Virus record (IMG/VR): IMGVR_UViG_3300043756_000033
Location: 1-42,653 of that record
Strand: one strand, 5' to 3'
DNA: 42,653 bases
Source of the DNA: a virus
Taxonomy: Duplodnaviria; Caudoviricetes
The notes under the pieces are model-generated. The model was not told the DNA's origin and ran no database searches. It saw only the letters and a program-made list of their open reading frames with translations. Below are positions 1 to 42,653 of the stretch, piece after piece. Position numbers and translations under genes: made by a program. How positions within the stretch are numbered: position 1 is the stretch's first letter; the number at the start of each line of letters is the position of its first letter.

Positions 1-261
1 TTATTCGGGCTTTCCGAATTGCCGCTTTACTTGCTTCGGTACAGGGAAAGTCTTGACAACCTTCCGCCCATCCTCGTTAATCGTGCTCCAATCCTCATGG
101 CTTAGATCGATAGAGCCGTAGGGCATCAGCCGCACCATGCTGTCGTCGTTGAGGTGATAGGCGCGCATCAGAGCCTTCCGCTTCGTGATTTCATCCGGGA
201 CCTGCTGTGCAAATGCAAGGGTCGGGATGAAAACGAGAGCATATACCACAATCCGCCTCAT
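1..261 (-). CDS. Hypothetical protein with N-terminal signal peptide
   Basis: MRRIVVYALVFIPTLAFAQQ is Sec signal-like. GTGGAG SD lies upstream of ATG 261. The stop TAA is at 1-3. Confidence 0.65.
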   Translation of the reverse strand: MRRIVVYALVFIPTLAFAQQVPDEITKRKALMRAYHLNDDSMVRLMPYGSIDLSHEDWSTINEDGRKVVKTFPVPKQVKRQFGKPE

Positions 262-310
262 ATCAAATTCTCCACTGTCAAGAGTTATGGTTGACGTGGA
301 GGTAGGATAA

Positions 311-535
311 TCAATTCGACTTGTCAAGTGTCAAGCTTCGCACCTGACTGCACTCCTCAATCACCGTAACGAACTTCCCGTCCGTGGTGTTGATCATGCA
401 GCGGACCTTGCCGGTGAAGGCGCGGTCTGGGTCGCCGGGCTCATGGGCCTCGCGCATGGTGCTGATCTGGTCGGTGTTAACGATGACGTCCCGCCCGTCC
501 ACGGTGTGGAGGACGATAAGCACCAAGAGAAGCAC
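311..535 (-). CDS. Hypothetical protein
   Basis: 74-aa ORF (GTG start) packed directly after the holin-like gene. Confidence 0.6.
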   Translation of the reverse strand: MLLLVLIVLHTVDGRDVIVNTDQISTMREAHEPGDPDRAFTGKVRCMINTTDGKFVTVIEECSQVRSLTLDKSN

Positions 536-538
536 TTG

Positions 539-706
539 TCAGTCCTTTTGTGGAACGAACCAAACGATGATCGGAAACAATGCCGCTACGATCACGCCAA
601 GGGTTTCCTCTGTCAGATGACCGAACAGGTTCTCGCCCCACACAACATCGATAATCTCGACCAGCGCGAGGATCAGCATTGTCAAGGATTTCTGCATACC
701 TGTCAT
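539..706 (-). CDS. Putative holin (55 aa, two hydrophobic segments); not in ORF track
   Basis: Hand translation: MTGMQKSLTMLILALVEIIDVVWGENLFGHLTEETLGVIVAALFPIIVWFVPQKD. Strong GGAGGT SD upstream. Confidence 0.6.
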   Translation of the reverse strand: MTGMQKSLTMLILALVEIIDVVWGENLFGHLTEETLGVIVAALFPIIVWFVPQKD

Positions 707-771
707 ATACTACCTCCGGTTGAATGCGTATATGACGTTCGTAATCCTATGACGATCATCGTATATCGTAG

Positions 772-948
772 TCAACCATTTAACTTGTCGGTGCGGATTT
801 CCCCTTGTTTTACAGGGTTTTCCGGCATCTGTTGGCGGAGTTGCGCCCCGATCTTCATCAGCAGCGGGTTCGCGATGTTCCACGGTGCCTGACTGATGCA
901 CGCCATCACCTTCTGCCATTCGTCATCGTCAAGCTGAACCGTTGGCAC
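772..948 (-). CDS. Small helical protein (58 aa); not in ORF track
   Basis: MPTVQLDDDEWQKVMACISQAPWNIANPLLMKIGAQLRQQ... The GTG start overlaps the upstream stop (TAGTG) and has a GGAGG SD. Preferred over track ORF 710..919. Confidence 0.6.
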   Translation of the reverse strand: MPTVQLDDDEWQKVMACISQAPWNIANPLLMKIGAQLRQQMPENPVKQGEIRTDKLNG

Positions 949-1556
949 TAGCGCCTCCGTCGAGCGGCAAACCTGAACCCGGCGGTGGCCGCTGCCGTAC
1001 CCGTGTTCTCGGTGACCAGTTGGAACGGGAACAGCGTCGGCACCGTGAGCGAGGCCCGGGCCATCGAACTGGACGCGGTAATCTCGACCGGGTTGCCGCC
1101 CGGGTTGCTGGCGATGGCACCCATCTTATTGCTGACGCCGGTCGGCAGCGGCTCAAGGCCGAACCACATGTAGGACAACGGTTCCTGCGCCGCGCACCAC
1201 GCGTAGCAGTCCCAGTCGCCCGGCGAGAGCACGCCTGCGCTGATGGTCATAGTGTTGCTGCCCACCGGGATAGCGAGGCCGTCAATGTTGTTCGAATAGA
1301 ACTCGCCGACCTGTCCCGGCTTGGCGTCGCTGCCGTCCACCACGCCCGCAATCGGCCCGGTCTTAACCGGCCCGCCGCTCTGCCCGAGGATGTCGTTGAC
1401 GATCTGGGTGACCATGCAGCGGAACGCCTCGACCTGACCCCAGCACTGCATCAGGTCGTTGTCGCCGCAGCCGCAGCCGCACGGGTCCGGCTGCGGTGGC
1501 GGGCAGGGTGGTAGGCAGGGATTGAAGGTCTGGGGTCTGATGATCTGGCCGCCCAT
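948..1556 (-). CDS. Tail-fibre-associated protein
   Basis: Directly after the tail fibre gene with an AGGAGG SD. Cys/Pro-rich N-terminus. GVVDGSDAKPGQVGE...LSPGDWD...ARRRR resembles phage fibre C-terminal modules. Confidence 0.6.
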   Translation of the reverse strand: MGGQIIRPQTFNPCLPPCPPPQPDPCGCGCGDNDLMQCWGQVEAFRCMVTQIVNDILGQSGGPVKTGPIAGVVDGSDAKPGQVGEFYSNNIDGLAIPVGSNTMTISAGVLSPGDWDCYAWCAAQEPLSYMWFGLEPLPTGVSNKMGAIASNPGGNPVEITASSSMARASLTVPTLFPFQLVTENTGTAAATAGFRFAARRRR

Positions 1557-1565
1557 GCGGTCCTC

Positions 1566-3914
1566 CTATTGTGTACAGAACTCGGTGACGATGCAAACAC
1601 CGTTGCCCCCGGGGCCGCCATTCGCTGAGCCGTTGGCGACGTTGGCGCAGGTGCCGCCGCTGCCGCCGCCGCCGAGGCCGCCGCTCAAGCCGTTCGCGGA
1701 CGTGCCGCTTGTGATGGCCTGCTGGCCGCCGGGGCCGAGAATGGAAGAGCCGCCCTTGCCGGATGGCATGTAGATGCTGGCGGACGCACCATTGGATGCG
1801 CCGAAGTCGCCAGCCTCGCCATTGAGCAGGATGTCGCCCACGGAGCCAGCGGTGGACTGCCAGACACCGGGTGTCGGGACTTGGCCGGGGCCGCCATAGA
1901 TGCCGGGGCCGCCGCCGACCGCATTGCAGAGTGGTCCGGTGCCGAAGGTGGTGTTGCCGCCGGTCGTCGCCGACACCGTGTTTCCCTGTCCGGCAGCGCC
2001 GCCAGCGCCGATCACAACGGCGGCGGTTGCGCCTTGCGCCAGCACCTGCGCCCGCGTCAACCAGCGTTCGCTGTAATTGCCGCTGGCTCCGCCGCCGCCC
2101 GCATAGGTCGCGGTGTTCAATGTCGAAGTCACCGCACCACCGCCGCCACCGCCGCCGCCGAGGCACTGCACCCGGCAGAACACCATGTTCGGGTCCGGCG
2201 TGTAGGTGCCGCTGCCATTGAACCGCGTCACCCGCGCGACCAGCACGGCGGCCGGGACTGCGATGTTCTGCCGGGCCTGTAGCTGCTGGCCTGCTGTCAA
2301 GCCTTGCGCTTGATCATAGCGCACCGCCGGGATGTTGGTCGAAGAGTTGGCGACGAACGCAGTGGTTGCAAGCTGCGTGGTCGCGGTGCCAACCGCCGCC
2401 GTGGGCGCGGTCGGGACACCCGTGAAAGCCGGACCAGCCAGAAGCGCGCCTCCAACTGCGCTAAGGTCGTTGCTGTTGAGGTTGACCGCACCCGTGCGTC
2501 CATTGAAAGACTGGACGCTGGCAGGCAAAGCGGCAATCGCAGCCGTGACGAACGCGGTTGTCGCCAGCAACTGGCTGGAGTTACCCGGCGCGGGGGTCGG
2601 TGCAGTCGGAGTGCCAGTGAGTGCAGGGCTGGCATTCGGCGCACCGCCCACGTCAGTCACGTCACCGAGCGTGAGGGACACGGTGCCGGAACGACCATTG
2701 AAAGACGTGACACCGCTATCGATGGCGGATATCTCCTGCATCACGAACGCGGTGGTGGCAAGTTGTCCGCTTGACGTGCCGTTCGGCGCGGTCGGGGCCT
2801 GCGGGATGCCGGTGAAGGTCGGCGACGCCAAGAGCGCGCCGTTCACGTCGGTCAGGTCCTGCGCCTGAAGCGTGACGATGCCGGTGCGGCCATTGAACGA
2901 CGCGACACCGGCCGTTGCTGCTTCGACTGCCTGCTGCACGAACGCGGTGGTGGCGATGCGGCCCGAGTTGTTGCCGAGCGGCGCGGTCGGGGCCGAGGGC
3001 TGCCCGGTGAGCACCGCATCGGCAATCGGCGCGAAGGTCTGCTCGACCCACGTCTTGGTCGCCAGCGCGCTTTCGTCGATGTTCTGCATCACCAGATTTG
3101 TGAGATGAAACAGCCGGTTGTTGACGTCATCGATCTGCTGGCCGACGAACCGAGTGGTGGCGATCCTGTCCGAGTAGTCGGACATGAGCGGCGTCGGTGC
3201 GGTCGGGGTGCCTTGGAACGCCGGGCTGATGATCGGCGCACCGCCTGCGCAGAGGATGTCCTGCGTCGTCAGCACCACGCACCCGGTGCGGCCGTTGAAG
3301 GTCGCCACCATCGGCATCGCGCTGCGGGCGCGGATGATGGCGGCGTTGACGAACGCGGTGTTCGCGATCAGGCAGCTTGCGTCGGTCGGGTCTTGAACGG
3401 TCGGGACGGTCGGATACCCGCTGAAGCCGGGGCTCTCGATGGGAGCGCCGCCCACCTCCACCACGTCCCAGAGGCAAAGCTGCACGTTGCCCTGCCGCCC
3501 GTTGAAGGTCCATACCGTGTGATCGGTCACCCATTGCAGCGTCGCCAGTTCGTTCGGGCCGTTGGGCTCCGTCTGCACGCTGATCGGGCCTTGCGCGACC
3601 AGCGAGCCGCCGAGGCTCACGGAGCCGTCATTGGCGACGTGGAAGCCGACCTGACCATCGAGCGCGAAGGACAGGCCGCCGCCGTCCGCCCAGAGCGCGG
3701 AGTGGCCAAGGTTCCACACCACCCCACCGGCAAGGTTCAGGGTCTGGAACGTCACCGGGGAGGCCGCCAGAGCCGCTAGCAGCCCGGCTGGCGTGGTCCA
3801 GCCGTAGGGACCGCCTAATCCACCCTGTTGCAGCAGGAACGCATCACCGGGGCTCGCAGCCGTGATTTCGGGGTAGCTGGCGATCTGTCGGACTTGAAGA
3901 ACGAGGTCGTCCAT
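1566..3914 (-). CDS. Tail fibre protein
   Basis: Five FNGRxGxVxL repeats alternate with SPxFTGxPTAPT...ATTAFV fibre repeats. Gly-rich C-terminal domain (GGGGGGGG...GGNGVCIVTEF). Confidence 0.85.
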   Translation of the reverse strand: MDDLVLQVRQIASYPEITAASPGDAFLLQQGGLGGPYGWTTPAGLLAALAASPVTFQTLNLAGGVVWNLGHSALWADGGGLSFALDGQVGFHVANDGSVSLGGSLVAQGPISVQTEPNGPNELATLQWVTDHTVWTFNGRQGNVQLCLWDVVEVGGAPIESPGFSGYPTVPTVQDPTDASCLIANTAFVNAAIIRARSAMPMVATFNGRTGCVVLTTQDILCAGGAPIISPAFQGTPTAPTPLMSDYSDRIATTRFVGQQIDDVNNRLFHLTNLVMQNIDESALATKTWVEQTFAPIADAVLTGQPSAPTAPLGNNSGRIATTAFVQQAVEAATAGVASFNGRTGIVTLQAQDLTDVNGALLASPTFTGIPQAPTAPNGTSSGQLATTAFVMQEISAIDSGVTSFNGRSGTVSLTLGDVTDVGGAPNASPALTGTPTAPTPAPGNSSQLLATTAFVTAAIAALPASVQSFNGRTGAVNLNSNDLSAVGGALLAGPAFTGVPTAPTAAVGTATTQLATTAFVANSSTNIPAVRYDQAQGLTAGQQLQARQNIAVPAAVLVARVTRFNGSGTYTPDPNMVFCRVQCLGGGGGGGGAVTSTLNTATYAGGGGASGNYSERWLTRAQVLAQGATAAVVIGAGGAAGQGNTVSATTGGNTTFGTGPLCNAVGGGPGIYGGPGQVPTPGVWQSTAGSVGDILLNGEAGDFGASNGASASIYMPSGKGGSSILGPGGQQAITSGTSANGLSGGLGGGGSGGTCANVANGSANGGPGGNGVCIVTEFCTQ

Positions 3915-3921
3915 GGAACCC

Positions 3922-4491
3922 TCACGCGGGCGGTACTGGGGTCTGGCTGCCGTTGAGCAGGTCCTGATACTGCTGAATGGCGCTCACCTGCGTCCGGATC
4001 AGCAGCGCCTGCGCCTGCACCACCAGCATCAGGTCCGAAGGCGCAGTGACCGGCGGCCAATCCATTTCCGGCTGCAACGGCATCGGCTGGATCAGGGTTA
4101 CCTGTACGGCGGTTGTCACCGGATTTGTGACGGGCTGGTCGGACGTGTAGACCCCCGCGCCTCCGGTCGGTCCCGACGTCTGGGTGGCGACCGTCAGCCC
4201 GGCCGGGATGTTGGCGTTGGAGAGCGTCGGCACGATGGCCGCGCCGATCTGGATCAGGCCGCTCACATTGCTGAAGGTCCAGACGTTGCCGCTCGCGGTG
4301 GCCGAGGCCTGCGCCGGGGGCAGCGGCGGCACCGGGCTCACCGCCTGCGCCGCATCGAGCACGTCCTGATAATCGTGCAGCAGGCCGAACTGCTCGCTGA
4401 TGGTCTCCGCCTGTTCGTGGACGATGCGGGTCAGTTCGTCGGTCTCTTCGACGCTGGGCCACGCGGTGGAGGCGGCGAACGGTGCGAGCAT
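3922..4491 (-). CDS. Hypothetical virion/tail protein with duplicated terminal helical motif
   Basis: ATG 4491 with GAGG SD. The N- and C-terminal segments share WP...YQD.L...Q..PVPP. Confidence 0.6.
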   Translation of the reverse strand: MLAPFAASTAWPSVEETDELTRIVHEQAETISEQFGLLHDYQDVLDAAQAVSPVPPLPPAQASATASGNVWTFSNVSGLIQIGAAIVPTLSNANIPAGLTVATQTSGPTGGAGVYTSDQPVTNPVTTAVQVTLIQPMPLQPEMDWPPVTAPSDLMLVVQAQALLIRTQVSAIQQYQDLLNGSQTPVPPA

Positions 4492-4498
4492 GGGACCC

Positions 4499-4813
4499 TC
4501 ACGATGTCTGGGCGCACAGCACCAAGCCGGTGCGCGGCCAAATGTTGCCATCGGTGTCCACTGCTGACCAGCGAAGCTGATAGTCTTTGCCCTCGACGCC
4601 GCCGGACACCGAAGCATAGCACGCCCGTCCGCGCACCGACACCGGGCCGATGGTGAAGTCGGTCGATTGGGTCGGCTGGGCAACGTGGTTCCAGATGGTC
4701 AGCGAGCCGCTTGCGATGCCCACCCCGGGCGGGATGATCGGCGAGAAGTCGTAGCCATAGTTCGACTTCTCACCCGGCGGGTGCTCCGGTGTGTAGCGTC
4801 TCGAAAGCGGCAT
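4499..4813 (-). CDS. Putative fibre-tail adaptor protein
   Basis: 104 aa with HPPGEKSNYGYDFS...SGGVEGKDYQLRW, which resembles small beta-sandwich fibre adaptors. Lies upstream of the fibre gene. Confidence 0.55.
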   Translation of the reverse strand: MPLSRRYTPEHPPGEKSNYGYDFSPIIPPGVGIASGSLTIWNHVAQPTQSTDFTIGPVSVRGRACYASVSGGVEGKDYQLRWSAVDTDGNIWPRTGLVLCAQTS

Positions 4814-4816
4814 TGG

Positions 4817-5116
4817 TCAACCCGCCAGTCGCCTCGTATCTTCGGTCCACCTTGCGCTCAGCATGCGATGCACAACGATCCCCGGCGTGCCGATCACATT
4901 TCCATCCGGGTCGGCGAGCAGCGCGTCGGGCGATGCTACCATGGTTGGATGGGCGAGTGCCACCGGCCCCCCACCAATCGGCAATGCGGACACGATGCGC
5001 TCGCGTCCGAATGGTCCTTCGCGCCCGACAAGCGTTTCACTTGCATCGATGATCTGGTGAGCATCGCTGTCGCGTAAAAGTTCGGGACGGGCGGAGAGAT
5101 GCCGTAGCTGTTCCAT
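4817..5116 (-). CDS. Hypothetical protein
   Basis: 99-aa ORF abutting the next gene; first gene of the left tail block. Confidence 0.55.
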   Translation of the reverse strand: MEQLRHLSARPELLRDSDAHQIIDASETLVGREGPFGRERIVSALPIGGGPVALAHPTMVASPDALLADPDGNVIGTPGIVVHRMLSARWTEDTRRLAG

Positions 5117-5227
5117 AGATCATATGTTAAGCCGGTCGCCCGCAAAAGAGAACAGGCCCAGTGCTGACAACACGGGCCTGTCGAGGTTTTGCGATTGCAC
5201 CCGTCCTGACCAAAGGAACAAAGGCAC

Positions 5228-6103
5228 ATGACACAAATAGACAACTTCCCGTCGTCGCGCAAGTACCGCATGTCACCGGAAGATGTTCTCAGGCTGAACA
5301 GTATCGAAGTCCTCGCCGCCTCCCGCTATTACACCACCTGCCCGCAATGCTCCGCCAAGCGAAAACCCATACATCAGCAGTTGAAGTGTCTCGGTGTCAC
5401 CCGGCCGGACCCCGACCGGGTGTTCTGGGGCTGCAATCATTGCGGCTGGACCGGCCCCGGGCGGCCCCACACCGACCGGCGTATCAATTTACCACGCCCT
5501 AAACTGCGTCCATCCGCGCCGGAAAAGCGCCCCAACCATCCGCCGACGACAACGCGAACGCTTTACAACTACGGCGAAAAGCTGCGCAAGGTGAAGGTGG
5601 TGCGGCCGGACGGCGAGAAGCTGTTCTGGTGGGAGCACCTGAAGGTCAAGGGGTCGATCTGGGACAAGGGTCCGGGGCCGTTCGACACCCAGTCCCTGCT
5701 CTACCGCATCGCGGTCGCCAAGCAGATGGCGCGGCTCTACCACCTGCCGATCTGCATCGTGGAGGGCGAGAAGGACGCCGAATGCCTGCTGCATCACGGC
5801 TTCCCGGCGACCTGCAACGCGCACGGCGCGAGCGAGCCGGGCCGGGCGTCGAAGTGGTACGAGAGCCATTCCCTGCAACTGAAGGACTGGGGCATCGCCG
5901 TGTTCAACGACGACGACCCGCAAGGGGTCGCGCACCGCGACGCCATCCTCGCGCTGTCCAAGGGCATCTGCCGCGCGATCTGCGTGGTGGACCAACGAAC
6001 ACACTTCCCGGGCTGCCACGATATAGCCGACTGGTTCAGGGCGGGCGGCGACGCCGCGACCCTGCGCGACTTCATCGAAGGCGCTCCGGTCTATGGAGCA
6101 TGA
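5228..6103 (+). CDS. DNA primase (Zn-finger + TOPRIM)
   Basis: N-terminal CPQC...CNHC zinc-binding motif. TOPRIM motifs IVEGEKDA and FNDDDPQG, and HDIADW. Confidence 0.85.
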   Translation: MTQIDNFPSSRKYRMSPEDVLRLNSIEVLAASRYYTTCPQCSAKRKPIHQQLKCLGVTRPDPDRVFWGCNHCGWTGPGRPHTDRRINLPRPKLRPSAPEKRPNHPPTTTRTLYNYGEKLRKVKVVRPDGEKLFWWEHLKVKGSIWDKGPGPFDTQSLLYRIAVAKQMARLYHLPICIVEGEKDAECLLHHGFPATCNAHGASEPGRASKWYESHSLQLKDWGIAVFNDDDPQGVAHRDAILALSKGICRAICVVDQRTHFPGCHDIADWFRAGGDAATLRDFIEGAPVYGA

Positions 6104-6106
6104 GCG

Positions 6107-7426
6107 ATGCAGAAGCGGCAACTGACATTGGTCAACCCGGATGATCCGCAGCCCAAACCAGTCCTTCCCCCGCGCGTCGATTTTGACGACTTCTACGCCC
6201 ACTCGCAGGATCACAAGTTCATCTTCCGGCCCAACGGCACGCTGTGGCCAAAGGAAACGATTGACAGGCGCTTGCCACGACGCGGCAACATCCGGCCGTC
6301 CGACTGGCTGTTCCAGCAAAGCCCGGTGGATCAGATGACGTGGGCACCGGGCGAGGACGAACTGATCTGCGACAAGGGCATCAAGGATGGCGGCTGGTAC
6401 GACCGCGCGGGCGGGCGCATCTACAACTCCTACAAGCCGCCGCGCCTTGGCCATGGCCGGGCCGCGCGCGCCAAGCGGTGGAGCGATCATGTTCACCTGC
6501 TCTACGGCGAGGAGGCCCCGCACATCATCAAGTGGTTCGCCTGTCTGGTGCAGGCACCCTACATGAAGATCAACCACGCCGTGGTGCTGGGCGGCGATCA
6601 GGGCATCGGCAAGGACACCCTGCTGGCCCCGGTCTATCACGCGGTCGGCGACTGGAACAAGCAGGTGGTGTCGCCGCAGCAGGTCATGGGCCAGTTCAAC
6701 CCGTTCCTCAAATGCGTGCTGCTGGTCATTTCCGAGGCGCACGATCTGGGCGAATTCAACCGGCCCGCGCTGTACGAGCGCATGAAGGGCATCATCTGCG
6801 CGCCGCCCGACGTGATCCGGGTCAACGAGAAGCACCGGCAGGAGCACTACATTCTCAACCGCTGCGGCGTGCTCTACACCACCAACCACAAGGTCACCGG
6901 CATCTATCTTCCGGCCGACGACCGGCGGCATTTCGTGGCGTGGTCGTCACTCGACAAGTCAAGTTTTTCAGATGACTACTGGACCGGCATCTGGCACTGG
7001 TACGAGCACGGCGGCTACGACGACGTCGCCGCCTACCTGATGGACGTGGACCTGACCGACTTCGACCCCAAGGCCCCGCCGCCGCACACCGCCGCCTTCC
7101 ACGAAATTGTCACCGCCGCGATCCCGCCCGAGGTGGGCGAACTGCTCGATGCGCTCGACCGGCTTCAGAACCCCGACGCGGTCACCGTCTCGGACATTGT
7201 AACGATGGCGGACGGCGCGTTGGGCGTGCAGATGCAGGACCGCAAGAACAGCCGCCTCATCGCCAGTTGGATGGAAATGGCGGGATATGTCAGTGTGAAG
7301 AACCCAAATGCGGCCAGAAACCTCTGGCAGGTCGGCGGCAAGCGCCAAGTTATCTATGCAAGACAATCACTTAACGGCACAGCCCGGCTCAATGCGGCCG
7401 CCGCAAAGGCTAGGGGGCGGCACTGA
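6107..7426 (+). CDS. Replicative helicase, DUF5906/NrS-1-type P-loop NTPase
   Basis: Walker A GDQGIGKD, Walker B-like LLVISE, VNEKH...YTTNH...DDRRHFV. Follows the primase. Confidence 0.85.
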   Translation: MQKRQLTLVNPDDPQPKPVLPPRVDFDDFYAHSQDHKFIFRPNGTLWPKETIDRRLPRRGNIRPSDWLFQQSPVDQMTWAPGEDELICDKGIKDGGWYDRAGGRIYNSYKPPRLGHGRAARAKRWSDHVHLLYGEEAPHIIKWFACLVQAPYMKINHAVVLGGDQGIGKDTLLAPVYHAVGDWNKQVVSPQQVMGQFNPFLKCVLLVISEAHDLGEFNRPALYERMKGIICAPPDVIRVNEKHRQEHYILNRCGVLYTTNHKVTGIYLPADDRRHFVAWSSLDKSSFSDDYWTGIWHWYEHGGYDDVAAYLMDVDLTDFDPKAPPPHTAAFHEIVTAAIPPEVGELLDALDRLQNPDAVTVSDIVTMADGALGVQMQDRKNSRLIASWMEMAGYVSVKNPNAARNLWQVGGKRQVIYARQSLNGTARLNAAAAKARGRH

Positions 7427-7528
7427 TTGTAGTGGCACCTGTAAACTGATTGTACTGACTTCTGGCTGGCAAAGCGCGTGTGGGAGAGTTTATAACCCCC
7501 AGTCCAATCAGTGCGCGGAGGGTTCCAT

Positions 7529-7795
7529 ATGAGCCGGAAAGAGGGGTTTGACGACGACGGCTACCACACCGTCGAGCGCAGTCTGGAAGCCATCACGCTG
7601 GCCGTCGAAACGCTGGCGGAGAACCTGCCGGACGCGGTGCGAAGCGACCACCCGCTGATGACCGGGGCGGTGTTCGAGGACCACGGCACCAAGATCGCCG
7701 ACGCCATCGACAGGCTCTCGGGAGCCGCCGACGCGATTGCCAAGGCCCTCGACCGTATCGCCGACGCACTGTCAAGCGCGAAACTGGACACGTAA
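7529..7795 (+). CDS. Hypothetical coiled-coil protein
   Basis: GGAGG SD upstream of ATG 7529. Repeated IADAIDRL/IAKALDRIADAL heptads. Confidence 0.6.
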   Translation: MSRKEGFDDDGYHTVERSLEAITLAVETLAENLPDAVRSDHPLMTGAVFEDHGTKIADAIDRLSGAADAIAKALDRIADALSSAKLDT

Positions 7796-7963
7796 CTTCC
7801 AGCGCCGCATCTCCTGACGATAGCGCGCCCATGCCTCCGGTGGCACGTCGCACCAGTCGCCGTGCTCGCGGATCAGGGCCTGAAGATCGGGCGGCGGGTC
7901 GCGCTCTATGTAAAGTGAAAAACTGGCCCGAGATTTGCCCGGGGAAAAACTTGGCGGGTCCAA
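7772..7963 (-). CDS. Hypothetical protein
   Basis: TTG start with GGAG SD; PPPDLQALIREHG...PPEAWARY. Confidence 0.5.
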   Translation of the reverse strand: MDPPSFSPGKSRASFSLYIERDPPPDLQALIREHGDWCDVPPEAWARYRQEMRRWKLRVQFRA

Positions 7964-8048
7964 ATCCGTTCTCCATTTTGGAAAAATATCGCATGTGGGC
8001 GGACTTGATTGTGCAGTGCAGTCCCAGAGACGTTCGCGAAGCGGGAAC

Positions 8049-8069
8049 TGTCAAGAGGTTCCCTTGTCA
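8049..8069. promoter_or_regulatory. Palindromic site TGTCAAG-N7-CTTGTCA (one of about 20 copies)
   Basis: tgtcaag aggttcc cttgtca; a second copy is at 8216-8236 (see findings). Confidence 0.6.
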
Positions 8070-8406
8070 CGATTTGTTACAACGCATGGCCTCGCGGCGA
8101 GCTATGCAAAGCGGCATGGCGAATTGTCTTGACGCGATCCCCGCCAAACCCTGTCAAGCGAAATCTTTGCGTCATGCACATATCTTTACACTTGACACAA
8201 GTCGGCCCTATCCTCTGACAAGTTTGTTACTTGACGTCGTAACCCCTTGAGCGACAAGCGAAATTCGCGACGTCCAGAGAAGGCCGCTGGTGCGTTATTT
8301 CGAGGTGCGCGCTAGGTCGATATAGGCGAAGCGGCAGGCTATCCAGCGGGCTTCTAATGCGATCTGGCGCGATAGGTCCGGATTGGTGCGGGTTGTGGGT
8401 TGATCG

Positions 8407-8601
8407 CTATTCCGGTTCGTGTGGTGGCAACGGGACGTGAACCATGCAGACTTCGGTATCATCGGAGCCGTAGCAGCCCTCGAAACGATAGAGCCAGCCG
8501 CCGTGCGGCAGACGCATGCGGAAGGTTCGTTGCTCCCAAGGTCCGGGTGTTGTGTCGCCTTCGATCTGTTCCCAGTGGTGGATGGGTGTGGGTGCGCTCA
8601 T
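8407..8601 (-). CDS. Hypothetical protein
   Basis: 64 aa, AAGGA SD, GGWLYR motif. Confidence 0.6.
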   Translation of the reverse strand: MSAPTPIHHWEQIEGDTTPGPWEQRTFRMRLPHGGWLYRFEGCYGSDDTEVCMVHVPLPPHEPE

Positions 8602-8803
8602 TGTTGGTTGTCCTTTGGTTAGGGTGAGTGCTCTTTCCGCGCGACCGGCGCTTCTCGCCTAGCACGCTGGTTTGTCCCGGCGAGGGGCTGCCAGCGATTT
8701 GATCCGGTCACTCGGAAAACACAGGCCCAAAAATTTGGGAAAAGAACAAAACGGGTCCTTGGTTACTATTTGTGCCTTAGGCACAGAACGGTACCCGGAA
8801 CAG

Positions 8804-8836
8804 AAAAGGGCGGGAGGCATTTGCAGCCCTCCCGCC
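8804..8836 (-). terminator. Intrinsic terminator
   Basis: Minus strand GGCGGGAGG-loop-CCTCCCGCC followed by CTTTT, downstream of 8873..9034. Confidence 0.65.
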
Positions 8837-8872
8837 AGTATTAGCCCGCCCCGGGGTATTTGGGAGTGCGGG

Positions 8873-9034
8873 CTATCCTTCGTGGCTATCGATGCCGATG
8901 TTGCGGTCGCAGATGATGACGATCTCGCGCAACAGGTCTTTCAGTTCGGTCTGTCGTTTGGTGGACAGGCCGTGCAGCTTGGACTTGATCACGGTCGCAC
9001 AGTGGCGGATTTCCTTGAAGTCGTCCTCTGTCAT
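8873..9034 (-). CDS. Hypothetical protein (53 aa); not in ORF track
   Basis: MTEDDFKEIRHCATVIKSKLHGLSTKRQTELKDLLREIVIICDRNIGIDSHEG; TGATG overlap with the upstream stop. Confidence 0.6.
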   Translation of the reverse strand: MTEDDFKEIRHCATVIKSKLHGLSTKRQTELKDLLREIVIICDRNIGIDSHEG

Positions 9035-9540
9035 CAGTATCCCCTCTGTCTCATGCCAGCGGGAAAGCGAACCTCTTCACGCTGGACGTGGCGTCTGCCG
9101 TCAGCCACCTCGACCGGGATGCGGTATCGTGGATTGAGGAAGGCCCACAAGTGGTACTTGTTCGCTTCATCCGAGAGACGGCTTTCGGCCGGGTATATCT
9201 CGAACGCCTCGCACTCCTCGCCGACCAGTTGGTTCTTGATCAGTTGGCGGTGCCGCCAGTCGAACACGGGCGCACCATCGATCCTGCGGATGTTGATATG
9301 CGCCATCTCGCAGCCGAACGCTTCGTTCGTGAAGTAGCGCAGGCACACCTGATAAAGATCGTTGCGCCAGTAGTGGCAGCGTTCGTCGTCGCGCGCCAGC
9401 TTGGCGGCGGCCTCCTCGACGGTCGAACCGTCGTTCTCCGCTTGCAGTTCGGCGAACGCGCGATACCTTGGATCAAGATAGTCCCGAGGATCAACGTGCG
9501 CCTCCTGTAACGGCTTCCACTTGTAGGCCATTCCTCGCAT
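9034..9540 (-). CDS. DUF7694-like phage protein
   Basis: DWRHRQLIKNQLVGEECEAFEIYPAESRLSDEANKYHLW. The start is at 9540 or 9531, downstream of the promoter. Confidence 0.65.
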   Translation of the reverse strand: MRGMAYKWKPLQEAHVDPRDYLDPRYRAFAELQAENDGSTVEEAAAKLARDDERCHYWRNDLYQVCLRYFTNEAFGCEMAHINIRRIDGAPVFDWRHRQLIKNQLVGEECEAFEIYPAESRLSDEANKYHLWAFLNPRYRIPVEVADGRRHVQREEVRFPAGMRQRGY

Positions 9541-9544
9541 CCCT

Positions 9545-9558
9545 TTCACGATGTCAAA
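9545..9558 (-). promoter_or_regulatory. boxA-like leader element TTTGACATCGTGAA
   Basis: Identical 14-mer at 42467-42480. Both copies lie just downstream of minus-strand promoters. Confidence 0.5.
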
Positions 9559-9570
9559 CAACAATAGGAC

Positions 9571-9599
9571 ACCATAGCACATGATCGAACCAATGTCAA
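9571..9599 (-). promoter_or_regulatory. Sigma70-type promoter (leftward)
   Basis: TTGACA-N17-TATGGT with TGTGC immediately before the -10. Confidence 0.7.
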
Positions 9600-9633
9600 G
9601 CGAAAGAATGTACGTCTCTGTAAAGATAACCAC

Positions 9634-9662
9634 TTGACATTCCGACTTGTATGTGCTAGACT
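9634..9662 (+). promoter_or_regulatory. Sigma70-type promoter (rightward)
   Basis: TTGACA-N17-TAGACT with TGTGC before the -10; upstream of ATG 9691. Confidence 0.7.
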
Positions 9663-9690
9663 AGCGTTATAGTCGATTGGAGATAACGAC

Positions 9691-9957
9691 ATGGCAGAGA
9701 AGTCAACGATGATGCTCTATCCGTTCTGGGACGTGTGCAAGACGGCCGAGTTGTATATCAACAAAGGGGCCACCATTCACCAGCAATGGAATTGCGCCCA
9801 CTGCGGCGTCAAGCAAACGATGGCCGAGGCGAACAAGATGTTCATGCAGGGGAAGTGCGAGGAGTGCGGCGAGTTGACCGATATCCTCAAGGACGGCTGC
9901 AATCAGCTTTGCCACTTCAACCTGTCGGAACCTCATCCGGCTCGAAGGCCCAGCTAA
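9691..9957 (+). CDS. Zinc-finger protein
   Basis: CAHC...CEEC; GGAG SD; has its own promoter. Confidence 0.65.
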   Translation: MAEKSTMMLYPFWDVCKTAELYINKGATIHQQWNCAHCGVKQTMAEANKMFMQGKCEECGELTDILKDGCNQLCHFNLSEPHPARRPS

Positions 9958-10843
9958 CGAGACCCTTGCCCTTCAGTTCGAGGGCGCGGTCAACGGCTGG
10001 CGTCACGTCGATACCAGCGAGGTTGGTTTTGCGTCCCCGGGTATCGACGCCGGTTGCCGCCTGCGGGCGCTCGCCGGTCAGCCAATACGGGTCGTTGGTG
10101 TTCCATGGCCCGACGTCGCGGATTTCGCATAACACCGTCTTGCCGTTGGCCTCGTTGCGCACGAACACGTTGGGCCGGTCGTTGGTCGGAAAGCGGTAGG
10201 GCAGCGCCACGCCGAGTTCGGTGTCGGTGATCGGCGTGTCGTCATAGGCCGACTTGTTCGGGTCCTTCTTGCCGCCGAACACGGTGGCGATGATTTCGGT
10301 CTGCCATGCGTGCGCCTGTTGCGGCATGCCGGGCTGCACAGGCGGCGGCGCAGGCGGTGGCACGGGCGGTTTCTTCAGCAGCCCCACCGGCATGTTCCAC
10401 GAACGCGGGTCGTCGTAGGCCAGCTTGTCCGCCTTCACCGAGACGTGCATGTGGCTGTAGTGCCCGTTCGTTCCGGTATACTTGCGCCACGTCCACGGCT
10501 GCTGCGTGGAGGAGAAGATGCGGCCTGCGCTGATGACGTACTTGATCCTGCTATCGCGCTGCTGGCGCAGGAAGTCGGCGAGCATGTGGGTGTCCACGCC
10601 GCTCGCCGGGTCATGCGTGATGTCCAGCGCCGTCACCACGCCCATGCTGCCGTCGCGCACCCACGGGTTATGGTCCGAGGTGCGCGAGGCGTGCGCGGCG
10701 TCGCCGATGGTGCCGTCGTTGCCCTTCTTGCGCTCCGGGGCCAGTTCGTTGATCTGGCTCCGCAACACGTCGAGGCTCTTGGCGAGCCGCCACTTCGCCG
10801 CAGGTTTCGCCGCCACCTTGCGCTTGGCCGCTTTCTTAGCCAT
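9917..10843 (-). CDS. Endolysin: putative Zn-peptidase domain + Pro linker + RlpA-like double-psi beta-barrel domain
   Basis: DGTIGDAAH...SDHNP...ALDITHD...HMHVSV resembles LAS/M15-type Zn ligands. C-terminal GVALP...IRDVGPW...GIDVTPA is the DPBB pattern. Confidence 0.7.
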   Translation of the reverse strand: MAKKAAKRKVAAKPAAKWRLAKSLDVLRSQINELAPERKKGNDGTIGDAAHASRTSDHNPWVRDGSMGVVTALDITHDPASGVDTHMLADFLRQQRDSRIKYVISAGRIFSSTQQPWTWRKYTGTNGHYSHMHVSVKADKLAYDDPRSWNMPVGLLKKPPVPPPAPPPVQPGMPQQAHAWQTEIIATVFGGKKDPNKSAYDDTPITDTELGVALPYRFPTNDRPNVFVRNEANGKTVLCEIRDVGPWNTNDPYWLTGERPQAATGVDTRGRKTNLAGIDVTPAVDRALELKGKGLVSWAFEPDEVPTG

Positions 10844-11255
10844 TGGCCACCTCCTCTACCGCCGGTTCGGGCTTGGCCTTCGGCTTGCGCTTGCGCTTCG
10901 GCTTCGGGCTGGGCTCCGTGACGCGCGGCGGGGTATACTCCTCGCGACCCCTGATCTGCTCCACGGTCAGGCCGGTCAGCTTGGCCAGTCGCTTCGCCTG
11001 CTCCGGGTTGGGGCGCGAGATACCCCGTTTCCACGCGAACAGCGCCTGCCGGGAGACGCCGCAAATCTTCGCCCGCTCCACGTCGGTATCGGCCTTGATC
11101 TTGCGGAGGATTGCCGCCATCGGCTTATTCATCTGGTCATGCAAGCGTTTCGCATGACGCTGAACCCACAGATTGCTGTCGTCCTTCGCCAGCAAGCCGA
11201 GCAATTCCATCGCGCGGTCCATTTCGCGTTTGTTAACCGCTTTCTTCGCAACCAT
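10836..11255 (-). CDS. XRE-family HTH transcriptional regulator
   Basis: RAKICGVSRQALFAWKRGISRP...AKRLAKLTG HTH; GGAGGT SD before ATG 11255; basic C-terminal tail. Confidence 0.75.
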   Translation of the reverse strand: MVAKKAVNKREMDRAMELLGLLAKDDSNLWVQRHAKRLHDQMNKPMAAILRKIKADTDVERAKICGVSRQALFAWKRGISRPNPEQAKRLAKLTGLTVEQIRGREEYTPPRVTEPSPKPKRKRKPKAKPEPAVEEVANG

Positions 11256-11264
11256 CTTACTCAC

Positions 11265-11311
11265 CTCCAAGAGTTTCAATTGACATATAACGTCAACGGG
11301 ATTACCTGACA
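11265..11311. promoter_or_regulatory. Two tandem operator-like sites between the divergent XRE and ERF genes
   Basis: ctccaag-agtttca-attgaca (11265-11285) and cgtcaac-gggatta-cctgaca (11291-11311) are degenerate matches to the genome-wide motif. Confidence 0.55.
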
Positions 11312-11331
11312 AGCACAGTGGAGAAACGTTG

Positions 11332-12090
11332 ATGAACGATGTTGTGAAGCGCGGCGCTCCAGCCATCACGCTGAACGAGACGCTATTGCGCATGCTGTCC
11401 GACCCGAAGGTGTCGGCGGAGAAGATGCAACTGATCATGCAGGCGCAGAAGGATATCTTGGCCGAAGCACAGCGCGCCGAGTTCAACGCGTCGTTTGCCG
11501 CCATGGCCCCGAAGCTGCCGAAGATCGACAAGCGCGGCATTGTCGAACTGATCAAGGACGGCAAGCATTTCGGCAGCTACAACTTCACGAAGTACGAGGA
11601 CATGGACGACGTGATCCGGCCCATCCTCAATGAGCACGGCTTCGTGCTGACGTTCTATCCCGGCACACTGGACAACAAGGCCGTGCTGTACGGTGAATTA
11701 CTTCACACTAGCGGTCATTCCAAGGTCGGGCATCTGCCGCTTGTCCCCGACCCCGGCCCCGGGCGCAACAATCTACAGGCGGAAGGAAGCGGCCTCTCGT
11801 ACCAGAAACGCTATCTCGCCGAACTGCTCTGCAACATCGTGCGCAAGGGCGTGGACGACGACGGCAACAAGGCGCTGGCGAAGCTGGTCACCCCCGAACA
11901 GGTCGCGACCTTGACCAACCTGCTGAACGATACCAAGACGAAGCCGGAAAGCTTCCTGTCCATGATGGTCACCGAAGCGACCACGCTGGAGGCGATACCG
12001 CAGCGCGATTTCACCCGCCTCAAGAATGTACTGGAAGCCAAGGTCAGGTCACTCGCAAAGGACAAACCGGATGACAAGCGAAAAAAGTAA
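11332..12090 (+). CDS. erf: ERF-family ssDNA annealing protein
   Basis: LPKIDKRG...YEDMDDVIRPILNEHGF...LLHTSGH...QAEGSGLSYQKRY...DDDGN. Confidence 0.85.
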   Translation: MNDVVKRGAPAITLNETLLRMLSDPKVSAEKMQLIMQAQKDILAEAQRAEFNASFAAMAPKLPKIDKRGIVELIKDGKHFGSYNFTKYEDMDDVIRPILNEHGFVLTFYPGTLDNKAVLYGELLHTSGHSKVGHLPLVPDPGPGRNNLQAEGSGLSYQKRYLAELLCNIVRKGVDDDGNKALAKLVTPEQVATLTNLLNDTKTKPESFLSMMVTEATTLEAIPQRDFTRLKNVLEAKVRSLAKDKPDDKRKK

Positions 12091-12571
12091 CCCGTGGGCA
12101 ATGAGCAAGAGCGAGCAGTTCGCCGCGCAGATGGAGCAGTTCGCCGCCGACAGCGACGGCAAGGTGCGGGTCTATCTCGTCCGTTACGACGACTACGATT
12201 TGCAGGCGATGGTCCAAATCGGCGAGCCGTGGGCCATCGTGCTGGCCGGGACGGTCGGGCTCTCGCTGAAGAAAATGGGCCAGATGATCATAGACGGCGA
12301 AATGCCGCTGTGCGCGATATGCCAGCACGAATTCGACGGCCATAGCGGCTCGCCGGGTGCGTTCATGATCTGGCTGCCCGATGCCGTGGCAAAGCGCATC
12401 CACGACCCCAAGGAACGCCGCAAGCTGGTGGCGAAGCGCCCCTCCGGCGTCGCGGAGCCGATCTGCATGAAATGCTGCGAGCAGGACGACAGGAAATTGC
12501 TGGCGCACAGCACCGTCATGCTGGAGCACATCTTCAGCGACGTGGAAGTGGTCGAGGAGGACTACAAATGA
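12071..12571 (+). CDS. Hypothetical protein with two CxxC pairs
   Basis: CAIC and CMKC motifs; lies between erf and the exonuclease; start uncertain (12071 or 12101). Confidence 0.6.
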   Translation: MTSEKSNPWAMSKSEQFAAQMEQFAADSDGKVRVYLVRYDDYDLQAMVQIGEPWAIVLAGTVGLSLKKMGQMIIDGEMPLCAICQHEFDGHSGSPGAFMIWLPDAVAKRIHDPKERRKLVAKRPSGVAEPICMKCCEQDDRKLLAHSTVMLEHIFSDVEVVEEDYK

Positions 12572-13266
12572 GCATCATCCATCGCATGCCGCAGGGTTCG
12601 GTCGAGTGGTGGGCTGTCCGCAGCGGCATGCCGACGTCGTCCAATTTCCATAAGGTTGTGACGCCCGGCGGCAAGTTAAGCGAACAACGTCACAAGTATC
12701 TCTATCGTCTCGTCGCCGAACGCCTGCTCGCGGAGCCGATGGAGGATCAGTTGCACGTCGAGTGGGTGGAGCACGGCCGGGAGATGGAGCCCTTCGCCGC
12801 CGCACAGTTTCAATTCCTCGAAAACTGCGAGCTAGAGCCGGTCGGGTTCATCACCACCGACGATAACCGCTTGGGCTGCTCGCCGGATCGCCTCCTGAAA
12901 GACAAGGCGGAGGCCGTCGAGATAAAATGCGCGAGCCCGCCCGTCCAGATTGGTCGGCTCCTCGATGGGCTCGACAACGATTACAAGCCGCAGGTTCAAG
13001 GTCAACTTCTGGTTGGCCAATTCGAGCGTGTCCACTTCTACAGTTTCCACGACCGGATGCCCGGGTTCCATCTGATCACCCTCCCCGACAAGGCGTACCA
13101 GAAAATCCTGCGGCAGCACCTTGCCGACTTCGTGGAGGAACTGGACGCGGCGACCGACCGCGCCCGGGCGCTGGGGGTCTACCAGCCCAGCCCGGCATTC
13201 GAGCGACCTATCGACAGGATCGCCCCGGGCAGGGACCCTGACGCAATATCGGTCATACCCGATTAG
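12568..13266 (+). CDS. YqaJ/lambda-exonuclease family recombination nuclease
   Basis: QGSVEWWAVRSGMPTSS...GREMEP...GCSPDRL...VEIKC...YKPQVQGQL; ATGA overlap with the upstream gene. Confidence 0.9.
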   Translation: MSIIHRMPQGSVEWWAVRSGMPTSSNFHKVVTPGGKLSEQRHKYLYRLVAERLLAEPMEDQLHVEWVEHGREMEPFAAAQFQFLENCELEPVGFITTDDNRLGCSPDRLLKDKAEAVEIKCASPPVQIGRLLDGLDNDYKPQVQGQLLVGQFERVHFYSFHDRMPGFHLITLPDKAYQKILRQHLADFVEELDAATDRARALGVYQPSPAFERPIDRIAPGRDPDAISVIPD

Positions 13267-13276
13267 GAGGCCGCTG

Positions 13277-13489
13277 ATGCGCGTTCAGAGACCTGACCCC
13301 ATGAATGACCATCCTGACGGCGTGACGCTACAGGTGACGCTCTCTCCCGGTCTGAGCGACGTTCTACGGCGACTGGCCGATCAGGAGGGGATGTCCGTCC
13401 CCACCTTCATAGCCGTCCTGCTCAACGAGGCGCTGGGCCATCGCCTGCTCCTCCGACCCTTCCGGGGGCCAGATAAGCCGTCAGATTGA
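13277..13489 (+). CDS. Ribbon-helix-helix DNA-binding protein
   Basis: TLQVTLSPGLSDVLRRLADQEGMSVPTFIAVLLNEAL; AGGAGG SD. Confidence 0.65.
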   Translation: MRVQRPDPMNDHPDGVTLQVTLSPGLSDVLRRLADQEGMSVPTFIAVLLNEALGHRLLLRPFRGPDKPSD

Positions 13490-13735
13490 GTTTCAGAACC
13501 CCAATTTTTGGGGTCAAAAAATAGCTGAGCGATATCAATGGCTTACAGACGGCCAAAATTCGGGTTCCATTTCTTGAAGAAAATCACCGGAAAGCTACGC
13601 AAAAACAACGTGTTAGTGCGTGTTTTTGTGCGTCGCAAAAACGTCCTGTGGCCGAATTCTTCCCCCGAAAGCCGTATGGTTGCCCGTCCAAATTCGCCAC
13701 AGAGCCCGTCCCGCAAAAAATAGTGAGCAAAATCA

Positions 13736-14125
13736 ATGGCCCGAGAGAACCGCCGTTTCACCCCCGCCAGATGGGCCGCTCTGGAGTGGTTCCACAAGTC
13801 GGAACTCGACCCCCTCTACATGCTGCGGGAGTACTGCCCGTCCAGCCGGATGGTCAACGTGATGATTGCGGAGGGCCAGCTAGAACGGGTCAGGACCAAT
13901 GTCATTTACCAGACGAAGCTGATCCTGACCCCGGCCGGGCATCAGGCCCTCGCCAGCAAGCACCTGCGGTTCAACCCACCGGGCGGGAAAGCCAGACGAT
14001 GGGCACGCATATTGCACCGCAGTAAACTGCTAGCACGCCAAGCCGCAGCGCGTCGGGCTGCTGAAGTGCGAGGTAGGTCAAGGCTATTGCCCCGGACACT
14101 GCAACCAGCAGAACTAGACGAATAG
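13736..14125 (+). CDS. Hypothetical protein (possible winged helix)
   Basis: LILTPAGHQAL resembles a wHTH wing. Its 3' end overlaps a convergent gene. Confidence 0.45.
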   Translation: MARENRRFTPARWAALEWFHKSELDPLYMLREYCPSSRMVNVMIAEGQLERVRTNVIYQTKLILTPAGHQALASKHLRFNPPGGKARRWARILHRSKLLARQAAARRAAEVRGRSRLLPRTLQPAELDE

Positions 14126-14309
14126 CCAGCACGGCGAACAGGACGTTCAGCGAGCCCATCACCGACGCCTTCCAAGCGGTGCGGTGGACGTACTCCAGCG
14201 CCTCCCGGCTAGGCGGCGTCGCCGTCGTCGTCGTCGGGGCCGAAGTCCACTGGCTCAGGGGCGGCGGCTGCGGCTGATCCTCCACCCTTCGCTCGCCGAC
14301 CACCTGCAT
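13971..14309 (-). CDS. Membrane protein (2-3 TM), last gene of the virion operon
   Basis: LNVLFAVLAIRLVLLVAVSGAIALTYLAL and LGVLAVYCGAICVPIVWL; AAGGA immediately before ATG 14309. Confidence 0.6.
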   Translation of the reverse strand: MQVVGERRVEDQPQPPPLSQWTSAPTTTTATPPSREALEYVHRTAWKASVMGSLNVLFAVLAIRLVLLVAVSGAIALTYLALQQPDALRLGVLAVYCGAICVPIVWLSRPVG

Positions 14310-14580
14310 CCTTGAACGCGGAGGCGTACTTCCTGACGGCCGATCCGGACTTTCGCTCATTGCCGCTTTCCTCTGCTCGCAGGACGATGAACGCCTGCTG
14401 GATGCGTGCGATTGCGGTCAGGGCTGCGATGCGCTCGCGGACGGTGACTTTCTCCACCTCCTCCGCGTCCTTGCCGCGCCCCTTCTTAACAGGCGGGGCC
14501 TCTAGGTCGTCAAGTAATCTGCTTACCTGCCGGTAGAGCCGCGCGTTGATCTGTAGCGGGTCGGCGTTGTCCTTGCTCAT
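14209..14580 (-). CDS. Hypothetical protein
   Basis: ATGA overlap with the upstream gene, GGAGG SD, helical, acidic C-terminus. Confidence 0.65.
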   Translation of the reverse strand: MSKDNADPLQINARLYRQVSRLLDDLEAPPVKKGRGKDAEEVEKVTVRERIAALTAIARIQQAFIVLRAEESGNERKSGSAVRKYASAFKDAGGRRAKGGGSAAAAAPEPVDFGPDDDDGDAA

Positions 14581-15557
14581 TGCCATCCTCCAACGTGAAG
14601 GTTGGGCCGCTCGTCCTTGTCGTCATCGCGTGCGGTCGCAGCGGGCGGTGCTTTCTCACGCTTCGGCTCTTCGCGTTTCGGCGGCGGCTTGTCCTCCCGC
14701 TCTGGCGAGACGTAGAGCCGTGGGCTGTCGCCCGCGACGGCCGCACCGGCCTGAGGCGCAAGCCGCTTAGTCATCGGCCCGGCTGCACCCGCGATCTTGG
14801 TAAGCGGCGAATAGCCGTGGATCGCGTTGTATATCCGATGCCCCGGCGAATGCCTGTACCATGGAATGCCAATGGCTTGCAGATAGGGTGACACACCCAG
14901 CATGTGAGCCAAGCCGTGCAGCCCGGCGAACTGTCCGGCTGACGTCAGGTGCTCCATGACCGCGCGCCCCTGCGGAGTATTCAGCAAGCGGCTGATGCCA
15001 CCCAGCGCGCCGCCCGCCAACGCTCCGGTTTTGGCGTTTTCGAGGTGGCTTTGTCGGGTCCGGCTTTCGGTCGGCTGCATGAACCCGGACGTTGCACCTT
15101 GTGCTGCGCCCTCGACACCGCGCGAGAGCGCGCCTGTAACCACGCGTTGGGCCGGTCCCCAGCCCATTACCCGCGACACCACCGGGTAGATCGCGCGCGA
15201 CGCTCCCAGTTCAGGCTGGAACATGAACGGCACCGTCTCGCCCGCGAACCGCCCGGCGCTTTCAGCGAAGTTGGCCGAGGGCGCGGCAGCGAACTTGCGC
15301 ACCGGATCATCCGGCAGCTTGGGTGACCACGGTGAGATGTCGCTAACGGTTGATGCCAACCCGGCGAGCCCACGCGCCGCGCCACGGCCGACGTCGAGCG
15401 CAGTCTGTCCCCAGCCACCGCTGTCAGGTGTTTCGCTGGTCGCTGGCGCATTGACGTTGTGAGGTGCGTGGATCGTATCCCATGCATCTTCCGGCGAGAC
15501 GCCTTCAGCCTGTCTCTTGGTGCCGTCCGGCATATCAAATTCGTATTTTGGCATCAC
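14577..15557 (-). CDS. Putative ejection (internal virion) protein
   Basis: Gly/Ala-rich amphipathic segments; position after the nozzle gene is typical of podovirus ejection proteins. Confidence 0.55.
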   Translation of the reverse strand: MMPKYEFDMPDGTKRQAEGVSPEDAWDTIHAPHNVNAPATSETPDSGGWGQTALDVGRGAARGLAGLASTVSDISPWSPKLPDDPVRKFAAAPSANFAESAGRFAGETVPFMFQPELGASRAIYPVVSRVMGWGPAQRVVTGALSRGVEGAAQGATSGFMQPTESRTRQSHLENAKTGALAGGALGGISRLLNTPQGRAVMEHLTSAGQFAGLHGLAHMLGVSPYLQAIGIPWYRHSPGHRIYNAIHGYSPLTKIAGAAGPMTKRLAPQAGAAVAGDSPRLYVSPEREDKPPPKREEPKREKAPPAATARDDDKDERPNLHVGGWQ

Positions 15558-17812
15558 TGCACCTGACGATAGTTCGGCATCGCCGGGGCCGCTGGTAGCG
15601 ATTGTAACCGCAGCATGTCCTTAGCGTGCGCGGAATTGGGTTCGGACGCGTTGGGATCGGTGTCGCCGCTCCCGGCATAGATATCGATCAGGTCGCCAAG
15701 GTCGCCGCGCATCGGTCCCATCACCTTGTCGTACTGCTGTTTGTAGGTTTGCATCTTGCGGAGGGCCAGATGCTCCATGTTGTGCAGACTAGCGATGACG
15801 GCTTCCGGCGTCTTGCCCCTGAAGTCAAGTTGGCGAGCCGCCTCCTCCTGCGCGCCGACATGAACGCCTCCGGTGCCACCAATGGCTTTGGCGAACTCGT
15901 CGCGCACCGTCTGCTGATCGACACCGAGTTGATTGATTAGTTCGACCGTGCGTGCGGAAGGCTGCATCCCGGCCGGAAGGAAACGCGAGCCGCCGAGATA
16001 CAGTTGCCAAGTGTACGGGTTCTCGCGCTTCAACTCTTCCAGATGCCTGACCATATCGCCCGCGTGCAGGTGCAGCGTTGCGATGGAGTTGATCGTGCGG
16101 CCCTGCGGTCCATGAGAGAATGCGTTGTACATCGAAATTCTTTCCTTGAATTTCGCTGCGTCGAAGGTTGGATCAACCATCTTGCCGAGCGCCCAGACAC
16201 GCTGTTGGTAGGCTGCGTTCTGCCATGCCGACATGGGCGGTGGCGCGCGACCGCTGGTGTAGGTTTCCAGCGACGCGGCGAAGTACGGATCGAAACTCCT
16301 GACGGCATCGATCACGTCCTTGCCCTTCAGGTCGCTCTTGGCGACGCGTTGATACTCCTGCTCATACTCCGCCGCCCGCGCCGAAATGATCCGGCGGATG
16401 CTTTTGGGTAATGCGCTCGCCTCTGATTGTGTCAGGGTCTTGTTGGCCAGCTTCAGCGCATACTCGTTGATCAGTTGATCGTTGTTTAGTCCCATCTTGT
16501 GGAAGGCATCGATGGCCGCCGAAGGTGCCATCTTCCATGGGGTGACCCGCAATCTCTCAGGCGAGCCCGCCGCGACACCTGACGGCGCAGCACCTCCCGG
16601 TGCCGCTGCCGCAGGAGCGCCCGTGGGCGCGGGACTTGGTTTGGCTGGCTGGTCGCCGCCGCCATCGCCGCCCTCTTCGTCCGGCTCGTCATCCTTCGCC
16701 ATGATCGGCGCACCCGCCGCCTTCGCACCCTCCGCCAGACTGGCGGGTGTTGCGGCGGGTGGCGGTGCTGCGACTGCTGGCGCGGCTGACGTGCCGGGTT
16801 CATCCGGCCCGATGTCAGGTGTTTCCCTGTCACTCGGCAGGTTGTTGATATCGAAGTTGACGTCACCTTTATCCGGGATGGTCGGAATATCGTTCGCGCC
16901 GGTCGTCGGTGCTGACGGTGCGGTCGCTGCCGCTCCACCTGCTGACGGCGCTGCCGGGGGGGACGGTGCCGTGGCTCCGGTGGCCGGGTTCACGCGGAAC
17001 GGATCAAGCGCGTGCTCCTCGTCGTCTATCTTGCCCTTGAGTATCTTGTTGCGCGCCCGTGCAGTGTCGAGGTCGATCATCGCTTTTTGCTTCTTCAAGT
17101 CCTCGTTGGTGCCGTCGAGGTGCTTGAGATGCCGGTCGAGCGCACCCCAGTCCTTGCTTGCGAGGATATTCTGCACGTAGCTGTCGCCATACTCGTTGGC
17201 GATGCGGCTGATTTCGTCGTGAAACTTCTCCTCGTTGAAGTCGCTGCCCGGCTTGCTGGGATCGGGACCGTAGGTCGCATAGGCGTTGGAGTACTTGCGC
17301 AGCAACTCCTGCAAGCGGTCCTGCACGATCTGCTGGTGCATCAGGTAATTCTGCCGATTGAGTTGCGCGGCCTGTAGCTGGCCCTTCTGGTAGGCTTGCG
17401 TCCCGGCGAGGAACGACCGGCCCATCGTGATCGCGGGCATGCCGATCATCGGCGGGGCAAAGCGGCCAAGCTTCATCGTGACGTCGTGAACCATTGCCGG
17501 GATGTCGCGCTCCGTGGGCATGAACTGACCGAACGGCATCTGTCCGTCCGGAAAGTTCTTCATTCCCTGTGTCACGTAATCATCTTGACCCCAGTCGCCG
17601 TGCGCGCGGTCGCGCAGCGCAGGGTTCTCCGACGTCGGGATGTACGCCTCACGCCCGCGCTCCAGTTGCGCGAAGCCGAACGGGGTCTCCTCGCCGCCGC
17701 CGTGAAACTCCGACCGGGTGCCGAAGTCACCGCGCTGTGGCGGCATATTCTGACGCCAGTATTCCTGCGGCGACTGTCCAGTGTTTGACTTGTCATCGCT
17801 GGTATCAGACAC
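15554..17812 (-). CDS. Putative large ejection (DNA-transfer) protein
   Basis: 752 aa, helical domains separated by a long Pro/Ala linker; genomic position. Confidence 0.6.
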   Translation of the reverse strand: MSDTSDDKSNTGQSPQEYWRQNMPPQRGDFGTRSEFHGGGEETPFGFAQLERGREAYIPTSENPALRDRAHGDWGQDDYVTQGMKNFPDGQMPFGQFMPTERDIPAMVHDVTMKLGRFAPPMIGMPAITMGRSFLAGTQAYQKGQLQAAQLNRQNYLMHQQIVQDRLQELLRKYSNAYATYGPDPSKPGSDFNEEKFHDEISRIANEYGDSYVQNILASKDWGALDRHLKHLDGTNEDLKKQKAMIDLDTARARNKILKGKIDDEEHALDPFRVNPATGATAPSPPAAPSAGGAAATAPSAPTTGANDIPTIPDKGDVNFDINNLPSDRETPDIGPDEPGTSAAPAVAAPPPAATPASLAEGAKAAGAPIMAKDDEPDEEGGDGGGDQPAKPSPAPTGAPAAAAPGGAAPSGVAAGSPERLRVTPWKMAPSAAIDAFHKMGLNNDQLINEYALKLANKTLTQSEASALPKSIRRIISARAAEYEQEYQRVAKSDLKGKDVIDAVRSFDPYFAASLETYTSGRAPPPMSAWQNAAYQQRVWALGKMVDPTFDAAKFKERISMYNAFSHGPQGRTINSIATLHLHAGDMVRHLEELKRENPYTWQLYLGGSRFLPAGMQPSARTVELINQLGVDQQTVRDEFAKAIGGTGGVHVGAQEEAARQLDFRGKTPEAVIASLHNMEHLALRKMQTYKQQYDKVMGPMRGDLGDLIDIYAGSGDTDPNASEPNSAHAKDMLRLQSLPAAPAMPNYRQVQ

Positions 17813-17815
17813 GGC

Positions 17816-19465
17816 TCATATCCCTTGGCTGATCCTCGCCAGCCGCTGGTTGAGTTGCGGGCGGGCGGGCTTGAGATAATCCCGCGCGAACAGCGAGGCC
17901 GCTTCCTCTGGCGACTGCGCGTTCTGAAGCCTGCTCCAGAGGCGCGGGTAGTTGTTGCGGATATTCTGCGCCAGAAATTCGGTTTGCAACTGCGGATCGC
18001 GCCAGTCCCGCCCCCGGAGCCAGCGCGAGTAATTGTTCCACTCCTGCGCGCCCTCCTGATAGAGCCCGTGGGCATAGTGCGCCTCGCCGCTCCAGTTCGG
18101 CTGGTCGGGATGGCGCAGGGTCGGGTTGAAGCTGCTCTCCGTGCCGATGTTAAACATGATGCCCCGGATGGCATTCTGCGGCAGCCCGGCGCTGGAGAGC
18201 GTGCGCGAGACGATGGGACCGACCTGTTGCGGCCCGCTTGGCATCTGGCCATTAGGCAGCCGCGACGGCGCGTTGACGTCGCCGCTGGTGCCGCCGGGAC
18301 CGCCGCCGCCCATGCCGGGCGGCAGGGCGGCCGGGAACGGGTGCTGGGCCGCCCACTGCCGTTCGGCCGGGGTCCCTGCACCCGCCTGCTGGCCCTGCTG
18401 TCGCCGCTGGAAGTCCTCATAGTTCTCGCCGGGCCGTTGTCCCGGCTGCTGGCCCGCCGCGATCTGACGGAGCGCCTGCGCCCGCGCCTGCGGCGACGCC
18501 CACTGCCCGGTGCGCGGGTTGTAGCCCGGTGCCCAAGGTCGTCCGGCCCATGGTGGCTGCCCGCCGCGTCCCATCATCCCGGGCATCATGCCGCGCCCGC
18601 CCATGGCCCCGCCCAGCAACTGGCCGATCAGGCTCATCAGTGATTGCGGGTTGCCCTGCATTACGCCCTGAATGTCGCGGAGCAAGCCGCCCATCGGCCC
18701 GCCCATCGGCATGTTGAACGGCAGTTGTCCCGGCTGCCGCTGGTAGTAGCCGGTCTGGGGCATCTGCGGACCCCCGCTAGGACCGCCTGCGGGGCCGCCC
18801 TGAGTGCTGGTCGCGCCTTCGGGCAGTTGATCACCGTCCCCCTCGTCCACCGCGCTGGGCGGGGCGCTGGCGTAATCCTTGGCGGTCCCTGCGACGGTTG
18901 GTCCGGCCGGGGGCTGTCCGCCCTCTCCGTCCTTCGCCTCCGCGTCGCCTGTCGCCGCCGGGGGCTGAACGTCGGGGAACCCGGCCGACGACGCCACCTG
19001 CTGTTGCCCGCCGCTGAGCCATGGCGGCGTGAGCGGTCGCTTGGTCGGGTCGATATTGCCGGTCTGGACGACGCCGCCCGGGAGGGTGGCCTGCCCCGCG
19101 CCGATCTGCCACGCCGCCGGGTTGATCGGCTGCTGCGGCGGCTGCGGCTGTTGCGCCGGGGGCTGGGGCTGGGGCTGCTGTTGCGGCTGTCCGTCCTGCG
19201 ACTGGTCCGACTTCTGGCTCTGGTCGCTACTGCCGTCGCCGCCGCCGGGTGGGTTCAGGGCATAACTCACGCCGAATGGGCCGGTTGGATCACTGACAAC
19301 GTTGTCAAGTGAAGAACTGGACCCAGAATTGCCGCCACCGAATACGCTGCTTGCCGGACCAATCGGCGGCGCGGTGCCGCCGCCGAACGCGCTCATGAGG
19401 TTGCCGCTCAGGCTGCTGGCCAAGCTGCCCAAGCCACTCGATAGTGCGCTGCCGAAGTCGCCCAT
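17816..19465 (-). CDS. Ejection protein with C-terminal phage tail-lysozyme-like domain
   Basis: GLPQNAIRGIMFNIGTESSFNP...GLYQ...QTEFLAQNI...AQSPEEAASLFARDYLKP; Q/P/G-rich N-terminal part. Confidence 0.75.
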   Translation of the reverse strand: MGDFGSALSSGLGSLASSLSGNLMSAFGGGTAPPIGPASSVFGGGNSGSSSSLDNVVSDPTGPFGVSYALNPPGGGDGSSDQSQKSDQSQDGQPQQQPQPQPPAQQPQPPQQPINPAAWQIGAGQATLPGGVVQTGNIDPTKRPLTPPWLSGGQQQVASSAGFPDVQPPAATGDAEAKDGEGGQPPAGPTVAGTAKDYASAPPSAVDEGDGDQLPEGATSTQGGPAGGPSGGPQMPQTGYYQRQPGQLPFNMPMGGPMGGLLRDIQGVMQGNPQSLMSLIGQLLGGAMGGRGMMPGMMGRGGQPPWAGRPWAPGYNPRTGQWASPQARAQALRQIAAGQQPGQRPGENYEDFQRRQQGQQAGAGTPAERQWAAQHPFPAALPPGMGGGGPGGTSGDVNAPSRLPNGQMPSGPQQVGPIVSRTLSSAGLPQNAIRGIMFNIGTESSFNPTLRHPDQPNWSGEAHYAHGLYQEGAQEWNNYSRWLRGRDWRDPQLQTEFLAQNIRNNYPRLWSRLQNAQSPEEAASLFARDYLKPARPQLNQRLARISQGI

Positions 19466-19959
19466 CACTGACCCCCTGCACCCTGCGACGACACGTTCTG
19501 GTTCGGATCAAGGTTGAAGTTCTGGGTGCCTGCCGTCTGGCCCTGCTGCGTCGCCAGCGCGCCGAGGCTCTGGTTCTGGTTCTGGATATTCATCCCGATG
19601 TTGGCGACCGATCCGGGGATGGCGGGGTTGGACTGGTTGGCGTTGAACAGATTGCCGAGGGCCGCTTGAGCCACCTGCCCCAGTCCGCCGATGTCCTGTG
19701 TTTCCATTGACGACGGCCCGGCGTAAGTGAGGCTCTGTCCGGTCGCCGCAGCGGTGGCCGGGTCGCCGGACGGCTGGCCAAGTCCGAGTTGCTTGTAGCG
19801 GTTATGGATTTGCTCGCTGCCAAGTCCCAGCGACTGCTCGATCAGGCCGACGTCGGCCGATGACAGGCCGCCAGCGCCGGGGACGGCACTGGTCATCTGA
19901 CCCTTGCTGTTGCCGAAGAGCCCGCCGCTGCCGCCGAACAGGTTGGAGAGAAAGCCCAT
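19465..19959 (-). CDS. Putative small ejection protein
   Basis: MGFLSNLFGG..., G/Q/N-rich, coupled overlaps at both ends. Confidence 0.6.
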   Translation of the reverse strand: MGFLSNLFGGSGGLFGNSKGQMTSAVPGAGGLSSADVGLIEQSLGLGSEQIHNRYKQLGLGQPSGDPATAAATGQSLTYAGPSSMETQDIGGLGQVAQAALGNLFNANQSNPAIPGSVANIGMNIQNQNQSLGALATQQGQTAGTQNFNLDPNQNVSSQGAGGQ

Positions 19960-21197
19960 TATGCGCTGCTCCCGCCGCCGCCATCGCCTCCGTCGCCGCC
20001 GTCGCCCGAACTGCCGTCGCTGGCGCTGGCGCTCTCACCACCGACACCGCCGCCACCGGCATCACTGCTGCTGGAGCTACTGCCGCCGCTATCGCCCGGT
20101 CCCGGGCCGCCGGGTGTGCCGCCGACGTCGCCGACGTCACCGGCAGGCGAAGCCGCCTGCGCCGCGCCGAGGTTGGCGTTGTTGGCGCTGTCCGCAGAGA
20201 CCGATGCCTGATTGCCAAAGCCGAGGTCGCCGGGCGAGAAGCCCATTGCCGCCGCCGCTGCTGCATCGGCTGGGCTCGAAATGCCGAAGCCTGCGGCAGT
20301 CCCGGGCGTCTGCCCGGCGTTGTTGCCGAAGCCACTGGTGACGCCACCAACCTCACCTGCCAAGCTGCCCGGTGCGCCGAAGGTGGCGGTGCCGTAGCCG
20401 CCGGTCGCTGGACCGCCGAACTGGCCAGTCTCAGCGGCCGGGCTGAACCCCGCTGCGACGTCCGCACCAAAATCGGTCGGGCTGACGGTGCCGAACACGC
20501 CGGGTGCGACCGGGCCGTTGATCGTGGCAAAGCCGGACTGGAAGCCGGATGCTGGAGTTCCGAATTGGCTCTCGTACCCGGTCGGGTCACCCATCGGATT
20601 GCCGATTGCGGGCGTGTTGCCCGGGTTGGCCATGAGGCCGAACGGTGATTGGGGTGAGACGGCTGTTGGTGCGAACTGCGATTGATCCTTGCCCGGGTTC
20701 GCAAGTTGCGGCCCGACCAGCCCGGCGTTGGGCGCACCGAAGGTGTTGATGCCGGGTCCAACCACGCCATAGCCGAAGTCCATGCCAATGTCCGGGGTCG
20801 CCTGCGTCGCGGACGGAGCCTGCGCCGGATTGCCCAGCGACGGTGCGGTTGGTGAGACGTTGGTGGTCGCGGTCACGTCGCCAAGCGGTGCCGAGGTGAC
20901 GGTGCCGGACGGGGCCGCCACCCCGGGGCTCGTCGGTCCAATGGATGGCGGCGCGGGCGCTGGACCGGGTGCCGCCGGGCTGGGTGCCGGTCCCGGGGCT
21001 GATGGGGCGGCAGGGCTCGCAGGTCCAGCCGGGGCACCCGGCGTGTTACCCATACCAGACAATCCCTCGCTGAAGCCACCCCAGCCGCCGCCCGGACCCG
21101 TGCCAGCAAGCGCGCCTCCGCCAAAGCCGCCCTGCCTCAAGAACTCGTCAATGATGCTTTGCAGGTCGCCGCCACCGAGTTGACTGAGGTCGCCCAT
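19959..21197 (-). CDS. Gly/Pro/Ala-rich low-complexity virion protein
   Basis: 412 aa, almost no basic residues, ends in a GGDGG-type tail. Confidence 0.65.
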   Translation of the reverse strand: MGDLSQLGGGDLQSIIDEFLRQGGFGGGALAGTGPGGGWGGFSEGLSGMGNTPGAPAGPASPAAPSAPGPAPSPAAPGPAPAPPSIGPTSPGVAAPSGTVTSAPLGDVTATTNVSPTAPSLGNPAQAPSATQATPDIGMDFGYGVVGPGINTFGAPNAGLVGPQLANPGKDQSQFAPTAVSPQSPFGLMANPGNTPAIGNPMGDPTGYESQFGTPASGFQSGFATINGPVAPGVFGTVSPTDFGADVAAGFSPAAETGQFGGPATGGYGTATFGAPGSLAGEVGGVTSGFGNNAGQTPGTAAGFGISSPADAAAAAAMGFSPGDLGFGNQASVSADSANNANLGAAQAASPAGDVGDVGGTPGGPGPGDSGGSSSSSSDAGGGGVGGESASASDGSSGDGGDGGDGGGGSSA

Positions 21198-21203
21198 GAC
21201 ACG

Positions 21204-21632
21204 TTATCCGCTTGTCACTGGTGTATTGTCCGTGTTGCCGCTGTTGCCGCCGACGTTCTCCGTGTTGCCGAAGTTGGTTGCCGGTTGCAGTCCTGATTGC
21301 GTGGCGGATTGCTGCGCCAGTTGCTGAAGCTGGCTCTGCTGTTGTGCCGCAGTGTCCGAGAACCCTGCCAACTGTTTCGCCGTACCTATGTCGGAAGCGG
21401 CATTGGCGTAGGTTTTCATGGTGGACGCGCCCATGCCGCCAAGCCCGCTGCTGCTCTGCGCGAACTTGGCATCGTTGGCCATCTGGCGCTGCTGGCCCTC
21501 GTATTCGGCGAGTGCCGCTTGCTGTGGTGCGACGCCGCCGGTCACGTTGCCGCCGCCCTTGTTGCCGCTGATGGCGTTGCCCATCAGGCCCATCAGCGGG
21601 CCGAACAGCGAGGATAGGCCGAAGTCACCCAT
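21204..21632 (-). CDS. Putative small ejection protein
   Basis: MGDFGLSSLFGPLMGLMG...; TGATG overlap with the GNAT-like gene. Confidence 0.6.
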   Translation of the reverse strand: MGDFGLSSLFGPLMGLMGNAISGNKGGGNVTGGVAPQQAALAEYEGQQRQMANDAKFAQSSSGLGGMGASTMKTYANAASDIGTAKQLAGFSDTAAQQQSQLQQLAQQSATQSGLQPATNFGNTENVGGNSGNTDNTPVTSG

Positions 21633-22054
21633 CACAACCTCATGACGTAGCGCGGCAGTTGTTCCTTCGCCCCCATTCTACGCGCCAGCGGGCCGATATC
21701 AAAGTCGGTTTCGGAGCAGACGCGCCATGTGTTGGCCCCGCGCGCCCGTGCCCAGCCGACCGACGCGCGCAGCAGCTTGTTCATCTCCCAGAGGCCGCCG
21801 TCGTCCGCGCACATGGCGACGACGTTGCATTCGATCACGGTGGGTATCCACGGCACGATTGCCAGCATCGATATCGTAAAGGCATTCGCTGTACGTGCCG
21901 GATAGAACAGCAGCGGCGTCGGCAGCACGCAATTGCGCAGCCACCCCTCCGCGCCAACCCTGTCGTAGTGTGAAGGATATCGCTTTACGCCAAGGTCGAG
22001 CACCCACGGGATGTCGCTCTCTCTGAGCAGGCGAACATCCTCATTGCGGCTCAC
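21632..22054 (-). CDS. GNAT-fold acyltransferase-like virion assembly protein
   Basis: VRLLRESDIPWVLDL...KLLRASVGWARARGA...LARRMG matches the GNAT helix/strand pattern; GTGA overlap start. Confidence 0.55.
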   Translation of the reverse strand: MSRNEDVRLLRESDIPWVLDLGVKRYPSHYDRVGAEGWLRNCVLPTPLLFYPARTANAFTISMLAIVPWIPTVIECNVVAMCADDGGLWEMNKLLRASVGWARARGANTWRVCSETDFDIGPLARRMGAKEQLPRYVMRL

Positions 22055-22449
22055 CAGAACGGAAACGTCCACGTAACCCTTGGCTGCACCGTTGGTGGCG
22101 GGGCGAACGTCTGCGCCCCGATGTAGTGCTCCATGTGGTTCTGGAACTGAAACCATGATCGTTCAACCGGGTCGTTCAGGTCAGTGTCTACCATGTTCTG
22201 GCCGACCCTCAAACCGACGTGCATGCTGTCGAAGTAGGTCGGGAAGTCGGCCAGCGCATCGTTGTGCGCCTGCTGGTGGTTCAGTTGCCACGGCCCGGCA
22301 GAGGCAAGCGCGAGCATCGGATCAACGAAGTACGGCACCACCGAGTAGCGTGTCAGCGGGGCCATGATGCCCAGCGCGTTGCGGTGCGCCATGGCGTGAT
22401 GGAACGTGAACGCCGGGTCGTCCAGATTGGTCAGGACGACGCTGCTCAT
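22051..22449 (-). CDS. His-motif protein
   Basis: HHAMAH, NHQQAH and NHMEH motifs; coupled overlaps. Confidence 0.7.
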   Translation of the reverse strand: MSSVVLTNLDDPAFTFHHAMAHRNALGIMAPLTRYSVVPYFVDPMLALASAGPWQLNHQQAHNDALADFPTYFDSMHVGLRVGQNMVDTDLNDPVERSWFQFQNHMEHYIGAQTFAPPPTVQPRVTWTFPFW

Positions 22450-22754
22450 TCGCCGCCATCGCCGCGACCGCGCACCGATCTGGAAAGCAGCGACGAACTC
22501 TCCTGCGCCGGGGCGCGGGTGTCGCTGGTGCCCATCGGGTCAAACCCTCGCGGGCTTATCCGGTCCATGCCGTAGTCGCTGGTCGGGCCATCGCCAAGCA
22601 GTCCTCTGGGACCGACACCGGGCGTCGTACCCATACGCAAAGGCCCGGCGACTGGCCTCCCTGACCGGAAGAAGCCGTCCGGGTGCTTGAAGTCGGCCAC
22701 GGGGTTTCGCTTGACGATTGGCCATTCGCCCTGTTTCCTCTCATGCTCTGCCAT
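22446..22754 (-). CDS. Hypothetical protein
   Basis: MAEHERKQGEWP...; TGATG overlap, GAGG SD. Confidence 0.6.
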   Translation of the reverse strand: MAEHERKQGEWPIVKRNPVADFKHPDGFFRSGRPVAGPLRMGTTPGVGPRGLLGDGPTSDYGMDRISPRGFDPMGTSDTRAPAQESSSLLSRSVRGRGDGGE

Positions 22755-22861
22755 CAGCGTTGCCTCTTTCGCTTTGCAGCGGCCTTGCGTCGCGCCTTGC
22801 GCAGATTGCGACGCGAAGCCCGCTTCTGCATCTTGGTCGGGTACGGTGAGGTGAGCGCCAT
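22754..22861 (-). CDS. Basic micro-protein (35 aa); not in ORF track
   Basis: MALTSPYPTKMQKRASRRNLRKARRKAAAKRKRQR; TGATG overlaps at both ends. Confidence 0.7.
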   Translation of the reverse strand: MALTSPYPTKMQKRASRRNLRKARRKAAAKRKRQR

Positions 22862-23064
22862 CAGTAGCGACCCTTGATGAAGCTGTTGAAGTATTGCCCC
22901 GGACTGGGGCTGTACGCCCAGCGTTCAACTTCGATTTGTTGGATGCCTTCGAGGACGTACAGGCCGCCGCCGCGCTGGAACGTCACGTAGGCAACCTCCT
23001 CCTCGTCGTCGTACTCGATGCGCGCAATCGCGCTGCTCGCGACCGGGTACGTCTGTATCGTCAT
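22861..23064 (-). CDS. KTSC-domain protein
   Basis: VASSAIARIEYD...VTFQRGG..Y...SPSPGQYFNSFIKGRY. Confidence 0.8.
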   Translation of the reverse strand: MTIQTYPVASSAIARIEYDDEEEVAYVTFQRGGGLYVLEGIQQIEVERWAYSPSPGQYFNSFIKGRY

Positions 23065-23140
23065 CGGTTCAGCTTGCGATAGACGTTGCGCATGACACGC
23101 CCTTGGTTCGGCTGAAGTCATCGTCCGGCATTAGCGCCTC

Positions 23141-23542
23141 CTACGGCGACGTGCCCTCGCTGCCGACCGGCTTGCGGGCACCAGCACCATTCTTCGCCTT
23201 CCTCTTCGCCGTGGCATTCTTGCCTCCTAGAAGCTGCAACCAGACGCGCCATGGAACGACTGCAAGCGGCTCTTGGCGATCACGCCGCAGGAAGAGCACG
23301 TCGTATTCGCCAAGCCACCGCTCAAGTAAAGCGAAACCGTTGCCTTTGCCGCGCGCCTTGACTTCGGCAACAAGCGGCGCTTCGTCTTTCCCTAGAGGAT
23401 ATATATCAACGTCATGACCGCTACTGCGAAAGTGAGTAGCACCAGAAAGAGGATAACGTTCCGCATGAATGCCAGCGTCCTTATGGGCGTTGACAATCTC
23501 CACCTCAGCCCGTGCGCCCTTCCTTCGCTGCGATGCGCTCAT
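23141..23542 (-). CDS. PD-(D/E)xK Holliday-junction resolvase-like nuclease
   Basis: SQRRKGARAEVEI...PLSGA...DVDI...AEVKAR. Confidence 0.8.
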   Translation of the reverse strand: MSASQRRKGARAEVEIVNAHKDAGIHAERYPLSGATHFRSSGHDVDIYPLGKDEAPLVAEVKARGKGNGFALLERWLGEYDVLFLRRDRQEPLAVVPWRVWLQLLGGKNATAKRKAKNGAGARKPVGSEGTSP

Positions 23543-23709
23543 CGTTTTGCTCCTCTGTGGGGTCCGGTCCTACCTCCCGGCCTTGGTGTCCGGCCGGTTC
23601 GTCCGCGTCCGCGACGGCCACGGCTCCAATCACTGGGCCAGCCGTCATCGCTCCACGGCATTCTCACCACGGGGCCACGGCCCCGTGGACAATGATGTTT
23701 GCGGGCCAT
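23539..23709 (-). CDS. Arg/Gly-rich micro-protein (56 aa); not in ORF track
   Basis: MARKHHCPRGRGPVVRMPWSDDGWPSDWSRGRRGRGRTGRTPRPGGRTGPHRGAKR; GGAGG SD; TGATG and ATGA overlaps. Confidence 0.7.
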   Translation of the reverse strand: MARKHHCPRGRGPVVRMPWSDDGWPSDWSRGRRGRGRTGRTPRPGGRTGPHRGAKR

Positions 23710-23858
23710 CACCGCCTCCCGATACGAACGCGACGATTGGCCTTTCGATTACCGGGCACATTCGGCCGCATCCTGACCCGGCTGGACGGACGCATAGTCC
23801 CGAACCGTCCCGCCGGATCGACACGGCTACGTGGCCCGAGGTTGATACCGCGTGCCAT
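23709..23858 (-). CDS. Arg-rich micro-protein (49 aa); not in ORF track
   Basis: MARGINLGPRSRVDPAGRFGTMRPSSRVRMRPNVPGNRKANRRVRIGRR; GGAGG SD; ATG directly follows the upstream TGA. Confidence 0.7.
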   Translation of the reverse strand: MARGINLGPRSRVDPAGRFGTMRPSSRVRMRPNVPGNRKANRRVRIGRR

Positions 23859-23978
23859 TCAAAGCCTCCGACCTTTTCGATACGAGAATAGCCGTGGCTT
23901 CCACTTGGGTAGACGCCACGACTTGGTTTTGAGGGCTCTGCGCAGGTTCTTGATGGGGCGCGAGCCGTAGCGGGGCAT
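23859..23978 (-). CDS. Arg/Lys-rich micro-protein (39 aa); not in ORF track
   Basis: MPRYGSRPIKNLRRALKTKSWRLPKWKPRLFSYRKGRRL; GGAGG SD; TAATG overlap. Confidence 0.7.
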   Translation of the reverse strand: MPRYGSRPIKNLRRALKTKSWRLPKWKPRLFSYRKGRRL

Positions 23979-24055
23979 TATCCGTGCCTCCGCAGCTTAC
24001 GGGCTCGCATCCTGCGGGCGCGGCGAGTTCTCTTCAGTCGCTTCAGGCGAGCCAT
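23978..24055 (-). CDS. Arg-rich micro-protein (25 aa); not in ORF track
   Basis: MARLKRLKRTRRARRMRARKLRRHG; AGGAG SD. Confidence 0.7.
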   Translation of the reverse strand: MARLKRLKRTRRARRMRARKLRRHG

Positions 24056-24064
24056 CGCTCGCTC

Positions 24065-24109
24065 CTACCGACGACGAGAACGGCGACCACGACGTCTACG
24101 ACGTGCCAT
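24065..24109 (-). CDS. Protamine-like micro-peptide (14 aa); not in ORF track
   Basis: MARRRRRGRRSRRR; GAGGAG SD 8 nt upstream; 7 of 10 Arg codons are CGT. Confidence 0.65.
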   Translation of the reverse strand: MARRRRRGRRSRRR

Positions 24110-24170
24110 CTGCTCTTCTCCTCTTGCGAGTGTGTGGGGCACCATTAACGGGGCGGAGCCTACACCCGCC

Positions 24171-25799
24171 TCATGCGCCGAACAAGGTACGCAATTCGCC
24201 CGTGATGTGCAGCCGCTCAATGGTGAAGTCGGGGGACAGGCTCTTCAGGTCCACCGCGATGCTGATGCCAGCGCCTTCGATGGGCTGCGGCTCGAATGCG
24301 AAGTTCGCGCCGGGCGTCAGTTCAAAGCCGACGTCCTGAGTGCCGCCGGGCACACCGCCGCTCTCGCACTTCACGCTACCGGTGAACGACACGCCCTGCC
24401 CGCTGTTGTCATGGACTTCCATAAACAGGCGCTTGAAGTTCTTGATGGTCAGCATCGTTGCTGGTTCCTGCTCCGTACCACGCAGCGCCTTGGTCGAGAG
24501 CCGTTTCGGCAGTGCCGGGTCCGGTTGTGCAAACAGTTGGTAAAGCGAAGTCCCGTCCGTGCCGTAGGGCGTGCAGATGCTATCCTGCTCGTAATAGCCG
24601 ATGTTGGTCAGTTCGAGGTTCTGCGACGCCACCGACCAGAAGTCCTGACCCTTGATCGGATGGTACATGAGTAAAAGGCTTCGCGTTACACCCCACGGAT
24701 CAGTAAAGCGGCCATTGGCGAGGAGGACGCGGAAACCGAACATCGATGCGGTCGCCATGGTCGGATAATACAGCGAGGTGTCCAGCGTGTTGTAGACGTT
24801 GGTCGTCTTGCTGCTGATGTTCTGGCTGTCGCCACCTGTTATCAAGTAAATCCCTTCACCACCGAAATGCACGAAGTGGCGGCCCAGCCGACCGACCGGG
24901 CGCGGGAAACGGTGACCCACCTGCGGATCAATGTTCGCGTAGTTCATGTTGGTGACGAAAGGCGCAACGTCGGTGCCTTGGCCGCTTAGCTGCACGTTCG
25001 ATATCAGGTCGATGCTGCTGTCACCGAAGCAGAACAGATAGCCTGCGCTGGCCGCAAGGTCCATGAAGCTGTAGGTCAGCTTGTTGCCGAAGTATCCGAA
25101 TGATCCTCCACCGTTGGCCGTCGAAAAGTCAGCCCCGTTGCTCGGAGCAGAGAAAGAAACAACATCCTTGCCAGAGACGAACAGGCGTTCCTGATACACC
25201 TCCATCGCATAGATGCCGGGGAGGCCAGTCGGCATCGGTGTCGGGACGGACGGACCCTCAAGCGCGTCGGTGAGCCAGTCCGGAGCCTGCTCGCCCGGCG
25301 ACGTGAGCACCTGCCCGTCCCATGCGTAAAGCCCGTTCGGCGAGCCGAAGAGGACGCCACCGTTCTGCCCTAGAACCGATCCGAAGAACCGGGGCCGCCA
25401 CACAACAGCGTCGGCCCAGTAGTTGGGAGGGATCGGCGACCAGATATCCCCGATATCGACTGTCGTTCCGAGGTCGAGGTCAACCTGAACAACGTGTCCG
25501 TTGGAGAGGAACATCCAAGCCAGACGTCCCCCGTAAGGTGGACCGGGCTTCTCGAACTGGGGTGTAGGATACCCGATGAAGCCGAAGAACATGCGCAGGA
25601 TGGTTGTCCCGGCGGGTGCGGTGTAGATCGCGGGACCATGGCCCCAGCATGAGCGGAGGTTACCGGCACCGATTGCGAACAGGTTTTCATTCCACCACTC
25701 CTCCTCGTCGCCGATACTGCCACGTCGCCCCTCTTGGTTCAGTCCCTGCCACGCCTGTAGCGTCTTGACAACTGGCTGGTTGGTGCTCTGGACAGGCAT
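24171..25799 (-). CDS. Tail nozzle / DNA-stabilisation protein (tail tubular B or P22 gp10-like)
   Basis: 542 aa, beta-rich (WQGLNQ, MEVYQERLFVSG...FSAP); lies between the adaptor and the ejection genes. Confidence 0.65.
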   Translation of the reverse strand: MPVQSTNQPVVKTLQAWQGLNQEGRRGSIGDEEEWWNENLFAIGAGNLRSCWGHGPAIYTAPAGTTILRMFFGFIGYPTPQFEKPGPPYGGRLAWMFLSNGHVVQVDLDLGTTVDIGDIWSPIPPNYWADAVVWRPRFFGSVLGQNGGVLFGSPNGLYAWDGQVLTSPGEQAPDWLTDALEGPSVPTPMPTGLPGIYAMEVYQERLFVSGKDVVSFSAPSNGADFSTANGGGSFGYFGNKLTYSFMDLAASAGYLFCFGDSSIDLISNVQLSGQGTDVAPFVTNMNYANIDPQVGHRFPRPVGRLGRHFVHFGGEGIYLITGGDSQNISSKTTNVYNTLDTSLYYPTMATASMFGFRVLLANGRFTDPWGVTRSLLLMYHPIKGQDFWSVASQNLELTNIGYYEQDSICTPYGTDGTSLYQLFAQPDPALPKRLSTKALRGTEQEPATMLTIKNFKRLFMEVHDNSGQGVSFTGSVKCESGGVPGGTQDVGFELTPGANFAFEPQPIEGAGISIAVDLKSLSPDFTIERLHITGELRTLFGA

Positions 25800-25800
25800 T

Positions 25801-26562
25801 TCACTTGACCTCCCGCGTCCTCTTGCGGCGACGGTCGAGCCCGTATTGCATCTGCCTGACCTTCACCGGCACGCCCGGCGGTGCGACGATCATGATCTGC
25901 ACCGCCTCCACGACGGGCGGCGGTGGCGGAGTGACGCCGCCGCTCGCCCATGTATCGATCAGTTCCTCCGGTCTGCCGTCGTAAGAACTGATATCGCAGG
26001 GACCGACGCCGGGCACGGTGTGTGGGGTCGGGCCGGACTGCCCATCGGTGAACTGCCACAGCCACGGCTTGGCCCAACTCTTCTGCCACGTCGGCGAGGT
26101 ATTGTACGATGCCAGCCACAGCCGCCGTTCGCCGAGGAAGGTGTCAAGATTATCACCTAACGCGTCCTTGGCGGTGTTGCCGCTGTAGAGCACGCATTCG
26201 CCCGGGCGGCCCAGTTCAGTCTCCACCGCGCTGATCCACTGGTGAACGTTCGCGAGCGACATGGTGTCGCTGCCGTTGTCCTCCCAGTCGAGGCAGAACA
26301 GTTCGTCGGGGTCAGGCGAGGCGAAGGCCATGAAGTTATCCACCTGCGCCGTGACGTCGCTGCCATCGGCGAAATGGTAGGCGCCCCAGCTAAGCCCGGC
26401 CGCCTTGGCCGCCTGCTGTTGCGCGACATAGGTCGGGTCCGTGTAGCTTGAGCCCTGCGTAGCCTTGTAGATGCAGCCGACGAAACCTTCGTTGTAGACT
26501 TCATCGTAATTCGACGCCGGGTCCCAGTGCGATAGATCGATGACCTGCGGATGGATATCCAT
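25801..26562 (-). CDS. GH25 lysozyme (muramidase)
   Basis: IDLSHWD, YKATQG, GAYHF, LDWED, LWLASY, WLWQFTD motifs. Confidence 0.92.
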   Translation of the reverse strand: MDIHPQVIDLSHWDPASNYDEVYNEGFVGCIYKATQGSSYTDPTYVAQQQAAKAAGLSWGAYHFADGSDVTAQVDNFMAFASPDPDELFCLDWEDNGSDTMSLANVHQWISAVETELGRPGECVLYSGNTAKDALGDNLDTFLGERRLWLASYNTSPTWQKSWAKPWLWQFTDGQSGPTPHTVPGVGPCDISSYDGRPEELIDTWASGGVTPPPPPVVEAVQIMIVAPPGVPVKVRQMQYGLDRRRKRTREVK

Positions 26563-26590
26563 GTTATTTCCCCAAGGCTGAAACGATGTG

Positions 26591-26926
26591 TCAAGTCTTT
26601 CGCTTGTCGCCTAGCCCGATGGCATCGCGTACTTCCTTCGATATGCTGTTCAGCACCTCCTGCCCGGCCGGGCTGGCGGCCCACTCGTCGCTCTCCTCCG
26701 TCGTCGCATCGAACTCGCCCTCCGCGACGCGCTTGGCGAATGCCTTCAGGCCCGCTTTCGTCAACTCCATGTGCAACTGCGTGATGGGGCAGTCGTAGGT
26801 GTCGGCATAGTCATCGAACTCGCCTGTTGCCGCGCGCTTGGCGAACGCCTCATACACGTCGGCCTTACCGTGCTCATGCCCGGCCTTACGCAACTCTGCG
26901 GCAAGTCTATCTCTTGTCCGTTCCAT
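26591..26926 (-). CDS. Hypothetical protein with internal repeat
   Basis: AFAKRAATGEFD / AFAKRVAEGEFD; GAGGAG SD; TGATG overlap. Confidence 0.65.
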   Translation of the reverse strand: MERTRDRLAAELRKAGHEHGKADVYEAFAKRAATGEFDDYADTYDCPITQLHMELTKAGLKAFAKRVAEGEFDATTEESDEWAASPAGQEVLNSISKEVRDAIGLGDKRKT

Positions 26927-27618
26927 CACGCACTCCTCATTGTCGCACCGTAGGGGTTCTGGATCATTTGCGGGCACACCACGCTTGCGCACATGGGCAT
27001 CTCGGTATTGAAGAGCACGGCCATCGCCTGCGCGTCCTGCGCCCGCTGCTGCTGCAACAGGCAGAGCGTTGCCGCCCAGTACGCGACGGCATCGCTCCAC
27101 GGATAGGGTATCGGGTCCGGGTCGTTGTCGGTCAGAAGCGGCAGCGGAATGCAGGTGCAATCGACGTCCATTTCCATGTCGCTGGTCGGGATGGGCGCGA
27201 GGTACATGCGGCCCAGCGGCCCCGCGCCATACTGCGCCCACCAGCCCGGGTCGCTGATGGTGCCCATGAAGGTGCCGTTGTAGATGCGGAAGCGCGCCTG
27301 AAAGTCGGTCCAGACGACACGTCGCCACGTCGGTTTCCAGCCGCCCTTGCCGATGGCGATGGCGAGCGAGCGAACGTGCAGCACCTCCTGCACGCCGGGC
27401 ATCTGCTCCTGCACCAAGGCGGTCCAGTCGCTGAACGGATAGACTTCCAGTCCTTTAACGGTTCTTGTGCCTCTTGGCAGGACGCGGAGACACGCGCTTA
27501 CCGCCGCGATGCGTCGGCGGCTCCGGTTGATGTAGTTCGTCAGCGTCGGCTTGCTGAAGAACTGCCCCTGACTGTCGTTGAGGAAGTTCTGCGTCTCCGT
27601 GATGTAGCGTTCCAGCAT
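26926..27618 (-). CDS. Head-tail adaptor protein
   Basis: TQNFLND...LTNYINRSRRRIA...YLAPIP...IPYPWSDAVAYWAA is the adaptor pattern; position after the capsid gene. Confidence 0.7.
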   Translation of the reverse strand: MLERYITETQNFLNDSQGQFFSKPTLTNYINRSRRRIAAVSACLRVLPRGTRTVKGLEVYPFSDWTALVQEQMPGVQEVLHVRSLAIAIGKGGWKPTWRRVVWTDFQARFRIYNGTFMGTISDPGWWAQYGAGPLGRMYLAPIPTSDMEMDVDCTCIPLPLLTDNDPDPIPYPWSDAVAYWAATLCLLQQQRAQDAQAMAVLFNTEMPMCASVVCPQMIQNPYGATMRSA

Positions 27619-28204
27619 GGCGGGCCTCCTGCGCAGCATCATACGCCTCTTGGCACACCTGCGCCGCTACCGTCTCGTCGGCTCCCTGTTCCTCAACGAA
27701 GGCGATGCACCGCGCCATGAAGTCGCCTTCGCTCTCGCCGTCCTCAAGGTCCGGCACGTCCCATTCCGGCGGCGTGACTTCCTGCGGCCCGGCTCCCGGA
27801 CCCCAGCCACCGATAGCGATGTTCTGGGTGGTCGCGATGATCGGCGGCACCATCGAGCCGATCATCATCGTATTCGCCATGGTGACCGGCGGGTGCGGCC
27901 AGACGGTGGTCCACTCGTACATGTCGGCAGGAAGCGGGACACTCGCACTACCAGTCTCGAACACCGGCTGACTGGGCGCGTCAATCGAGGGCGGAACGGT
28001 CGCAGGATTGACGACGCCGGGTGGATCAATAACCACGCTTCCCATCGTGGGCGGTGGAAAGAACGGCGTGAAGGTAGGTAAATAACTTGACGCAGGCGGC
28101 GACGTTGCGCTGCCGGTCTTGAAAACCGGCTGCACGATGCCGGGCGCACTGGGTGGGGCATTGGCCGGGATCACCTGCGGTACGAGGAGCGGGGTCTGGG
28201 CCAT
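27455..28204 (-). CDS. Pro-rich hypothetical (capsid-associated?) protein
   Basis: Internal repeat QPVFKTGSA/QPVFETGSA; GESEGDFMARC motif; 3' end overlaps the adaptor gene. Confidence 0.6.
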   Translation of the reverse strand: MAQTPLLVPQVIPANAPPSAPGIVQPVFKTGSATSPPASSYLPTFTPFFPPPTMGSVVIDPPGVVNPATVPPSIDAPSQPVFETGSASVPLPADMYEWTTVWPHPPVTMANTMMIGSMVPPIIATTQNIAIGGWGPGAGPQEVTPPEWDVPDLEDGESEGDFMARCIAFVEEQGADETVAAQVCQEAYDAAQEARHAGTLHHGDAELPQRQSGAVLQQADADELHQPEPPTHRGGKRVSPRPAKRHKNR

Positions 28205-28500
28205 CAGCACCCCCTGTTGCCGGTCGGCCAGTAGAGCGGCTTGCAGGGCGGCAGGGCGGGCGGCGGTCTACAGGACGGTGTGATCAGGCCGCTTCCTCTG
28301 GCCCGCGTCTCGCTCTCGAACGCCCATGGATGGCGCGGCCACGGCCATGTCGGGCTGGCCTGTCGCGCATAGGCCGGATCAAGCAGGTGTGACTGCGGGA
28401 TGACGTAGCGCGGATAGGGCGCGGGACAGGCGACGCACCACTGCGGGCGCGGTCGCCATGGCTGGGCGGGCGAAACGTACATTGCGGGCATGCCGCGCAT
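28204..28500 (-). CDS. Pro/Trp/Cys-rich hypothetical protein
   Basis: AGGAGG SD; immediately after the capsid gene. Confidence 0.6.
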   Translation of the reverse strand: MRGMPAMYVSPAQPWRPRPQWCVACPAPYPRYVIPQSHLLDPAYARQASPTWPWPRHPWAFESETRARGSGLITPSCRPPPALPPCKPLYWPTGNRGC

Positions 28501-28512
28501 GCGAACCTCCTG

Positions 28513-29544
28513 CTACGGAGGCGGCGGACCACCCGGGAACCCGGTTGCGCCGCCCGTGATGCCATCAATGATAACGCCGGTCGAGGGCTTGGAGCAAACG
28601 AGGTTGAGCGCCGTCAGGGTCAGTCCGACCGACGCGATCTGGCCTTGCGGGATGGTAGAATACCAGCCAGTCCAAGCGAAATTAGCGTCCTCATGGATAA
28701 CCATCGTAATGTACTTCGAATTGAAGCCGAAAGCTGTTCCGACTGGACAGTTGAGGTCGAAGAAAATCGGCGTATCGCCAAGCAATAAACCTCGAAAACC
28801 TGAGTTAACGGGGTCATCCTTGCCCCACCGAGACGACGGGTCATTGTTGTAACGCTCCACGGTCATGAAGTCGGTGAGGAGCGTGGTCCAGTCCTCAACC
28901 GACATGACCACGAAGTCGAGTGCTTCGCCGCCGCTGTTCTTAACAGCCTTGAGTAACGTCGGGATGAACGCGGCGCGCGTCAGGACGTTCCCTGCGCCGC
29001 CGATGTGAAGTCCTTCCCATGTCGGGTACGTCGCGCGGTCGAGGCCGCCGTAGACGCCCGTGTCGCCGTAGGCGTCGTGAAGTGAAAACATTTGCAGCGG
29101 GTTCGTGATCTGCGGGCCGAACAGTGCGCCCGAAAGGGACGCGAGCGCACTGTTCTTCATGTCGTTCAGCTTGAGCATCAGGCGCGAGGCAACGGCTATC
29201 GCGTCCTGCGTGACAAGTTGCTCTAGGCCAAGCGACGTGACCGGCGTGGCCAACGCGCACATATTGAACTCTGCATTCAGCGTTGCCGCCACGTCAGCAG
29301 GCAGGTTGAACTGCCCGGCTGGTCCGATCCACGATGACTGGACGTACTGGCCAGTCTGGACCGGCTGGGTATAGGGGCTGACGCCGCCAGAGGCGCGGAT
29401 GGCATTTCTGAGGAGCAAGGCCAGCAGCGGGTTCTGCCTGTAAAGCAAAACAACGACCATCTGTGCGAACACACGTCGCACGGTTGCTTCCAACTCAAGG
29501 CCGATTGGTCCCGAGGGGATGATGCCTGCGCCAAGGATGGGCAT
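28513..29544 (-). CDS. Major capsid protein
   Basis: 343 aa; YGGLDRATYPTW motif; position after the scaffold; GGAG SD. Confidence 0.8.
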   Translation of the reverse strand: MPILGAGIIPSGPIGLELEATVRRVFAQMVVVLLYRQNPLLALLLRNAIRASGGVSPYTQPVQTGQYVQSSWIGPAGQFNLPADVAATLNAEFNMCALATPVTSLGLEQLVTQDAIAVASRLMLKLNDMKNSALASLSGALFGPQITNPLQMFSLHDAYGDTGVYGGLDRATYPTWEGLHIGGAGNVLTRAAFIPTLLKAVKNSGGEALDFVVMSVEDWTTLLTDFMTVERYNNDPSSRWGKDDPVNSGFRGLLLGDTPIFFDLNCPVGTAFGFNSKYITMVIHEDANFAWTGWYSTIPQGQIASVGLTLTALNLVCSKPSTGVIIDGITGGATGFPGGPPPP

Positions 29545-29547
29545 ATG

Positions 29548-30093
29548 TTAACTCCCGTTGCGTGCGCGCTCCTGATCCGCGCGGATCGCGGTCATGATTT
29601 CGTTTCTTCCCCACGCTTCCGGGTCCTTGGCGATTTCCTTGAAGGTGTCGTTGCGCTCATGGTGCCAGCGGGTGCTGTCCCAGTCGCTGCCTGCTGATGG
29701 CTTCGGTTCTTTGCTCGCCATGTATTCAGCGGCAACCTCGTAGTCGCCGATGTTACGTTCTACCATCATGGTCTCAAGTCGCTTCATCGCGTCGTCGGTG
29801 AAGCCGTAACGTTTTTGCGTTGACGACCGGCGTTCTTGGAAAGCCTTGTCGTCGCGCGCCTTGCGCTCCGCCGCTTCCCTGTCCTCACGGTCTTTCTTGT
29901 CCTTGGCGAACCGCGCTTCGACCCGGTTCTCGATATCGTAGTCCGGGATTTGCAGGTTCGGATATTTCTTCTTGATCAAGGCTTTCGCTTCACGCGTCAA
30001 CGCCGGGTCGTTGTAGATGCTCTCCACGAAGTCCGCGACCTGCATGCGGCCTCTGATGAACTGCTCTTCGGCGTCTGTAATCGTGCGCGGCAT
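29548..30093 (-). CDS. Scaffolding protein (putative)
   Basis: Charged helical protein immediately upstream of the capsid gene; GGAG SD before ATG 30093. Confidence 0.6.
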   Translation of the reverse strand: MPRTITDAEEQFIRGRMQVADFVESIYNDPALTREAKALIKKKYPNLQIPDYDIENRVEARFAKDKKDREDREAAERKARDDKAFQERRSSTQKRYGFTDDAMKRLETMMVERNIGDYEVAAEYMASKEPKPSAGSDWDSTRWHHERNDTFKEIAKDPEAWGRNEIMTAIRADQERARNGS

Positions 30094-30118
30094 GTCTTTC
30101 TCCAAAGTCAAACCAGAC

Positions 30119-30139
30119 TGTCAAGTTATTCGCTTGTCA
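30119..30139. promoter_or_regulatory. Palindromic site TGTCAAG-ttattcg-CTTGTCA
   Basis: Full consensus copy directly upstream of the scaffold and capsid genes. Confidence 0.6.
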
Positions 30140-30322
30140 GTTGGAATTGCCCTTGCCGATGATGCTGGGCTGTAGCGGCACGCCGCCATCAGGCTTCGGC
30201 ACCACGCGCGGGATCGCGCCCCACTCCGACGTCTCGCTCTGGGTGTCCACCTGCAAGATCGTGCGCGGCGGTGTTTCCGGCGGTGCGGTGATGGGCGGGT
30301 CGTAGCTGCGGTTCTGTGCCAT
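30137..30322 (-). CDS. Hypothetical protein
   Basis: 61 aa, GGAG SD, in the head operon. Confidence 0.65.
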   Translation of the reverse strand: MAQNRSYDPPITAPPETPPRTILQVDTQSETSEWGAIPRVVPKPDGGVPLQPSIIGKGNSN

Positions 30323-30325
30323 GGG

Positions 30326-30808
30326 TCATGCTCCCGGCAACGGGGTGGATGGTACGGGCGGCTGCGGCTGATCCTGCGGACTGCCACCACCGCCGCGTTG
30401 CGACATGAGTTTCTGCATCAGGGCGTTGCGCACGGTCGAGCGCAGCAGGTCTTGCAATTGTGTCTGCTGCACGCCAGCGGTCGGTGCGCCTTGCGGCAGG
30501 TGGCGTGACAGGCGACTGATCGCGCTGATGACGTCCTTGTGCTGATTGCTGCCGCTCGCGAGGTTGGGCAGCGCGCTTTGCAGCATGTCCACGGCGGTTT
30601 TTACCTGCATCAGCCCCTGCGCCATGTTGCCCATGCCGGGCGCACTGACAGGCGGGGCCTGCTGGCGTCGCGCGAGGGCTGCGAGCATCGGCCCGCCACC
30701 GGGTGGGGCACCTGCGCCCTGATTTGGGCTGGGGGGCGACGAACCGGGTGCGCCAGCGCCTTGATCCGGCGGCGGTTGGGTTGAGGGGTCAACGTCGATA
30801 TCGGACAT
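30326..30808 (-). CDS. Hypothetical head-assembly protein
   Basis: P/Q/G-rich protein between portal and scaffold; GAGG SD. Confidence 0.65.
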   Translation of the reverse strand: MSDIDVDPSTQPPPDQGAGAPGSSPPSPNQGAGAPPGGGPMLAALARRQQAPPVSAPGMGNMAQGLMQVKTAVDMLQSALPNLASGSNQHKDVISAISRLSRHLPQGAPTAGVQQTQLQDLLRSTVRNALMQKLMSQRGGGGSPQDQPQPPVPSTPLPGA

Positions 30809-30843
30809 GCTCGCCTCAAATTTCGGCAGAACCTACACCCGGT

Positions 30844-32580
30844 TTACTTGCCACGTCCACCCCCTCCCCCCTGCTTGCGGTGCATCTGGCCCCGGTCGGG
30901 GAGGTGCAGGACGTCGCGAAGCAGGCCCTCCTGCTTCTCCTGTTGCGCGGCCTGCGCCTGCGCTTTCTGGCGCTGCCGCAGCCGTGCCAAGAGCAATTCC
31001 GCACCCGGCGGATGCAGCATGTGGATCAGGTCCTCGCTGTCCACCGCGCCCGCCCGGGCCAGCGCAATGGCAAGCTGCCGGTTGTCCTCCGCGAAGGCCG
31101 GGCTCGCCGAATGGCTATCGACCTGCACTTGGAACGGTTCGGGCAGGTCCTCCAGCGTGAACTCCGTGCCCTTGTCCGTGGTATAGATCGAGGGGTCCAT
31201 GGCCTGCATCAGCCGCAATGAGAGGAAGCCGCTTTGAGCCAGTTGCCGTTCGATACGGGCCGCTTGGTCAATCAGGTTCGGCGACGACGTTCGCACAAGC
31301 GTCTGCGCATGCACCCCCGCACGAACCCCCGGTTCGCCCTGTCCGCTCATGACAGGCGAAAAACCAGACGCCTCATCGAAGAGTTTAAAAAGGAACGACA
31401 ACTCCTCAAGATAATGCTCTGGCGGCGGCTCAACCAGCTTCGACGCCTTGGCATTGGGATTGGGGTCGTTGAGAAAGCCGCCCTCGTTGATGATCTTGAA
31501 ATACTCTTCCTCAGTGACCGAAGTGAACCCTGAGAACACCTGCGGCGCGTTGACGTTGCGGTCCCACATGACCTTGAGGTCGCGCAGCCGCTTGTTGAGC
31601 ACGTCCTGCAACATCTGCACGTCGGCGATGACGGAGCGGCCCCAGAAGTAGCCCGGCGTCGGGATGCTCTGCACCTTCACGAACGGGTGGTGTCCCGGGA
31701 TTTTGCCGATGTTGCGCCGTGTGTCGTCGCCTTCGATGATGATCGGCTCCGCGCCGTAGATCGCCTGAATGCAGGTATAATCACCGTCACGGTCGCGGTC
31801 CTTGAGCCAGACTTCGCAGTGCTTGACCGTAGGGGCCAGCTTGCGTTGCGGTCGCCATGGGGTAGGTACGGGGAAAACGTTGACGACGCCAGCGGCTGTC
31901 GGGTTTGCACCCACGTCACCGAGGGGCTGTAGTCCGCCGACGACCATCTGGTGAAAGTAGGTCGGCTCCTCCTCATCGCGCTCCGTCCTCCTCGCCTCCA
32001 GTATCTTGGCCATGATTTCCTTTTTGCGCGGGTGGTTCATTTCGTCCAGCTTGGAGCGCACCTTGCTGACGGTCGGGTAGCTGACGTGAACGAACGCCTC
32101 CTGCTCATCGATGTCGAGCGTCGTTTCCGAGAGCACGCCGATGTTCTGCGGATGCACGTTGTGCAGCTTGAAGCCCAAGTCATACGGGATGTGCTTGAGG
32201 AAGTATGTCCCGTTGACCAGCGACCACACCACGGCCTCGCTGAACGCGATATCGCTGTCGCTCTGGCGATAGTCGGCGGATAGCTTCTCGCCGATCAACT
32301 GCGCGCGGGTCAGCAGGCTCTCGTCGCTCTCGCCGCTGTCGAACAGGATTTGGAAGCGAACGTCGGTCGGCTGCATCAGGAAGCCCGCGAGCCGCTTGAT
32401 GAACGGCCCGGTCTTGTTGTAGATCGCTGCCGCCGCCGAACTGGTCCCCATGTAGAAATACTGCGCGGCACGGGTATAGACCATGCCGCGCTCTTCGCTT
32501 GACGCCATGCACTCGTCAATGATTTCCTTGACCCACATGGTGAAAGGAAGTTCGTCGCTGTCTTTCGGGATCAGGAGCAT
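30844..32580 (-). CDS. Portal protein
   Basis: 578 aa; HHPFVKV...PGYFWGRS...QDVLNKRL...SGFSPVMSGQGEPGVRAG; Q-rich C-terminal barrel helix. Confidence 0.85.
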   Translation of the reverse strand: MLLIPKDSDELPFTMWVKEIIDECMASSEERGMVYTRAAQYFYMGTSSAAAAIYNKTGPFIKRLAGFLMQPTDVRFQILFDSGESDESLLTRAQLIGEKLSADYRQSDSDIAFSEAVVWSLVNGTYFLKHIPYDLGFKLHNVHPQNIGVLSETTLDIDEQEAFVHVSYPTVSKVRSKLDEMNHPRKKEIMAKILEARRTERDEEEPTYFHQMVVGGLQPLGDVGANPTAAGVVNVFPVPTPWRPQRKLAPTVKHCEVWLKDRDRDGDYTCIQAIYGAEPIIIEGDDTRRNIGKIPGHHPFVKVQSIPTPGYFWGRSVIADVQMLQDVLNKRLRDLKVMWDRNVNAPQVFSGFTSVTEEEYFKIINEGGFLNDPNPNAKASKLVEPPPEHYLEELSFLFKLFDEASGFSPVMSGQGEPGVRAGVHAQTLVRTSSPNLIDQAARIERQLAQSGFLSLRLMQAMDPSIYTTDKGTEFTLEDLPEPFQVQVDSHSASPAFAEDNRQLAIALARAGAVDSEDLIHMLHPPGAELLLARLRQRQKAQAQAAQQEKQEGLLRDVLHLPDRGQMHRKQGGGGGRGK

Positions 32581-32761
32581 CGTCTACCCGCCAAATCCAT
32601 CTGCCGAGGTTGTGGCGGTACGTCCCGGTGAGCACGGTTTGCTCGCCCGCGATCTCGAACCGCGAGTAGGGCATGGTGTAGCTCCGCTCCGTGTGCGTCG
32701 CCCAGTGCATATCGAGTGGTCCGCCACAACAAAATCCTTCATACAGTGTTTCGCTTGTCAC
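32516..32761 (-). CDS. Small GGPxD-motif protein (paralog B)
   Basis: GTG start with GGAG SD; YEGFCCGGPLD...TGTYRHNLGRWIWR. Confidence 0.6.
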   Translation of the reverse strand: MTSETLYEGFCCGGPLDMHWATHTERSYTMPYSRFEIAGEQTVLTGTYRHNLGRWIWRVDDAPDPERQRRTSFHHVGQGNH

Positions 32762-32978
32762 TTGGTCCTCTCCATATCCACTGTCCGAGTACGAAGTTAT
32801 ACACGCCGGTCTTGAATGTCGGCGTTGATGGCGGCAGGCTGTCTTTGTAGTCACTGAAAACACTTGACGGCTTGTCGTTGATTGCGACGTAGAAGCTTTT
32901 GCGGTGGCAGACGTACTCGTAGCCGTCGTGGGGTCCGCCACGGCACGTTCCAGCGTAGTTGCCGGGGTATTTCTTCAC
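32739..32978 (-). CDS. Small GGPxD-motif protein (paralog A)
   Basis: GTGA overlap; YAGTCRGGPHDG...TGVYNFVLGQWIWR. Confidence 0.6.
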   Translation of the reverse strand: MKKYPGNYAGTCRGGPHDGYEYVCHRKSFYVAINDKPSSVFSDYKDSLPPSTPTFKTGVYNFVLGQWIWRGPSDKRNTV

Positions 32979-33433
32979 CACACCTTCACCGATCTTTGCT
33001 TCGAGATTTCGATCAGGTCTTTCTGCGCCCCGCTCTTCAGGTTGGCCTGAAGCACGTCGAGGCCGCTGCCGTGCTTGAGCCGCATCTGCCGTCCCGCTGC
33101 GATAGCCCCTTCCAGTGCGCCCTGCGCCATCTGCCAATGGCTTTCCGGATAAGCGGCCACCTGATCCTTGTAACGGATTTTCCTTGTCTCTCCCGGCCGT
33201 GCCCGGTTCATGTCGGCGACGTTGTAGTCGTTCTGGATGATATCCTCCGCCAAGTCCCCGGCCCGGGCGATCTTGCTGCCGGTGATGGCGACCGGCTTGA
33301 ACTCCTGTCGCATCGCGGCGCGTCGGGCGCACGCGGGACATTCCGGCGGCGGGTCGTCCACCTGCTCCATCGTCAGCACCACGTCCATCTGGTGCATGCA
33401 GTCGGGGCAGGCGTATGTGCGGATGATCGGCAT
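32975..33433 (-). CDS. FmdB-like zinc-ribbon protein
   Basis: MPIIRTYACPDC...CPAC. Confidence 0.7.
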   Translation of the reverse strand: MPIIRTYACPDCMHQMDVVLTMEQVDDPPPECPACARRAAMRQEFKPVAITGSKIARAGDLAEDIIQNDYNVADMNRARPGETRKIRYKDQVAAYPESHWQMAQGALEGAIAAGRQMRLKHGSGLDVLQANLKSGAQKDLIEISKQRSVKVW

Positions 33434-33759
33434 CAGTGCTGCGTCAACTGGTAAACGTGACCGGCTTCCGGCGCGATGGCGGTGCCATCGCTGTGGACCA
33501 GTTCGACGGTGGTCCCGCCCGTGCCGACGAATATCCAGTCCCCGGCGGGGATGTCCTCAGATGCCGTGACGGCGACCGCAGCGCCCAGCGTGAGGGCTCC
33601 GGTGTCGCCCTTCTGGCCGATCTGCACCAGCGTTCCGCCGGGGCCGACGCGCCAGATAGCGCCGTTCTTGTCGAGGCTGATGCCCATCGTCGTCATGGGT
33701 GGCGGCGGGTCGGGCGGAATGACCGGGGTTACGACAAGGGCCATGGCTGTCTCCCTCAT
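33433..33759 (-). CDS. Hypothetical protein
   Basis: 108-aa ORF coupled to the next gene; start uncertain. Confidence 0.55.
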   Translation of the reverse strand: MRETAMALVVTPVIPPDPPPPMTTMGISLDKNGAIWRVGPGGTLVQIGQKGDTGALTLGAAVAVTASEDIPAGDWIFVGTGGTTVELVHSDGTAIAPEAGHVYQLTQH

Positions 33760-33780
33760 TGCGGGGGAGACATACCACGA

Positions 33781-34059
33781 TCATTGCATCTGGCCAAGCT
33801 TGCAGGGAACTTTCAGTTCGCGCACGTCGTCCGGCCGCCCCGCCACGGTGAGGCTGACCCGGATGTGGCACTCCTCGCATTCGAGGACGTAAGCGCCGCA
33901 GCGTGGGGCCGGGTAGGGCAGGCTGGCGATGCAGGAGCACTGCTTGCCGTCCGTGCAGTCAATCATCATGCCGTTCGGATAGTTCGGGTCCGGCTGGCAT
34001 TGCGGCTCCCGTCCGCTGTCGAGAAAAGTAATCCTGAATTTTGGCTTCTCGCTCGTCAT
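33781..34059 (-). CDS. Cys-rich hypothetical protein
   Basis: MTSEKPKF...LPYPAPRCG...CEEC...AGRPDD; AGGTG SD. Confidence 0.6.
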   Translation of the reverse strand: MTSEKPKFRITFLDSGREPQCQPDPNYPNGMMIDCTDGKQCSCIASLPYPAPRCGAYVLECEECHIRVSLTVAGRPDDVRELKVPCKLGQMQ

Positions 34060-34435
34060 GTGTTTCACCTGTCTTGGGTCCGACGCGCCAGCTTTCCGGC
34101 GTCTTGATCTGGCCAAGTACCGGCTTCCATAGATGCAGGCAGTTGGCGTGGCAGTTGACATACTCGCTCTTCGGCGGGTGGAATTGTATCACGGTCTCCT
34201 CTTCGTCCCAGAACAAGTTTTTCACATAACACATTTCGTCCCAGTTCGGCAGCCGGTGCATCACCGACACGCTGACGTGCTCCCAACTCTCGTCGTAGCT
34301 GGCGATGATGTGCAGCCGCCCGCCGCGTGGTCCGAAGATATCGAACGCGCCGCACGGGCCGTAGCTGTCCGGCGTGGCGTACGCGCCATGCCTGATGCGC
34401 CCGTCCGTCAGTTTGCTTGGTAAGGTTTTTCGCAT
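33959..34435 (-). CDS. DUF7694-like phage protein
   Basis: WEHVSVS...PNWDEMCYVKNLFWDEEETVIQFHPPKSEYVNCHANCLHLW. Confidence 0.75.
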   Translation of the reverse strand: MRKTLPSKLTDGRIRHGAYATPDSYGPCGAFDIFGPRGGRLHIIASYDESWEHVSVSVMHRLPNWDEMCYVKNLFWDEEETVIQFHPPKSEYVNCHANCLHLWKPVLGQIKTPESWRVGPKTGETHDEREAKIQDYFSRQRTGAAMPAGPELSERHDD

Positions 34436-34436
34436 G

Positions 34437-36239
34437 TCAGAACACCTGCTTTCTCTCTCTCGCCTTCCTGTTGATTTCGGCCATCTTCTGGCTGAACGCC
34501 CACGATAGCATGGTGGCCGGGTCCGGCGGCGGACGCTCGCCCATCACGCTGTCCCATGTCAGGCCCCGCGCGACCAGTCCCGGCCTGCGCCACTCCACCC
34601 ACGCGTGATGCGCCAGCACGGTGGCGCTCACAAGGTCGTCGTTCTGTCCGGTGTCGGGTCCCGCGCCCAGCCAGCCCTCATCTTCGACCAGCGCCTGCAC
34701 CTGTTCGATCAGCCGCGCGCTGCGTATCTCCAGCCGCCGCAGCATCATGCTGTCACGTAATTCGCTGTACGTCTGGTGTTTGTTGTCCTGATTGGCCTTC
34801 CATGCGATGACGTTGCCGCCTCCGCCAAGGGTATCCGGCCGCTTGTAGAGAAACCATCGCACGCTGCCGATCATGTCGAGCAGTCGTCCCGCCTGCGGAT
34901 CGCCCTGTAGTATTCCGCGCTCAGCGAGTTGGCGCAGGTTTCGCACCTCCGGGATAATCGCCGCACCAACACCAGTGACTTCCAGATTAGCCAGATGATT
35001 TCGATAAGCGCCCGCGAGGTGAGCCAGCACCCAAGCCAACTGATACGTAAGCGGCTGGTTCGAACGAAACTCCGCCACCTGCACCGCCTTGTCTGCGAAG
35101 CAGCGCAGGACTTCGATGGCGTGATCATCGCTGTCGCCGCCACCACCGCCGGATGGATCGACGCCAATGCAGTAAACGCCTTCAGGGTCGGGCGGCTCCC
35201 AGACCTTGAGCATGGCGTCCTCTGGCCTCTTGGCCTTCGATATCTTCGACCCGATGAACTGTTCGTCAAAGTCATACTTGAAGCCCTGATAGGGCGGCGG
35301 GGGCGTGAGCGCCTCAGCGATTTCGAGTGTGCGTTTCGCCGGGAAGAACCCGGACCCGGAAGCGATGAAACACTCACGCTCATGCCACGGGTAGTGCCGC
35401 AGCATGTACTCCTCCGCCTTGAACTCGCCCTCGCGCCGCCACCACGCGATCTGTTCCGGCTTCACCAGCACGCCGTACTGGCGTTTAACGATCTGGGCGC
35501 GGGTTATTTCCTCGTCGGTCAGCGAGCCGTCCCAGTAGATTTTATAATCCGGGTCGGTCTTGGCGATGCTGTAGGTCGGGTTGGCCCAGAACCCGATGAA
35601 GATAAACTTCATGTGCCGGTCGGCCTTGGCCTGCTGGCAGAAGTTGTAAAACCAGTTGAACCCGTTGGCGATGCTTTCCCAGATGTACAGGCGGTGAGGG
35701 TTTTCCCTTGCCAGCGACGCCTTCAGGCTCTCCACGCCTGCCAAGCTTTTCCATTGCGCGCATTCGGTGGCGTGCATCATGTTGAGGGCACGGGAGGCTC
35801 CCAAGTCCGGATTAGACGCTGCTGCCATAAGATCGATGACGGAACGGTTCGCAAAAGCCATACCGTTGCGATTGTTCTGTACGAGGCGGTGCTCAGGACC
35901 GCGCCACTCGTCAGGGAGGGTTTCCAGAAGAGCGGCAAAAATTCGTCGTAGTCGCTCAAGGTTATCCGTTCGGTCAGCGATAATCGCTCCCTGAACGCCT
36001 TCGTTTGCCAGCGCCCAGAAGAGTTCGACGATGGAGCATGCCGTGGTGATGGCGACCTGACGGCACTTGAGCACGACGAATTCATGTACGCCCTCCTGAA
36101 GCCCCTTGGCCACGGCATCGATGACCATGCGCTGCGACGGCCACGCCTCGATGTGCGCGCGGCCAAGTTCCTTGGTGTCAACTTCTACGCTTGACAACAG
36201 GTCGTAGAGCCCCTGTCTAATCGTTGCCATGGCCGACAC
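34437..36239 (-). CDS. terL: Terminase large subunit
   Basis: LKCRQVAITT (Walker A region), MMHATE (Walker B), ESIANG (motif III), RNase H-type IGVDPS...DD...DDLVSA. Confidence 0.92.
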   Translation of the reverse strand: MSAMATIRQGLYDLLSSVEVDTKELGRAHIEAWPSQRMVIDAVAKGLQEGVHEFVVLKCRQVAITTACSIVELFWALANEGVQGAIIADRTDNLERLRRIFAALLETLPDEWRGPEHRLVQNNRNGMAFANRSVIDLMAAASNPDLGASRALNMMHATECAQWKSLAGVESLKASLARENPHRLYIWESIANGFNWFYNFCQQAKADRHMKFIFIGFWANPTYSIAKTDPDYKIYWDGSLTDEEITRAQIVKRQYGVLVKPEQIAWWRREGEFKAEEYMLRHYPWHERECFIASGSGFFPAKRTLEIAEALTPPPPYQGFKYDFDEQFIGSKISKAKRPEDAMLKVWEPPDPEGVYCIGVDPSGGGGGDSDDHAIEVLRCFADKAVQVAEFRSNQPLTYQLAWVLAHLAGAYRNHLANLEVTGVGAAIIPEVRNLRQLAERGILQGDPQAGRLLDMIGSVRWFLYKRPDTLGGGGNVIAWKANQDNKHQTYSELRDSMMLRRLEIRSARLIEQVQALVEDEGWLGAGPDTGQNDDLVSATVLAHHAWVEWRRPGLVARGLTWDSVMGERPPPDPATMLSWAFSQKMAEINRKARERKQVF

Positions 36240-36429
36240 CCAGTGAGTTTGGCGAGTGCGGTTCGGCTACGCGCTGGTAGATATCGCCGCTGCGACGATG
36301 CCAGCGCCCCGACATGAACGCGGGGCGCGGCTGTTCGATTGCGCCCGACCGGTGGATAGCTTCATCGATCAGGTCGCCGATGCGGTGCAGTTCGTCGGCT
36401 TCGGGTCGTTCAGCGTTTGGCTCGCCCAT
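36217..36429 (-). CDS. Hypothetical protein
   Basis: GGAGG SD; overlaps the terL start. Confidence 0.5.
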   Translation of the reverse strand: MGEPNAERPEADELHRIGDLIDEAIHRSGAIEQPRPAFMSGRWHRRSGDIYQRVAEPHSPNSLGVGHGND

Positions 36430-36501
36430 TGCGTTCCTCCGGTCGGTGGCTATAGTCCCGCCCGGTGCTCACAGCAGCACCCCACTGTTAGGGTCCTTGA
36501 A

Positions 36502-36536
36502 CCGCCGCCCCGCGCCAGTCGGAGCGGCGGCTTTTT
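36502..36536. terminator. Hairpin/terminator at the early-late boundary
   Basis: CCGCCGC...GCGGCGG stem with TTTTT on the plus strand, right after the stop of 36539..36832. Confidence 0.55.
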
Positions 36537-36538
36537 CG

Positions 36539-36832
36539 TCAGAACTTCGGTTCAGGCTCCGGTTCTTTCGCAGGCGCAGCCGCGTCTGCTTCCGGTTCGT
36601 CCTTCACCTCGTAGCACTCGTTGACTTCAAAGTCGGCGGCTCCGGTCCATTGTACATCGTAGTCGATGCCGCGCAATTCGGCTTGATGCCTCTTCGCATC
36701 GGTGCCGCCCTTGAACGCCTCGCGCTCCTGTTCCAGCGCCTTGGCCTTCGCCTCCTCCACGCTGTCCGCCTCGATTGTCATGTCGCAGCAGGCGTTCACC
36801 GTGCAGAAAACAGAAACTTGGTACTTCGGCAT
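36539..36832 (-). CDS. Hypothetical acidic protein
   Basis: AGGAG SD; IEADSVEEAKAKA motif. Confidence 0.7.
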   Translation of the reverse strand: MPKYQVSVFCTVNACCDMTIEADSVEEAKAKALEQEREAFKGGTDAKRHQAELRGIDYDVQWTGAADFEVNECYEVKDEPEADAAAPAKEPEPEPKF

Positions 36833-36833
36833 G

Positions 36834-37064
36834 TCAGGTCTCCTTGTTAAGTTTTTCGATTGTCACACGAACCTTGTCACCCGCCTTGAACGCGGGCTCC
36901 AACTGGCCAACGTAGAACGAGAGGTTGCCGAATGTCACGTACCATCCGGCGCTCTCGGTGAACAGCTTGGCCTGACCGTCCACAAGTTTCGCGCCCACTG
37001 TCAGGCGTTTCTCTTCCACCCGCTGCACCCTGTCCACAAAGACGTAGCGGATGCGTTCAGTCAT
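36834..37064 (-). CDS. Hypothetical beta-rich protein
   Basis: ATGA overlap; FKAGDKVRVTIEK. Confidence 0.65.
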   Translation of the reverse strand: MTERIRYVFVDRVQRVEEKRLTVGAKLVDGQAKLFTESAGWYVTFGNLSFYVGQLEPAFKAGDKVRVTIEKLNKET

Positions 37065-37276
37065 CGGAAGCCCTCCACCCAGCGCCGCACGCCCTCCGCG
37101 TCGTCCTGCATCACGTACATGATGCCCAGCGCGGCGATGGCGGGGTTGACGCCGCATTCGGGATGCTCCGCCATCCGGCCCATCATCGTGGCGCAGGCGT
37201 CTTGCAGGTCGCCCCTGTCAAGGTCTTTCCTTGCCAGTTGCTTGCACCATTCAACGTGCTCCTCGCGCGTCCTCAT
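37061..37276 (-). CDS. Hypothetical protein
   Basis: MRTREEHVEWCKQLA...VRRWVEGFR; coupled overlaps. Confidence 0.7.
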   Translation of the reverse strand: MRTREEHVEWCKQLARKDLDRGDLQDACATMMGRMAEHPECGVNPAIAALGIMYVMQDDAEGVRRWVEGFR

Positions 37277-37524
37277 CGCCGCGTCTCCGCGCGCTTGATG
37301 TTGATGCTGTCGATCTGGTACGGGCCTTTGCAGCCCACGCCCGGCTGGCCGAATACGGCCTTGCCGCTGGTCAGGTCCTGAAACGTCTGCGTCATGATCG
37401 CATTGAACACATGCGCGAAGTCGCAGTGAACGTGACCCGATACGGTGAAGCTGGCGTTTGCGCCTGCGGTGCCGGTGACGCTGTATTCGTAAGTCCGGAT
37501 GCTGAACTCATGCGGGTCAGGCAT
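37273..37524 (-). CDS. Hypothetical protein
   Basis: CAGTGGAG SD; LTSGKAVFGQPGVGCKGPY. Confidence 0.7.
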   Translation of the reverse strand: MPDPHEFSIRTYEYSVTGTAGANASFTVSGHVHCDFAHVFNAIMTQTFQDLTSGKAVFGQPGVGCKGPYQIDSINIKRAETRR

Positions 37525-37840
37525 TTTTTTCTCCACTGTGTACGGGGTTTCGCTTTACGCCCAAATCAAAATTTTTTATTTTTTTCAAATTCCAAAACCG
37601 AACCGGCGGCGGTCCCTGAGAAGAACCCGCCGCCGTTTCGCCGTCCGCCCGAGGGGGACCGGCTCCCTTTCGGGAGGTGTTTGCAAGATACCAGCCTTGT
37701 ACGTGACATGCCAGACGCGCCGCAGGTAATCCCCTCCTCGCGCGCCTGCGGGCGGCCCGCAGGCTGGTTTTCTGTGCCCCGGGAAAGGACCGGGAACGTC
37801 GAGCTATCTTGCCTCCCGACGCTGGATTGCCGCCCTGTGT

Positions 37841-38020
37841 CTATGGTGCTTCCAGCCAAGCGGCGGCGCAGGCCGCCTCTGGCGTGGCGTAGACAATCGG
37901 CTCGCCGTTGATGTTGCGGACAATCTCCCATGCCCGCGTGGTCCGCAGGTACATGCCGTGCCAAGCGGGTTTGCCGTTGACCGGCGCGCAGGGCCTTGCC
38001 TTGACCGTTGGTTCGCTCAT
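37841..38020 (-). CDS. Hypothetical protein
   Basis: ATGA overlap, GAGGAGG SD. Confidence 0.6.
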   Translation of the reverse strand: MSEPTVKARPCAPVNGKPAWHGMYLRTTRAWEIVRNINGEPIVYATPEAACAAAWLEAP

Positions 38021-38283
38021 GCGCGTGCCTCCTCGCATTGGCAGGGGACGCGCCGCCGGGTCGGATGAACGTCAGCCTCGCCCATCAGCGCGTCAAGTTC
38101 TTCGATGCACGCGAAGGGCCGACGCACGCCGGTCCCTCCGCCCATGTAGGTGTAGCGCCAGCCGCGCGCATACTTCGTCACGCGATGCTGCCGATCCGGC
38201 GTATCATAGCGCGGATAGCCCTTGACCGGCGTATCGTCGCAGCGATGGAAACCGCGCTTGAGCAGTTTTTTCTTCATGCCCAT
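38017..38283 (-). CDS. Hypothetical protein
   Basis: GGAGGACTGACATG translation start. Confidence 0.6.
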   Translation of the reverse strand: MGMKKKLLKRGFHRCDDTPVKGYPRYDTPDRQHRVTKYARGWRYTYMGGGTGVRRPFACIEELDALMGEADVHPTRRRVPCQCEEARA

Positions 38284-38284
38284 G

Positions 38285-38518
38285 TCAGTCCTCCGCCGTG
38301 CTCTGCTCCGCCGGATGCAGCGACTTGTCCAGCGCATCGATCACCATGGCGTACTGCTTCGCGGTGTCCGCGTCCTCGCAGAACAGGGTCAACTCGGTTT
38401 CCTCCGGGTCGCCCTTCCAATTGAGGTTGATCAGTTTCATCCGCAGGAGCGTGTCGCCCGTGCTGAGCGTCGCCGTTCGCGCGCTAATCCGCACCAAGCG
38501 ATGCTGGGTGATTTCCAT
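38285..38518 (-). CDS. Hypothetical protein
   Basis: CAGTGGAGAACGACAATG start; downstream of a promoter. Confidence 0.65.
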   Translation of the reverse strand: MEITQHRLVRISARTATLSTGDTLLRMKLINLNWKGDPEETELTLFCEDADTAKQYAMVIDALDKSLHPAEQSTAED

Positions 38519-38555
38519 TGTCGTTCTCCACTGTCGGCAAAATTGCCAAATGAAA

Positions 38556-38584
38556 AAGTTAACGGCGCATTCGCGCGCCGTCAA
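38556..38584 (-). promoter_or_regulatory. Sigma70-type promoter
   Basis: TTGACG-N17-TAACTT. Confidence 0.55.
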
Positions 38585-38588
38585 GGCG

Positions 38589-38738
38589 TCACGGGAAAAA
38601 GTGTACCATAGTTGCGAGTGCGATAGCACTGAGCCAGATACCCCATAGCTCCGATCTTGGCACGGCCAGCTTATATGCAATGGATTGCAGCGTGCCGATC
38701 ACAATCACCGCGAACAGCGTGAAGCTTGCCTCCGACAT
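38589..38738 (-). CDS. Small two-TM membrane protein (49 aa); not in ORF track
   Basis: MSEASFTLFAVIVIGTLQSIAYKLAVPRSELWGIWLSAIALATMVHFFP. Confidence 0.55.
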   Translation of the reverse strand: MSEASFTLFAVIVIGTLQSIAYKLAVPRSELWGIWLSAIALATMVHFFP

Positions 38739-38741
38739 GGG

Positions 38742-38933
38742 TCAGTCCCTTCCATGCACGATGACTTTCCAGTGCGGGCTTTCGCACAGTTCTTCAACCG
38801 TGCGCTTGCCGAGGATCGCGCCGGGCGCAAAGTCGAGACTGTCGGTTACCCTGATCACGCGATAGGTCGGCTCCCTGTTCGCGAGATTGGGGCAGAGATA
38901 GTCAACCGTCAAGGTTTTGAGTTTACTGGCCAT
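38742..38933 (-). CDS. Hypothetical protein
   Basis: GGAGGGACTGACATG start. Confidence 0.65.
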   Translation of the reverse strand: MASKLKTLTVDYLCPNLANREPTYRVIRVTDSLDFAPGAILGKRTVEELCESPHWKVIVHGRD

Positions 38934-38934
38934 G

Positions 38935-39540
38935 TCAGTCCCTCCCGAAACCGAGCGGCATGTCCATGCCCTCCGCTTCGTCCAGCGTTCCGTCCAACTC
39001 GTCCGCAGCGGTGCGGATTTCGTCGGCCTTGTCGGCAATGTCGAGGTTGCACACCTCGTCAAGCTTGTCGGCAAGGTTTCCGCTTTGCAGGTTGTCCGGG
39101 AGGTTGTCCTTCCATTCCTGATATTCCTCCTGCACGCCCTGAAGCTCGCTCATGGCATCCTCTAGCTCGTCGCAGGAGGAGATGATTTCGCCGAGTGCGG
39201 TCTTGGCGCGGGTCACGGCTGACTGCCAGCGGTCGATACGCGATTGCCGCTTCTTCGCCCGCTTGACAGGCTTGAGTGGCGCAACGTCCTGTACCGTGGG
39301 CACGGCCCGTCCGGTCCCGGTCATCTGTTCGACGGCCAACGCTTCGGCGTTACCGGGAACGTCCGGCTCCTCCGCGCCGTTGAGCGCGTCCACCACTGCC
39401 GCAGCAATGCGCTCCGCAGCATCGGTATCGCCGCAGTAGATCGGGATTGTCGCAAACGTCAGGGCCGGATTGTCGGAAGAAATAACCTTTACGTGCGGGT
39501 CATCGGCGTTGTCAGCCGTGACAAAATCAAAAACTGCCAT
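38935..39540 (-). CDS. Hypothetical protein with acidic coiled-coil C-terminus
   Basis: QEEYQEWKDNLPDNLQSG...PLGFGRD; CAGTGGAG SD. Confidence 0.7.
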   Translation of the reverse strand: MAVFDFVTADNADDPHVKVISSDNPALTFATIPIYCGDTDAAERIAAAVVDALNGAEEPDVPGNAEALAVEQMTGTGRAVPTVQDVAPLKPVKRAKKRQSRIDRWQSAVTRAKTALGEIISSCDELEDAMSELQGVQEEYQEWKDNLPDNLQSGNLADKLDEVCNLDIADKADEIRTAADELDGTLDEAEGMDMPLGFGRD

Positions 39541-39569
39541 TGTCGTTCTCCACTGGTTAGAGTTTCACT

Positions 39570-39866
39570 TTACCTGACCTTCGCGGCCAGCACGTCGAGG
39601 TGCATCCCGTCCTTCTCCCAGACTTTCGCCGTCTTGGTATCCTGCCAGTTCTCCGCAATGTGCGCCGCCTTGAGGTGGCAGACTTCGCCCATCGCGAACA
39701 GCACCTTGGAAAGCCCGTGCCTGTCGATGATGGCTTCCAACTGATCGGCCAGCGGCTTTTCGCTCGCCACCTTGGCCGGTGCCAAGCCCGGCTGTTGCGT
39801 ATCGCCCACTGCGTTGCCGATCACGTCGTACAACTGGCCCATGTTCTCGATTTTCTCGTTTGGCAT
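39570..39866 (-). CDS. Hypothetical protein
   Basis: GGAG SD; LEAIIDRHGL...KAAHIAENWQD. Confidence 0.7.
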   Translation of the reverse strand: MPNEKIENMGQLYDVIGNAVGDTQQPGLAPAKVASEKPLADQLEAIIDRHGLSKVLFAMGEVCHLKAAHIAENWQDTKTAKVWEKDGMHLDVLAAKVR

Positions 39867-39909
39867 GTCCGTCTCCATTGGTTAGGCAAAATTGCCAAAT
39901 TTAATTTTT

Positions 39910-40125
39910 TCACTTGACGCGCCAGATATGGATACGTCCGTTGTGGTCGCGTGCCTCGAAAACTTTTTTCCTGTATCGCTGCATCGCCTGTCGTGCGTTG
40001 GTCTGTGCGGCGTTCCATCCGCAGTCAACCGCGAAGCAATCGCCCACATCCATCTTGAGCCACGGATATTTCATCTTGCGCTGGCGTGGCGTTCCCAATG
40101 GAATATTTTTTTTAATCCGCGCCAC
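39910..40125 (-). CDS. Small basic putative DNA-binding protein
   Basis: KYPWLKMDVGDCF...IHIWRVK, a pattern common in phage early regions. Confidence 0.7.
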   Translation of the reverse strand: MARIKKNIPLGTPRQRKMKYPWLKMDVGDCFAVDCGWNAAQTNARQAMQRYRKKVFEARDHNGRIHIWRVK

Positions 40126-40248
40126 CTTGGAACTCCAATCCAGAAAATTTTAATTTTTTTTTAATCCCAAACCGGTCCCTTTGTCAAATCCGGCGGCGGC
40201 CGGTTCCGGATTGTGGCGCGGCGGCAACGTGGCGGCGGCGCAACAGGT

Positions 40249-40347
40249 CCGAAACGGGACTATCCCGAAACAGGACTATCCCGGATCGGTCCAGTCCCGT
40301 TTTGGCGATAGTCCCGCGCGCGGCTTTGGTCCGCGCGCGGGATAGTC
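40249..40347. repeat. Tandem 16-bp repeat plus strong hairpin with GACTATC/GATAGTC cores
   Basis: ccgaaacgggactatc-ccgaaacaggactatc (40249-40280); hairpin tcccgcgcgcgg-N7-ccgcgcgcggga (40312-40342). Confidence 0.6.
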
Positions 40348-40358
40348 TTGAAAGCGGC

Positions 40359-40769
40359 CTAGTTGATCGGCACCGCCAGCGCCGCGCGGCGCGTCGGGAA
40401 TGGAACCACATTCGACGGGTCATCTATGCCGATGGCCTTGAGCAATGGCGCGGCGTCCAGCCACCGTGCGTTCTGTGGGTCGGCCATGCTGGCAGCGTAC
40501 CAGCGCAACAGCCCGCAGGTCGTAGCGATGTATTCATCTTGGCTGATCGCCTCATAGTGCAGCGCCGTATCAAGGTAGAGGCAGGCCGCGCGATACGAAA
40601 AGACAATCGCCTTACGTTCCGCAGCGTCAAGCTTGGCCGTCGCCTCCTCGCTTTCGCCGTCGCGAAGGAATGTCCGATAGCATTGCCAGCACGCCACTAG
40701 GTCCGGCTCTTTCGCCCGGCCACAGATGGCGCATTGGCAGGCCGCGCGCTGATATTGATAATCACTCAT
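40359..40769 (-). CDS. Zinc-finger hypothetical protein
   Basis: CAIC...CWQC. Confidence 0.65.
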   Translation of the reverse strand: MSDYQYQRAACQCAICGRAKEPDLVACWQCYRTFLRDGESEEATAKLDAAERKAIVFSYRAACLYLDTALHYEAISQDEYIATTCGLLRWYAASMADPQNARWLDAAPLLKAIGIDDPSNVVPFPTRRAALAVPIN

Positions 40770-40815
40770 GTCAGTCTTTCCACTTGTCAGGGGTTACCGT
40801 GCCATGTCGCACGAT

Positions 40816-40843
40816 TGATGGGGCAGCGAAAGCTGCCCCATCA
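40816..40843. terminator. Perfect 12-bp hairpin (terminator or processing site)
   Basis: tgatggggcagc-gaaa-gctgccccatca; no U tract. Confidence 0.5.
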
Positions 40844-40851
40844 GGCTTGCG

Positions 40852-41034
40852 TCATGGTCCGGGCGGATTGAAACCGTCCGGACTGTATCCCGTCTCTGCG
40901 TTCATCTTCGTGCATTCATCCTGCACAACAGGATGCCAGATGCCGTTGATCGGGGAATACACTTCGTAATTCTCCCGCGCCCATTGCCGGAACTTGCGTT
41001 CCTGCTCTGGCGATAGCGTCGTAAAGAGTTGCAT
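40852..41034 (-). CDS. Hypothetical protein
   Basis: FRQWARENY...WHPVVQDEC. Confidence 0.7.
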   Translation of the reverse strand: MQLFTTLSPEQERKFRQWARENYEVYSPINGIWHPVVQDECTKMNAETGYSPDGFNPPGP

Positions 41035-41039
41035 TTGTC

Positions 41040-41330
41040 TCACCATTTCACGGCTAGGCCGGAAGGCGAAAGCGGCTTGTCTGGAACCGGATTGGTTACC
41101 AACGCTCCACCATTGCCGTTCGGCTTGGGTTTCGGTTTCGAGGTGTCCAGCTTTAGGCTTGCGCCTAGTCCGTTCTCGAAACCATCAAGCGCGCTACTCG
41201 GAACCAAGCCGACTAGGTAGCTTCGCACGAATGCATAGACTGCCTTGTCGTCTTGGTTCCAAGCGTCGCGCGCCAACGCGAAAAGCGTTTCCACGTAAAT
41301 GGAAACGGTTGTCCGATCTATTTCGATCAT
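41040..41330 (-). CDS. Hypothetical protein
   Basis: 96-aa ORF in the early operon. Confidence 0.55.
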   Translation of the reverse strand: MIEIDRTTVSIYVETLFALARDAWNQDDKAVYAFVRSYLVGLVPSSALDGFENGLGASLKLDTSKPKPKPNGNGGALVTNPVPDKPLSPSGLAVKW

Positions 41331-41346
41331 GTTGGCGCGCTTTCAC

Positions 41347-42345
41347 TTAGGCGAGTTGCAAATCACGAACGCGCGGCATCAGCAATTCAACGGCTTGCGC
41401 CTTCATTGCTGCACCAGAACCGAATTGCGACGATGACATGATCCTGTCGTCGCTGCCGTTCGTCCTGTCATGGTCAACGTAACGCGTGATGGCGTTCAAC
41501 GCAGCCCATGCCGAGCCACGTTCCGCGCCTTCCTGCGTCACGGTTGTCTGATACGCTTTCGCGATTGCTTCATACTGGTTTGCCTTGCGCGATGAGATGT
41601 CGTCGCGCTTGGCATCAGGCTTTTCGCCTAACATCGCCAGAAAGAACTCATGAACTTCCCGGTCCGTCATGTGAACTTGCGCCATTGCATCGCCCATTGC
41701 CTTGAATGCTGCGAAGCCTTGCGCGATAGCCGCCAGTTCCTCGCCAACCTTGCGAGCGTTGAACTGGGTCGTATGCCGCGTTCGGATAACCGCGCGCTTG
41801 TCTGCGAGTGCAGCCTGTACCGTATTCTGGCAGACACCACGGACAACCGTTCCTTGATTGATAGTGCTTCCTGTTCCGTCAAAGGCGGTGGTCATCAGCA
41901 GGTACGCCTTGTGAGCATCTCCGCCAACCGTCAACGGCTGCCGATAAACCGCAGTTGCCCAAATCTTGCGGCCGCCATCAAGCGAGCCCGCAACATCCAA
42001 CTGGAACAGATCATTGACGCCGGTATAGCGTTCGAACCATTCCAGAACGTGACGTGGCTGCACTTCAATCCGCCGGTCAGTGCAGACACCCAACGTATGC
42101 CCGTTATCAGAGCGTACATTGAAAAACCTGTCTTTCACTTCCCGGAACTGTTCCATTCCGATGGACGATAGATCGGCGTAAGCCGGGACCTTGACCGCCT
42201 CCCAATTGAGACCGGCTTGCGCCGCCCATTGGTCCGTGGACATTCCCGGCTGCATTTCCGTTCCAAGACGGTGCCAGATATCATTCCGGCTGCCAAGGAA
42301 CGCAATGTTCGCGCGATCATTCGTCATATCGATGTTATGGGACAT
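41347..42345 (-). CDS. DUF932 (phage/plasmid-like TIGR03299) protein
   Basis: WHRLGT...AGLNWEA...AGSLDGGRKIWA...YLLMTTAFDGT...VRGVCQNT...RTRHT...SAWAALNAITRYVDH. Confidence 0.85.
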   Translation of the reverse strand: MSHNIDMTNDRANIAFLGSRNDIWHRLGTEMQPGMSTDQWAAQAGLNWEAVKVPAYADLSSIGMEQFREVKDRFFNVRSDNGHTLGVCTDRRIEVQPRHVLEWFERYTGVNDLFQLDVAGSLDGGRKIWATAVYRQPLTVGGDAHKAYLLMTTAFDGTGSTINQGTVVRGVCQNTVQAALADKRAVIRTRHTTQFNARKVGEELAAIAQGFAAFKAMGDAMAQVHMTDREVHEFFLAMLGEKPDAKRDDISSRKANQYEAIAKAYQTTVTQEGAERGSAWAALNAITRYVDHDRTNGSDDRIMSSSQFGSGAAMKAQAVELLMPRVRDLQLA

Positions 42346-42466
42346 TTGTCTTTCTCCACTGTTGGCGCTTTGGATGCCGCGACTATCGCGGCATCCTGAA
42401 ACGTCCCCAGAGGTGTGACCGGCACCGAAACCGCGACATAAGCCGCCCGTCGTTTCGCCCGGTCTA

Positions 42467-42480
42467 TTCACGATGTCAAA
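42467..42480 (-). promoter_or_regulatory. boxA-like leader element TTTGACATCGTGAA
   Basis: Identical to 9545-9558; followed on the transcript by two stem-loops. Confidence 0.5.
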
Positions 42481-42538
42481 AAACCCGGATCATTGGGGAT
42501 GGAAGCCAACGGGACCGCACGGCAAGCGCCGCAGGCAA

Positions 42539-42568
42539 ACCATAGCACTCCGCGCGAAACGGCGTCAA
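42539..42568 (-). promoter_or_regulatory. Early sigma70-type promoter
   Basis: TTGACG-N18-TATGGT with GTGC before the -10. Confidence 0.6.
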
Positions 42569-42653
42569 GGGAAACGCGATACGTAGGGGCCAGGACTTCC
42601 CGTGTCAGATTTGAGCATGTGCAGCATAGTGGCACCCACAACCCGCACCAATC

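Follow-up and report, generated by a model that had tools for sequence, protein, structure and literature searches.

Tailed phages are the standard case of bare DNA pumped into a shell, its charge being screened by ions and polyamines. In the podovirus genome analyzed here, an apparently empty interval between the tail nozzle gene and a resolvase gene is tiled by tiny Arg-rich open reading frames (ORFs), which raises the question of whether these are genes and what their products might do. The window, i.e., the whole 42,653-nt stretch of viral record IMGVR_UViG_3300043756_000033, is linear, with a GC content of 62% and an estimated completeness of 82%. It carries terminase, portal, HK97-like capsid, and nozzle genes, a dsDNA podovirus gene set. 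The original prediction described five micro-ORFs as a protamine-like cassette that neutralizes or condenses DNA in the capsid or the infected cell, with outer-membrane disruption in place of missing spanins as the alternative.

Seven Arg-rich micro-genes lie within the late virion gene block

Reading of the sequence bore out the coordinates, translations, and lengths (14, 25, 39, 49, and 56 aa) of the five micro-ORFs predicted at 23539..24109, the Shine-Dalgarno (SD) motifs preceding them (AGGAG, AGGAG, GGAGG, GGAGG, and GGAGG), and the 9-nt gap and TAATG, TGA-ATG, TGATG, and ATGA junctions that connect them. The gap between the nozzle and resolvase genes also exists, but it spans about 630 nt (nozzle stop at 24171 to resolvase start at 23542) instead of ~570 bp, because a 61-nt leader precedes the first micro-ORF. 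Likewise, all five members of the chain are real, but the total is seven (A to G, minus strand), as two Arg-rich ORFs further downstream (23131-23217 and 22754-22861) had been missed. The features of the block and its surroundings are as follows.

28513..29544, minus strand: major capsid protein, HK97-like (phrog_9953, E 6e-20; PDB 7f38 profile match, E 1.3e-5)
25801..26562, minus strand: GH25 endolysin (PF01183), adjoining the nozzle gene in this genome only
24171..25799, minus strand: tail nozzle gene, 542 aa, the fixed upstream neighbor of the cassette
24110..24170, minus strand: 61-nt leader with a 3-bp hairpin, GCAA loop, at 24121-24130
24065..24109, minus strand: micro-gene A, 14 aa, net +10; poly-Arg type (71% Arg), variable
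23978..24055, minus strand: micro-gene B, 25 aa, net +14; conserved TRRARRIRAR-type core
23859..23978, minus strand: micro-gene C, 39 aa, net +15; conserved aromatic/Pro motif
23709..23858, minus strand: micro-gene D, 49 aa, net +14; LGPRSRVDPAG motif near-invariant at the N terminus
23539..23709, minus strand: micro-gene E, 56 aa, net +13; motifs PW..D..P.DW and [ST]PRPG.RTGP
23141..23542, minus strand: PD-(D/E)XK/RusA-like resolvase (phrog_244, E 7e-11; PF24608 just under the cutoff)
23131..23217, minus strand: micro-gene F, 28 aa, net +14; MVLVPASR motif, AGGAGG SD
22861..23064, minus strand: KTSC-domain gene, 67 aa (PF13619, E 9e-13), an optional block member
22754..22861, minus strand: micro-gene G, 35 aa, net +15; Q..A.RRNLRKAR motif, weak SD
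22446..22754, minus strand: protein H, 102 aa, Gly/Pro-rich, near-neutral, and conserved by alignment; last gene of the block

The seven peptides (14 to 56 aa, 23 to 71% Arg, net charge of +10 to +15, GRAVY of -1.1 to -3.0) have the size and charge typical of nucleic-acid-binding peptides, as had been proposed for the first five. Micro-gene F overlaps the 3′ end of the resolvase gene in another frame, whereas G is coupled to the KTSC gene by a TGATG junction. The nozzle assignment is confirmed by structure, since the AlphaFold model (pLDDT 88.6) has podovirus tail/nozzle chains as its best Foldseek matches (Pa223, VP1, GP4, and P22; E 1.5e-18 to 1.9e-12). The cassette precedes genes resembling internal or ejection proteins, one of which carries a phage tail lysozyme domain. 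The resolvase occupies an exchangeable slot inside the block, filled in relatives by unrelated ORFs that, judged by eye, we take to resemble RuvC, VRR-NUC, or HNH nucleases. Because a resolvase and a KTSC gene thus sit within the block, position there is no proof of a virion protein. Protein H has 717 relatives, of which the 120 listed carry either no name or the label hypothetical, and no Pfam domain; an Arg-rich ORF in another frame over H (22540-22725) recurs in relatives and is best read as a shadow of the conserved codons of H. A search of 22400-26700 for sigma-70 promoters came up empty, and the region has two terminator-like sites, both within the nozzle gene and no more numerous than in shuffles; no RNA runs are on record for 22700-25800. 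The lineage is uncultured, with the capsid protein matching only 2 of 50,697 phage records, both environmental; MAG labels hint weakly at Alphaproteobacteria.

The micro-ORFs are conserved protein-coding genes

We assessed coding potential in 76 loci, this genome included, with enough sequence past the nozzle gene, using a strict micro-gene caller (SD of ≥5 nt, 10 to 75 aa, R+K of ≥28%). The 900 nt downstream of the nozzle gene yielded 2.88 calls on average and at least one in 76/76 loci, vs. 0.049 in upstream tiles (n = 533), 0.047 in mononucleotide shuffles (n = 380), and 0/76 on the antisense strand, which represents an ~60-fold enrichment over both tiles and shuffles. Location after the nozzle gene and before the internal-protein-like genes is fixed in 76/76 testable loci, and frames, SDs, and junctions are retained in relatives at nozzle identities of 48 to 82%. 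Cassettes comprise 3 to 8 or more genes encoding peptides of 13 to 60 aa, with families B to E in the same order in 57/59 loci. B is present in 64 of the 76 loci, C in 71, D in at least 73, E in at least 72, and G in 43; F, whose place within the block differs among genomes, occurs in 21. Synonymous divergence is saturated (pS 0.69 to 0.76) vs. pN of 0.19 to 0.39 (pN and pS, respectively: B, 0.23 and 0.75; C, 0.39 and 0.72; D and E, 0.31 and 0.69 each; F, 0.24 and 0.74; G, 0.36 and 0.76), and codon position 3 is the most variable, as in the nozzle gene. Each family has nonetheless retained short specific motifs although its synonymous sites are saturated. Peptide A, at 14 aa, is below the size limit of the codon test and of family scans; short peptides resembling it start the cassette in many relatives. 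Enrichment, codon pattern, and conservation therefore agree that the micro-ORFs are genuine protein-coding genes of the virion block under protein-level constraint, most of which are overlooked by standard gene callers.

The stepwise increase in length, initially seen as a trait of the chain, is incidental, as lengths rise strictly in just 11/75 loci. A search with peptide E alone retrieved 27 metagenome loci, 18 of them with the nozzle gene upstream and the other 9 with ≤615 nt of upstream sequence. Two matches of the single-peptide search were chance hits in unrelated AT-rich coding DNA, and Hydrogenobaculum phage 1 (terminase 31% identical) has no comparable cassette.

A sister clade carries two short Lys/Arg genes in its head module

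A sister clade, distant and abundant (capsid protein identity of about 36%; genomes of 34 to 36 kb, vs. 42 to 43 kb in the clade of this phage; GC of 39 to 52%), has two unannotated 13-aa Lys/Arg genes, a Lys-rich version of the micro-genes, which follow the portal gene ahead of the scaffold/capsid genes. Of 56 loci, 46 have both genes, 8 have a single one, and 2 have none. The genes are distant from annotated holin and lysin genes; in the two GenBank relatives, annotated antisense ORFs cover them. Their location in the head module fits a capsid-linked role for such peptides. The 13-mers resemble peptide A in low-complexity sequence only. We rejected C, D, E, and H as homologs of the 54- and 61-aa head proteins of the sister clade (profile probability of <1%).

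Conserved RNA structure accompanies the first genes. Between the two sister-clade micro-genes, a covarying pseudoknot (98.2% of cells paired, 59 double changes) scored higher than any of 500 shuffles, and 84 of 120 matches to its pattern are closely followed by an M-A-R-K start. The pseudoknot is not found in the clade of this phage, since covariance model R1 matched only two sister-clade records among 60 sources. Rfam returned nothing at gathering score in this genome or two GenBank records and chance matches only in four sister loci. In the clade of this phage, the hairpin at 24121-24130 overlaps the SD of micro-gene A. Among 83 leaders, a 3- to 4-bp stem (variants CTC/GAG, CCC/GGG, and CCA/TGG) precedes GAGAAGAG in 31 of the 34 with that motif, a count made without a shuffle control; the loop is GCAA or GAAA in 17 of these 31 hairpins. 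The whole leader of this genome folds no better than shuffles (z 0.66), and the evidence for a leader hairpin is weak.

The peptides match no described family

Kinship with protamines, baculovirus P6.9, or adenovirus mu, the resemblance on which the original prediction was built, did not hold. Pfam gave no match at E up to 10 with any of 19 proteins, NCBIfam a single chance match (E 0.22), PHROG none for the cassette peptides, and PDB profile searches no significant one, B and G included, all to be read with the caveat that HMMER filters cope poorly with biased sequences. On these grounds the peptides are not protamine homologs, and the M-A-R start (198 of 409 called micro-genes; M-P-R, 28 of 409) is best read as convergence. 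M-A-R is also the only shared sequence of the peptides that might be compared with the T4 capsid-targeting sequence, and it is too short to be set apart from start-codon context. Mimicry of small basic ribosomal proteins (bL34, eL39, eL41, bS21, and bS22) was likewise left without profile support in Pfam, NCBIfam, or PDB.

Searching 1.84 billion representatives with an E profile returned 14 matches. Seven of the eight examined are E relatives, some with extended N termini resembling over-called starts; the eighth is an unrelated repeat protein with only a short aromatic motif in common. ESM Atlas provided no usable match for E and, for G, unnamed clusters only (0.82 to 0.84, below the level of evidence). 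In a weak fusion (Rosetta-stone) test, no longer relative of D was found among 8,000 scored candidates. A literature search, with most subscription papers beyond its reach, found no description of such a cassette; a 2022 catalog of small phage genes by Fremin et al. might include some of these families.

Putative loading of the peptides into the phage head

We give about an even chance to the reading that the basic peptides are loaded into the head and partly neutralize the DNA, as do phiX174 J, the T4 internal proteins, and adenovirus VII/mu. The peptides would be made late off the structural transcript, with coupled translation linking their amounts, and would enter the procapsid alongside scaffold or internal proteins, because the motor pumps DNA in later. 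Screening of phosphate charge would then fall to the poly-Arg stretches in A, B, F, and G and in the tails of C to E, and anchoring to a virion protein to the aromatic/Pro motifs that C, D, and E conserve. These non-basic motifs point to specific binding partners, for which simple charge neutralization would have no need. The capsid protein fold model is poor (pLDDT 52) and inadequate for inner-surface charge, and a complex prediction with two capsid-protein copies and E (score 0.00, mark 0.32) speaks neither for nor against binding. Neutralization would be only partial: one set of seven peptides carries +95, so that full neutralization would take about 900 sets, whose mass of about 27 MDa is close to that of the DNA. 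With one set per capsid subunit, screening would reach about half the charge, if the head is T=7, as assumed here.

A further-reaching version, possible but doubtful in our view, is that the genome of this large podovirus lineage is packed into a nucleoprotein core in which peptides coat the DNA, by means of a kit of separately encoded 13- to 60-residue polycations whose amounts are set by a structured mRNA leader. Such a kit would have expanded from two genes in the sister clade to eight or more in the clade of this phage, and the cassette would be the bacterial-virus counterpart of the adenovirus core, replacing salt-screened naked DNA. Against head loading in general, the conserved RNA structure near the first genes suits an RNA-binding or regulatory role equally well.

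We weighed explanations that keep the peptides out of the head. It is rather unlikely that they remain in the cell as late nucleic-acid binders, either shielding or compacting progeny DNA or acting as ARM RNA binders that tune late-gene translation via the leader hairpin or pseudoknot, N/boxB-like. The block shared with a resolvase and a KTSC gene would suit such binders, as would the hairpin over the first SD in leaders with the GAGAAGAG motif and, in the sister clade, the covarying pseudoknot followed by M-A-R-K. Nonetheless, the pseudoknot is confined to that clade, the hairpin has merely 3 to 4 bp and is absent from 49 of 83 leaders, five to eight genes are unnecessary for one regulator, and abundant structural peptides with tuned amounts would also show conserved leader structure. 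Lambdoid N offers an Arg-rich stretch with a small purine-loop hairpin nearby; in N this is one domain within a larger antiterminator that acts early, whereas the peptides here are stand-alone and late, and B and G lack a PDB match. The Arg-rich motif of phage N binds the boxB hairpin (PMC11480772). Counter-defense genes are usually variable and patchy, unlike the near-universal and order-fixed B to E, which makes it improbable that the peptides act on the host as effectors, each disabling its own target (such as the exit tunnel of the ribosome, RNA polymerase, or a defense enzyme that senses DNA) after entry with the DNA or late synthesis. An invariant non-basic motif per family over saturated synonymous distance is what a conserved-protein ligand would show, the block lies just ahead of ejection-protein-like genes, and C and E may resemble proline/arginine-rich ribosome inhibitors; on the other hand, ribosomal-protein and PDB families are unmatched. 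Blocking of a DNA-sensing defense enzyme has a precedent in T4 IPI, which blocks GmrSD (PMC3012670).

The alternative put forward originally, cationic outer-membrane disruptors that substitute for spanins, is weakened to the point of being very unlikely. All peptides are cationic, an endolysin gene lies close by in this genome, a search of its gene strand for an SD-led lipobox ORF found none, and C, the most hydrophobic peptide (bulky hydrophobic fraction of 0.28, helical moment of 0.95), and G (0.11 and 0.86) are borderline amphipathic, as gauged without a gp28 benchmark. By this gauge, A, B, D, E, and F (fractions of 0 to 0.20, moments of 0.49 to 0.74) are not amphipathic, and bulky hydrophobic residues stay at ≤20% in six of the seven. 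Moreover, a GH25 homolog, the endolysin class scanned in relatives, lies within about 5 kb of the nozzle gene in 1 of 85 loci, which is this genome itself; the holin-like ORFs (539-706 and 13971-14360) are >8 kb from the cassette, and the sister-clade peptides sit apart from lysis genes. The phiKT peptide gp28, small, cationic, and from a podovirus without spanins, is a predicted amphipathic helix encoded between endolysin and holin genes (10.1101/515445), whereas the peptides here are mostly hydrophilic, Gly/Pro-rich, and unlinked to lysis genes. Finally, there is next to no chance that a GC-rich spacer or a noncoding RNA gives rise to the ORFs by accident. CGN codons are common at 62% GC and standard callers skip most of the ORFs, but the ~60-fold enrichment, the codon-position pattern, the saturated pS, and the retained frames, SDs, and junctions argue against it, as do the lack of an Rfam match and the Lys-rich version at 39 to 52% GC.

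Comparison with known DNA-associated virion peptides

Head loading of the peptides would have partial precedents. J of phiX174 consists of a basic part and a small aromatic anchor, an arrangement that C to E share. It belongs to a ssDNA T=1 phage that couples packaging to DNA synthesis and is encoded by a single gene, whereas the cassette has multiple genes in a terminase-packaged dsDNA podovirus and no sequence match to J. Like the micro-genes, it is a short (<40 aa), separately encoded Arg/Lys-rich phage peptide supplying capsid charge; microvirus J and H are described as short R-rich virion proteins carrying most of the capsid charge (PMC7096446). Speaking against head loading, motor-packaged tailed phages form a cluster separate from the viruses whose packing relies on basic domains (PMC7096446). 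The T4 internal proteins are closer in being small and prohead-loaded in a tailed dsDNA phage; about 1,000 are present, and their lysines contact the phosphates of packaged DNA (PMC3012670), so the premise that tailed phages use only polyamines and cations was too strong. They differ in having a capsid-targeting sequence and forming a highly variable set, IPI being a folded 76-aa anti-restriction protein, whereas the peptides here are Arg-rich, probably unfolded, conserved, and without a visible cleavable targeting leader beyond the frequent M-A-R start.

Adenovirus core proteins, P6.9, and protamines are also small Arg-rich polycations, several of which (VII, V, and mu) bind the DNA core in adenovirus (PMC4189039, PMC6163548). 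These are eukaryotic systems with release via protease cleavage or phosphorylation, and no kinase or protease was found among the 58 ORFs of this genome scanned; E carries a conserved Ser/Thr-Pro-Arg. A model for how the motifs of C to E, or H, could bind is the gp4 staple of Patience and Adjutor, a small extended accessory protein (54 aa in Adjutor) that threads between capsid subunits (PMC11965321). It is encoded by a single gene in actinobacteriophages, is not described as poly-Arg in the available text of that source, and has no PDB sequence match here.

With the T4 internal proteins as the known partial exception to bare DNA, a conserved multigene Arg-rich kit, if true, would be a different solution and would permit a direct test of how counter-ions determine capsid pressure, stability, and ejection. 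Synthesis of such short peptides is feasible, so DNA, RNA, and membrane assays would not require a cultured host. Even if their function differs, new sequence-specific basic peptides across a whole clade would need explanation. Trypsin-based proteomics would overlook Arg-rich peptides, so similar genes may hide in other phages. Annotation has a comparable blind spot, given that H has its 717 database relatives, vs. 43, unnamed or labeled "hypothetical protein," for the near-universal D.

Organization of the cassette

The gene upstream of the cassette has a high-confidence fold prediction and matches podovirus nozzle proteins. Between its stop (24171) and the resolvase start (23542), the minus strand accommodates a 61-nt leader and five micro-ORFs, A to E, of 14, 25, 39, 49, and 56 aa. 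The five ORFs, Shine-Dalgarno (SD) sequences, and junctions described in the original prediction of a protamine-like cassette are present as given. When short basic ORFs were listed across the whole genome, two further Arg-rich ORFs emerged in the same block:

23131-23217, minus strand: micro-gene F, overlapping the resolvase end in another frame
22754-22861, minus strand: micro-gene G, from the short basic ORF listing

Peptides A to G together amount to 246 residues, and their net charge is +95. The block also holds a non-basic 20-aa ORF (23069-23131, minus strand) that has a good SD, is coupled to the F stop codon, and is missing from the closest relative, L001, and a strongly hydrophobic 24-aa ORF (23392-23466, minus strand) within the resolvase gene in another frame, similar to one in L001. 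Over the latter, the third positions of the resolvase gene form a run of T, though the genome is 62% GC, and the ORF is a possible overprinted membrane or lysis peptide. The block is closed by protein H (22446-22754, minus strand), a 102-aa Gly/Pro-rich protein with 717 relatives and no family match, which is a candidate internal or capsid-stapling protein.

Conservation and coding constraint

Nozzle searches yielded 82 viral loci and two genome contigs, which with the window make 85 loci, including a few near-duplicates; in 76, the sequence continues for 900 nt or more beyond the nozzle gene. The cassette extends to all 76 testable loci: a strict caller found at least one SD-led Arg-rich micro-ORF in each (mean, 2.88 per 900 nt after the nozzle gene), compared with 0.049 in 533 upstream tiles, 0.047 in 380 shuffles, and none on the antisense strand. 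A relaxed caller gave median values of 5 micro-ORFs (range, 3 to 8) and +66 in net charge. Motif patterns, which were derived from the sequences counted and so describe the set rather than test it, placed B in 64, C in 71, D in at least 73, E in at least 72, G in 43, and F in 21 of the 76 loci, and another type, which the window lacks, in 23. The B-C-D-E order is kept in 57 of 59 loci. The stepwise increase in length does not hold as a trait, since lengths rise in just 11 of 75 loci. A separate search with E alone retrieved 27 metagenome loci, with the nozzle gene upstream in all 18 reaching far enough.

The nuclease gene behind E is swapped among unrelated types between genomes, with the peptides retained. 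This slot (23141-23542 in the window; also in L002, L004, L005, and L010) holds differing nuclease-like genes, and L002 has an additional HNH-like ORF there, all types being judged by eye. One lineage (L043, L050, L051, L053, L061, L065, L068, and L076) has a longer conserved leader stem-loop after the nozzle stop, where other lineages have micro-gene A.

Codon comparisons covered seven peptide families, with peptide A outside the test and three misassigned rows in each of the D and E alignments. Synonymous difference (pS) was near saturation (0.69 to 0.76), nonsynonymous difference (pN) was 0.19 to 0.39, and the third codon position was the most variable; the nozzle gene gave 0.66 and 0.22, respectively. 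Constraint therefore acts on the peptide sequence, to a degree that pN/pS ratios understate because pS is saturated. It extends to non-basic motifs: D keeps an N-terminal motif, E keeps two tryptophans and Pro-Arg-Pro-Gly, and C keeps an aromatic/Pro motif. On sequence grounds, the micro-ORFs are well supported as real genes, whose function we infer, and chance ORFs are a highly improbable explanation.

A sister clade with paired 13-aa ORFs and an RNA pseudoknot

The GenBank relatives MW202753 and MW202825, with capsid proteins 36 to 37% identical to that of the window, have no gap 3′ of the nozzle gene. Instead, two 13-aa Lys/Arg ORFs that lack annotation and have strong SDs lie downstream of the portal gene and a 54-aa gene and upstream of the scaffold/capsid genes. 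This sister clade comprises at least 598 confirmed matches; among 80 fetched loci, 56 span the region, with two 13-aa ORFs in 46, one in 8, and none in 2. The 13-mers look like the opening peptide or two of the cassettes in the window's clade, except that Lys replaces Arg at lower GC; this low-complexity likeness does not prove common descent.

The stretch separating the two ORFs contains a tetraloop hairpin and an H-type pseudoknot. Across 40 distinct spacers, 98.2% of cells were paired and 59 cells had double changes, a level reached by no shuffle and compared with 39 to 69% in slid controls, although choosing spacers by motif and reading the structure from the alignment bias these figures in its favor. 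The pseudoknot has no Rfam match, and its model hits neither the window nor the 56 searched loci of the window's clade, which has only a 3- to 4-bp hairpin over the first SD (31 of 83 leaders). The hairpin and pseudoknot (L090, 4798-4880, plus strand; L091, 25791-25873, minus strand; sister loci L092-L171 and L200-L319) are in their own right a candidate for a new phage RNA element. The pseudoknot pattern is matched by at least 120 viral contigs; one checked hit, L206, was a chance match. In L246 (230-440), the gene that follows the micro-gene pair and pseudoknot is not the one usual in the clade.

Proposed role of the peptides

Kinship behind the likeness to protamine and P6.9 noted originally is not supported: the peptides have no Pfam or PHROG match and no significant NCBIfam or PDB hit, and therefore, within the reach of profile searches, they fall outside the protamine, P6.9, J, and ribosomal protein families. 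Two distant clades encode such peptides in the virion block, one of them in the head module; this location, coupled translation, and charge jointly point to abundant late nucleic acid-binding peptides. Such peptides, made via coupled translation, could be loaded into the procapsid and partly neutralize the packaged DNA, with the C to E motifs as anchors, a proposal that we rate at about even. Complete neutralization would arithmetically take ∼900 sets, with a mass near that of the DNA; screening would therefore be only partial. If so, the cassette would work like known basic core peptides while belonging to none of their families. Most capsid charge in microviruses comes from J and H, whereas motor-packaged tailed phages are set apart from viruses packing with basic domains (PMC7096446). 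Lysines of T4 internal proteins touch packaged DNA (PMC3012670), adenovirus combines VII, V, and mu (PMC4189039), and phosphorylation switches P6.9 (PMC6163548). In a structural study of phi24B, from a group whose terminases weakly resemble that of the window, flexible Lys/Arg-rich capsid and portal parts are described as likely DNA contacts, and the available portion of that source describes no separate peptides (10.64898/2026.04.10.717836). We found no literature description of a stand-alone multigene cassette of 13- to 60-aa polycations in tailed phages, subscription journals being thinly covered.

The main rival, an intracellular DNA- or RNA-binding role, gains some support from RNA structure conservation and from the presence of resolvase and KTSC genes alongside the peptides; it is less likely but deserves weight, and a function as host-directed effectors seems improbable. 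The cationic outer membrane disruption proposed as an alternative keeps its premise, in that no spanin candidate was found on the gene strand of the window. However, the GH25 gene lies near the nozzle gene in the window alone (1 of 85 loci), the holin-like membrane ORFs (539-706 and 13971-14360, minus strand) are far from the endolysin and the cassette, and only C among the seven peptides has a notable hydrophobic share, whereas phiKT gp28, encoded between endolysin and holin, is predicted to form an amphipathic helix (10.1101/515445). We accordingly lowered lysis to a doubtful reading.

Genome setting and host

The window record is linear, with an estimated completeness of 82%, and its genes include those for terminase, portal, HK97-like capsid protein, GH25 endolysin, and tail fiber. 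Proteins 3′ of the cassette are low-complexity and weakly acidic, and look like ejection proteins. Searches turned up no cultured relative: among 50,697 phage records, the capsid protein has two matches, both of them environmental. The block occurs in two contigs of genomes labeled Xanthobacteraceae and Caulobacteraceae, and one relative of protein H is labeled Stellaceae; these labels of binned phage contigs hint weakly at an alphaproteobacterial host.

Short basic tails end the portal (30844-30900), the 27455 protein (27455-27520), and the endolysin (25801-25850), all on the minus strand, and similar Gly/Arg-rich ends occur 3.9 to 5.2 kb upstream of the nozzle gene in several relatives. Both clades encode small, extended 54- to 61-aa head-module proteins (window, 30137-30322, minus strand; L090, 4573-4737 and 5546-5731), highly conserved within the sister clade. 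Other small basic proteins occur in L090 (25407-25634, 75 aa) and L091 (10537-10686, 49 aa), and the window genome has two DUF7694 genes (9034-9633 and 33959-34435, minus strand).
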